DNA of 28,916 nucleotides from Promethearchaeota archaeon (GTDB lineage: Archaea > Asgardarchaeota > Lokiarchaeia > Sigyniarchaeales > SOKP01), in the NCBI GenBank assembly GCA_016839745.1, contig JAEOTS010000072.1, positions 1 through 28,916 of the forward strand, in the 5' to 3' direction. The position numbers and the translations under genes are program-made. How positions within the stretch are numbered: the first letter of the stretch is position 1; every line of letters starts with the position of its first letter. The notes below the pieces were generated by a model that searched no databases, was not told where the DNA came from, and saw only the letters and a list, made by a program, of their open reading frames with translations. Shown here piece by piece: positions 1-28,916 of the stretch.

Positions 1-59
1 ATTTTAAAATCCTTTATAGATAAATTTTCTAAACTAACTTTAAATTCCGATTGTGTCAT
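1..59 (-). CDS. 5' end of an unknown gene running off the left edge (MTQSEFKVSLENLSIKDFK...)
   Basis: ATG at 59-57 with GAGGT SD-like motif at 71-67 (7 nt spacing). The frame is open to the window edge and starts 53 nt downstream of the HgcA-like gene on the same strand. Confidence 0.55.
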   Translation of the reverse strand, partial: MTQSEFKVSLENLSIKDFK

Positions 60-112
60 TATACATACCTCTTATATTTCAATTTCCTTTTATTTTTTTG
101 TATTAATATTTA

Positions 113-1780
113 TTACAGTAAAATGATTCCAAACACCATTGAAATCAAACTAATTGTTAACAAAATTTTGTTTATGAGACTAAAAATTGGATATTCCTCC
201 TGAATTTCACTAGGGCTCGTGGCCATCGTGTAGCCACTTAAAGACATTGTAGAGAAAAATGAAACCCAAAAGAAAAACGCGAAGCTCAATAGCATATAGA
301 TTATTGAATTATGTAGGAAATACGTTAAAACTCCCAGAGCAATAGAATCTAATGTTCCAAAGAAAATCCCTTTATATATGAATCTCCGAGTAAATTTAGA
401 TATAGGAAATAAAAATGTTATTAAAAAATTTGAGCCTATTATCCAAAGTAAGAGTTCACCAGCCCACCAAAATTTATCGAACAACCCAATCAGATTTAGA
501 ACAAAGGAAATCAAGAACAAGGCAATTAAGGGCAATAAAAATATTTTTCTCAGTAGAAAGGTCGTGTGAGTAATAAATCCACGAAAACGATGCTTTAACG
601 TAAATTTAGCAAGTTTCATACTATCCGGTTTTCGAGCAGGTCTATTTTTTATAAATTCAGGTAAGTCTTTAGACCATACTGGTCCAAACACCACTCGGAA
701 GGGGAATTCTTTTGTTTTTTTCTGTAAATCTGGAGTAGCTACGCCTCCCGCAGATAATTGTGGGAGAATTAAAGTTTTTCTCTCGGTTATTTCCGCTAAT
801 CCAGTAGCCTCAACTGCTTCTATTAATTCATTATTCCCAAAGTCGTTTCCTCTTGCAGCACACCACACATTTATCCCATTAGAATCAACACATAACACCC
901 AGGCGTCAAGACCTTTTAGATCTCTCATTACTTTAATAAAAGTAAATTCATAGTTTGCGGTAACAATTATAGGAGAGGTTTTATCAGGATTCCCCGATTT
1001 GTAAAGTCCCGGATCTATTGGAACGAGATCTACTTGTCCGGTATAAATACAACGATATATTCTTAGTTGAGATATTATACCTTTAAATTTTTTTGGTTCA
1101 GGTTGATAATATCCCGGTTCATTGGTTTTTTTATCATCAACCTTAATTAATTCGAGGACTTGAATAGTCCCGTGCTTCCAATCTTCTTTTGCTTTAATTT
1201 TAAATCCAATTGGTTCGATATATCTGAAGAACCATTTTAATAGAAATGTACTCCGCAATTTAAGACGTCTAAGCTTCTTTTTATATCTCCATCGTTTTAA
1301 TTTAAACAATAACTTCCAGAAACCATTAGGTACAAATTCAGCAGCCAATATTAACTGACCATTCGGTTTTAATACTTTCCAAGCATTTCTAAGGAATATT
1401 TGTTGCTCAAAAGGTCGAAGTTCAGATAACATGAATGTACTAACAATTAAATCCTGAGAATTCGCATTCACAGGCATGCTAGTAAACGAGCCCGTCTGGT
1501 ATACAAGTGTACCTTCTTTTAGATCAGAAGGATAGTTCTGCATAGCAAAATTAATCATTTGAAAATTGATATCTAGAGCTATAACATCATTTCCCTTTAA
1601 TGCCATTTGAGAGGCGAAACTACCAGTTCCGCATCCAACTTCTAGGATGGACTTAGATTTGCCAATTTTATCAAGTATCCATTCTCTAACCTCTAGATTT
1701 ACACCCTTTGTAAGTACTGTGAATTTAGAATCATAACTATCAGGCTCTTGCTCTAGTTTACGCATATATACTACTGCCAT
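113..1780 (-). CDS. Fusion of a class I SAM-dependent methyltransferase with an HgcA-like corrinoid (CdhD/E-type) domain and a C-terminal multi-TM domain
   Basis: N-terminal ILEVGCGTG, VIALDIN, DLIVS and VLKPNG are SAM-MTase motifs. The middle carries PGLY..G.PD..SPIIVTANY, GINVWCAARG, LILPQLSAGGV and VVFGPV..DLP.F (HgcA-type corrinoid domain). About 5 hydrophobic helices end in SGYTMATSPSEIQEE, similar to the HgcA C-terminal motif. Likely start is ATG 1780 (ORF track 1789). Confidence 0.88.
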   Translation of the reverse strand: MAVVYMRKLEQEPDSYDSKFTVLTKGVNLEVREWILDKIGKSKSILEVGCGTGSFASQMALKGNDVIALDINFQMINFAMQNYPSDLKEGTLVYQTGSFTSMPVNANSQDLIVSTFMLSELRPFEQQIFLRNAWKVLKPNGQLILAAEFVPNGFWKLLFKLKRWRYKKKLRRLKLRSTFLLKWFFRYIEPIGFKIKAKEDWKHGTIQVLELIKVDDKKTNEPGYYQPEPKKFKGIISQLRIYRCIYTGQVDLVPIDPGLYKSGNPDKTSPIIVTANYEFTFIKVMRDLKGLDAWVLCVDSNGINVWCAARGNDFGNNELIEAVEATGLAEITERKTLILPQLSAGGVATPDLQKKTKEFPFRVVFGPVWSKDLPEFIKNRPARKPDSMKLAKFTLKHRFRGFITHTTFLLRKIFLLPLIALFLISFVLNLIGLFDKFWWAGELLLWIIGSNFLITFLFPISKFTRRFIYKGIFFGTLDSIALGVLTYFLHNSIIYMLLSFAFFFWVSFFSTMSLSGYTMATSPSEIQEEYPIFSLINKILLTISLISMVFGIILL

Positions 1781-1823
1781 TGATATCAATCCTATTTTGT
1801 TTTTTAATGTTTTTTTATTATTA

Positions 1824-2915
1824 TTAATTAGATTTCCAGAAACCTCGTTTCGCTAGGAATTTTCCAAGATATACTATTGCAAGCATAACAGGTACTTCCC
1901 AAAATAAGCCCATTGTAGTTCCTAAAGCTGCAACAGAACCCACTCCATACATAGCGATAGCTGTTGCAATAGCAATTTCAAAGTGACTTGAGGAACCGAT
2001 AATTACTGTAATAACCGCTTCTTTATACTTCATTTTGAAGATTTTTGTAATAAAAACATTGTAAGCAACCACTATAACAAAACCTACTAAGAGTGGAATT
2101 GAGACTAGAAGCAATAAATCAGGATTATTTATAAGAACATCTCCATTTAAAGAAAATAATACAACTAAAGTTGTCAATAAAGCAACAATTGAAATCTTTC
2201 CAACAAATGGTTTGTAGCTATCGTTAAACCACGACAATCCTTTTGATGCGATGATTAATCTCTTGCTTATTATTCCAAGCAATAATGGTATACCAATGAA
2301 GAATATTAAAGAGATTAGTAATAACAGTGAATTAACTGGAATATTCTGTATACCTGTTAATAAAGAGACCATTGCTACGTACAAAAAGATTATTGTTATC
2401 GTATTTAAGCTTGTATTTACTACATTCTGTTCTTGGTTACCCTTCGCCATCCATCCCCAAACTAACACCATAGCCGTACAGGGCGAACTTGAGAGTAAAA
2501 TTATCGCAACTTTTAGTTCAAGTATATCTTTGGCTGTACCAGGTAGAAATATATTAACCATTGCTAATCCCACAAAAGGAGCGACGAGCCAATTAGAAAC
2601 TAATGTTAATATTATAGGTTTTGGGTTTCTCCTTAATTTCTTCAATTCTGATGCCTGTAAATTCAACATTGCAGGATACATCATGAGAAATAGACAAATT
2701 CCTATTGGTATGGAGATCCCCCCTATTTGTAGTGAATTTATCGTTTCGCTTATTTCTGGAACAAACTGGGAGAGAATAATACCTAATAAAATACATAACA
2801 CTACCCAAATAGGGAGAAGCTTCTCAAAATAATTTATCTTTCTTGATTCTTGTTTTGGTTCTTCCGTTTCACTTAGCTTATGAATAGCTCTATTTTCGAT
2901 ATCTTCTTCAACCAT
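1824..2915 (-). CDS. acr3: Acr3 family arsenite/antimonite efflux transporter
   Basis: About 10 TM segments with LFLMMYP, LVSNW, SPCTAMVLVW and GSSSHFEIAIATA..YG motifs typical of Acr3. Likely start is ATG 2915 (ORF track starts at TTG 2981). Confidence 0.93.
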   Translation of the reverse strand: MVEEDIENRAIHKLSETEEPKQESRKINYFEKLLPIWVVLCILLGIILSQFVPEISETINSLQIGGISIPIGICLFLMMYPAMLNLQASELKKLRRNPKPIILTLVSNWLVAPFVGLAMVNIFLPGTAKDILELKVAIILLSSSPCTAMVLVWGWMAKGNQEQNVVNTSLNTITIIFLYVAMVSLLTGIQNIPVNSLLLLISLIFFIGIPLLLGIISKRLIIASKGLSWFNDSYKPFVGKISIVALLTTLVVLFSLNGDVLINNPDLLLLVSIPLLVGFVIVVAYNVFITKIFKMKYKEAVITVIIGSSSHFEIAIATAIAMYGVGSVAALGTTMGLFWEVPVMLAIVYLGKFLAKRGFWKSN

Positions 2916-3082
2916 CTTCAGTACTTCGTATATTTTAATATTTTTGATGTCGAGAGTATGAGATAGAATATTATACTTCAAATTTAAGGTTGTCGATTTG
3001 AACTAAATAAAAGCCTTAAATGTTATAGATTTATATTTATCGATTTATTCTTTATATTTATAATGAGATTAATATAGAAGAA

Positions 3083-3490
3083 ATGAAGGTGTTACTCATA
3101 AAACAAAAAAGATCTTTAGAAATAAAAAAATTATTATGTACATGTAATAGTTGCTCAAATTCAAATGCTCATTTTGAGAACTTACTAGAATTGGGTAAAA
3201 AGCTAGAAGAGAATGAAAATTTGGATGTGATTGAAAGATTTACATCTGCAATTTCATCCAAGGAGCGATTAATCATCATCAATGCTTTAAAGGAACAAGA
3301 CAGATGTGTATGCGAATTAGAAGCTATATTAAATAAGTCCCAATCTACAATTTCTCATCATTTAAGGAAGCTAGTTACAGCCGGTATAATACAAGGATAT
3401 AAAAAGCAAAAATTTACTTATTATCACTTGTTTAAGGAAGAAATAAAGCAATACTTAGAAATTTTTAATCAAGTATTAACTGTTAATTAG
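3083..3490 (+). CDS. arsR: ArsR/SmtB family metalloid-sensing transcriptional repressor
   Basis: RLIII..L, CVCEL alpha3 metal site and SQSTISHHLRKL..AGII HTH. Divergent from acr3; extra N-terminal CTCNSC. Confidence 0.92.
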   Translation: MKVLLIKQKRSLEIKKLLCTCNSCSNSNAHFENLLELGKKLEENENLDVIERFTSAISSKERLIIINALKEQDRCVCELEAILNKSQSTISHHLRKLVTAGIIQGYKKQKFTYYHLFKEEIKQYLEIFNQVLTVN

Positions 3491-3650
3491 ACTATTATGT
3501 TTGGTTGAATAGTATATCAGCTCACAAATTATGATGTAATTCCCCTTAAATTAATAATCTATAAATATTAAATTTAATAGCTAATAAGGTTACTTCGTTA
3601 ATAATTAGAAAAAATTAGTTGTTTAAAGTAATAAAATAGGTTTAAATAAT

Positions 3651-3905
3651 ATGCCGAAACCCGTTCCTGATGATGAGGAAAGTATGAGCGAATGTCGGAA
3701 ATTCTGTGGTCCTTGTCCTTCGTTCAAACCTAATCAATTAAACGAATTTGAGCCACATGCGCTTTTTTGTTCGCGTGGAAAAACTGAAAAACCGATGTCC
3801 GAAGTTAAAAATAATGGTTGTAGTTGCTTTGGTTGTGGATTATTTCCAAAGTACGAACTAGAAGGCGGATTTTTCTGTATGCATGGTACTGGCGGAAAAA
3901 AATAA
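3651..3905 (+). CDS. Small Cys-rich putative metal-binding protein (DUF2769-like)
   Basis: 8 Cys in 84 aa: CxxxCxxCPSF...LFCxxGK...GCxCxxC...FFCxxG, resembling the archaeal DUF2769 pattern. Confidence 0.7.
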   Translation: MPKPVPDDEESMSECRKFCGPCPSFKPNQLNEFEPHALFCSRGKTEKPMSEVKNNGCSCFGCGLFPKYELEGGFFCMHGTGGKK

Positions 3906-3925
3906 AGTAATATTTATCCTACACT

Positions 3926-3938
3926 CTTTTTTTTATTT
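3926..3938 (+). terminator. Probable archaeal oligo-T terminator
   Basis: T-run about 20 nt after the stop of the Cys-rich gene. Confidence 0.4.
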
Positions 3939-4136
3939 AATGCTCAATATTTTTGTAAATTCTTTACCTCTCATTATTTTATTAACCTTTGCTTGTTGAT
4001 CTAAATAATTAAGCTGTTGATATTTTAAATTAAGATATTTAAAAGTGTGAGTTTTTGTCGGTAGATAATTAAACGCTAAATATTTATGTGATTATTGCCA
4101 TGAAAATAATGTTTAAAAAAAATAAATATCAGATAG

Positions 4137-5417
4137 ATGATATACTCTATGGAAGATATGGATAACGATATAGAATTCTCTAAATACTATCGGGTAATTA
4201 CACCAAATGAAATTAACATTGATAGGGAGGAGATTTTTTATAGAGATAAGTATAACGATATCATTAGTTATTTGAAGATTATGTTAACCAACCACGAGGA
4301 TTCGATCACTCAGAGTTATAATAAATTTATTCAGCCAAAAGGTGCTATTCTAATCAATATTAAGTCTGGAACGGATATTGATGATTATTTAAAGCTAATT
4401 TCCAAAAATTATTATCTAAATTTTTATGAACTAAATCAGGAGGAAATCATAAAGGCGCCTGAGGTGTTTATTAACAACTTTACATCTATTCTACAAAGTT
4501 TAATACAAGTTAAGGAAACAAATTCAGATGAAATTGGTGAGGAAACTCAACCAACTGAAGATCAACTAAAAGAAAATAGAATAAAAGGAATACTATTAAT
4601 TAATCAAGAGAATTTTACTAACATCAAATTAAAAAAAAGGAGCTTATTAGAGTATTTTGTAATATCTTTTAAAAATAAAAAGGAAATATTGAAAAATGGG
4701 CTAATTTTAATCTGGATTAACAATGACATTAAAGAGATCGAAGTAAATTCAAGATCAATTTTTGAAGTCTTTGATCTGTTTATAAAAATTCCCCTTTTAG
4801 ATAACATCGAGAGAGAGACGATTTTCAGGAACTTCTCAGAAAAGAATCCGAAAATCGTATTTGACATTAAAACACTAGTAGACTTCACAGTTAATTGGGA
4901 AATAAAGGATATAAATCAATTGCTGAAAGTGGGTATCTTTAAACATTTTCTTAAATCCGAATTAAATGATTCAAGTAATGAAATTACAGATGGATTGATT
5001 GACTTAATAGAATCGGGAGAATTCATTCCTTCCATTTCTCATGAGGAGGTAAAATTGGATTTTTCGAATGATAAAGTAACTGAAAATCAAAACTCATTAA
5101 ATATGAGATTCATGAAGGGAGGAAAAACGGGGATAACAGTTAATGGATCGTCTGAAGTTCTTAATCTAATAAAGCAAGAAAGGTTCTCCGAATTTATGCT
5201 CAACCAATTATATGAAAACGCAGTTTCTAAGAATTATAGTGAGCTCTTACTCATTATTGATAAATTAAATAAGCAGGAACTATTAGAAGAAAATGATAGA
5301 AAACTACTAGCAAAATACGCTTTTATTCTAAACGATAGTCCAAAAATGGCTCAAATTAATTTAGAAAAAGCAAAAAAACGTATAGATAATTTAAAGCGAG
5401 CTTTTGGAAAAAAATAA
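4137..5417 (+). CDS. Degenerate (Walker A/B-inactivated) classic-clade AAA+ fold protein
   Basis: QPKGAILINIKSGTDIDDYLKLIS aligns by eye with PKGhLLxGPPGTGKTLLAKAhA. ILLINQE sits at Walker B and LILIWINN at sensor 1. FDLFIKIPLLDNIERETIF resembles FDRxIxIPLPDxxxRxxIL, and DIKTLVDFTVNWEIKDINQL resembles the lid DLxxLAxxTxGxxGADIxxL. Confidence 0.65.
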   Translation: MIYSMEDMDNDIEFSKYYRVITPNEINIDREEIFYRDKYNDIISYLKIMLTNHEDSITQSYNKFIQPKGAILINIKSGTDIDDYLKLISKNYYLNFYELNQEEIIKAPEVFINNFTSILQSLIQVKETNSDEIGEETQPTEDQLKENRIKGILLINQENFTNIKLKKRSLLEYFVISFKNKKEILKNGLILIWINNDIKEIEVNSRSIFEVFDLFIKIPLLDNIERETIFRNFSEKNPKIVFDIKTLVDFTVNWEIKDINQLLKVGIFKHFLKSELNDSSNEITDGLIDLIESGEFIPSISHEEVKLDFSNDKVTENQNSLNMRFMKGGKTGITVNGSSEVLNLIKQERFSEFMLNQLYENAVSKNYSELLLIIDKLNKQELLEENDRKLLAKYAFILNDSPKMAQINLEKAKKRIDNLKRAFGKK

Positions 5418-5435
5418 TATAATGGGTGACAATGA

Positions 5436-8400
5436 ACGGCTACTTCCTCTAAAAGAAAGGTAAAAGAAATAATTGAAAAAAAACCTAACGAGAATGGTAT
5501 ATTTCTTCGCAAAGTTATATTAGAAAACTTTTTATCATTTCAAAGAGACGAAGTAGATTTTTCAATTCAAGAAAACCAAGATCCTCCTCGTTTTATTTTA
5601 ATCATTGGACCAAACTGGAGCGGGAAAACATCAATTTTTCAGGCTATTAAATTTGCTTTAGGGAGTAATGAAAGAGACGAACGTTATAAAAAGTGGTCTG
5701 ATTTTATTAGAAACGGTCAAGCTCATGCTATGGTTGAACTTCATATTCAGTACCATGGTGAAATCCTTAAAGTAAGAAGAACTGTTATAAGAGGAAAATC
5801 TCCTTTTTTCGAAATTCAACTTAACCATGACCAGAATTTTAAAAAAGTTCATGTGAATGAAATTCAAAAACTTATTACTGAGTTAGAAATTAATCCCGAC
5901 AATCAATTCGCGTTTGTAAGTCAAGGTAAAATCGATGCAATTAAGAATTTAAAACCTATCGAGTTATGTTCATTTTTAGAAGAAGGTATTGGGCTTAAAG
6001 GTCTCAGAGAGGAGATACTTCAACAAAAAAAAGGTGTTTTATCTTTAGATATAGAATTTCAATCACTAGTAACCAGAAAAAATACATTAAATTTTAACTT
6101 GGATATATTAGCACCAAAGTTAGAACGGCTTAATGAGAAAAAGAAATTATTAGATATCAGAAATAAATATACTGATGAATTGTTATGGGCTAATAAGGAT
6201 GTTCTACAAAAAGATATTGAGAAATTGGAGTTATCCTTCAAGGAGAGCCAAAACAAAATAAACTCTATAACCAAGGAAACTGGAAAATACCGAAGTTTAG
6301 TTAAAGAAAAAGAAAGAATAATTATTGAAATAGATAACAACCTTAATAATGCATCAAAAAAAACGGGAGAATTAGAATATAAAAAAAAAGAACTAGTAGA
6401 AAAAATTGATGCTTGGCAGAAAGAAAAAATAATAGCAAAACAAGAATTGGATGAGTTATCAGCAAAAGTCTCGGAAATAGAAAAGGTTGTAGATAAATTT
6501 AACAGCCAAAAGCAAAACTTGGAAAATGAAATCAAAATAGTTAACAGAAAGAAACAATCTGTAAAGAGCGACATTGACAAATCGATTAAAGAACAAAATG
6601 ATCTTATAAGAATGATCAAAGAGAATGAAGCTTTCTTAGAAAAATATAACAATTTAACTAATGAAAAAGAAGGATATTTAAGAACTATCCAAGAGAATGA
6701 AAGTAAAATTGAAAACACCAATAAAGATATCAACGACATATTTCAAAGTTTGATGGACATTGACCACAAACTAGAAAAAAATAAATGGTTCTTAGAAAAT
6801 CCTTCAAACGATTTATTGAAGCAATTAGATACTGATCTAAAGAAAGTTACCGTAAACTTACTAAATTTTGGAGCTGAAATCGAGCAGTTAGAATACAACA
6901 AATCGAAAAAGATGCAAAAGTTTAAAGTACTACAAACAGCATTAAGAGAACGAAAAATCGTTTTGTCACCCAATATTAATGTTCTCAAAGAAGAAATTAA
7001 GAAAAGAGAATTAGAGGATCGCGTTAAAGGTCCAATAATCGAGTATTTAAAATATGACGATGAGTTAAGCTACGCAATTGAATCGGTTTTAGGAGAGCGG
7101 CTACTTAATAGTTTTATTGCGAGCGATTGGGACACATTAAACTTATTAGAGAGATTAAAAAAGAAATATAATGCTTATTGTAATATCTATATTCCAAAGA
7201 AGGTAAATGTTACTCCCTTTCCAAAAATTTCAGCTGCAGGAGTAATAGGTTATTTAGCAGAATTAATTAAAATTATTGATGACGATGTAAATGTTCAAAA
7301 AGTTATTTATTCGAAGATTAAAAATTGTCTTGTTGTTAAAGATAATCTCTCTGCAAAAGAGCTTTATAAAACAAGAGCTTTCAAGGGTAAGTGTGTGACT
7401 CTACAAGGTAAACAGATAATATCGTATAAGTATGTATATGAGAGTCCTCATATAAAACGACTTAAAGGTTTATTAAGCGCAGGGACTCAAAAGGAACAAT
7501 CTGAACTGGTAGAAAAAGAAATTAAATCGTTAAATGATAAAATATTAGAATTAAAAGTGAATCAAGCAAAATTTGAAAAGCTTCAAGGTGAGATTTTTAG
7601 AAAAAAAGAATCATTTACTGACCTTTTGTTCAATTTCAAGCACAAAGAAAGGTTAACTTCAAAAAAAAATCAATTATATAATCAGATTTATTCATTAGAA
7701 CAAAAAAATGGAGAAATTAAAGAAGACATTAAAGACCTCACGAAAAAAATCAAAGATTTTGAGTCTCAAAAAGAGCCTGAATTCTTCGATTGGAACAATA
7801 GAGTAAAGGAAATTCCAAACGAACTAAACAATTTAAACAATGAACTAAAAAAATGGGATAAAAAATTAAATGATAATCTAGAATCATTAAAGGAAATCAA
7901 TGATAATATAAATTTTAATGAAAACAATTTAAGCATAGTTAAACTAAATTACGATGCGAAAAAAACTGATTTCCAGAAGTCAGATAAAAAGGCATTTGAA
8001 ATTTATAGAAAATTAGAAAATTTGGAAGATGAGATTCTATCAATTAAGACAAAAATCTCTAAATTGCAGGACCGAAAAGTAATAACACAGAAAGAGAAGC
8101 GCGAGATAGACCAAGCTCATATTCAAGTAAAACTAAGCTTAGAGCAAGAAATTTTTAAGCAATCTTCAATAAAACATGAATTAGGGATGAAGAAGGAAGA
8201 TCTAAACCGCATTTTATCTGAAATTGGGCAATATATCGGAGAAGAAAAAATAACAGTTCGCCCAATAGAAGATATTAATAGAGACGTACTAAAAATTGAT
8301 AAAGAACTTTTAAATTATTTAGATGTCGACGATTCACTTTTAATAGAAAAAGAACAGATGATTACAGGTTTAAAAGAAATTACAAAAAATCAGAAAGAAT

Positions 8401-8927
8401 TAGAAAGAGACATAAAGGCAGCTATTAAAACAGAAAAAAAATTGGAAACCACATATTTTGATAAGTTTCAAATAGTTCTTAAGGAATTAAATTCTAAAAT
8501 CAACCAAAAATTTAACTCCGCAAATATTAAAGCTTATTGTACTCTTGAGATAATAGGAAATTTTGAAGAATTGGGTATAGATATCAAGGCTGCGATCTCA
8601 AAAGACCAGTTAAAATCTTGTACAGCCTTAAGTGGTGGTCAAATTTCAATGATTTCAATTAGTTTAATCTTATCTCTTCAAGAAATTAAACCTTCGCCAT
8701 TATGTATGTTTGATGAAGCCGGAATGTTTTTGGACGATAAGAATTCAGAAGCTTCGTATCATATGATAAAATCTACTTTAGAAAACAACTCTATTCAATT
8801 ATTAATGTTTCTTCCAAAATCATCAAATGCGTTATATTCACTCGCAGACAAGTTAATTGGAGTTGCAAGAGTTGGCAAAAAAGAAGTATCTACCATATTT
8901 AAACCTAAAATTTTAAAAGAAAGATAA
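5436..8927 (+). CDS. smc: SMC family ATPase, non-canonical/SMC5/6-like (~1163 aa)
   Basis: The frame is open from 5436 and encodes LRKVILENFLSF and Walker A GPNWSGKT (5607-5630) upstream of the ORF-track start at 5730. It has Q-loop FVSQG, long coiled coils, hinge VKGPIIEYL...AIESVLG, signature LSGGQ and Walker B/D-loop CMFDEAGMFLD. The start codon is uncertain. Confidence 0.92.
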   Translation, partial: TATSSKRKVKEIIEKKPNENGIFLRKVILENFLSFQRDEVDFSIQENQDPPRFILIIGPNWSGKTSIFQAIKFALGSNERDERYKKWSDFIRNGQAHAMVELHIQYHGEILKVRRTVIRGKSPFFEIQLNHDQNFKKVHVNEIQKLITELEINPDNQFAFVSQGKIDAIKNLKPIELCSFLEEGIGLKGLREEILQQKKGVLSLDIEFQSLVTRKNTLNFNLDILAPKLERLNEKKKLLDIRNKYTDELLWANKDVLQKDIEKLELSFKESQNKINSITKETGKYRSLVKEKERIIIEIDNNLNNASKKTGELEYKKKELVEKIDAWQKEKIIAKQELDELSAKVSEIEKVVDKFNSQKQNLENEIKIVNRKKQSVKSDIDKSIKEQNDLIRMIKENEAFLEKYNNLTNEKEGYLRTIQENESKIENTNKDINDIFQSLMDIDHKLEKNKWFLENPSNDLLKQLDTDLKKVTVNLLNFGAEIEQLEYNKSKKMQKFKVLQTALRERKIVLSPNINVLKEEIKKRELEDRVKGPIIEYLKYDDELSYAIESVLGERLLNSFIASDWDTLNLLERLKKKYNAYCNIYIPKKVNVTPFPKISAAGVIGYLAELIKIIDDDVNVQKVIYSKIKNCLVVKDNLSAKELYKTRAFKGKCVTLQGKQIISYKYVYESPHIKRLKGLLSAGTQKEQSELVEKEIKSLNDKILELKVNQAKFEKLQGEIFRKKESFTDLLFNFKHKERLTSKKNQLYNQIYSLEQKNGEIKEDIKDLTKKIKDFESQKEPEFFDWNNRVKEIPNELNNLNNELKKWDKKLNDNLESLKEINDNINFNENNLSIVKLNYDAKKTDFQKSDKKAFEIYRKLENLEDEILSIKTKISKLQDRKVITQKEKREIDQAHIQVKLSLEQEIFKQSSIKHELGMKKEDLNRILSEIGQYIGEEKITVRPIEDINRDVLKIDKELLNYLDVDDSLLIEKEQMITGLKEITKNQKELERDIKAAIKTEKKLETTYFDKFQIVLKELNSKINQKFNSANIKAYCTLEIIGNFEELGIDIKAAISKDQLKSCTALSGGQISMISISLILSLQEIKPSPLCMFDEAGMFLDDKNSEASYHMIKSTLENNSIQLLMFLPKSSNALYSLADKLIGVARVGKKEVSTIFKPKILKER

Positions 8928-8929
8928 TT

Positions 8930-9577
8930 ATGGAAAATTTAGATTTTTCAGAGGAGATCAATAAAAAGATTGATATTATTAAAGATGATGTTCTTTCAGG
9001 TAAAATTAACTTATTGGAGCTCGAATTAAATCCAATTTTTCTCGATATTAAAGATTCACTTAGCATTTTCAACATTGAAAATTATTCACAAAGTTACATA
9101 AATGCATGCGAGCTACTAAACCGTAAATTTGAGGAATTAAGGAATTTACTTAGTTCTTTAGATATTGAAAAGAAATTTATGGATTTCTTAAAAGAGAGTC
9201 CAGCAGAAGAAGAAATAATTGAGATTTTTAATGGTTGCTGGAATTATAATTTTGAATTAGAAGCGCTATCTCTAAATTTTTTAGAATATGCCTCAAGTCG
9301 TTTCTGTAAAGAAAAGATAGTGGATTTAACGATTGAACACTTGAATAGAGAGAGAAGTGACTATCAATTTTTATTAGAAATCCCTAGGCTAATGTTTATG
9401 GAAAAAGTCAATACATTTTTTAATAAAATCAGAAATAAACTCCCATGCTATTTCGAAGATGTGTTTGAAAATGAGATAGAACAATTAATGATTTACGAAC
9501 AGTTCGTATATCTGTTGCACCTGCTTCAATTAGGGAAAATTAAATATCAAAAAGAGACAAATACATTATATGTGTGA
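8930..9577 (+). CDS. Kleisin-like subunit (ScpA/Nse4-like)
   Basis: Starts 2 nt after the smc stop. N-terminal helical region (INLLELELNPIF) and C-terminal winged-helix motif FEDVF...FVYLLHLLQLGKIKYQ, typical of kleisin C-termini. Confidence 0.75.
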   Translation: MENLDFSEEINKKIDIIKDDVLSGKINLLELELNPIFLDIKDSLSIFNIENYSQSYINACELLNRKFEELRNLLSSLDIEKKFMDFLKESPAEEEIIEIFNGCWNYNFELEALSLNFLEYASSRFCKEKIVDLTIEHLNRERSDYQFLLEIPRLMFMEKVNTFFNKIRNKLPCYFEDVFENEIEQLMIYEQFVYLLHLLQLGKIKYQKETNTLYV

Positions 9578-10106
9578 GGTTTTTGAAAGAATGAATGAAA
9601 TTTCAATTTTAATGCACTTACTTAGTAGAAAGAGAAATTCCTATCAAATAGGGGCTACTAAAAAAGAGATACTCGAGATTTTAAATGTTAAAAATAAGAA
9701 CAAATCGATTCATTTCCAAAATTTGATTGCTGGATTATCTAATTACCTTATTCCACTGGGACTTCAAGTAAAATTCAATTCGCTAAATTCACACTGGTAT
9801 ATAAATTACGATAGTGAGGTCACAGAATTGGTTTCTGCTAATCCTTTTGAGGGAAAACCTAGTTTAGCAGCAACTTTATTATGTGCACTAACTTCTTGTC
9901 TTAAGAATTCTGGTTCTTCTTCAATTCAGGAAATCAAAAAATTAAGAAGCAAAAAAGAGATAACAGATGATTTAAAGGAGCTGGAAAAGGAAGGTTACTT
10001 AGTAATAGATAAAACGACTAACCAAGTTCAACTCACACCTCTAATTGGATATAAATTAGATTTACATAAATTGTTGGTAAAATTATCTTTAAAATTAGAA
10101 GAATAA
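9570..10106 (+). CDS. KITE-like tandem winged-helix subunit (ScpB/Nse1/Nse3-like)
   Basis: Overlaps the kleisin stop by 8 nt (alternative ATG at 9591). Two WH-like halves: ...LSNYLIPLGLQVKF...WYI, and AATLLCAL...DDLKELEKEGYL...VQLTP. Confidence 0.7.
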   Translation: MCEVFERMNEISILMHLLSRKRNSYQIGATKKEILEILNVKNKNKSIHFQNLIAGLSNYLIPLGLQVKFNSLNSHWYINYDSEVTELVSANPFEGKPSLAATLLCALTSCLKNSGSSSIQEIKKLRSKKEITDDLKELEKEGYLVIDKTTNQVQLTPLIGYKLDLHKLLVKLSLKLEE

Positions 10107-10130
10107 GAGAAATAAGGATTATTTTCGTTT

Positions 10131-10766
10131 TTAACGATTAACTGTAATGCCTAATATCATTTCTGCAACGTTGTTATTATATTCTTCCACTTCAGCAAAA
10201 TCCTTTACAATTTCACCACAAGTTATGAAATAGTCAATAACTGAAATTTTCCTTTGATTGAAGAAGGCATCAATTTTATTTTTTATTTCTTCCAATTTCT
10301 TATCCTTGTCCCCTTCAATTAAATCGATTTTATTTATGCAAACATATATTTTATCGGGAAAAAAGCGAACATCGTTGAAAAATTCAAACTGTCGTTTTAA
10401 TTCACGATCTAAAGAAACTACTGCTATGATTTGTGTAGCTATTCTGCTTATAGTAATAATTCCCATTTTTACTACCGCTCTTCGTCGGTCCCCCCCAGGT
10501 GCAAAGATAGTGTGAGCTTTTCCGGTACTATCTTCTCTAAATACAACTCGATTTGGATGAATTGTTTTAGTTTCTTTTTGGTTAAGAGAATCTTCTTTAT
10601 CTCCTCCAGGAACCGTTGCTTCACCGGAAAAATCAGTTTTAACAACGGTACATTTTTTACCTCCTTTTACCTTTTCTATGTCTCCTACTTTTAGATATCT
10701 TACAAAAAGACGGAGAATGCTCGTTTTACCAGCGCTTATATCTCCAAGTAATCCAATATTCACCAT
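10131..10766 (-). CDS. Small Ras-superfamily GTPase, MglA/Rup-like
   Basis: G1 GDISAGKT, G2 Thr (TKTIHP), G3 region FAPGG, G4 NKID, G5-like TCG. Confidence 0.85.
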   Translation of the reverse strand: MVNIGLLGDISAGKTSILRLFVRYLKVGDIEKVKGGKKCTVVKTDFSGEATVPGGDKEDSLNQKETKTIHPNRVVFREDSTGKAHTIFAPGGDRRRAVVKMGIITISRIATQIIAVVSLDRELKRQFEFFNDVRFFPDKIYVCINKIDLIEGDKDKKLEEIKNKIDAFFNQRKISVIDYFITCGEIVKDFAEVEEYNNNVAEMILGITVNR

Positions 10767-10767
10767 A

Positions 10768-11583
10768 TTAAAGCTCCTCCGATTCTAATAGTTTATTTAA
10801 TAAGAGTTCGTAATCCTCAATTAAATACTGTCCTAGATAAGCGTTATTATGCGATTCGATGAGAGCGATTAAGACTTCTTTTAAATTTTTAGCATTAGTC
10901 GCATACTTTTGCAGGTTATCTGATGTTGGTTCAGCATCAATTTCTCTTGCTTTTTCTTCAAATCCAAAATTAGCCCGATCAGGCAATGCATCAAAAAATC
11001 CAAAAGCGGAGTATCCTTGATATTGAAAAAACACGAAAAATCTCGTTTTTATGTTAGAAATAACTTTTGTTAAATAAGCCGAAGGATAAATCTCCCCCAA
11101 TATGAGTTCGTCATCTTGTTCAATTACAAAATAGGGAGATATTGGAGAAGACTGGCTTCCATACATTTCTTTTGGAGGGAGCGAAATAAATGGTAATTTT
11201 TCCGAAACAATAGTCCACAGATCTTCCCGCTTCTTTTCTAATAATATGTCCTTGATTTCATCGTAAGCAAAGAAAAAATCTGCCTGTAACGCAAGCAATG
11301 AACTTAGATAAACTGAAAGAGAAGCAAATGTAGCTTCTAACAGAGGTCTTCTACCCTCATCAGAATTAGTAGGTTTTACCGCACCTTTCCACGCTCGAAG
11401 CCCCGTGTATACAAATCCTTTTACATCGAAGAAACTTCCAGAAAGAAAAATAAACGAAGGAGGGGCCCCTTTCTGTTCTGTTAAGAGAGTTCTCGATTTA
11501 TTTATGAGTATATCCTCTAAATTTTTATCGTTAAACTTTGAATGAATGACAGGCATCATTAAAATTTTTTTCTTCTTAGCCAA
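10768..11583 (-). CDS. Hypothetical protein coupled to the GTPase gene (possible longin/roadblock-like fold)
   Basis: 271-aa ORF with a TTG start preceded by GGAG; its stop is 1 nt before the GTPase ATG. The fold guess comes from the hydrophobicity pattern only. Confidence 0.7.
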   Translation of the reverse strand: MAKKKKILMMPVIHSKFNDKNLEDILINKSRTLLTEQKGAPPSFIFLSGSFFDVKGFVYTGLRAWKGAVKPTNSDEGRRPLLEATFASLSVYLSSLLALQADFFFAYDEIKDILLEKKREDLWTIVSEKLPFISLPPKEMYGSQSSPISPYFVIEQDDELILGEIYPSAYLTKVISNIKTRFFVFFQYQGYSAFGFFDALPDRANFGFEEKAREIDAEPTSDNLQKYATNAKNLKEVLIALIESHNNAYLGQYLIEDYELLLNKLLESEEL

Positions 11584-11726
11584 TGTTCATACGCTCCAAA
11601 TTAATAATTAAAATTAATATGAAAGTTTGTATAATTAATTCTTTGTATTTTAATTAATCAATATAATATCTTTATATAATAAATACTATTCAAACTTTAT
11701 CAAATCCACATTTCTTCTTAAAAGGA

Positions 11727-12335
11727 TTAGTTTTCACAAGCCAATAATTCTCGGATTTTTGTGGTAATTAAATCATAATCTTCAATTGAGCTTAAATTTG
11801 AGATGCTAATGTATTCAATTTTATCAACATTCTTAAACCGATAACTAATACTCAAATTAGGGTTATTTTCTTTTATTTTTATTAGAGCTCCCTTGAGAAA
11901 AATGTTAATAAAATTTCCAGAAGTCTCTTGTATCCCTCTTTTTTCAGGATCAATAAACTTTATCTCGACTTTTTTAAAATCGTAGAGGTTAAGAACACAT
12001 AATAGATTTTCTTCTTCTTGATTTTGATTTGAAAAGATTTTTCGTTTAATATTAGTTCCCTTAAAAGCTTCTTCAGAGATTTCTTCGTTAAAATATTCGT
12101 CTATAGATTTACTTTCTTGAGAATGCGATTTTGAATATAACTCGTCTGCACTAGAGAATGATTGATTCGAAATTAACGAGTTTATATTAGTTAAAACGGA
12201 CTGTATTTCAGAGATTTCTAATTTTAAATCGTCCAGTTGTTCTTTTTTTTTGTAGTATAGGTTCTGAACTATTGAAAGTATCCGTGTTAATTTTTCCGTT
12301 TCGTTTTCTTTATTGTTCGATTCCATTGACTTCAA
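11727..12335 (-). CDS. Hypothetical protein with N-terminal coiled coil
   Basis: 202-aa ORF filling the gap, with heptad-like KKEQLDDLKLEISEIQSVLTNINSLI. Confidence 0.7.
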   Translation of the reverse strand: MKSMESNNKENETEKLTRILSIVQNLYYKKKEQLDDLKLEISEIQSVLTNINSLISNQSFSSADELYSKSHSQESKSIDEYFNEEISEEAFKGTNIKRKIFSNQNQEEENLLCVLNLYDFKKVEIKFIDPEKRGIQETSGNFINIFLKGALIKIKENNPNLSISYRFKNVDKIEYISISNLSSIEDYDLITTKIRELLACEN

Positions 12336-12399
12336 TATATTTTTAAAAAACTTAAATTTATTTATTAAGTGTTAGTTGAATTATGTAATTTATTCATGA

Positions 12400-13278
12400 G
12401 TGAATAGCATGCCATCTATGATAATTACGCCCAAACCAGACGATTCTGAAGTTCACACTTTAACTAAAGAGTTTGAATCTAGAGGATATGAGGTAGAATA
12501 TTTTATCCCGTCAACAATTATAGTGAAGATTAGTATCAACCAATTTCAAAAACAGTTTGAAAATCTTGATCCATATGGAGCCCTTGTTAGAGGCTTTGGA
12601 GCCGCACCAACTCAAAAGATTTTCTTTAGACTTGATTTACTCAACGCAATCGAAGAGTATGGAATTAGATTAATTAATTCGAGAGAATCCTTGGAGATAG
12701 CAAGTGATAAATTTCTTACATCAATTTATCTAGAAAAGCATAACATCCCAACACCAAGAACAATAATATGTGAAAATCCTAATGACGCTTTAGATTCCTT
12801 TGAAGAACTTGGTGGAGATATTGTACTTAAACCTTTATATGGTTCTAAAGGTGTTGGAATTACTAGAATAAACGATAAGGGTTTTGCAGAAAATGTATTT
12901 TATACTTTAAGTCAATTAAACGAAATTTTTTATCTACAAGAGTTTGTTGAACATTCTAATCGAGACATTAGAATTTTAGTTTTGGGAAATAAAGCGGTGG
13001 CCGGAATGTATAGAGTAAGTGATAATTGGAAAACAAATGTTTACGCCGGAGCAAGAACTGAGCCTTTAGAGCTTTCAGAGGAGTTAACAAATCTCGCAAT
13101 AAAAGCAGCAAAAATAACGAAGACAGAAATAGCTGGTGTTGACATTGTAGAAACCGAGAAAGGTCTGCAAGTTTTGGAAGTAAATTCCATCCCGGGATTT
13201 ACAGCCCTTCAAAAAGTGACAGAAATCAATTTAGCTGAAGAAATCGTATCGTATTTTTTAAAAAATGCAAAAATCTAG
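12400..13278 (+). CDS. RimK-family ATP-grasp alpha-L-glutamate ligase (MptN/CofF-like)
   Basis: ASDKF, IPTPRT, VLKPLYGSKGVGI, YLQEFV, RDIRILV, WKTNV..GA, GVDIV and LEVNSIPGF motifs. Confidence 0.9.
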   Translation: MNSMPSMIITPKPDDSEVHTLTKEFESRGYEVEYFIPSTIIVKISINQFQKQFENLDPYGALVRGFGAAPTQKIFFRLDLLNAIEEYGIRLINSRESLEIASDKFLTSIYLEKHNIPTPRTIICENPNDALDSFEELGGDIVLKPLYGSKGVGITRINDKGFAENVFYTLSQLNEIFYLQEFVEHSNRDIRILVLGNKAVAGMYRVSDNWKTNVYAGARTEPLELSEELTNLAIKAAKITKTEIAGVDIVETEKGLQVLEVNSIPGFTALQKVTEINLAEEIVSYFLKNAKI

Positions 13279-13329
13279 TTTTGGTATAATAAAAAAGAAA
13301 AAAATATGATTTTGGAATTTATTTTGGAG

Positions 13330-13674
13330 TTATAATTCTTCAATTAAACCAATTAGAGCAGCGATAACAAGTAATACGCAAGCCCAAATACCCGCATTAA
13401 ATATCACTAGTAATATCCCAAGGATTAATAGTACAAGCCAATGAAATGGAAGCGGTCTATCCGGTTTTAATCCTACTAAAAATGTTAATATAACTACAAC
13501 AAGTCCTATAATTAAACTAATGATTATATCTAGGAGTTGGATGTTGACTATGATAGGTACAAAACTATACCCTACTAAACCAGCAAATCCACTAATAATA
13601 TAGACTAATCCTACTACTGCTCCTAGTACCGTCAAAACTTTCATTATTCCTTCATTTTTATAATGTTTAGTCAT
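13330..13674 (-). CDS. Small integral membrane protein
   Basis: 114 aa, almost entirely hydrophobic, about 4 TM segments. Confidence 0.75.
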   Translation of the reverse strand: MTKHYKNEGIMKVLTVLGAVVGLVYIISGFAGLVGYSFVPIIVNIQLLDIIISLIIGLVVVILTFLVGLKPDRPLPFHWLVLLILGILLVIFNAGIWACVLLVIAALIGLIEEL

Positions 13675-13900
13675 TATACATCACTTCTTTTAGTTTACGA
13701 AATTTTAATAATTGTAATTAAGTAAATAACCAATAAAAGGATTTAATATTTTCATTTTAGAAATATCAATTATGTAATTATTAATGATATTTTTCTTAAC
13801 TAGTTTTAATATAAATTTTAAATCTTATTAAATCCAGAACTTTGAAGGTATTATCCAGATATTTCTCCATTTTTAATTACAGAGAATTTGAGAAATCTAT

Positions 13901-14071
13901 GTGATTGAGGATAAAATAGTAAAATATAAAGAAAATCTAACTTTAGCTCATAAATTAGCTAAGAATCAATACGCTGATCACGATTACTATGATAAGATGG
14001 TTAGTAGATTTGAAAAAATGTTAATTTTTTATGAAAATTTGAAAGTTTGGAAAGATAATTCAGAGAAATGA
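13901..14071 (+). CDS. Putative small 56-aa helical protein missed by the ORF track
   Basis: GTG...TGA encodes MIEDKIVKYKENLTLAHKLAKNQYADHDYYDKMVSRFEKMLIFYENLKVWKDNSEK. It fills a 440-nt gap and is followed by T-runs. Confidence 0.55.
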   Translation: MIEDKIVKYKENLTLAHKLAKNQYADHDYYDKMVSRFEKMLIFYENLKVWKDNSEK

Positions 14072-14115
14072 ATTTCTAGGCTTTTTTAACTTTAATTTAC
14101 AGACTCCATTTCAAC

Positions 14116-14718
14116 CTAACATTCTAATAAATTCAAGCTAAATTCTAATTTTAGTATTTTAAATATCTTTGGCATTGGTAAACCAGCAATATTTGAAGGA
14201 GAACCTCGAATTTCTTTAATGAATAAACTAGCTTTATCTTTAATAGAATATGCACCTGCTCTACCTTTCCAATCACCAGTTTTAATATATTCACGAATTT
14301 CATCATCAGATAAGTATAGAAAAGTAACAATAGTGATATCGTAATCAACTATAACTTTAGGATCATCTATTTCTGTTATTGTGATACCTGTGATAACATT
14401 ATGAGAACGATTGGATAGAGTCTTTAGCATTTTAAATGCTTCTGCTTCATTTTGAGCTTTTCCAATAATTTTACCTTTTAATTCTACAATTGTATCTGCA
14501 GCAATGATGACAGTTCCTTTCACTTCACTTTTTAACATTTCTTTTGCTTTCAATGCTTTTGCCTTAGCTAATTCTTTAACCAACACAATTGGGTCATAGT
14601 ATTGATCTTTGTAATCTCTCTCGTTAATGTGGGTATTGAGAGTTTCAAACGAAATATTTAGGCTATTAAATATTTTTGATCGATCAGTGGATTTTGATGC
14701 TAATACGATTTTTTTCAT
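14116..14718 (-). CDS. maf: Maf family nucleoside triphosphate pyrophosphatase
   Basis: IVLAS.S..R, LAKAKA, IIAADTIV, IIGK, AGAYSI and NIAGLP motifs. Confidence 0.92.
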   Translation of the reverse strand: MKKIVLASKSTDRSKIFNSLNISFETLNTHINERDYKDQYYDPIVLVKELAKAKALKAKEMLKSEVKGTVIIAADTIVELKGKIIGKAQNEAEAFKMLKTLSNRSHNVITGITITEIDDPKVIVDYDITIVTFLYLSDDEIREYIKTGDWKGRAGAYSIKDKASLFIKEIRGSPSNIAGLPMPKIFKILKLEFSLNLLEC

Positions 14719-14801
14719 AGTTGCAATTGCAAAATAGTTTATTTAAAGAATGAAACCACTATCATTAATATAACAAATTAATTAATATATTTGAACTATA
14801 C

Positions 14802-15908
14802 ATGACAGAGTTTCTATCTTGGTTTTTTTTAATGGTTTTTTCTTATTTAGTTGTGTTATTTTGCTATATGCATTTTTCATATAAAAAAGAAGTGCTTAAT
14901 AATATTTTAGGGTTTAGTGCTTTATTTATAACATTCTTTGTTATTATTATTGTCGTAATTTTAATGTTTCAGGATACAACGCTATATTCCTCTACGATAC
15001 CAATCTTTTCTCTTTCCTTTGGGCTTCCATTAATTATTGTTGGAGCGATAGTCTTGATCTCATCAATCCTACTATTTTTATATAAAAAAATTTTTAAGAA
15101 CAAGGGTTTATCAAATTTCTGGAACTCGTTAGAGGAAAAATCAAATAAGAGAAGTAAATTAAGAGGAGATACATATAGAAAAATCCCTCATGTTCTGATT
15201 TTTATTGGTTTACTTTTCATTTGGTATTTAGGAGTTATTATTGTGAGGGATTTATTAGGTTCAATTAGCGGGATGATTCCAGAAGAAAATAACATGTTTC
15301 TGTTGTTTTTAACGATAATAACGGAACCAGATAGTATTTCTGTTGTTTTATTTTCGTTAGGGTGGTTTTATTATCTCTTATTTTTCTTTTTCTATGGGTT
15401 TTGCATTATTATATTGGCAAATGAGTTTACAAGAAAAGCTAAGAAGCTAGGGTTTCCCTTTAATTTTCTCTGCAAGATTCTACTGTGTGAAGAGGAAAAA
15501 AAAAGTTATGGCACTTATCTCTTTTTTGCAATCGGTCAAATGGTTGCTGCCTTACTTACGCCACCAATGGTGTTTTTAACGATTTTAGGGATGAGTTCTC
15601 TCGCAGATTTAGCAACCAGTCAAGTAGGGATAAGATACGGAAGGAATAAAATCAAATGGAATAACGAAAAATCTTGGCAAGGAAGCATAGCTGGAATAAT
15701 TGTGTGTTTTATTCTATGTTCATTGTTTATTGGTATTTACTGGGCTATAATTTTCACTTTTGCCTTCTTCATTTTTGATGTTTTTACGAACAAACCTCTC
15801 AATATATCAGATAATTTATTAATCCCGTTTGGCAGTAGCCTAATATTTGTGTTTATACGGTTTTTTTTTAATTTTGATTATTATACAATTATTTTAACAT
15901 GGTTTTGA
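14802..15908 (+). CDS. CTP-dependent polyprenol/dolichol/phytol kinase family membrane protein (Sec59/Dgk1-like)
   Basis: Multi-TM protein with RKIPH, ADLATSQVGIRYG, KSWQGS and SDNLLIP motifs. Confidence 0.82.
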   Translation: MTEFLSWFFLMVFSYLVVLFCYMHFSYKKEVLNNILGFSALFITFFVIIIVVILMFQDTTLYSSTIPIFSLSFGLPLIIVGAIVLISSILLFLYKKIFKNKGLSNFWNSLEEKSNKRSKLRGDTYRKIPHVLIFIGLLFIWYLGVIIVRDLLGSISGMIPEENNMFLLFLTIITEPDSISVVLFSLGWFYYLLFFFFYGFCIIILANEFTRKAKKLGFPFNFLCKILLCEEEKKSYGTYLFFAIGQMVAALLTPPMVFLTILGMSSLADLATSQVGIRYGRNKIKWNNEKSWQGSIAGIIVCFILCSLFIGIYWAIIFTFAFFIFDVFTNKPLNISDNLLIPFGSSLIFVFIRFFFNFDYYTIILTWF

Positions 15909-15955
15909 TTATAGATATAGATTTTTAAAAAATTACTCAACTTCTATGATTAAAA

Positions 15956-16987
15956 ATGAATTATTTTCCAACTTCTTTGATTTTCATAGGTTATTCCGTT
16001 TTGACATTCATTTATGTAATAAAAAATAGAACTGAAAAGATCAAAAACCACTTATTCTTAAACGAGATATTAATAGCAACCTTATTCTTAATGGCAGGGA
16101 TTCTTTTTCCTTTTATGTTTCAATATAATTCACGACTTTTGCCATTAGACTCATTGAATTTCTTATGGTTTTTAACTTCTTTGATATTTTTAATTGAGAT
16201 GGGCGTATGGATAGCCACCTTGCTTTATAATGCTATTATTTCTAAAAAAAATCCTGAAATTATGGCCGAAAGGGATTATAATGATTATTGTACTGAAGTG
16301 AAGAATAGATGGATTGACGATTTTAAGAGCGAATTCGGGAGGAAATTTTTACATTTATTTACTACATTTGTTATTCTTTTTTTTTGGTCGTTAGGGACCA
16401 TACTTGATAATTTAGGCATTTTAATCCAATGGAATTTAGATAATTATAGCTTTTCTCATTGGTTAATAATTACGATAGGATTAGGGTTTGTTATAATGTT
16501 CCAAGTTGCTGATCTTGCGCGTTTAAATAAATTCTATATGCTTCCAAATTGGGCTAAGCGCTGGTTTTTATCGATGAGGCCTGAGGAGCTTAATACTTTT
16601 GTTGCTTCAACCCCTCTCGTTTTGTCTTTAATACCTTTCATTTTTGCTCCATTCCCGATTTTGGCTTCAGTCGCATTAATAACCACGGGAGCTGATGCTG
16701 CCGCCTGTCTTATAGGTAAAAAGTACGGGACTCATAGGCTTAAGAAAGATTCTAAAAAAACTATAGAAGGATTTATAACCGGAGGTGTAACTGCATTTTT
16801 AATAGTTTTAATAGTGATGAACTTGTATCATGTTTGGATGCCCGTAAGTTTTGCAAAAATCCTTTTTATGGCTATAGTATCAACAAGCTTATTTTTATTA
16901 GTCGATTTCTTTGCAAACCATGTTTCGGATAATATTTTAAATCCGATTTTGACTGGTTTTGGTATGTGGTTAATCTTATTATTATAA
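15956..16987 (+). CDS. CTP-dependent polyprenol/dolichol/phytol kinase family membrane protein (second paralogue)
   Basis: Multi-TM protein with RKFLH, ADAAACLIGKKYG, KKTIEG and SDNILNP motifs. Confidence 0.85.
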   Translation: MNYFPTSLIFIGYSVLTFIYVIKNRTEKIKNHLFLNEILIATLFLMAGILFPFMFQYNSRLLPLDSLNFLWFLTSLIFLIEMGVWIATLLYNAIISKKNPEIMAERDYNDYCTEVKNRWIDDFKSEFGRKFLHLFTTFVILFFWSLGTILDNLGILIQWNLDNYSFSHWLIITIGLGFVIMFQVADLARLNKFYMLPNWAKRWFLSMRPEELNTFVASTPLVLSLIPFIFAPFPILASVALITTGADAAACLIGKKYGTHRLKKDSKKTIEGFITGGVTAFLIVLIVMNLYHVWMPVSFAKILFMAIVSTSLFLLVDFFANHVSDNILNPILTGFGMWLILLL

Positions 16988-16996
16988 TTTTTTTTT
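16988..16996 (+). terminator. Oligo-T terminator
   Basis: T9 immediately after the stop codon, between convergent genes. Confidence 0.45.
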
Positions 16997-17000
16997 AAGA

Positions 17001-17294
17001 CTATCCCCCAAAATAAAGATACAAAAAAGCGATGTCATCTCCATCTTTCAAAATCGTTTTTAAGAAATTCTCGTCACGATAACTCTTGCCATTTATGATT
17101 ATTGAAAGGAAGGAACTAAACTCGTTCCTTTTTTTTTTGTCCCAGAGTAATTCATAAAATTTTTCGCCAAAGTGCTCTTTAAAAAATTCTAGTAATTCCT
17201 TTACTGTTAGTTCTTGGTCGAACTTAATGATTTGATTTGTACCTTTCGTAATTTCGTTAAATGGCGGTTCAAACCTAAACTTTAAGGATATCAC
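17001..17294 (-). CDS. MoaD/ThiS/SAMP ubiquitin-like protein
   Basis: 97 aa with a beta-grasp pattern (TVKELL, IIING, LKDGDDIAF) and C-terminal GG. Confidence 0.88.
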   Translation of the reverse strand: MISLKFRFEPPFNEITKGTNQIIKFDQELTVKELLEFFKEHFGEKFYELLWDKKKRNEFSSFLSIIINGKSYRDENFLKTILKDGDDIAFLYLYFGG

Positions 17295-17534
17295 TTTTAG
17301 ACAACTTCCGTACTTTTAAGAAATGCTAAGAAGATTAAATAATTACGATTATTAAATATTGTTGGTAATTATATATAAAAAATTGAATATTTAGTTGTAT
17401 ACACTCAATTAACACCCTTCAATTTAATTGGGGTTTTACCTAATGCAAAGGAATCAGTTTTGTTAAGGTTTTAACAATTAGATTCTAATATTATAAAAAT
17501 AAGATTTTTAATGAATCTATGTAGGTTTAAGAAT

Positions 17535-18542
17535 ATGGCTCAAGTAATATTTATTTCTAAAAAAACTGTTCGTGACGCTTGGCTTTCAGCCGTAGCTCAA
17601 GTTTTATACAATGGAGACGACATTAGAACCGAATATGATAAGAAGCAAGATCCTCCATCCAAAGACGCAACTGTATTAATCGAAATAGAAAATCCAATGA
17701 GTGAACCTATTTCTCGGAAAGATAAAGTAATGAAGATCAGCTCAAAATATGGAAATTCTTTCGAGGTATACGGTTGTATGGCAGATACTTACTTGATAGG
17801 TTCCATACAAAGCGGCTACATTGAAGAAATCATGGAAGGCGCAAGCGATCACTATTTATGGGAGTCGGATACGAGTTTTCCGTATTCGTATTACGATAGA
17901 ATTTTTAATTATACACCTTATTCCTTGGAGGATTCTATCCATGTAAATTACGATTTAGAATTCGTGGATAATAATTTCGTTAAGAAGCACAAAAAACTAT
18001 TGAAAGCAGGTAAAGTTCAAACTTCTGAGGATTCCGTAATCTGGAAATTAAAACACCTAGTTGATTTCGATTTAAACAAAAATATACCGGTCCAGGTAGG
18101 GATTGAAAAAATCCCGATTGAAGTAATCAGTTTCCCAAAAATAGATCAAATAGAATACATTATTAGAAAGCTAAAAGAAAAACCGTACTCACGCAGAGCT
18201 CAAGCAATAACTTGGCGACCACTTGTCGATCCATTTCACATTGATCCTCCTTGTCTTCAGAGGATTTTTATGCGAGTAAAAGATGATAAATTAATCATGC
18301 AAACAACTTGGAGGAGTAGAGATTTGTTTAGAGCATGGGAAGCAAATGTAAATGGAATGATTCGAATCCAGAAGTATGTCGCCGATCAACTTGGATTAGA
18401 GATGGGACATTACTTAGATTTTAGTAACTCTTTGCATATTTACGGTAATACAATATCTGAAGTTAAAGACATGTTTAAGAGAATGAAAAATAGAGGAGAA
18501 GAATTTCCTGAGGAAGTAATTGAGTTATTAGAACAAAAATAA
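17535..18542 (+). CDS. thyA: Archaeal-type thymidylate synthase ThyA with an internal insertion
   Basis: DQIEYII..L, SRRAQAITW, catalytic PPCLQ, WRSRD, AN and SLHIY motifs. Start is either 17511 or 17535. Confidence 0.88.
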   Translation: MAQVIFISKKTVRDAWLSAVAQVLYNGDDIRTEYDKKQDPPSKDATVLIEIENPMSEPISRKDKVMKISSKYGNSFEVYGCMADTYLIGSIQSGYIEEIMEGASDHYLWESDTSFPYSYYDRIFNYTPYSLEDSIHVNYDLEFVDNNFVKKHKKLLKAGKVQTSEDSVIWKLKHLVDFDLNKNIPVQVGIEKIPIEVISFPKIDQIEYIIRKLKEKPYSRRAQAITWRPLVDPFHIDPPCLQRIFMRVKDDKLIMQTTWRSRDLFRAWEANVNGMIRIQKYVADQLGLEMGHYLDFSNSLHIYGNTISEVKDMFKRMKNRGEEFPEEVIELLEQK

Positions 18543-18587
18543 AATTGTAAGAGATTTAAATAAAAATAAAAAAATAAAGAAAATTCT

Positions 18588-20936
18588 TTATGCGTGACAA
18601 AGTCGCTTAAGTAAAGTTGGATCAACTATTTCTTTTGGTTTCCAACCTCTTTGTTTTAAGAAGTCTACAATTTCGTCTTTCATGTTAATAGGAATATCCG
18701 CGTCCACTCGAATAAATTTTTCTAAATCGTTTGGAAAGTCTACCCCTTTATATTTTCGTTCTAAGTCTATCCAGTGCGATAGTTTAATCATTCTACCTTT
18801 TGAGTTATCTGCAGGTCTTAAACACATTTTAGCTACCAAACAAATTGCTTGCTCTATCGATTCTGCTGTAGTTAGTAAATGTTCAGGCCCTGGTCCAACT
18901 AAATGGTCGGCTGTTCCGTCTCTTGCGTTAAAAACTTTCCACGAATCTTCGTTATCAGATCGGCCTATATACGCACGCCGATATTCTGCAGCATGTGGAC
19001 CCACTACGGCAGGAACACCTAACCCATTTGCCATACTTGCTATACTGGCTGCTTTTTGTGACATTGCTCCCCATGCTACACCCACAGCTCCAACCCTATG
19101 CAATATATAATCAGAGATTTCTTCGAAGTTACCCCTTAATGGCCGTCTTGCAAAAATATTCGCCACTTTTATCGCTGCACCCGTAATGTGTGGATTTGAA
19201 ACGCAAGAACCAACATTAACTAAGCCTCCTCTATCAAATTCTCCAGGGAATCTATCATAAAGCGTCTTACCCTCTTCATCTTTCACTAAACCGATATCCA
19301 TGGCTCCACATCCTGAAACTACTACAATGTAATTTCTTACGCAGAATTCTTCAGCTAGCTTATATAGTTCTTGGATATCCTTGCCATAACTAGCGCATCC
19401 AATAATCGCAACTATCCCGGGTATCTCTCCAAGTACTATCGGAGCTCCGACATTTCGTATTTCTGTATCTTGAATTGGACCTCTTCCAACTCTGACATTG
19501 TATTTCTCATTTCTGATTTTATCCCTTCCCGCATACATTATTAGCGTTAATGGTGATACATCTTTCATACAATCAGCTTCACAGCGTCCACAATCTAGAC
19601 AATCGTCAAAAACTTTCTCTAAAACGGAAAAATCACCTTCTTTAGCTAGGTTTACTCCTTCAACAAGAGGTAAATCGTTAGGACAATTACGTTGGCAATT
19701 TCCGCAGCCATTACAATTGTATGCCATTTTAATACAGCCTTCCTCGTCGGGAATACCACTTCGAGATTTTCTAATTGGGTGGACTTTAACTGCCGTTTCA
19801 ACAGCTACCTTTCCTGCCTTTATTGGATCTAAAATTAGTACTCCATCCATTTTACCACTAACTAAATCGTCTATTATTTCTTCAGCAGGATCGTTCGTTC
19901 TATTTGGTAAACCTCCCATATTTTTTTCGTTAGTAGCAATAAATGGAGATCCTACTAGTTTAGCTTGCTCAAAACTGCGAAGATTGACACACTGTTCATC
20001 GACCATGACTACATCTGCCAAACCAGAGCGGATGAAGTGCATTTGTCTAGACATTGAACCAATAACTTTGGCTCCATCGTAATATCTGGTTAAATCTAAA
20101 GCAGTACAACAAATTGCTCCCACATCTATTTTGTCTCCTAAATTTTGTTCACGCATATAATCAACAAGTTCTACTCCAGGAGCAACATTGTGTCCTATCA
20201 TTAATATTGTTGCTTTATTTTCGACATCCATGGTTCCCATACCTAATTCTACAACGGGAACATCAGGATCTCCTGCAGGGAATCCATACGCAGCAATTTG
20301 AACGGCGTCTGATATCTCCATACCAACCGAATCTGCTAATCCAGCAAGAAAACTTTTAGCCTCGTAATCTAAATGAGATGATTCTTGTCCTGTGTGACCT
20401 GATGCGAGTAAATGAGTAATGGTATAATGTACCCATTCCATTGCTGTTTCCAAATCTTCTAATGTTTCAGGTTTCATACCAACAACTAATCGAGTATGAG
20501 GCATCTCAACGGCAATGTTATTACCAAAATTTATTGGAACATTCCCATATTTCTCTTTAAGCCAGTGAAGTAAGTGATCTCCATGAGCTGAATGACAAGA
20601 AGCTCCTATACAACAAGCAATTTCTACTATCCTTGCTTGCTGTGTTTCCATGTTAATTCCACAAGCACCTGTTCTACCCTTCGAAAGATTACATTTTCCG
20701 TACGTACAAAGACAACACATGTCACAAATAGGCATATAGTACGGAGGATATCTATCCATGAGTTTAAAGAACCAATCTCGCAATGTGGGAATATGAGGTT
20801 TAGGGGTTGGCCCCATTGGTTCCCATTCTGTTTCGTCGCCCCAGCTTATCTTACCAGTAGTTAATTCAAAGCCTTTGATTGAACCTAAAGGTCCTTTGTA
20901 TTCATCTATTTTTATTCTAGCACCTTTTTTACTCAT
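18588..20936 (-). CDS. cdhA: Archaeal CO dehydrogenase/acetyl-CoA decarbonylase/synthase complex alpha subunit
   Basis: CDMCCLCTYGKC..GACG; C-cluster ligand motifs GHN, ICCT, DEQC, GCA, SGCG and GSCV; two ferredoxin motifs CNGCGNC..CP and CLDCGRCE..C. Likely ATG at 20936 (track 20945). Confidence 0.95.
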   Translation of the reverse strand: MSKKGARIKIDEYKGPLGSIKGFELTTGKISWGDETEWEPMGPTPKPHIPTLRDWFFKLMDRYPPYYMPICDMCCLCTYGKCNLSKGRTGACGINMETQQARIVEIACCIGASCHSAHGDHLLHWLKEKYGNVPINFGNNIAVEMPHTRLVVGMKPETLEDLETAMEWVHYTITHLLASGHTGQESSHLDYEAKSFLAGLADSVGMEISDAVQIAAYGFPAGDPDVPVVELGMGTMDVENKATILMIGHNVAPGVELVDYMREQNLGDKIDVGAICCTALDLTRYYDGAKVIGSMSRQMHFIRSGLADVVMVDEQCVNLRSFEQAKLVGSPFIATNEKNMGGLPNRTNDPAEEIIDDLVSGKMDGVLILDPIKAGKVAVETAVKVHPIRKSRSGIPDEEGCIKMAYNCNGCGNCQRNCPNDLPLVEGVNLAKEGDFSVLEKVFDDCLDCGRCEADCMKDVSPLTLIMYAGRDKIRNEKYNVRVGRGPIQDTEIRNVGAPIVLGEIPGIVAIIGCASYGKDIQELYKLAEEFCVRNYIVVVSGCGAMDIGLVKDEEGKTLYDRFPGEFDRGGLVNVGSCVSNPHITGAAIKVANIFARRPLRGNFEEISDYILHRVGAVGVAWGAMSQKAASIASMANGLGVPAVVGPHAAEYRRAYIGRSDNEDSWKVFNARDGTADHLVGPGPEHLLTTAESIEQAICLVAKMCLRPADNSKGRMIKLSHWIDLERKYKGVDFPNDLEKFIRVDADIPINMKDEIVDFLKQRGWKPKEIVDPTLLKRLCHA

Positions 20937-21023
20937 CCATTTCACTTCTTTTTTTATAATATAGATCAGAATAATGATTCTTTGTTATAAAAGTCTAATT
21001 AAACGCAAATATAAGTGTTTAAT

Positions 21024-21788
21024 TTAAAAAATCTTAGGAAAAATCCTTCTAGTATTTTCTTCAATTTGACGTTCTAATTCATCTGAATTAATTTCTTTCA
21101 ACATTGAAATAGAATTTAAAATATTTTTAACCATTGCTGGAACGCCTACACTTCCGGAATATTTCACAGGACCATCACTTTCCAAAAGAAGGTGTTCTTT
21201 ATCAACTTTTAAAGCAACTTTCTTTACAGCAGGTGAGTAACTAATTGCTGGAGTAATTGAGAAAAAATATCCTCTGTCTATTCCAAGATTTAAGAATTTT
21301 TCTGGTCCCGAATACCAATGAATGTTGATATTGGGGATATTATATGAGGGTAAGGTATCAAATACTGTCTTTTCAGCACCTTTTGTGTGAAGATTAACTG
21401 GGAGATTCAATTCTTGTGCGAGCAATAACATCTTATCAAAAATTCTTTTTTGAATAGGGTATAGCTCTTTATTTTTTACGAAGTGGTGATCAAGGCCAAT
21501 TTCTCCAATAGCACATATTTTTTGATTGTTATTCCTAATAAAATCTATTATCGAATCTAGCTGTTGTTCTATTTTCTCGTTCATTTTTACTTCTTCAGGA
21601 TGGATTCCTAATGAAGCATAAACCTCATTATATCGCCTGGCGATTTCTAAAACTCTCTCTTGACTTATGGAACTCATTGCTACAGCAATAATTTTCTCAA
21701 CGCCAGCATCACATGCATTTTTAATAACTTGATCAATTGTTAAATATAGGTTAATATGGCAATGGACATCAATTAAAATTTGAACCAC
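21024..21788 (-). CDS. tatD: TatD family deoxyribonuclease
   Basis: IDVHCH, LGIHP, AIGEIGLD, PVNLH, IHWYSG and LLESDGP motifs. Confidence 0.93.
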   Translation of the reverse strand: MVQILIDVHCHINLYLTIDQVIKNACDAGVEKIIAVAMSSISQERVLEIARRYNEVYASLGIHPEEVKMNEKIEQQLDSIIDFIRNNNQKICAIGEIGLDHHFVKNKELYPIQKRIFDKMLLLAQELNLPVNLHTKGAEKTVFDTLPSYNIPNINIHWYSGPEKFLNLGIDRGYFFSITPAISYSPAVKKVALKVDKEHLLLESDGPVKYSGSVGVPAMVKNILNSISMLKEINSDELERQIEENTRRIFPKIF

Positions 21789-21825
21789 CTGTAATACTAA
21801 AATGAGTAAAAGAAAATAAAAGATA

Positions 21826-22161
21826 TTATATTCTATTAATTTCAGCTCTTAAATGAACGATTTTCTTTACTAAATCAAATTTGCTCCTAGGATATTCTTG
21901 GGTATCTAAATAATGCATTAATCGTTCTAATTCTTTTAATAAATAACTTTTTATACCCTCCTTAGTGACATTTCCCAGAATTTTAGGTAATGGCTCAAAT
22001 CGTTCAGATTTTTTTATTCTTAACGCAGAAATCGTTTTTGCCAATTGAGCTTGAAATCCTTTTGACTCGGAAGGATCAGCACCATCAAGCATATCTAGCG
22101 AAGTTTGTAAACCACTAATAAACGATTCTAAATCGCTAATGTCAATCTTATCATCGCTCAT
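21826..22161 (-). CDS. Hypothetical helical protein
   Basis: 111-aa ORF co-oriented with its neighbours; no motif recognised. Confidence 0.7.
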   Translation of the reverse strand: MSDDKIDISDLESFISGLQTSLDMLDGADPSESKGFQAQLAKTISALRIKKSERFEPLPKILGNVTKEGIKSYLLKELERLMHYLDTQEYPRSKFDLVKKIVHLRAEINRI

Positions 22162-22276
22162 AAAAATAAGCTAGTTTGAAATGGTTAATTTTTATATATC
22201 CTAGAAAGAGTTCTATTATTTATAATTCATCATTAAATTAAATTTGAATCGATTCTAATGAGAATAGATTGAAGTA

Positions 22277-23077
22277 CTAATTTAGATCCCTTTTATCCCC
22301 TAAGTAAAATTCTTCAAAAAAGAGATATGCCAAGGAATTTAACGCTTTTTCTCTTAAATCTTCATCATATAGACGAATTGTATCTGAGAACTCTATCTGT
22401 ATTGTTTGACTCTCTTTAATTCGACTTGCTCCATATTGTTGTATTATATATCCGCCTGTTAAAACATATTCTCGCCCATTATGATGACCTGGAGCGATTG
22501 GGATGTTTATCTCATTGAATTTTCTTACTATTTTACCCCGAAAATTTTTACCCCTGTCTTTCTTGGGTAATTTCTTTGGAAACATAGAATCTAAATTGTT
22601 AGTACCCAAAACCAATTCTACATCTCGAAATCCTATTGGCCTCTTTGCTTTTTCAAATCCGTGAATATCGATGAGTAAGGATCGTCCAAAATTGTTTATA
22701 TTGTAATTAATTAACCTATATATCTTATTATGATAAGATCGGTAAATTCTTTTGGCCAGACTTGATTTTAAGAAATAAGCTTCTGATTCCTTTCTATTAA
22801 AATCTATTTTGGCTCTTTGAATTTTTGAAATAAGATAAGAAGGCGTTCTTGTATCTTTGGAAGCTAACTGGAAAAGCTCATTAATTTTTTGTATTAAATC
22901 AATTGTTAATCCCACAGTATCCTTGTCTACTCCATAAATACCACTCATCCTATCAGGTATATTATCAAATTTATTAGTCCCCCCATGAGGAACTGAAAAA
23001 ATTAAAGGGATTGTTCCTCTTTTACATTCGACATAATCATTAATATTAACAAAAATCACCTTTAGTTCAGAATGCAA
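22277..23077 (-). CDS. N-formylglutamate amidohydrolase-like Zn-dependent hydrolase
   Basis: SVPHGG, D..T, DFNR, YH, LLIDIHGF and IQIEF motifs. Confidence 0.8.
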   Translation of the reverse strand: MHSELKVIFVNINDYVECKRGTIPLIFSVPHGGTNKFDNIPDRMSGIYGVDKDTVGLTIDLIQKINELFQLASKDTRTPSYLISKIQRAKIDFNRKESEAYFLKSSLAKRIYRSYHNKIYRLINYNINNFGRSLLIDIHGFEKAKRPIGFRDVELVLGTNNLDSMFPKKLPKKDRGKNFRGKIVRKFNEINIPIAPGHHNGREYVLTGGYIIQQYGASRIKESQTIQIEFSDTIRLYDEDLREKALNSLAYLFFEEFYLGDKRDLN

Positions 23078-23125
23078 TATATAGTAAAAAAAGAATTAAA
23101 ATATAAAAAAATAGATTTAGGTATA

Positions 23126-23575
23126 TTATGTTATTGTTAAAGCACGGAGTATCATAAACACAACAATCCACAATGTAAAAGCTATATTCCCAAATACATG
23201 ATAGGTCCAAATCCTTTTATCTTTGACAAAGACTTCGTGACAAAAGATCCAAGACACAGTTCCACCAAAAGTGCCAATTATTAGATCAGTTGTAATATTT
23301 TGCCAACTATCGGGGCGACCTTCGAATTTCCAACCGAGATCGATAAATAAGAAATTTTCTAAAGCTTCCCAAAGGAGAAGAATCATTATCGTTACAATGA
23401 AAACAAAGAGTAATGAAAATATAGGTGTTTTTCCTCTGTGTTTTGGTATAGTATAAAATAAACTAAAAAAAAGGAACACGGCAATTCCAAAGCAGAGATG
23501 TCCGATTGAATAAAAATCAAACCAGGCAATACCCACCATAGAAGGGTCTGTAGCAATTAAATCTACAAAAAGCAT
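23126..23575 (-). CDS. Membrane protein with a putative intramembrane metal site (VanZ/DUF2238-like pattern)
   Basis: About 4 TM segments with D.YSIGH, WEALE and DSWQN..TD motifs. Confidence 0.65.
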   Translation of the reverse strand: MLFVDLIATDPSMVGIAWFDFYSIGHLCFGIAVFLFFSLFYTIPKHRGKTPIFSLLFVFIVTIMILLLWEALENFLFIDLGWKFEGRPDSWQNITTDLIIGTFGGTVSWIFCHEVFVKDKRIWTYHVFGNIAFTLWIVVFMILRALTIT

Positions 23576-23669
23576 ATTTTTTTCACATTTTGTTTTTGTT
23601 AATATCTTTTTGATTTATATTTTTAATTATGATAGATTCTATATTCTAAGTAAAACAAGATGTTTTTAT

Positions 23670-24965
23670 GTGTTAGCTTTGCGAAAAAAAGTTGCATTTG
23701 TAGTTTTTTATCAGAAACAAAATATCTACAGCTTTAATGCGCTAATTGCTGCTATAGAAACGAAACACAAACTAAATGACATTGAAGTTTTCTTTATTCG
23801 TGGTTATGAGAACCTCTATAACGATTTAGAAAAAATAAAAGATTCTCACAGAAGTACTATATTAGGGATCTCCTTTTTTACTACTCAATTATGGGAGATC
23901 AGAGATTTAGTCAAATCTTTACGAGACAAATATAAGGATAGTGTAATATTTATTGCAGGAGGACCACACCCAACTGGAGATCCCGAAGGAACTCTTAAAA
24001 TGGGTTTTGATTTAGTTGTGAGGGGAGAGGGGGAAGAAACTTTAATTGATATTCTTTTTAACATTAAGAATAATAAAGACTATAATGATGTTAAAGGAAT
24101 TGCTTATTTAGGGAAAGATAATAAACTAATTTTAACTAAAAAGAGGAAATGGATCGATTTAAATAAATATCCTCCTTTACCAAGTAAACACATTAAATAT
24201 GGAGCTATTGAAATAACTAGAGGTTGTCCTTATGTGTGCTATTTTTGTCAAACACCTTATATTTTAGGAACCGTTCCAAGACATAGAAGTATCAAATCTA
24301 TATGTGGTGCTGTTAGGATTATGAAGGAATATGAGAAAACTGACATTAGATTTATAACTCCTAATGCCTTTTCTTATGGTTCTCATGACGGGAAAACACT
24401 TAATCTTCCCGAATTAGAACGATTATTAATTAATATTAAAAAGATAGTTGAACCTGAAGGGAGGATTTATTTTGGATCTTTTCCTTCTGAGGTTAGACCT
24501 GAGCACGTAACAGAAGAAACATTAGGATTAGTTTTAAAATATGCTGCTAATGACAACATCGTAATTGGTGCTCAATCTGGGAGTCAAAAGATATTAAATT
24601 CATGTAATAGAGGCCATTCAGTTGATGATGTTTATAATGCAGTAGAATTAACAATAAAAACTGGGCTAATCGCAAATGTAGACTTTATTTTTAACTTGCC
24701 TAATGAAACCGATGATGATATAAATCTTACTATACATTCTATGAAGGAGTTGTCAGATATGGGAGCAATAATACATACACACTCCTTTATGCCCTTACCA
24801 CTTACAGCATTTGCAAATGAAACTGTAAAAGAAATTGACGAAAAAACTAGAAAGATCATCTCAGAATTAAGCTCAAAAGGATTGGCTTACGGAGATTGGA
24901 AAAAACAGGAAAAAGTAGCAAAAAATATAGCCAGTTATTTTAAATTGAAGAAATTAAGCGATTGA
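23670..24965 (+). CDS. B12-binding domain radical SAM protein (TIGR04013/MJ1487-like)
   Basis: AGGPHPTG and VRGEGE (B12-binding domain), EITRGCPYVCYFC (CxxxCxxC), RFITPNAFSYGS and FPSEVRPE. Start is probably GTG 23670 or TTG 23679 (track 23610). Confidence 0.88.
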   Translation: MLALRKKVAFVVFYQKQNIYSFNALIAAIETKHKLNDIEVFFIRGYENLYNDLEKIKDSHRSTILGISFFTTQLWEIRDLVKSLRDKYKDSVIFIAGGPHPTGDPEGTLKMGFDLVVRGEGEETLIDILFNIKNNKDYNDVKGIAYLGKDNKLILTKKRKWIDLNKYPPLPSKHIKYGAIEITRGCPYVCYFCQTPYILGTVPRHRSIKSICGAVRIMKEYEKTDIRFITPNAFSYGSHDGKTLNLPELERLLINIKKIVEPEGRIYFGSFPSEVRPEHVTEETLGLVLKYAANDNIVIGAQSGSQKILNSCNRGHSVDDVYNAVELTIKTGLIANVDFIFNLPNETDDDINLTIHSMKELSDMGAIIHTHSFMPLPLTAFANETVKEIDEKTRKIISELSSKGLAYGDWKKQEKVAKNIASYFKLKKLSD

Positions 24966-25784
24966 AAATAGGTTTTTCTCTTGTTTTATAAATCCTTCTT
25001 GGATTAGCAGATTCAAAATTTCTTTTAATTTTTTAGAGTCAATTTTTAATTCCCTGAAAATTTCAGCTTCAGTTAAATTACTGCTTGCGATAAGGAGTTT
25101 TAAAATTTTTCCCCTAATTTCTCTATTTGATCCTTTAAATTTTGATTGTTTTCTGTAATGGGCACTCCTTTTATTCAATTCAGGGTGAGTTTTTTTTAAC
25201 ATAACTCCGTAATCCATAAGAGCGTAATACCATTTTCGCACATTAGAGCGATCTAAAGTTTTTCTTACAATTGGCATGATATTACCGTCTTCAATTGAGG
25301 ATTTGCCAGGAAAAAAGAAATAGATATAGACGCGTCTGATGTTCACCTCTATAAAAAAGGTGGGCATATTAAAAGCAAATGCTACTATCGATGAAGCTGT
25401 ATTGTGACCTATCTGAGGAAAGGTTTTTAATATCTCAACATCAGCAGGTACTATTCCATCAAATTCGTCAACTACCTTTTCTGCTATGTTTTTTAGCGCC
25501 ACTGCTCTACGGTTATATCCCAAACCTTGCCAAACTTTTAACACATCATTCAGGGGTGCATGTGCTAAAGATTGGAAATCAGGAAACTCTTGAATGAATT
25601 GTTGAAATTTTTCGACTACTCTACTGGTTTGAGTCTGTTGTAACATCATCTCTGAAACAACAACATTATAAGGGTTAATTTCTTTCCTAAAAGGAAAATC
25701 TCTCCCATATTGTTTAAAATACGAATAAATAATATATTGGAAGGTCCTAATAACCTCTTGATTTAATCCTACCGTTTTATACAA
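24954..25784 (-). CDS. mutY: Short MutY-like HhH-GPD A/G-specific adenine glycosylase with no FeS cluster and a C-terminal winged helix
   Basis: VSEMMLQQT, WQGLGYNRRA, HhH PQIG..TA, IEVNIRRV, ALMDYG and QSKFKGSNR..RG motifs. Confidence 0.85.
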   Translation of the reverse strand: MYKTVGLNQEVIRTFQYIIYSYFKQYGRDFPFRKEINPYNVVVSEMMLQQTQTSRVVEKFQQFIQEFPDFQSLAHAPLNDVLKVWQGLGYNRRAVALKNIAEKVVDEFDGIVPADVEILKTFPQIGHNTASSIVAFAFNMPTFFIEVNIRRVYIYFFFPGKSSIEDGNIMPIVRKTLDRSNVRKWYYALMDYGVMLKKTHPELNKRSAHYRKQSKFKGSNREIRGKILKLLIASSNLTEAEIFRELKIDSKKLKEILNLLIQEGFIKQEKNLFSIA

Positions 25785-25833
25785 TTGATGAAATTCTGTG
25801 ATAAGAATTTGTTAACACCTTATATGGTAAGAA

Positions 25834-26463
25834 TTAATTAAGAGAAAAAAGGATTGAGTTTACTATATAGTTAATATGTTTACTCCTTAGAATCTTACAA
25901 GTTCGAGTTGTTTTCATGAAATTAAAAGATTCTGCTAATGCGGCGAGATACGAGATATTATATAAAATTGAAACATTCTTATCGTTTCGCATATATAACT
26001 TTTCTAATTCTTTCTCAATTTGCTTAACGCTGATAGCTTTTGTTTTTTTTCTCGCCCTTACAATAATTTCTTGCACTGACTCGTTGAAGTGTATTTCCCG
26101 GATGCTTGAAGTTAAGGAACTAACTACAATTGTATACATAATAACCGTGTCAAAATCCGTGCCGTGCATTGCTGCTAGTTTGATTTGAATATCTTGATAT
26201 ATTTCACTTATGTGATTCTCATCCACTCCCTTAATTTTCTTAAAGGGTATAAAAAATTTCATATAATCGCCTTCTAAAAAAAAATGAATGTTCTGATTAA
26301 ATAGATTTTCGTACTTTTTGACGATTTGACCCGAATTTTTAATTTTGATTGAAACTTCAGGCGTTCTACCTATGATTGTATCGCTACCACTCTTGTAAAA
26401 CTGTTGTTTAATAAGATTGTCTGTTGCGTCGTATATACGCTTCAGTTTAGCATCGATTATCAA
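25834..26463 (-). CDS. Hypothetical protein
   Basis: 209-aa ORF co-oriented with mutY; no motif recognised. Confidence 0.7.
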   Translation of the reverse strand: MIIDAKLKRIYDATDNLIKQQFYKSGSDTIIGRTPEVSIKIKNSGQIVKKYENLFNQNIHFFLEGDYMKFFIPFKKIKGVDENHISEIYQDIQIKLAAMHGTDFDTVIMYTIVVSSLTSSIREIHFNESVQEIIVRARKKTKAISVKQIEKELEKLYMRNDKNVSILYNISYLAALAESFNFMKTTRTCKILRSKHINYIVNSILFSLN

Positions 26464-26676
26464 AAATTCTAAACTACATTCTAAAATTTAGTTGAAATTA
26501 TAATAAAAGTAATTTATTTTATTCTTTTCGAAATCTATTCAAAATTAATGAAATTTCAATTTCCAATAGATAAAATTATTTATTAGGAACGGCTTGGGTA
26601 TCATAGTTAATTTATTTTAAGAATTAGAAAAATTATCAAAAAATTAAGAGATAAACTAAACTTTAAGTGATTAAAA

Positions 26677-28395
26677 ATGGGATTAAAATTAGCATCTACC
26701 CTTGCGGTAATGTTTTTATTTGCTCTTATCTATGCTGTAGTCTTTACTATCGGAGTTTGGTTTTTACCAGGTAATCTTTTTGGCCTGTTTATAATGATTG
26801 GATTTACGATTCTAATAATATTATTTCAATATGGCATGGGCCCAATATTCATTAGATGGATGTATAGAATCGATTGGATTCCATACGAGGATTTTGCATA
26901 TAAATACCCCCACTTAGCTGATGCTGTAGATAAAGTTGTTGCAATCCAAGAAATAAAAACCCCTCGGATGGGAATTATACACGATTTAAACCCTCAAGCT
27001 TTTACTTTTGGCTATACTAAAAATAGTGCGAGGTTAGTAATAACAGATGGAATTCTACACTACTTGGATGATAATGAACAGAGAGCTGTAGTTGCTCATG
27101 AGTTAGGTCATATTGTCCACAACGATTTCATTCTTATGACTGTAGTTTTTGCGATTCCACTAATACTATTAACGATTGCTAGATGGTCTTATTATACAGT
27201 ACGATTTTCGAGTTTAAGAAGATCTAGGGATGATGATGCAGGAAGCTACATTTTTTTAGCGTTAATCGTTGTTGCTATAGTCTCTTTCATAGCATACTAT
27301 ATTGGATTTTTAATATCTTTATTCGTAAGTCGAATTCGAGAATACTTTGCGGATCAACACTCTGCTGAATTAACCGAAAATCCAAATATGTTATCAACTG
27401 CTTTAGTTAAAATTGCGTATGGATTGCTCGCAACCGGAACAGAGGCAGAAATTAAAGAAAAACGTAAATCCAGTGTACGAGGGCTTAGGGGTTTAGGTAT
27501 TTTTGATCCGAAGAAAGCTGCAGCTGTAGCTATGCAAACAATGGACGGTACTGGCCGAGTTTCAAAAAGATCAGTGGAAGCTGCCGCAGGGTGGGACTTG
27601 TTCAATCCATGGGCAAAATATTTCCAGATTTTCAGTACTCATCCATTACCAGCAAAAAGAATTCAACGATTGAACGAACAATGCGCGACTTATGGAGTTC
27701 CTGTAGAATACGATTTCTCTGGAGCAAGAGCAATCAAAGAACAACAAGTAGGTAAATCTATGGCGGGTGAATTTATAACTGATCTATTTATTAAAAAACT
27801 ACCCTCTATCATTTTTGTAATATTAATTGCACTCACAGCTGTATGGATATTTGGATTTTTTGGCTTTATAACAATTGGAACCTTAACCACGATTAACAAT
27901 TTAATTCTGTTATGGGCTATCGGATTCATTGTTATGGGATTTGGAGTTATAAGTAGAACTTCCTTCATGTATCGAAAAGGATTCGTGCCTAATAATGTGG
28001 TTGAATTAGTTACAAACATAAATGTTTCTCCAGTTCGCCCCGTACCCTCTATAATCGAAGGCAAAATTGTTGGAAAAGGAATTGCAGGATATTGGATATC
28101 GGAAGACTTGAAATTTCAGGATAATACTGGTCTGATGCACATAGACTACCGATTTGGTTTGAGCATTGTTGATTTCTGGTGGGCGCTCGCGAGAGCAGAT
28201 CGCCTAGTAGGACAGAACGTAAAAATTCAAGGGTGGTACCGAAGGGGTCCAGGTCCATATTTTCAAGTAGACACTATTTGGACTCAAGAAGGTAGAAGGT
28301 TCCGAAACTATTCTAAGCACTTTACATACATTTCGGCAGTAATTTTCTTTCTAATCGGCGCTTTCCTCTTTTATCTGTGGTTTACTGTAATTTAA
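26677..28395 (+). CDS. htpX: M48 family (HtpX-like) membrane zinc metalloprotease, long form
   Basis: PQAFTFG, AHELGH (HExxH), SRIREYFAD, ALVKI and FSTHP..KRI..L motifs, plus a C-terminal TM and beta-rich extension. Confidence 0.9.
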   Translation: MGLKLASTLAVMFLFALIYAVVFTIGVWFLPGNLFGLFIMIGFTILIILFQYGMGPIFIRWMYRIDWIPYEDFAYKYPHLADAVDKVVAIQEIKTPRMGIIHDLNPQAFTFGYTKNSARLVITDGILHYLDDNEQRAVVAHELGHIVHNDFILMTVVFAIPLILLTIARWSYYTVRFSSLRRSRDDDAGSYIFLALIVVAIVSFIAYYIGFLISLFVSRIREYFADQHSAELTENPNMLSTALVKIAYGLLATGTEAEIKEKRKSSVRGLRGLGIFDPKKAAAVAMQTMDGTGRVSKRSVEAAAGWDLFNPWAKYFQIFSTHPLPAKRIQRLNEQCATYGVPVEYDFSGARAIKEQQVGKSMAGEFITDLFIKKLPSIIFVILIALTAVWIFGFFGFITIGTLTTINNLILLWAIGFIVMGFGVISRTSFMYRKGFVPNNVVELVTNINVSPVRPVPSIIEGKIVGKGIAGYWISEDLKFQDNTGLMHIDYRFGLSIVDFWWALARADRLVGQNVKIQGWYRRGPGPYFQVDTIWTQEGRRFRNYSKHFTYISAVIFFLIGAFLFYLWFTVI

Positions 28396-28408
28396 TAATA
28401 ATGAACAA

Positions 28409-28418
28409 TTTTTTTTTT
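28409..28418 (+). terminator. Oligo-T terminator
   Basis: T10 located 13 nt after the htpX stop. Confidence 0.5.
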
Positions 28419-28504
28419 ATTCTTTTTGACATTAATCTTATTTGATAGGATATTTTTTAAAATGATATTTCTTAACTGTAAATTACTATAAGAGAGATGT
28501 GAAA

Positions 28505-28916
28505 ATGTCGGGTCATGATAAAAAGGGAGTAGAACTGATGACGCCTTTAAAAAATTCAAAATCTTTAAATGCAGTTATAGGTAAAGCAGATGCGGTTTAT
28601 TTTGGGGTAGAAGCTTTTAATATGAGAATGTTTAGCGATAATTTCAAGTTAGACGATTTAATCAGTATCGTAAAAAAATGCCACGATAACAATATTCTGG
28701 CTTATATGACAACGAATGTGATAGTATATGAAAACGAATTGAACCTCCTCAATAAAGTGTTAGATAAGGCAGTCGAAGCAGAAATTGACGCTGTGATCGT
28801 ACACGATATTGGAGTTATTGAAACCGTTAAAGAAAAGGGGTTATCGTTTCACGTTTCAACTCAGGCCAATATCTCAAATTCTCGGACTGCAAACTTCTAT
28901 GAAAAGTTAGGAGCTG
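28505..28916 (+). CDS. Peptidase U32 family protein (TrhP/RlhA-like), truncated by the window edge
   Basis: Own translation: MSGHDKKGVELMTP...ADAVYFG..FNMR...NF...AYMTTN...IDAVIVHDIG...FHVSTQANISN, which are U32 N-terminal motifs. Confidence 0.88.
   Translation, partial: MSGHDKKGVELMTPLKNSKSLNAVIGKADAVYFGVEAFNMRMFSDNFKLDDLISIVKKCHDNNILAYMTTNVIVYENELNLLNKVLDKAVEAEIDAVIVHDIGVIETVKEKGLSFHVSTQANISNSRTANFYEKLGA

Follow-up and report, generated by a model that had tools for sequence, protein, structure and literature searches.

An acr3-linked methyltransferase-HgcA-like fusion gene in Asgard archaea: a conserved layout and possible B12-dependent methylation of a metalloid such as arsenic

What might be the function of a gene string in which an arsenite permease gene is followed by a gene joining a SAM methyltransferase to an HgcA-like corrinoid protein? 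The string lies at the left end of the 28,916-nucleotide stretch of Promethearchaeota DNA analysed here (the window), and a sequence-only reading had described it as an arsenic-responsive, ArsM-independent detoxification operon. As that reading had it, acr3 (1824..2915, minus strand), the fusion gene (113..1780, minus) and a further gene (1..59, minus) formed a single co-directional string with the divergent arsR (3083..3490, plus) in front. Its spacings of 43 and 53 nt were also correct, the ATG of the fusion gene (1780) coming 43 nt past the acr3 stop codon (1824-1826) and the ATG of the further gene (59) 53 nt past the end of the fusion gene (TAA, 113-115). Both spacers (1781..1823 and 60..112, minus) were A-rich on the coding strand (63% and 58% A respectively), with a longest T run of 2 in each, and no hairpin terminator was found in either of them.

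Of 400 Asgard genomes, 174 carried the fusion, as did 106 of the 134 genomes of the family. Asgard relatives of the fusion protein were 63-93% identical to it, and matches to Lokiarchaeota/Promethearchaeota agreed with an Asgard source. Restriction of the linkage to this one genome had been set beforehand as a refutation test, and the linkage was not refuted by it, being conserved far more widely: acr3 was found directly upstream of the fusion in 21 of the best 29 species loci, with a spacer of 24-55 nt across these 21. The hgcB-like gene came next after the fusion in all 27 loci that extended far enough, at a distance of 38-55 nt in 25 of them and with no T run longer than 3 in any, and the acr3-fusion-hgcB string with a divergent arsR was present on both Loki- and Heimdall-labelled contigs. 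Gene order, short spacers, synteny, the conservation of an operator-like box and the domain make-up of the proteins are matters of direct observation, and the conserved layout suggests, without proving, that arsenic or a similar metalloid is methylated by way of B12.

The fusion protein (555 amino acids) begins with a class I SAM methyltransferase domain (residues 1-215; 1136..1780, minus), in which G49, G51, G53, D70, D110, E120 and E148 were invariant among 66 archaeal and bacterial homologues that carry the fusion, and whose structural neighbours were SAM-bound class I methyltransferases. It is followed by an HgcA-like corrinoid-binding domain (residues ~250-390; 611..1033, minus) carrying the cap helix NVWCAARGN, with Cys307 encoded at 860-862; N304, V305, W306, C307 and A309 were invariant, C307 across the same 66 homologues, and the domain matched the CFeSP gamma subunit 2h9a by sequence (E 5e-10). 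A C-terminal membrane domain of long helices (residues ~395-554; 119..598, minus) was placed at 395-430, 439-456, 467-490, 493-514 and 523-554 from the AF2 model, and this region was aligned as part of the full-length coverage of the HgcA model. The AF2 model of the whole fusion is a confident one (pLDDT 90.6, pTM 0.87), and its top Foldseek match was the HgcAB model 9a0b_A. Pfam matches were to Methyltransf_11 and CdhD. Scores against the curated NCBIfam models all fell below their cut-offs: 138.8 bits for CpaM (NF043040, cut-off 180), 182.9 for HgcAB_like (NF043039, cut-off 285) and 191.4 for HgcA (NF040863, cut-off 275). NF043040 is CpaM, the "corrinoid protein-associated methyltransferase", and NF043039 is the HgcAB-like fusion protein; no paper describing CpaM was found in the literature, and the name is known from NCBI annotation only.

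Methyltransferase and corrinoid protein were fused in Asgard archaea, Chloroflexota and Poribacteria, and the Chloroflexota locus L028 encoded a fused CpaM and HgcAB-like protein (280 and 285 bits). At locus L042 the two were separate adjacent genes, both above cut-off (CpaM 264 bits, HgcAB-like 386 bits). As the two partners are either fused or adjacent, and their SAM residues and cap-helix Cys are invariant, they would be expected to act jointly. Within the HgcA superfamily the window protein belongs, as a divergent member, to the uncharacterised CpaM/HgcAB-like branch, with which it shares the class I SAM methyltransferase, the HgcA-like corrinoid protein and the NVWC cap helix. It differs in scoring below all three curated cut-offs, in having its ferredoxin encoded by a separate, unfused gene (unlike NF043039), in being embedded in an arsR/acr3 operon and in belonging to an Asgard group that forms its own clade.

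The window starts where its contig (C38) starts, and so this assembly contains no more of the left-hand gene. The sequence-only reading had left open which gene this was; the 19 codons present (ATG 59-57), preceded at 8 nt by a GAGGT Shine-Dalgarno-like motif, encode MTQSEFKVSLENLSIKDFK, which is identical at 16 of 19 residues to the N-terminus of the ferredoxin behind the orthologous fusion in L002, and the gene was identified by this match as the 5' end of an HgcB-like 2x[4Fe-4S] ferredoxin gene. In full-length orthologous ferredoxins there are two CX2CX2CX3CP motifs and a GCGC motif, the C-terminus bears a pair of Cys, and the top NCBIfam match was HgcB (49-55 bits, cut-off 99). With this ferredoxin gene the fusion forms a complete HgcAB-type pair.

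The first gene of the string encodes an ACR3-family arsenite efflux permease (363 amino acids), scoring 269.7 bits against TIGR00832, slightly below the cut-off of 282.8, and 127 bits against Pfam SBF, with the motifs SSPCTAMV (Cys) and HFEIAIA (Glu) visible. It most likely starts at ATG 2915 rather than at TTG 2981 of the mechanical open reading frame, because the alignment with orthologues begins at residue ~23 and position 2981 falls within a conserved box. This box is one of two direct 20-nt boxes, AAATCGAYAANNWTAAATYT (2980-2999 and 3027-3046), in a candidate operator/promoter region (2974..3046, minus), and the proximal box sits within an inverted repeat with 10-nt arms (2974-2983 / 2996-3005, 90% complementary). 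These were the only two box matches in the window, where 0.15 were expected by chance, and the only exact matches in the genome (3.5 Mb). Fourteen positions of the proximal box were invariant over 10 loci at which the first gene was acr3, DUF166 or the fusion itself, so that one operator-like box precedes the operon regardless of its first gene, and is kept when acr3 is absent.

The divergent gene encodes an ArsR/SmtB-family metalloregulator (HTH_5 63 bits; NF033788 68.9 bits, cut-off 55). It carries a CVCE motif as well as a cluster of Cys at its N-terminus, LCTCNSC, and C21, C75, V76 and C77 were invariant in 13 orthologues. Its nearest solved relatives were the CadC proteins Lmo1102 and pI258 CadC (1u2w), and the sensor site, formed of the invariant CVC and N-terminal Cys, was closest to CadC-type alpha3N sites. 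The term "arsenic-responsive" used for the operon derives from the family name: the site resembles that of CadC (Cd/Pb/Zn) as much as that of ArsR, so that arsenic is no more than a candidate inducer.

The reading that we favour, tentatively and as something short of probable, is of one metal(loid)-controlled operon whose products pass a methyl group from SAM through a corrinoid to a soft metal(loid). The operon would comprise acr3, the cpaM::hgcA-like fusion and the hgcB-like gene, with more small genes presumably lost past the contig edge, and its promoter would be guarded by the divergent ArsR-family repressor. Binding of a thiophilic metal(loid) to the Cys site of ArsR would take it off the two boxes and allow transcription. 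The HgcB-like ferredoxin would then reduce the corrinoid held under Cys307 of the cap helix, in the membrane-anchored HgcA-like domain, to Co(I), the fused methyltransferase domain would bind SAM and methylate Co(I) to methyl-Co(III), and the methyl group would go to a soft metal(loid) bound at the vicinal cysteines in the tail of the ferredoxin. Genomic context would make As(III) or Sb(III) the most likely substrate, with Hg(II) as an alternative, and Acr3 would in parallel export the unmethylated oxyanion. In favour of this reading, SAM is the methyl donor of purified HgcAB (PMC11588087), the ArsR-regulated hgcAB of strain ND132 responds to As and to SAH (bioRxiv 10.1101/2022.10.17.512643), and acr3, arsC and arsM flank hgcAB in diverse bacteria (PMC7438021). 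At loci without acr3, moreover, an EamA-type permease lies behind hgcB. Against it, methylation of As(III) by SAM does not chemically require a corrinoid, and canonical HgcAB receives methyl from SAM with no methyltransferase domain, so the role of the fused domain is one that we infer rather than a requirement.

Of the other explanations the best surviving one, although improbable, is that the corrinoid protein carries out a reaction other than metal(loid) methylation, such as halomethane dehalogenation or methylation of an organic acceptor, with a regulator sensing, for example, SAH and with acr3 as a passenger. Heterologously expressed HgcAB has been reported to dechlorinate CCl4 (bioRxiv 10.64898/2026.04.26.720869), and the ND132 regulator responds to SAH as well (bioRxiv 10.1101/2022.10.17.512643). 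The wider set of orthologous loci is also in keeping with this: about half lack acr3 and some have a MarR regulator in place of ArsR, both of which count against the favoured reading too, and some have MetF/MetV neighbours. Against it, acr3 adjoins the fusion in most of the closest species and arsenic genes occur in others: in L020 a bona fide arsM (347 bits, cut-off 263) separates acr3 from the fusion, and in L013 the string gains an arsC-like gene. In addition, the regulator retains its invariant Cys-based metal site, and vicinal Cys are abundant in the ferredoxin tails and in the small neighbouring proteins of these loci.

It is rather less probable that the protein is a working mercury methylase, its methyltransferase aiding SAM loading and the ars genes reflecting a shared type of regulator and not the substrate. 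The window locus has much in common with HgcA/HgcB loci, for example that of Pseudodesulfovibrio mercurii ND132: the corrinoid domain has the cap-helix Cys, a membrane domain forms the C-terminus, the 2x[4Fe-4S] ferredoxin encoded downstream bears a terminal pair of Cys (read here from orthologues) and an ArsR-family regulator adjoins (PMC11588087; bioRxiv 10.1101/2022.10.17.512643). Sediment surveys also count Asgard archaea among putative methylators (PMC12484752). However, the window protein adds an N-terminal SAM methyltransferase of 215 residues, and canonical HgcA identity was rejected because the protein falls below the equivalog cut-off, carries NVWCAARG rather than NVWCAAGK and belongs to a separate clade: NVWCAAGKG was found in 41 of 41 unfused HgcA sequences, and the Asgard fusion group lay outside canonical HgcA. 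The neighbours are arsenic genes, and no mer genes were found in the window. Lin et al. (2023) placed Thor- and Lokiarchaeota sequences in a non-canonical "fused HgcAB" clade that includes a Pyrococcus furiosus protein (PMC10083202). That protein, which the study notes as the sole tested non-canonical member, does not methylate Hg (cited in PMC10083202), and the branch as a whole is therefore without a known substrate. In the Asgard genes examined here, by contrast with that clade, HgcB is unfused and the extra part is the N-terminal methyltransferase, which the alignment of Lin et al. may have dropped, since poor alignment led to the removal of its first 327 columns (PMC10083202).

Less likely still is that the N-terminal methyltransferase performs the final step itself, passing methyl from SAM to a metalloid as ArsM or TehB would, with corrinoid and ferredoxin serving redox, anchoring or delivery. 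The domain is a complete class I methyltransferase with conserved SAM motifs, and the TehB and ArsM models match it weakly. The layout also resembles that of arsR-acr3-arsM operons, in which ArsR is likewise divergent and a methyltransferase is also encoded downstream of an Acr3 pump, and in L020 the true arsM holds the slot in between. The window methyltransferase differs, however, in having a corrinoid protein and a ferredoxin as partners and in lacking the ArsM cysteines, an absence pointed out in the sequence-only reading and confirmed here: the whole fusion has only four Cys (C50 in the GCGTG SAM motif, C244, C297 and the cap-helix C307), so the ArsM set is absent, and it scored 32 bits against ArsM (NF008823, cut-off 263). 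The one Cys of the methyltransferase domain being that of GCGTG, it has none for substrate binding; no family matches it nearly as well as CpaM, which is defined by its link to corrinoid proteins, and the corrinoid domain with its cap-helix Cys is conserved as strictly as the methyltransferase. The description "ArsM-independent" applies to this 89%-complete genome only, and not to the family, where 35 of 107 genomes with the fusion also had ArsM, encoded within the fusion operon itself in at least 2, which argues against the fusion simply replacing ArsM.

That the genes are mere neighbours, transcribed separately and forming no functional module, is very improbable: T5-T8 runs that could end archaeal transcription lie between acr3 and the fusion at 7 of the 21 orthologous loci, all of them more distant ones, and archaeal promoters could hide in AT-rich spacers, but the window spacers are free of such runs, order, strand and spacing are kept across the loci on both sides of the fusion, and the upstream box is retained without acr3.

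Downstream of arsR lies a gene for a Cys-rich DUF2769 protein of 84 amino acids (3651..3905, plus; PF10967 41.8 bits, cut-off 22.8), which also adjoins arsR in L007, L013 and L106 and possibly belongs to the module. Corrinoid use in the organism, which favours the operon reading above, is further indicated by window genes for a CdhA-type CO dehydrogenase and for a radical SAM enzyme that binds B12.

The window begins at base 1 of its contig, from a genome of 3.5 Mb that is 89% complete, and its closest protein matches carry Lokiarchaeota or Promethearchaeota labels. The minus-strand gene string at its left edge opens with an ACR3-family permease gene and continues, after a spacer of 43 nt, with the gene for a 555-residue fusion of a SAM methyltransferase (MTase) and an HgcA-like domain (ATG at 1780 to TAA at 113) and, after a further 53 nt, with an hgcB-like ferredoxin gene which starts with an ATG at 59 and leaves the contig, 19 codons being left in the window. 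A mechanical reading of the acr3 frame starts at a TTG at 2981, but as orthologues align only from around residue 23 and a conserved non-coding box lies over position 2981, the ATG at 2915 is the likelier start. Both spacers are approximately 60% A with a longest T run of 2, and a scan for terminator-like hairpins gave none, although its models are of bacterial type and the host is an archaeon; a bacterial-type scan for promoter-like sites (19 against 22 expected) is likewise uninformative for an archaeal host. The sequence-only reading had described the gene order, the strands, the two A-rich spacers and the missing ArsM cysteines, and was correct in each of these.

Residues 1-215 of the fusion are a class I SAM methyltransferase, and match best to CpaM (NF043040, the NCBIfam “corrinoid protein-associated methyltransferase”); the alignment covers profile positions 2-213 of 216 and scores 138.8 bits, below the cut-off of 180 bits, with the runner-up family reaching only about 50 bits. 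Traits of the CpaM type are present, namely GxGxG, invariant D70, D110, E120 and E148 and the in-frame join to an HgcA-like domain, and a literature search on CpaM returned only unrelated acronyms and no description of this family. An ArsM identity was rejected (NF008823, 32 bits against a cut-off of 263), the single cysteine of the MTase domain sitting in the SAM motif. The whole fusion has only four cysteines, one of them in the GCGTG SAM motif and one being the cap-helix Cys307, and so the ArsM cysteine set is missing.

Residues from approximately 250 to 555 match both HgcA (NF040863) and the HgcAB-like fusion protein (NF043039), and the layout is of the HgcA type, with a C-terminal multi-helix membrane domain and an hgcB-like gene adjacent downstream. 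The fusion is not a canonical HgcA. It scores 191.4 bits against the equivalog cut-off of 275 for NF040863 (a canonical control from D. caledoniensis scores 435 bits), and its cap helix, NVWCAARGN, keeps NVWCAA and Cys307 with RG in place of GK, and so departs from the canonical motif N(V/I)WCA(A/G)GK with its essential cysteine. NVWCAAGK is found in all 41 unfused HgcA sequences collected, and the lysine is missing from nearly all MTase-fused forms, the single exception being bacterial (locus L026). In a tree of 90 HgcA-like domains (quick maximum likelihood, unrooted) the canonical clade has an SH-aLRT value of 99 and the Asgard group of the window forms a separate clade, also at 99. Nor does the fusion reach the cut-off for NF043039 (182.9 bits against 285), the match stopping at profile position 262 of 350; the ferredoxin of the window locus is a separate gene, compared to the C-terminally fused HgcB-like ferredoxin of that family.

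An AlphaFold model of the fusion was confident as a whole (pLDDT 90.6, pTM 0.87) and shows a Rossmann-type and a corrinoid-type alpha/beta domain ahead of five long helices at the C-terminus, which span residues 395-554. Its top structural match was the HgcAB integrative model 9a0b, with SAM-bound small-molecule methyltransferases next, and searching solved structures by sequence gave CFeSP and generic methyltransferases only, with no experimental HgcA structure among them. Outside the Asgard archaea the MTase and HgcA-like pair is also found as a fusion in Chloroflexota and Poribacteria, with scores there that attain the cut-offs for CpaM and HgcAB-like, and as two neighbouring genes in a deltaproteobacterial chromosome; this recurrence, fused or adjacent, argues that the two parts work together. 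The feature is real and conserved, a variant within the HgcAB-type and CpaM/HgcAB-like systems.

Thor- and Lokiarchaeota sequences have been placed previously in a non-canonical “fused HgcAB” clade whose sole tested member did not methylate mercury (PMC10083202). The first 327 alignment columns were removed in that study, and this may be the reason that the N-terminal domain drew no comment there. In the literature searched, no paper was found that ties Lokiarchaeota or Asgard HgcA-like genes to a methyltransferase fusion. The methyl group of purified HgcAB has been shown to come from SAM and not from methyl-tetrahydrofolate (PMC11588087), and an MTase fused in frame to the HgcA-like domain supports SAM as the family's methyl donor independently, from the genomic side.

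The sequence-only reading had left the gene at the left edge as hgcB, arsC or arsA, and the comparisons point to an hgcB-like gene rather than either of the others: 16 of the 19 residues in the window match the start of the ferredoxin lying 3' of the orthologous fusion in a Lokiarchaeota contig (L002), and full-length orthologues carry, besides two CX2CX2CX3CP motifs, a GCGC motif and a pair of cysteines (CC or CxC) at the C-terminus. HgcB (NF040864) is the best family match of these orthologous ferredoxins, at 49-55 bits and under the cut-off of 99. A search of the other contigs of the genome with the L002 ferredoxin for the rest of the gene gave generic ferredoxin domains only (36 bits or less). 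An HgcA/HgcB pairing at the window locus is predicted from homology and synteny.

The linkage itself proved to be conserved and not unique to this genome. The fusion was found in 174 of the 400 Asgard genomes searched, including 106 of 134 in the family of the window and 34 of 41 in its genus, and in 21 of the best 29 species-level loci (16 of 17 in the genus) the gene immediately before the fusion, on its strand, is acr3, at gaps of 24-55 nt. The hgcB-like gene comes next in every one of the 27 loci that extend far enough, and in 25 of these the spacer is 38-55 nt without a T run. Seven of the 21 acr3-fusion spacers, all from more distant orthologues, contain a run of T5-T8 which could terminate archaeal transcription; that of the window does not. 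The cargo around this core varies, with a DUF166 gene ahead of acr3 in some loci, a bona fide arsM between acr3 and the fusion in L020 (347 bits, cut-off 263), an arsC-like gene immediately downstream in L013, and thioredoxin and DsbD-type genes inserted in L018, a locus from a Promethearchaeum MAG. Other loci are without acr3, and there arsR and the fusion are direct divergent neighbours; an EamA permease gene sometimes stands 3' of hgcB in these. In one subclade a MarR regulator replaces ArsR.

A 20-nt box, AAATCGAYAANNWTAAATYT, occurs twice as a direct repeat in the spacer between arsR and acr3 (2980-2999 and 3027-3046), with no other match in the window (0.15 expected by chance) and no other exact match in the whole genome. 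The proximal copy sits inside an inverted repeat with 10-nt arms, has 14 invariant positions across ten aligned orthologous spacers, and is retained no matter which of acr3, DUF166 and the fusion comes first behind it. From this we infer a single homologous, repressor-guarded promoter, before whose fusion gene acr3 and other cargo were probably inserted, which supports common control. A genome-wide search with the box for further regulon members found none, two one-mismatch sites being within the count of the reversed-pattern control.

The divergent regulator gene (3083-3490, plus strand) encodes an ArsR-family winged-helix protein (NF033788, 68.9 bits, above the cut-off of 55; HTH_5, 63 bits) in which CVC(E) and one N-terminal cysteine are invariant across 13 orthologues. 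There is no third cysteine in the helix, unlike in the site of the classical ArsR from plasmid R773. The closest solved relatives are the CadC cadmium/lead sensors, and on this comparison “arsenic-responsive”, as the operon had been called, is a family label rather than a finding. The permease falls marginally under the ACR3 cut-off (TIGR00832, 269.7 bits against 282.8) while covering profile positions 2-325 of 327, and the BASS model gives only 30 bits. In Acr3 proteins the cysteine of the P-C-T-A-M-V segment and the glutamate of the F-E-(I/L)-A-I-A segment are essential, and the translation contains both conserved residues, in SSPCTAMV and HFEIAIA.

In the mechanism that we propose, the ferredoxin would reduce the corrinoid to Co(I), the fused MTase would present SAM and load its methyl group onto the corrinoid, and the methyl group would then pass on to a thiophilic metal(loid). 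The context favours As(III)/Sb(III), rather than Hg, as the substrate since acr3, arsM and arsC are recurrent neighbours, and this is directly testable. Links between hgcAB and arsenic have been described in bacteria, where acr3, arsC, arsM and arsR flank hgcAB in various species (PMC7438021) and where hgcAB of strain ND132 is under an ArsR-like regulator responding to arsenic and SAH (bioRxiv 10.1101/2022.10.17.512643); a survey of cold seeps has covered acr3 and arsM of Asgard archaea (PMC10060404), and heterologous HgcAB has been reported to dechlorinate CCl4 (bioRxiv 10.64898/2026.04.26.720869).

Taken further, though as a tentative reading that we consider possible rather than probable, Asgard archaea and some Chloroflexota might have a second, vitamin B12-dependent route of As/Sb methylation (from SAM through the built-in MTase and the membrane corrinoid to the metalloid). 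The HgcA family would then have served metalloid detoxification from the start, and the methylation of mercury would be a side reaction that belongs to a derived branch. Weighing against the proposed metalloid-methylation mechanism is that ArsM is also encoded in 35 of the 107 fusion-bearing genomes of the family and that arsenite methylation chemically needs no corrinoid. The earlier description of the system as ArsM-independent holds for the present genome, which at 89% completeness has no ArsM above the cut-off, and fails for those 35. A complementary distribution was rejected as support for the replacement of ArsM, which is present in 33% of the fusion-bearing family genomes against 46% of those lacking the fusion, related genomes not being independent.

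The native role of HgcAB, the pair behind environmental methylmercury, is an open question which this locus makes experimentally approachable, with a branch of HgcA that is widespread among the closest archaeal relatives of eukaryotes, has an MTase fused on and lies in an arsenic-type efflux operon in most close relatives. Where surveys score every Asgard HgcA-like match as a “mercury methylator”, the enzyme counted may be another one, and arsenic methylation, if confirmed, would add an ArsM-independent source of methylated arsenic in anoxic sediments.

Several genomes hold two fusion genes. A second paralogue, about 31% identical, is found in Thorarchaeota (L021-L025) with arsR immediately before it in the same orientation and hgcB after it, an arrangement like that of Pseudodesulfovibrio hgcAB. 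At L016 a methylenetetrahydrofolate reductase gene (MetF) and a MetV-like partner (3896-5524, minus strand) are divergent from the fusion in place of arsR/acr3, so that one-carbon metabolism may be connected with the fusion in this lineage. DUF166, which has weak similarity to the model for DfsP, a DUF166 (seleno)protein, is often the first operon gene before acr3 (L003:4155-4898, L020:3948-4694 and about 11 of the 29 best loci); it is missing from the window, and L007 retains a remnant only. Relatives also have a small protein encoded 3' of hgcB (L002:8141-8539, L003:8025-8294, L013:8054-8344, L020:8744-9133), with an invariant YVPL-x-x-C-x-C-x-W, a core of around 90 residues that is 55-61% identical across loci and, in some copies, Cys-rich N-terminal tails. 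In the window this position would fall past the contig edge. A Pfam search gave no family for these small genes, and the product may serve the module as a metal(loid) chaperone.

On the other side of the window locus, 160 nt 3' of arsR, lies a gene for a Cys-rich DUF2769 protein of 84 residues with 10 cysteines (3651-3905, plus strand), which possibly binds metal; its pairing with arsR recurs in L007, L013 and L106. Beyond it are plus-strand genes for a 426-residue protein without a family match (4137-5417) and a 1065-residue SMC-like protein in which the hinge domain alone was detected (5730-8927). Long contigs labelled Lokiarchaeota and Heimdallarchaeota share the divergent arsR, a family-less protein of 410-430 residues and the SMC-like gene, and the presence of the same two flanking neighbours under both labels indicates an old, syntenic neighbourhood. 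A CdhD-like match on another contig (C180) indicates that the organism has other corrinoid proteins. Further along the window, a gene for a CdhA-type CO dehydrogenase subunit of the Prismane/CODH family, into which a 4Fe-4S dicluster domain is inserted (18588-20945, minus strand), occupies the sole region of raised GC (0.38-0.40 against approximately 0.30), and a B12-binding radical SAM enzyme with B12-binding and Radical_SAM domains (23610-24965, plus strand) is a further corrinoid-dependent enzyme.

What the first reader, a model, noticed from the sequence alone, without database searches (positions are those of the whole stretch)
113..1780. SAM-methyltransferase fused to a full HgcA-like corrinoid membrane protein
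Seen: one ORF contains a class I SAM-MTase (about residues 1-215), a corrinoid domain with cap-helix Cys310 (NVWCAARG, nt 871-848) and an HgcA-like TM tail ending SGYTMATSPSEIQEE. Known: the mercury methylase HgcA has N(V/I)WCA(A/G)GK, lacks a Rossmann MTase domain and works with the ferredoxin HgcB; SAM has been reported as methyl donor for HgcAB. Known HgcA paralogues usually fuse a ferredoxin, which is absent here. The MTase N-terminus (YMRKLE..P..YD) resembles, from memory and unverified, MTases encoded next to HgcA-like genes. Inference: this is a self-contained SAM-to-cobalamin-to-metal(loid) methylating enzyme, and the AGK-to-ARG change may reflect a different substrate.
Basis: partly seen in the sequence, partly recalled or inferred. 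Interest (0 to 1): 0.9.

Follow-up and report, generated by a model that had tools for sequence, protein, structure and literature searches.

The report
Methyltransferase-fused HgcA cousin in arsenic operon
This Asgard (Loki) archaeon has a real, widely conserved gene that joins a SAM-using methyltransferase to a membrane vitamin-B12 protein related to, but distinct from, the mercury-methylating enzyme HgcA; it sits with an HgcB-like ferredoxin in the cell's arsenite-export operon and probably methylates a toxic metal or metalloid such as arsenic, which is untested but can be tried in two cultured relatives.

Summary
The fusion is real: one 555-aa ORF with a CpaM-like class I methyltransferase, a corrinoid domain with cap-helix Cys307 (not 310) and five membrane helices. 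It is no chimera: strong matches in 98 of 135 genomes of its family, in other Asgard lineages, and in cultured P. syntrophicum and L. ossiferum. An HgcB-like ferredoxin starts 53 nt downstream, cut by the contig end, and follows the gene in nearly all relatives. The protein is not canonical HgcA, HgcAB-like fusion or CdhE (below all cut-offs; own 100/100 clade). It is one fusion form of a three-part module (CpaM + HgcA-like + ferredoxin) whose split parts NCBIfam already lists. Here it follows the genome's only acr3 hit, opposite an arsR. Best reading: SAM loads a Cys-ligated cobalamin, which methylates a thiol-bound metal(loid); As/Sb about 0.4, Hg about 0.2. Against: ArsM often co-occurs, and true Hg methylators also sit in ars operons. 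This scan found the same fusion before in about 30 other genomes. New variant of a known kind; interest 0.55.

The parts
113..1780 (-). Fusion ORF, 555 aa: CpaM-like SAM methyltransferase + HgcA-like corrinoid domain + 5 membrane helices (alternative TTG start at 1789 gives 558 aa)
   Evidence: orthologues start at the same Met
1145..1774 (-). Class I methyltransferase domain (residues 3-212), CpaM-like. Motif I glycines 49/51/53 are invariant and D70 is near-invariant. It has a basic amphipathic helix insert (155-172). Only one Cys (in motif I), so not an ArsM.
   Evidence: NF043040 138.8 bits, cut-off 180; conservation; 28% identity to MK-D1 CpaM, E 6e-20, against E 8e-10 to ArsM over the core only; Z about 21
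626..1078 (-). Corrinoid-binding domain (about residues 235-385), with a second conserved Cys244 in the preceding helix (79 of 87 homologues)
   Evidence: PF03599; NF040863 191 bits
848..871 (-). Cap helix NVWCAARG; Cys307 (codon 862-860), equivalent to HgcA Cys93, the predicted cobalt ligand
   Evidence: Cys in 87 of 87 aligned homologues; helix 305-310 in the model
119..598 (-). Membrane domain, five helices (residues 395-554), alignable to canonical HgcA up to the last loop
1..59 (-). First 19 codons of the HgcB-like 2x[4Fe-4S] ferredoxin, cut by the contig end; 53 nt after the fusion's stop
   Evidence: full gene in near-identical locus L122; best NCBIfam hit of orthologues is HgcB NF040864, below cut-off
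1824..2915 (-). acr3 arsenite efflux pump (PCTAM motif; likely start ATG 2915, longest ORF from TTG 2981); ends 43 nt before the fusion; the only acr3 hit in this 89%-complete genome
   Evidence: TIGR00832 269.7 bits, cut-off 282.8
2982..3045 (-). Two tandem 17-nt boxes (2982-2998 and 3029-3045; AATCGAYAA...TAAAT) 47 nt apart; putative ArsR operator or promoter elements
   Evidence: only these 2 matches in the 3.5-Mb genome (0.14 expected; the pattern was drawn from this site and relatives); same pair and similar spacing in 11 related loci; function inferred
3083..3490 (+). Divergent ArsR/SmtB repressor with the CVCE metalloid-binding box
   Evidence: PF01022, NF033788 over cut-off; C[VA]CE in 33 of 35 orthologues
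3651..3905 (+). Small Cys-rich DUF2769 protein behind arsR; present in some related loci
   Evidence: PF10967 E 2e-10

Best explanation
A membrane-bound, three-part methyl relay that is switched on by arsenite/antimonite and methylates a thiol-bound soft metal(loid), most likely As(III) or Sb(III). Steps: (1) ArsR lifts repression of acr3-fusion-ferredoxin when As(III)/Sb(III) is present (gene order and boxes shown; regulation inferred). (2) The HgcB-like ferredoxin reduces the bound corrinoid to Co(I) (inferred from HgcAB, PMC11588087). (3) The fused CpaM domain binds SAM and hands the methyl to Co(I); Cys307 becomes the axial ligand of methyl-Co(III) (SAM fold and Cys shown; transfer inferred). 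(4) The ferredoxin's thiols (Cys73-equivalent inside a GCxC, plus terminal Cys/CC) hold the metal(loid) and present it for methyl transfer (thiols shown; role inferred). (5) The product leaves the cell. I put about 0.65 on the relay (steps 2-4) and about 0.4 on As/Sb as its physiological target.
For: CpaM is tied to non-canonical HgcA-like proteins in every locus examined: fused here; a separate gene just upstream in 6 of 6 HgcAB-like loci (a methyltransferase gene in all six; CpaM-like by BLAST in the five with DNA) and in L108, L109, L115; triple fusion in L078. A ferredoxin follows in 21 of 21 spread Loki loci; GCxC in 65 of 65 and a C-terminal Cys in 63 of 65. Cys307 is invariant. Model pLDDT 89.6, pTM 0.87; top fold hit HgcAB. 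ars genes lie within 3.5 kb in 12 of 21 spread Loki loci, 29 of 29 close ones, and an ArsR-like gene in 4 of 7 Thor loci. ArsM sits directly before the fusion in L043, arsC follows in L046/L051. In L046, where an insertion breaks acr3, the fusion has its own pair of boxes; L050 and L053 have one box without acr3. This genome has no arsM hit (best 68 of 263 bits). SAM methylates Co(I)-HgcA with Cys ligation (PMC11588087).
Against: No activity has been measured. ArsM and the fusion do not exclude each other: 34 both, 64 fusion only, 14 ArsM only, 13 neither, p=0.12 among non-independent kin. No ars gene near 10 of 10 loci of family f16 or the six CpaM + HgcAB-like loci. True Hg-methylating hgcAB are also flanked by acr3/arsC/arsM/arsR (PMC7438021), so context does not fix the substrate. 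P. mercurii ND132, with ArsR-controlled hgcAB, made no methylarsenicals (10.1101/2022.10.17.512643). Canonical HgcA takes methyl from SAM without any MTase, so the need for CpaM is unexplained.
Confidence: 0.42

Rival explanations
1. It is a working mercury methylase: a divergent HgcAB with a built-in SAM loader, under ArsR control like some canonical hgcAB.
For: All residues shown essential in HgcAB have counterparts: Cys93, five membrane helices, HgcB Cys73 and terminal Cys (PMC7305189). The closest non-Asgard proteins are canonical HgcA. Canonical hgcAB also lie in ars operons.
Against: Fails the high-stringency motifs for HgcA and HgcB (PMC10087281; Loki ferredoxin has CTECSAC). Below NCBIfam cut-offs. 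Outside the canonical clade, 100/99. Tested organisms with non-canonical fused HgcAB made no methylmercury.
Confidence: 0.2
2. The relay is real, but the acceptor is not a toxic metal(loid): a thiol/selenol, membrane lipid, quinone or protein. In Loki it was recruited into the arsenic-stress regulon, for example to repair or protect thiol/selenol targets.
For: Most CpaM + HgcAB-like loci and all f16 fusion loci lack ars genes. ArsM coexists in a third of fusion genomes. Loki operons also carry a putative double-selenocysteine protein and DUF166. The MTase fold matches Coq5 and a phospholipid N-methyltransferase as well as any.
Against: The partner's conserved free thiols and the Cys-on cap helix are the features tied to soft-metal methylation in HgcAB. 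One bacterial locus lies among heavy-metal genes (HMA, cation efflux, P-type ATPase).
Confidence: 0.23
3. The methyltransferase does not feed the main turnover. Either it only reactivates oxidised cobalamin (as the SAM domain of MetH does), or it methylates a substrate directly while the Co(I)/ferredoxin part acts as a reductase or dehalogenase.
For: Canonical HgcA needs no MTase to take methyl from SAM. A 2026 preprint reports halomethane dehalogenation by Hg methylators (10.64898/2026.04.26.720869). MetH precedent is from my own knowledge.
Against: Strict co-occurrence and repeated fusion of CpaM with the corrinoid protein fit an obligatory hand-over. The MTase lacks the Cys set that would bind a metalloid itself.
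Confidence: 0.15

Closest known systems
CpaM (NCBIfam NF043040) + HgcAB-like fusion protein (NF043039; the 'fused HgcAB' of Podar 2015, PMC4646819)
   Same: The same three parts in the same order: MTase, Cys-cap corrinoid membrane protein, 2x[4Fe-4S] ferredoxin. P. syntrophicum carries this split form as a second, separate locus (L109; WP_147663823/WP_147663822).
   Different: Here MTase and corrinoid protein are fused and the ferredoxin is free, with HgcB-like extra thiols. Below both cut-offs (138.8/180; 182.9/285). A separate clade. Sits in an ars operon, unlike the six split loci checked.
HgcA/HgcB mercury methylase (NF040863/NF040864; Pseudodesulfovibrio mercurii ND132)
   Same: Cap-helix Cys, five membrane helices, 36% identity over 278 residues, downstream ferredoxin with Cys73-equivalent and terminal Cys, frequent ArsR/acr3 context, SAM as likely donor.
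   Different: Extra N-terminal MTase; cap helix ends ARG instead of AGK; ferredoxin CTECSAC instead of C(M/I)ECGA and an extra Cys (GCxC); outside the canonical clade; no activity shown.
Asgard 'hgcA' of Lin 2023 (PMC10083202) and Zhang 2023 (ISME J 17:478)
   Same: Lin 2023 places Loki/Thor sequences in the fused-HgcAB subtree. Only 1 of 400 Asgard genomes has canonical HgcA over cut-off, so the many Asgard hgcA that Zhang reported are probably this family or its paralogues (inference; the content of Zhang is recalled, only its title was seen).
   Different: I found no text describing the N-terminal MTase or the ars operon; Lin trimmed the first 327 alignment columns. Zhang 2023 could not be read, so prior mention is not excluded.
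ArsM arsenite methyltransferase (NF008823)
   Same: Class I SAM fold; same operon type and, in L043, the neighbouring gene.
   Different: 32 bits against cut-off 263; no catalytic Cys set; would methylate through cobalamin, not directly.
CdhE/AcsC (NF003195)
   Same: Homologous corrinoid domain.
   Different: 72 bits against cut-off 306; CdhE has no cap Cys and no membrane domain; the genome has its own cdhE on C180; outgroup at 100/100.

Membership tests
HgcA (canonical) | Cap-helix Cys (Cys93 equivalent) | tested here: met
   Cys307, invariant in 87 of 87
HgcA (canonical) | Motif N[V/I]WC[A/S][A/G/S]GK | tested here: not met
   NVWCAARG in all 121 sequences; definition in PMC10087281
HgcA (canonical) | Five-helix C-terminal membrane domain | tested here: met
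   model helices 395-554; hydropathy
HgcA (canonical) | NF040863 score at or above 275; inside the canonical clade | tested here: not met
   191.4 bits; canonical clade 100/99 excludes it
HgcA (canonical) | Adjacent hgcB with two CxxCxxCxxxC motifs, Cys73 and a terminal Cys | tested here: met
   start present at 59-1; features seen in orthologues; this genome's own copy is cut by the contig end
HgcB (canonical) | C(M/I)ECGA motif; NF040864 at or above 99 | tested here: not met
   orthologues 47-58 bits; motif in 8 of 65, none of them Loki
HgcA (canonical) | Methylates Hg(II) | not testable with these tools
   needs assay
HgcAB-like fusion (NF043039) | Ferredoxin fused at the C-terminus; score at or above 285; inside that clade | tested here: not met
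   no Fd motif in the ORF; 182.9 bits; clade 98/96 excludes it
CpaM (NF043040) | Class I MTase linked to an HgcA-like corrinoid protein | tested here: met
   best hit over residues 3-210 of a 216-position model, E 2e-40; next family E 1e-13; fused to the corrinoid domain
CpaM (NF043040) | Score at or above 180 | tested here: not met
   138.8 bits; related fusions pass (P0272 230.6, L078 251.8), so a divergent member at best
ArsM | Conserved As-binding cysteines; NF008823 at or above 263 | tested here: not met
   one Cys in the domain; 32 bits
CdhE/AcsC | N-terminal FeS and TIM-barrel domains, no cap Cys, score at or above 306 | tested here: not met
   72.3 bits over the last domain only; tree
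Corrinoid protein | Binds cobalamin with Cys ligation | not testable with these tools
   no cobalamin ligand is offered for modelling

The most novel reading that the evidence does not exclude
An ArsM-independent, cobalamin-dependent As(III)/Sb(III) methylase, carried by most Lokiarchaeia, that keeps the older three-part form (CpaM + HgcA-like + HgcB-like) from which canonical HgcAB arose by losing its SAM loader. Mercury methylation would then be a derived or side activity of a metalloid-handling enzyme, and the many Asgard 'mercury methylators' would be miscounted.
Probability: 0.25. Interest if true: 0.85.

Novelty: new variant of a known kind. Interest (0 to 1): 0.55.

Why it matters
The native role and origin of HgcAB are long-standing open questions, and how SAM reaches its cobalamin is not known. 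A relative with a built-in SAM domain, in an arsenic operon, present in two cultured Asgard archaea (WP_147664869.1, UYP44054.1), makes both testable. It also bears on mercury budgets: Lokiarchaeia are abundant in sediments and pass looser hgcA screens, yet only 1 of 400 Asgard genomes has canonical HgcA. Tempering this: the parts are catalogued, Asgard hgcA-like genes are published, the ars link is known for canonical hgcAB, and no function is shown.

Tried and rejected
Chimera: rejected. CdhE or ArsM identity: rejected. 'Ferredoxin absent': rejected. The fusion as a replacement for ArsM: not supported, p=0.12, and kin are not independent. ARG as a substrate marker: rejected as uninformative. 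Complex prediction (MTase domain against corrinoid domain, with SAM) was sent six times and never answered: no result. Expression: two metatranscriptome runs have short contigs on the fusion, the ferredoxin start and acr3, and none on arsR; these are contigs, DNA carry-over is not excluded, so no claim. A search for stand-alone CpaM with the N-domain gave only fragments of the fusion; split forms came from neighbourhoods instead. Papers not held: Zhang 2023 ISME J, Smith 2015, Haft & Gwadz 2023, Thomas 2011. Searches for CpaM / NF043039 / NF043040 found no paper on the family. The branching order among non-canonical clades and canonical HgcA is unresolved (83/71 at best), so ancestry is not shown; no AU test was run.

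Full report
OBSERVATION. The ORF at 113-1780 (-) is one open frame of 555 aa. Pfam gives a class I methyltransferase (residues 46-145, E 2e-17) and CdhD/PF03599 (235-344, E 3e-16). NCBIfam is more telling: residues 3-210 match CpaM, 'corrinoid protein-associated methyltransferase' (138.8 bits, cut-off 180); residues 255-548 match HgcA (191.4, cut-off 275) and the HgcAB-like fusion (182.9, cut-off 285), far above CdhE (72.3). NVWCAARG lies at nt 871-848; its Cys is residue 307 from the ATG, 310 only from an upstream TTG. An AlphaFold model from 87 homologues (pLDDT 89.6, pTM 0.87) shows the Rossmann domain, the corrinoid domain with a helix at 305-310, and five C-terminal helices. Its best Foldseek hit is the HgcAB integrative model 9a0b; the N-domain matches class I MTases at Z about 21, none standing out.

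NOT A CHIMERA. 120 listed homologues, nearly all full length at 63-93% identity, all keep NVWCAARG. Among 400 Asgard genomes, 98 of the 135 in this genome's family have a strong match, and full-length matches at 32-36% occur in two other families. The closed genomes of Promethearchaeum syntrophicum (WP_147664869.1) and Ca. Lokiarchaeum ossiferum (UYP44054.1) carry it, both in the order arsR, acr3, fusion, ferredoxin. Public names are uninformative ('methyltransferase domain-containing protein', UbiE).

THE MISSING FERREDOXIN IS THERE. The contig ends 112 nt after the stop. Nt 59-1 (-) encode the first 19 residues of a 2x[4Fe-4S] ferredoxin, seen whole in a 90%-cluster relative on a 449-kb contig, with the same 53-nt gap in close kin. 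It follows the fusion in 21 of 21 spread Loki loci, 8 of 10 of family f16 and 6 of 7 Thor loci. Its best NCBIfam hit is HgcB, under cut-off (47-58 of 99). All 65 have GCxC about 12-14 residues after the second cluster, which I read as the Cys73 equivalent plus one more Cys; 63 have a terminal Cys; only 8 have C(M/I)ECGA. In ND132, Cys73 and at least one terminal Cys are needed for Hg methylation (PMC7305189).

PLACE IN THE FAMILY. A 63-sequence IQ-TREE of the corrinoid and membrane region gives four firm groups: CdhE (100/100), canonical HgcA (100/99), HgcAB-like fusions (98/96) and the Loki fusions (100/100), these sister to Thor fusions (96/87); the order among them is open. Canonical references came from a search of 50% representatives and two were checked over cut-off. 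Only 1 of 400 Asgard genomes has an HgcA over cut-off. Every non-canonical locus I opened has a methyltransferase in front: separate in 6 of 6 HgcAB-like loci (CpaM-like in the five with DNA) and in three Asgard paralogues; fused in an Abyssubacteria-labelled protein with a free ferredoxin; fused to both in L078. So this is a three-part module found in all fusion combinations, and the window holds the 'MTase-A + B' form.

CONTEXT. 43 nt upstream ends acr3 (TIGR00832 269.7 bits), the only acr3 hit in this genome; opposite lies an ArsR with a CVCE box. Between them are two 17-nt boxes, unique in the genome and kept at similar spacing in 11 related loci. In L046 an insertion splits acr3 and the fusion has its own pair of boxes; L050 and L053 have one box without acr3. 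That suggests the fusion itself belongs to the regulon, but the boxes' function is untested. ars genes lie within 3.5 kb in 12 of 21 spread Loki loci and ArsR-like genes in 4 of 7 Thor loci, but in 0 of 10 f16 loci. Relatives add arsC, arsM (once), DUF166, a Cys-rich thioredoxin-like-looking protein and a protein with in-frame TGA-TGA. This genome (89% complete) has no arsM hit, but across the family ArsM and the fusion often coexist (34 of 98).

MECHANISM. Purified HgcAB is reduced through HgcB, takes a methyl from SAM on Co(I), and is then Cys-ligated (PMC11588087). By homology I infer the same here, with CpaM as a dedicated SAM loader and the ferredoxin's thiols presenting the acceptor. An extra thiol would suit three-coordinate As(III)/Sb(III) (inference). 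Shown: domains, conserved residues, partner gene, operon. Inferred: cofactor binding, hand-over, regulation, substrate. The caution is real: canonical hgcAB are often flanked by acr3, arsC, arsM and arsR too (PMC7438021), and ND132 made no methylarsenicals, while tested fused-HgcAB organisms made no MeHg. Odds: As/Sb 0.42, another acceptor 0.23, Hg 0.2, MTase off the main path 0.15.

NOVELTY. The split parts are NCBIfam families without, as far as I found, a paper. Lin 2023 shows Loki/Thor sequences in the fused-HgcAB subtree after trimming the N-terminal columns. Zhang 2023 reported Asgard hgcA (title seen; content recalled, paper not held). I found no description of the MTase fusion or its ars operon, but cannot exclude one. 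This scan has noted the same fusion in 45 windows of 31 genomes; those notes agree with, but are not support for, this reading. Verdict: new variant of a known kind, interest 0.55.

Noticed in passing
L004, L030, L043, L051, L122 (about 1 kb downstream of the ferredoxin); own genome C157:29730-30130: An unannotated ~120-aa protein whose frame runs through TGA-TGA into a conserved continuation in 24 of 25 loci (TGA-Gly-TGA-TGA in L052): a likely double-selenocysteine protein in the same operon of relatives. This genome has a homologue elsewhere. No NCBIfam hit. SECIS not looked for.
   Followed up: partly
L004:8145-8594 and orthologues: Small protein with a CxC-W motif directly after the ferredoxin in many Loki operons; no NCBIfam hit.
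   Followed up: no
L046:3414-6577 (G241): Two unknown ORFs (852 and 202 aa) are inserted in the 3' end of acr3, and a second copy of the twin boxes stands before the fusion: possibly an integrative element.
   Followed up: partly
L109 (P. syntrophicum), L108, L115: Some Asgard genomes carry a second, split copy of the module (CpaM + HgcAB-like, or three separate genes), so MK-D1 has two paralogous systems.
   Followed up: partly
L078, L079, P0309: Triple fusion MTase-HgcA-like-ferredoxin (587-591 aa, cap helix NVWCAACG), over cut-off for both CpaM and HgcAB-like (L078).
   Followed up: partly
L120 (G397:C110): The only canonical hgcA-hgcB pair in 400 Asgard genomes, on a short contig of a 9%-contaminated bin, with a methyltransferase gene about 1 kb upstream; may be contamination or transfer.
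   Followed up: partly
window 4137-10106: Degenerate AAA-like ORF, SMC protein, and two small ORFs that look like kleisin/ScpB-type partners; this block adjoins the ars operon in many Loki loci.
   Followed up: no
window 18588-20945 (-); 23610-24965 (+); 17511-18542 (+): CdhA (TIGR00314 over cut-off) standing alone; B12/radical SAM protein TIGR04013; archaeal thymidylate synthase-like gene with a long insert.
   Followed up: no
G143 (P. syntrophicum): No CdhE over cut-off was found in this closed genome with NF003195; only the two HgcA-like proteins hit. One query only.
   Followed up: no

Follow-up and report, generated by a model that had tools for sequence, protein, structure and literature searches.

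SMC complexes, as they have been described, consist of SMC dimers assembled with a kleisin and with KITE or HAWK subunits, and we know of no characterised SMC complex with an AAA-type subunit. Dead AAA+ modules and operons that pair SMC-like proteins with ring ATPases are found in other settings. In the bacterial clamp loader, the delta and delta-prime subunits have an AAA+ fold in which ATP binding and hydrolysis have been lost, and they serve as the wrench and the stator of a machine that opens a ring around DNA; in the archaeal herA-mre11-rad50-nurA operon, the SMC-like ATPase Rad50 is encoded together with the ring ATPase HerA. The second, non-canonical SMC operons of archaea are regarded as SMC5/6-related (van Hooff et al., bioRxiv 10.1101/2024.01.07.573240; Yoshinaga and Inagaki, PMC8665677). 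For Smc5/6 itself, Nse5/Nse6 is described as an accessory pair without catalytic activity: bound to the SMC heads or arms, it holds back the ATPase and favours loading (PMC8327961). The literature searched, evolutionary studies of archaeal SMC operons included, contained no description of an AAA partner of an Asgard SMC.

A predicted pseudo-ATPase of classical AAA descent

The window (the whole 28,916-nt stretch of DNA analysed here, from an archaeon of the Lokiarchaeia) encodes an AAA-like protein followed by an SMC paralog, a kleisin-like protein and a KITE protein (Table 1). The initial annotation had taken the first of these to be a catalytically dead AAA+ protein encoded at 4137–5417. The frame stands, but its true start is more likely ATG 4149, because M5 is invariant in the family and the gene call in the record gives 422 aa.

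Table 1. Features of the AAA-like gene, its product and the neighbouring SMC operon.
Feature	Position (nt)	Strand	Details or basis
T8 tract after the preceding DUF2769 gene	3927–3934	+	Likely archaeal terminator
AAA-like ORF	4137–5417	+	426 aa from ATG 4137; TAA stop 5415–5417
N-terminal helical region, aa 1–60, before the AAA core	4137–4316	+	AF2 secondary structure
Degenerate AAA alpha/beta subdomain, aa ~61–218	4317–4790	+	Motifs, family profile, AF2 model, alignment
PKG, aa 67–69	4335–4343	+	Sequence
Walker A relic NIKSGTDI, aa 74–81, in place of GxxGxGKT	4356–4379	+	Sequence
Acidic insert, low confidence, aa 127–146, within the alpha/beta subdomain		+	AF2 model
Walker B relic LLINQE, aa 153–158, in place of hhhhDE	4593–4610	+	Sequence
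Sensor-1 region LILIWINN	4701–4724	+	Sequence
AAA lid subdomain, aa ~219–295	4791–5021	+	Invariant R226, W254; nearly invariant D258; family profile
Variable linker, predicted disordered, aa ~296–347	5022–5177	+	pLDDT <50 at 302–347; poorly conserved, length varies
Family-specific C-terminal three-helix domain, aa 348–426	5178–5414	+	Conservation; pLDDT 92.4
Basic KAKKRID motif in the C-terminal domain	5367–5387	+	
Spacer between AAA-like stop and SMC frame, 18 nt	5418–5435	+	SD-like GGTGA, no T-tract
Divergent SMC paralog	5436–8927	+	1163-aa frame; Walker A, hinge, C-terminal head
Kleisin-like gene	8930–9577	+	215 aa; position and conserved synteny only, no Pfam match
KITE gene	9570–10106	+	178 aa; divergent ScpB-like tandem winged helix

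Taken alone, the window protein gives no match to Pfam (E values up to 0.1) or to NCBIfam, and its AAA homology is visible only by family profile or fold comparison. The family profile finds VAT, p97 and Cdc48 in the PDB with E values of 1e-9 to 1e-7, and CdvC/Vps4 with 1e-5. Orthologs from families f31 and f30 score above the Pfam threshold for PF00004 (35–50 bits vs a cut-off of 21.2), and PF17862 (AAA_lid_3) is also matched by orthologs. In the AF2 model (pLDDT 76.8) an alpha/beta core is followed by a lid, then by a disordered segment (302–347) and C-terminal helices (352–423), and the model's top Foldseek matches are p97 D2, FtsH, Msp1 and Vps4 (E ~1e-8, probability 1.00). The AAA+ fold first proposed from the letters of the sequence is thus upheld, together with the linker and the helical C-terminal domain that were said to follow it. 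The sole phmmer match of the window protein in the PDB, at E 0.046, was discarded as chance.

The alpha/beta and lid fold, and the order of the motifs, are common to the AAA-like protein and the classical AAA proteins (PF00004; p97/VAT/Cdc48 D2, Vps4/CdvC, Msp1, FtsH); moreover, as in Vps4, the segment of the second region of homology is two residues shorter than that of Cdc48. In contrast to the classical proteins, however, the catalytic residues are gone. PKG and the decayed Walker A and Walker B motifs lie where the initial annotation had placed them. At the aligned Walker A position (GxxGxGK[T/S]) the window protein has KSGTDIDD, without the Lys or the Thr, and the Lys is absent from every member of the dead clade in the alignments. 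At Walker B, ILLINQ is aligned opposite IIFIDE, with loss of the Asp-Glu pair. The reported lack of an arginine finger also holds when the protein is aligned with live AAAs, as Arg is missing from the finger positions of NSRSIFEVFDLFIKIP (aa 204–219); in the second region of homology, IFEVFD lies opposite WRRFD and RPGRFD, with Arg at neither position. Nor does the alignment show the aromatic-hydrophobic-Gly pore loop 1 to be kept at the K[YFW]xG position. At sensor-1, N196 lies opposite the Asn of ATN, in a column that varies among family members (L057, for instance, has Y). The motifs of the lid, earlier described as intact-looking, are retained, with R226 and W254 invariant and D258 nearly so. 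Read from these alignments, the product of the window ORF appears to be a pseudo-ATPase that derives from a classical AAA and no longer has the nucleotide pocket, the arginine fingers or the substrate pore loop.

Unlike classical AAAs, the protein carries in addition the C-terminal three-helix domain. This region of ~80 aa, predicted with confidence, ranks with the most conserved of the protein: of the 20 columns that are invariant or nearly so in the A1 alignment, it contains 13. Both it and the lid subdomain remain under strong constraint. It has no match among PDB sequences (best E 0.13) and none by Foldseek (best E 1.7), and the best Z in VIA wide is 4.9; an MIT-like three-helix bundle, considered as a candidate, was absent among the fold and sequence matches. 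The AAA-like frame is intact, full-length and single-copy in >200 genomes, and the invariant residues are kept throughout a family in which identities range from 87% down to ~20%. A search for related loci with the single window protein recovered close relatives only. The distant representatives P0158, P0159, P0171 and P0190 are 500–620 aa long; longer fused forms of the AAA-like protein were searched for and none was found, a result of little weight in itself.

Genomic context and distribution

The SMC frame opens with ACG, at a position occupied by ATG in a relative. Its product matches SMC_N (E 5.6e-17) and SMC_hinge (2.2e-6), both above the Pfam cut-offs; against the SMC equivalog models it reaches 175–180 bits, far under cut-offs of 567–729 bits, and for that reason we regard it as divergent. 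The N-terminal head matches Smc5 chains, among others (E 6.7e-11). The KITE gene is conserved in position, with 3/14 orthologs matching PF04079 SMC_ScpB (best E 1.1e-6) and no match to Nse1 or MAGE. A canonical SMC with ScpB is found on another contig (C47) of the same genome, the window SMC being the divergent second copy, and the four-gene unit (AAA-like, SMC, kleisin, KITE) encodes the genome's second SMC complex, of the type that the literature calls SMC5/6-related, a placement made by the second-operon criterion. The gene upstream of the canonical SMC was tried as a paralog of the AAA-like gene and ruled out (hhalign probability 0.1%); since the canonical operon thus has an unrelated upstream gene, the upstream link is, in this genome, specific to the second SMC operon. 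That upstream gene looks Orc1/Cdc6-like. Among known SMC accessory factors (ScpAB, MukEF, JetABD, Nse1-6, Scc2/4, HAWKs, ParB), none was matched by the AAA-like protein in Pfam, NCBIfam or PADLOC, AAA ATPases being the only homology found.

As initially noted, 18 nt without a T-tract separate the AAA-like stop from the smc frame, and runs of five or more T are absent between 5065 and 5528. The T8 tract upstream is a likely terminator, and the AAA-like gene would therefore head its own transcription unit; scans for sigma-70 promoters and hairpin terminators were uninformative for an archaeon. The gene order is tight, with probable translational coupling.

Genome searches covered the window's phylum, the Asgardarchaeota. 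The AAA-like gene lies directly upstream of a divergent SMC-kleisin-KITE set in 32/32 relatives whose contig holds downstream DNA (29 sampled loci, plus G310, G114 and G005; the contig of L070 ends at the gene), in at least seven Asgard families, with gaps between the AAA-like and SMC genes of −4 to ~25 nt, or with the genes overlapping. The adjacency to smc is thus conserved far beyond the Lokiarchaeia, and it persists in lineages in which SMC identity is down to 24–30% and all other neighbours have changed. In family f1 conservation extends to the entire neighbourhood (ArsR, DUF2769 and a GTPase-like gene), and the adjacency there is therefore partly plain vertical inheritance.

To compare distributions, profiles of the C-terminal domain and of KITE were counted by family. 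In f1 the two were found in 121/134 and 120/134 genomes, respectively, and in f31 plus two further families in 66/89 and 68/89; the counts are equal in f3 (14/14), f4 (4/4) and f20 (3/5), and both are zero in f13 (31 genomes), f15 (12), f16 (22), f18 (12) and f19 (19). Moreover, the AAA-like gene, KITE and the SMC paralog were all unfound in G174, which is 98% complete, and in G188, which is a single contig. At the family level the distribution of the AAA-like gene mirrors that of KITE, in a sample of related, non-independent genomes in which the match overstates the support.

Relatives with intact ATP sites

In other Asgard lineages the place immediately upstream of SMC-kleisin-KITE is held by AAAs that keep the P-loop, namely WXG40903.1 of Ca. 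Freyarchaeum deiterrae (recorded as 'ATP-binding protein') and the intact AAAs of G069 and G127. In the order G069, Freyarchaeum, G127, f31 and window, Walker A reads GPPGTGKT, GRSGTGKT, GPPGNGKT, GPPGTDFE and SGTDIDDY; Walker B reads DE, DN, EN, DR/EQ and NQ; and the arginine fingers are RR, TR, SR, none and none. Every catalytic motif is retained in the SMC-adjacent AAA of G069, pore loop 1 is already lost from the Freyarchaeum and G127 forms in the alignment, and the GPPGTDFE form belongs to probable Thorarchaeia. These alignments suggest, as a new finding of this work, that the motifs of the SMC-linked AAA have decayed in steps across lineages.

The protein of Freyarchaeum, P0208, can be aligned to 294 columns of the family profile, those of the C-terminal domain among them (probability 96.7%), and is the only one of the intact SMC-linked AAAs to share that domain. 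Because the domain was undetected in the G069 and G127 AAAs, their orthology to the window protein is argued from operon position and the tree only. In a quick tree, 12 SMC-linked AAAs and 2 relatives stand apart from 31 Cdc48-, PAN- and Vps4-like paralogs (SH-aLRT 97), a separation made fragile by long branches and odd composition; constrained monophyly of the 12 was not rejected and had the higher likelihood (p-AU 0.65). The window protein belongs to a subfamily separate from the paralogs of the Cdc48, PAN-like and Vps4-like kinds that these genomes also encode, and the intact SMC-linked AAAs fall on its side of the tree. The label 'Cdc48/PAN-like' used in the initial annotation was imprecise, as this tree sets the SMC-linked AAAs apart from Cdc48 D1/D2 and from the PAN-like and Vps4-like paralogs.

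Two intact AAAs on the SMC-linked side of the tree, G043 and G079, are without demonstrated SMC adjacency: that of G043 is followed by metallo-beta-lactamase and hydantoinase genes, and in G079 the contig breaks off within the AAA gene. The KITE downstream of the G127 AAA is clearly ScpB-like, so that the AAA link may extend beyond one SMC paralog. As to other neighbours, a ThiF E1-like gene adjoins the AAA-SMC operon in Freyarchaeia and G127, and a RING plus M48/SprT-like gene does so in Freyarchaeia; a Pfam scan found neither a ThiF nor a RING gene near the operon in the window. These neighbours are the sole hint of ubiquitin-type machinery, and nothing in the analysis pointed to the link with Cdc48 or the proteasome that the initial annotation had raised.

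Discussion

On the comparative evidence, the AAA-like protein probably serves this SMC complex as an accessory subunit or regulator that lacks catalysis and that arose from an ATP-driven partner. The matching family distributions, the joint absence from G174 and G188 and the occurrence of intact AAAs in the same operon position elsewhere all support the candidate accessory subunit originally suggested for this locus. The ancestor would have been an ATP-dependent remodeler or switch serving the same SMC complex; the present protein would bind SMC-kleisin-KITE through its lid and C-terminal domain, and may act as a regulator or adaptor in, for example, ring gating, ring loading or the tuning of the SMC ATPase. 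The absence of both a pore loop and an ATP site rules out a translocase, and the protein is unlikely to assemble into a hexameric ring by itself. The clamp-loader delta and delta-prime subunits offer a precedent for dead AAA+ modules as ring-handling adaptors; however, they belong to the clamp-loader clade and not to the classical one, and they work in a pentamer with active subunits on sliding clamps rather than SMC rings. The herA-mre11-rad50-nurA operon likewise joins an SMC-like protein and a ring ATPase, but HerA is an active translocase of the FtsK/HerA type and not an AAA, and Rad50 has no kleisin or KITE partners. The likeness to Nse5/Nse6 is an analogy of proposed role only: these are alpha-solenoid proteins, unrelated to the AAA-like protein in fold and sequence, and no homology is claimed.

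A protein tied to the SMC pathway need not be a stable subunit of the complex. It might help to assemble the complex as a chaperone, or act as a bridge by which ubiquitin-like machinery, or an active AAA such as Cdc48 through hetero-oligomerisation, is brought to the SMC complex, as its ancestry among classical AAA proteins, which oligomerise, and the E1-like and RING plus M48/SprT-like genes beside some of the operons would allow. The usual AAA subunit interface, formed by the arginine fingers and the nucleotide site, is gone, however, and no such gene adjoins the window operon; we consider this role unlikely, while giving it more credit than the explanations that follow. Operon neighbours are not always complex partners, and some related intact AAAs, such as that of G043, are not beside an SMC gene, so co-transcription of the AAA-like gene with smc might have a regulatory or historical cause and its product might work elsewhere, for example in cell division or membrane remodelling like AAAs of the Vps4 kind. 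Against this stand the survival of the adjacency through SMC divergence and the turnover of all other neighbours, the overlapping or closely spaced (within ~25 nt) stops and starts, and the agreement with KITE both in family distribution and in joint absence from two good genomes, which together make an unrelated function quite improbable.

Two further explanations carry still less weight. The intact relatives P0221 and P0208 match the PADLOC models for IetA, the AAA component of the Ietis defence system (E 4.5e-59 and 2.9e-32), and the SMC weakly matches the LmuB and JetC models, as would suit an SMC-based defence against foreign DNA, Wadjet- or Lamassu-like, with an IetA-like AAA component. 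IetA, however, is one of the few classical-AAA models in the PADLOC library and is itself not matched by the window protein; the kleisin and KITE also go without a PADLOC match, and the operon includes no nuclease such as JetD or LmuA. Moreover, a module that is single-copy, tracks taxonomy and is present in 121/134 genomes of its family has the pattern of a housekeeping function rather than of a patchy defence island, and a defence role thus seems very unlikely. Least probable of all, to the point of being barely credible, is that the ORF is a functionless decaying remnant: the loss of all its catalytic motifs and the blindness of Pfam and NCBIfam to the protein would fit decay, but not the uninterrupted full-length frame in so many genomes, the invariant residues kept at such low identities or the confident fold of the C-terminal domain (pLDDT 92).

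The accessory or regulatory role favoured here can be set in a wider scheme, which is speculative and which we hold to be doubtful as a whole. In a four-component SMC machine of Asgard archaea, a dedicated classical AAA would handle the SMC ring. In Freyarchaeia and some further lineages it would work as an active ATPase or an ATP switch, and in Lokiarchaeia and probable Thorarchaeia it would be a fossilised non-catalytic subunit. Its gene sometimes adjoins those of an E1-like enzyme and a RING/SprT-like protein, and the protein might represent a prokaryotic precursor of the AAA/ubiquitin-type control to which SMC5/6-type complexes are subject in eukaryotes. In any event, an AAA-derived gene is locked to a second SMC operon of the SMC5/6-related type in the archaea closest to eukaryotes, and the graded series of ATP sites found in nature, from fully active to wholly dead, makes testable both the need for a dedicated remodeler or loader and what remains of it once the ATPase is lost.

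A predicted pseudo-AAA protein encoded ahead of SMC

The AAA-like gene, on contig C38 in a 3.5-Mb MAG of Lokiarchaeia (Promethearchaeota), heads an operon that also encodes SMC, a putative kleisin and KITE. Its product alone is not recognized by Pfam or NCBIfam. The family comprises more than 560 proteins when clustered at 90%, and 87 representatives when clustered at 50%; where the source names its members, they are 'hypothetical proteins', and most named records are from Lokiarchaeota or Promethearchaeota MAGs. One relative, P0113 (63% identical), is labelled 'Candidatus Nanopelagicaceae bacterium' at NCBI, and two 'Actinomycetota' clusters are among the nearest in a language-model look-up; these labels probably reflect mis-binned MAG contigs.

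A profile of 28 members aligned to PDB chains of VAT, p97 and Cdc48 (E 1e-9 to 1e-7) and of CdvC/Vps4 (1e-5) from Walker B up to and including the lid. The AF2 model of the window protein (mean pLDDT 76.8) has an alpha/beta core, a lid, a disordered segment (302–347) and a C-terminal helical domain, and its best PDB matches with Foldseek are p97 D2, FtsH, Msp1 and Vps4 (E about 1e-8, probability 1.00). The initial annotation had proposed a catalytically dead AAA+ protein; the structure comparison confirms the fold, each motif that it quoted was located at the position it gave, and the loss of the ATP site is evident in an alignment with live AAA paralogs from the same genome. Walker A (GPPGCGKT in the paralogs) reads KSGTDIDD, Walker B (IIF(F/I)DE) reads ILLINQ, the arginine fingers (RPGR(I/F)D) have become FEVFD, and pore loop 1 (K(Y/F)xG) is absent. 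The protein belongs to the same fold family as the classical AAA proteins but lacks their defining catalytic features, and is therefore a pseudo-AAA rather than a functional member. Judging from its sequence, it is a classical-AAA derivative incapable of normal ATP binding or hydrolysis, and can be neither a conventional ATPase nor a polypeptide translocase.

The true start is probably ATG 4149, since the record itself calls a 422-aa gene and the methionine at residue 5 is invariant in the family alignment. The stop codon (5415–5417) lies 18 nt from the SMC frame, as had been noted from the outset, and no run of five or more T occurs between 5065 and 5528. No ATG, GTG or TTG occurs in the SMC frame ahead of Walker A. 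After its in-frame TGA the frame begins with ACG; at the homologous position L014 has ATG and nine other relatives have ACG (window 5418–5440 compared with L011–L020). Since ACG recurs in nine relatives and an SD-like GGTGA lies 6–7 nt upstream of it, a conserved ACG start or re-initiation seems preferable to a sequencing error, and the arrangement would fit weak SMC initiation or re-initiation past the AAA-like stop.

Features of the operon and of related loci (window coordinates unless a locus is named)
Feature	Position	Strand	Remarks
ArsR-type HTH gene	3083–3490		operon flank
DUF2769 gene	3651–3905		operon flank
T8 tract	3927–3934		after the DUF2769 gene
AAA-like ORF	4137–5417	+	426 aa, stop-free translation
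SMC frame	opens 5436		1163 aa, downstream of AAA-like gene
Kleisin-position gene			215 aa, 2-nt gap after SMC
KITE gene			178 aa, 8-nt overlap with kleisin-position gene
GTPase-like gene	10131–10766	opposite	operon flank
Second KITE-profile match	G000:C75:2900–3400	-	E 1.1e-65
Gene upstream of canonical SMC	L071:5042–6235	+	397 aa, contig C47
Freyarchaeum operon SMC	L072:10070–12577		835 aa
Freyarchaeum ThiF E1-like gene and gene of the 246-aa protein	L072 (G117), 4832–8350		just 5′ of AAA–SMC operon; also in L080
ThiF gene near G127 operon	L078, 11259–12083
Intact SMC-adjacent AAA, P0221	L076:6136–7041	-

Conservation of the operon

In a sample of 30 relatives, ten close and twenty spread over genera, families and classes of the phylum, SMC lies immediately downstream of the AAA-like gene in 29/29 loci with downstream DNA; the contig of L070 stops at the AAA-like gene and was left out. 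Kleisin and KITE follow SMC wherever tblastn could detect them. The AAA–SMC order is retained down to 24–30% SMC identity to the window, with the ArsR, DUF2769 and GTPase-like neighbours gone. Three additional lineages (G310, G114 and G005) have the identical gene order, with starts and stops that overlap or abut, and the adjacency to smc pointed out by the initial annotation thus holds beyond Lokiarchaeia. The flanking genes themselves are kept inside the window's genome family and not conserved beyond it.

The window's own genome also has a canonical SMC operon on C47 (Pyrococcus Smc match, E 1e-119; ScpB gene present), and the gene preceding that SMC is unrelated to the AAA-like family. Its product has no Pfam match and resembles a divergent AAA+ protein of the Orc1/Cdc6 kind (language-model score 0.98–0.99; Walker A GIQGIGKK; PDB 1w5s at E 3.4e-5), so that a divergent AAA+ gene may head each of the two SMC operons.

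Two profiles were run against 400 genomes of the phylum: one for the operon's KITE and, because the full-length profile cross-matches ordinary AAA proteins, one for the C-terminal domain. By genome family, the C-terminal domain and KITE were found in 121/134 and 120/134 genomes of f1, the window's family, and in 66/89 and 68/89 of f31 (probable Thorarchaeia) plus two further families. Counts for the two are equal in f2, f10 and f30 (1/1 each), f3 (14/14), f4 (4/4) and f20 (3/5), and both are absent from f13 (0/31), f15 (0/12), f16 (0/22), f18 (0/12) and f19 (0/19). The exception is f21 (Freyarchaeia), with KITE in 6/6 and the C-terminal profile in 1/6. Single-gene absences in f1 fall mostly in different, fragmented genomes. 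Five f1 genomes lack both genes. In four of these, among them the 98% complete G174 and the single-contig G188, the SMC paralog was also not found; in the remaining one, SMC begins at a contig edge. As related genomes are not independent, the match is a pattern, not a statistic, and it is that of one unit inherited and lost together. In the window's own MAG, a second, near-equal KITE match lies on another contig while the AAA-like gene is single-copy; strain duplication or contamination probably accounts for this KITE (the contamination rating of the MAG is 5.8%).

Stepwise loss of the ATP site

Relatives at the same operon position retain the ATP site to different degrees. In the complete genome of Candidatus Freyarchaeum deiterrae (G117), the gene that shares 4 nt with the start of SMC encodes a 459-aa protein (WXG40903.1, 'ATP-binding protein'). 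This protein contains an AAA lid and a genuine PF00004 domain (E 4.6e-21); its P-loop (GRSGTGKT) is intact, Walker B reads IDNFD and a single Arg is left. Its alignment with the dead-family profile (hhalign probability 96.7%) spans 294 columns and takes in the C-terminal domain, and the protein is kept at 76–81% identity in the other five f21 genomes. G069 (f16) encodes a 301-aa AAA with all catalytic motifs (GPPGTGKT, IDEFD, ATN, RRFD), whose gene shares 1 nt with the start of SMC. G127 (f6), of the window's class but a different order, has a 559-aa AAA with GPPGNGKT and LLIENV; next come SMC, a gene of kleisin size and a KITE of the ScpB type. The f31 orthologs (about 357 aa) read GPPGTDFE at Walker A and are still above the Pfam AAA threshold; in the language-model look-up, the phylum most frequent in the closest cluster annotated as AAA (357-aa representative) is Thorarchaeota. 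Because live, P-loop-only, GPPGTDFE and dead forms share the operon position, the ATP site appears to have decayed stepwise across lineages while that position was retained.

A maximum-likelihood tree, computed by a quick method from 45 AAA modules (SMC-linked proteins and the Cdc48 D1/D2, PAN-like and Vps4-like paralogs of G000, G069 and G127), separates the 12 SMC-linked AAAs and two close relatives from all 31 housekeeping paralogs (SH-aLRT 97), with the dead forms as a clade (support 96), although these are long branches of odd amino-acid composition. Constraining the 12 SMC-linked AAAs together gave a likelihood 6.4 log units better than the free search and was not rejected (p-AU 0.65). 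On the SMC-linked side, the G043 AAA has unrelated genes downstream and the G079 contig ends inside the gene. Orthology of the Freyarchaeum form to the dead family is well supported; given these caveats, and since the family C-terminal domain was not detected in the intact G069 and G127 AAAs, that of the latter two is only plausible.

The Freyarchaeum SMC is shorter than those elsewhere (1067–1173 aa); since it retains heads and hinge, its predicted coiled-coil arms must be much shorter. In two Freyarchaeia genomes a ThiF E1-like gene precedes the operon, beside a 246-aa protein with weak M48/SprT-like and RING-finger matches, and a ThiF gene also occurs near the G127 operon. Such neighbours, absent from the window, may hint at ubiquitin-like machinery.

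The C-terminal domain

Of the 20 columns in the family alignment that are invariant or nearly so, 13 lie within residues 348–426, and mean column identity over this stretch is 56% in 19 divergent orthologs. Modelled alone, it forms a three-helix unit (pLDDT 92.4) with no significant match by sequence or Foldseek, nor in an all-against-representatives structural search (best Z 4.9). In the shortest orthologs (271–315 aa; L074 and L075) the alpha/beta core is mostly eroded, whereas the C-terminal domain persists and the lid still matches PF17862, which points to lid and C-terminal domain as the working part.

Role of the AAA-like protein

We know of no AAA-type SMC accessory protein among ScpAB, MukEF, JetABD, Nse1–6, Scc2/4, HAWKs and ParB. 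The window SMC is a second, divergent paralog whose N-terminal head matches Smc5 chains among others, and the KITE resembles distant ScpB more than Nse1 or Nse3; the operon is a candidate 'SMC5/6-related' archaeal operon. Asgard and TACK archaea are reported to have two or three SMC–kleisin–KITE operons (bioRxiv 10.1101/2024.01.07.573240; PMC8665677); neither source mentions an AAA gene in archaeal SMC operons, and we found no description of an AAA partner of Asgard SMC in the full-text literature outside subscription journals. What is supported here is an SMC–kleisin–KITE operon with a fourth, AAA-derived gene.

The protein is under purifying selection, and a functionless relic is hardly credible. 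Its gene is co-inherited with the SMC–kleisin–KITE genes and tightly coupled to them, probably at translation; a function elsewhere, its co-transcription with smc being incidental, is improbable. That the four genes form a defence system is very doubtful: the intact SMC-adjacent AAAs P0221 and P0208 (Freyarchaeum) do match PADLOC IetA (E 4.5e-59 and 2.9e-32), but the window's proteins do not, the module is distributed like a housekeeping unit, and the match may only reflect the scarcity of classical-AAA models in the PADLOC library. We also think it unlikely that the protein is a bridge to other machinery, or a factor tied to the SMC pathway without being a stoichiometric part of the complex.

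We lean towards a non-catalytic accessory subunit or regulator of the window-type SMC complex. The candidate accessory subunit of the initial annotation is supported computationally, and cross-lineage synteny, co-distribution and the live-to-dead series extend that reading. The protein would dock on the SMC complex through its lid and C-terminal domain and could act alike as loader, gate-keeper or ATPase modulator; its ancestor would have been an ATP-dependent switch or remodeler, which may survive in other Asgard lineages.
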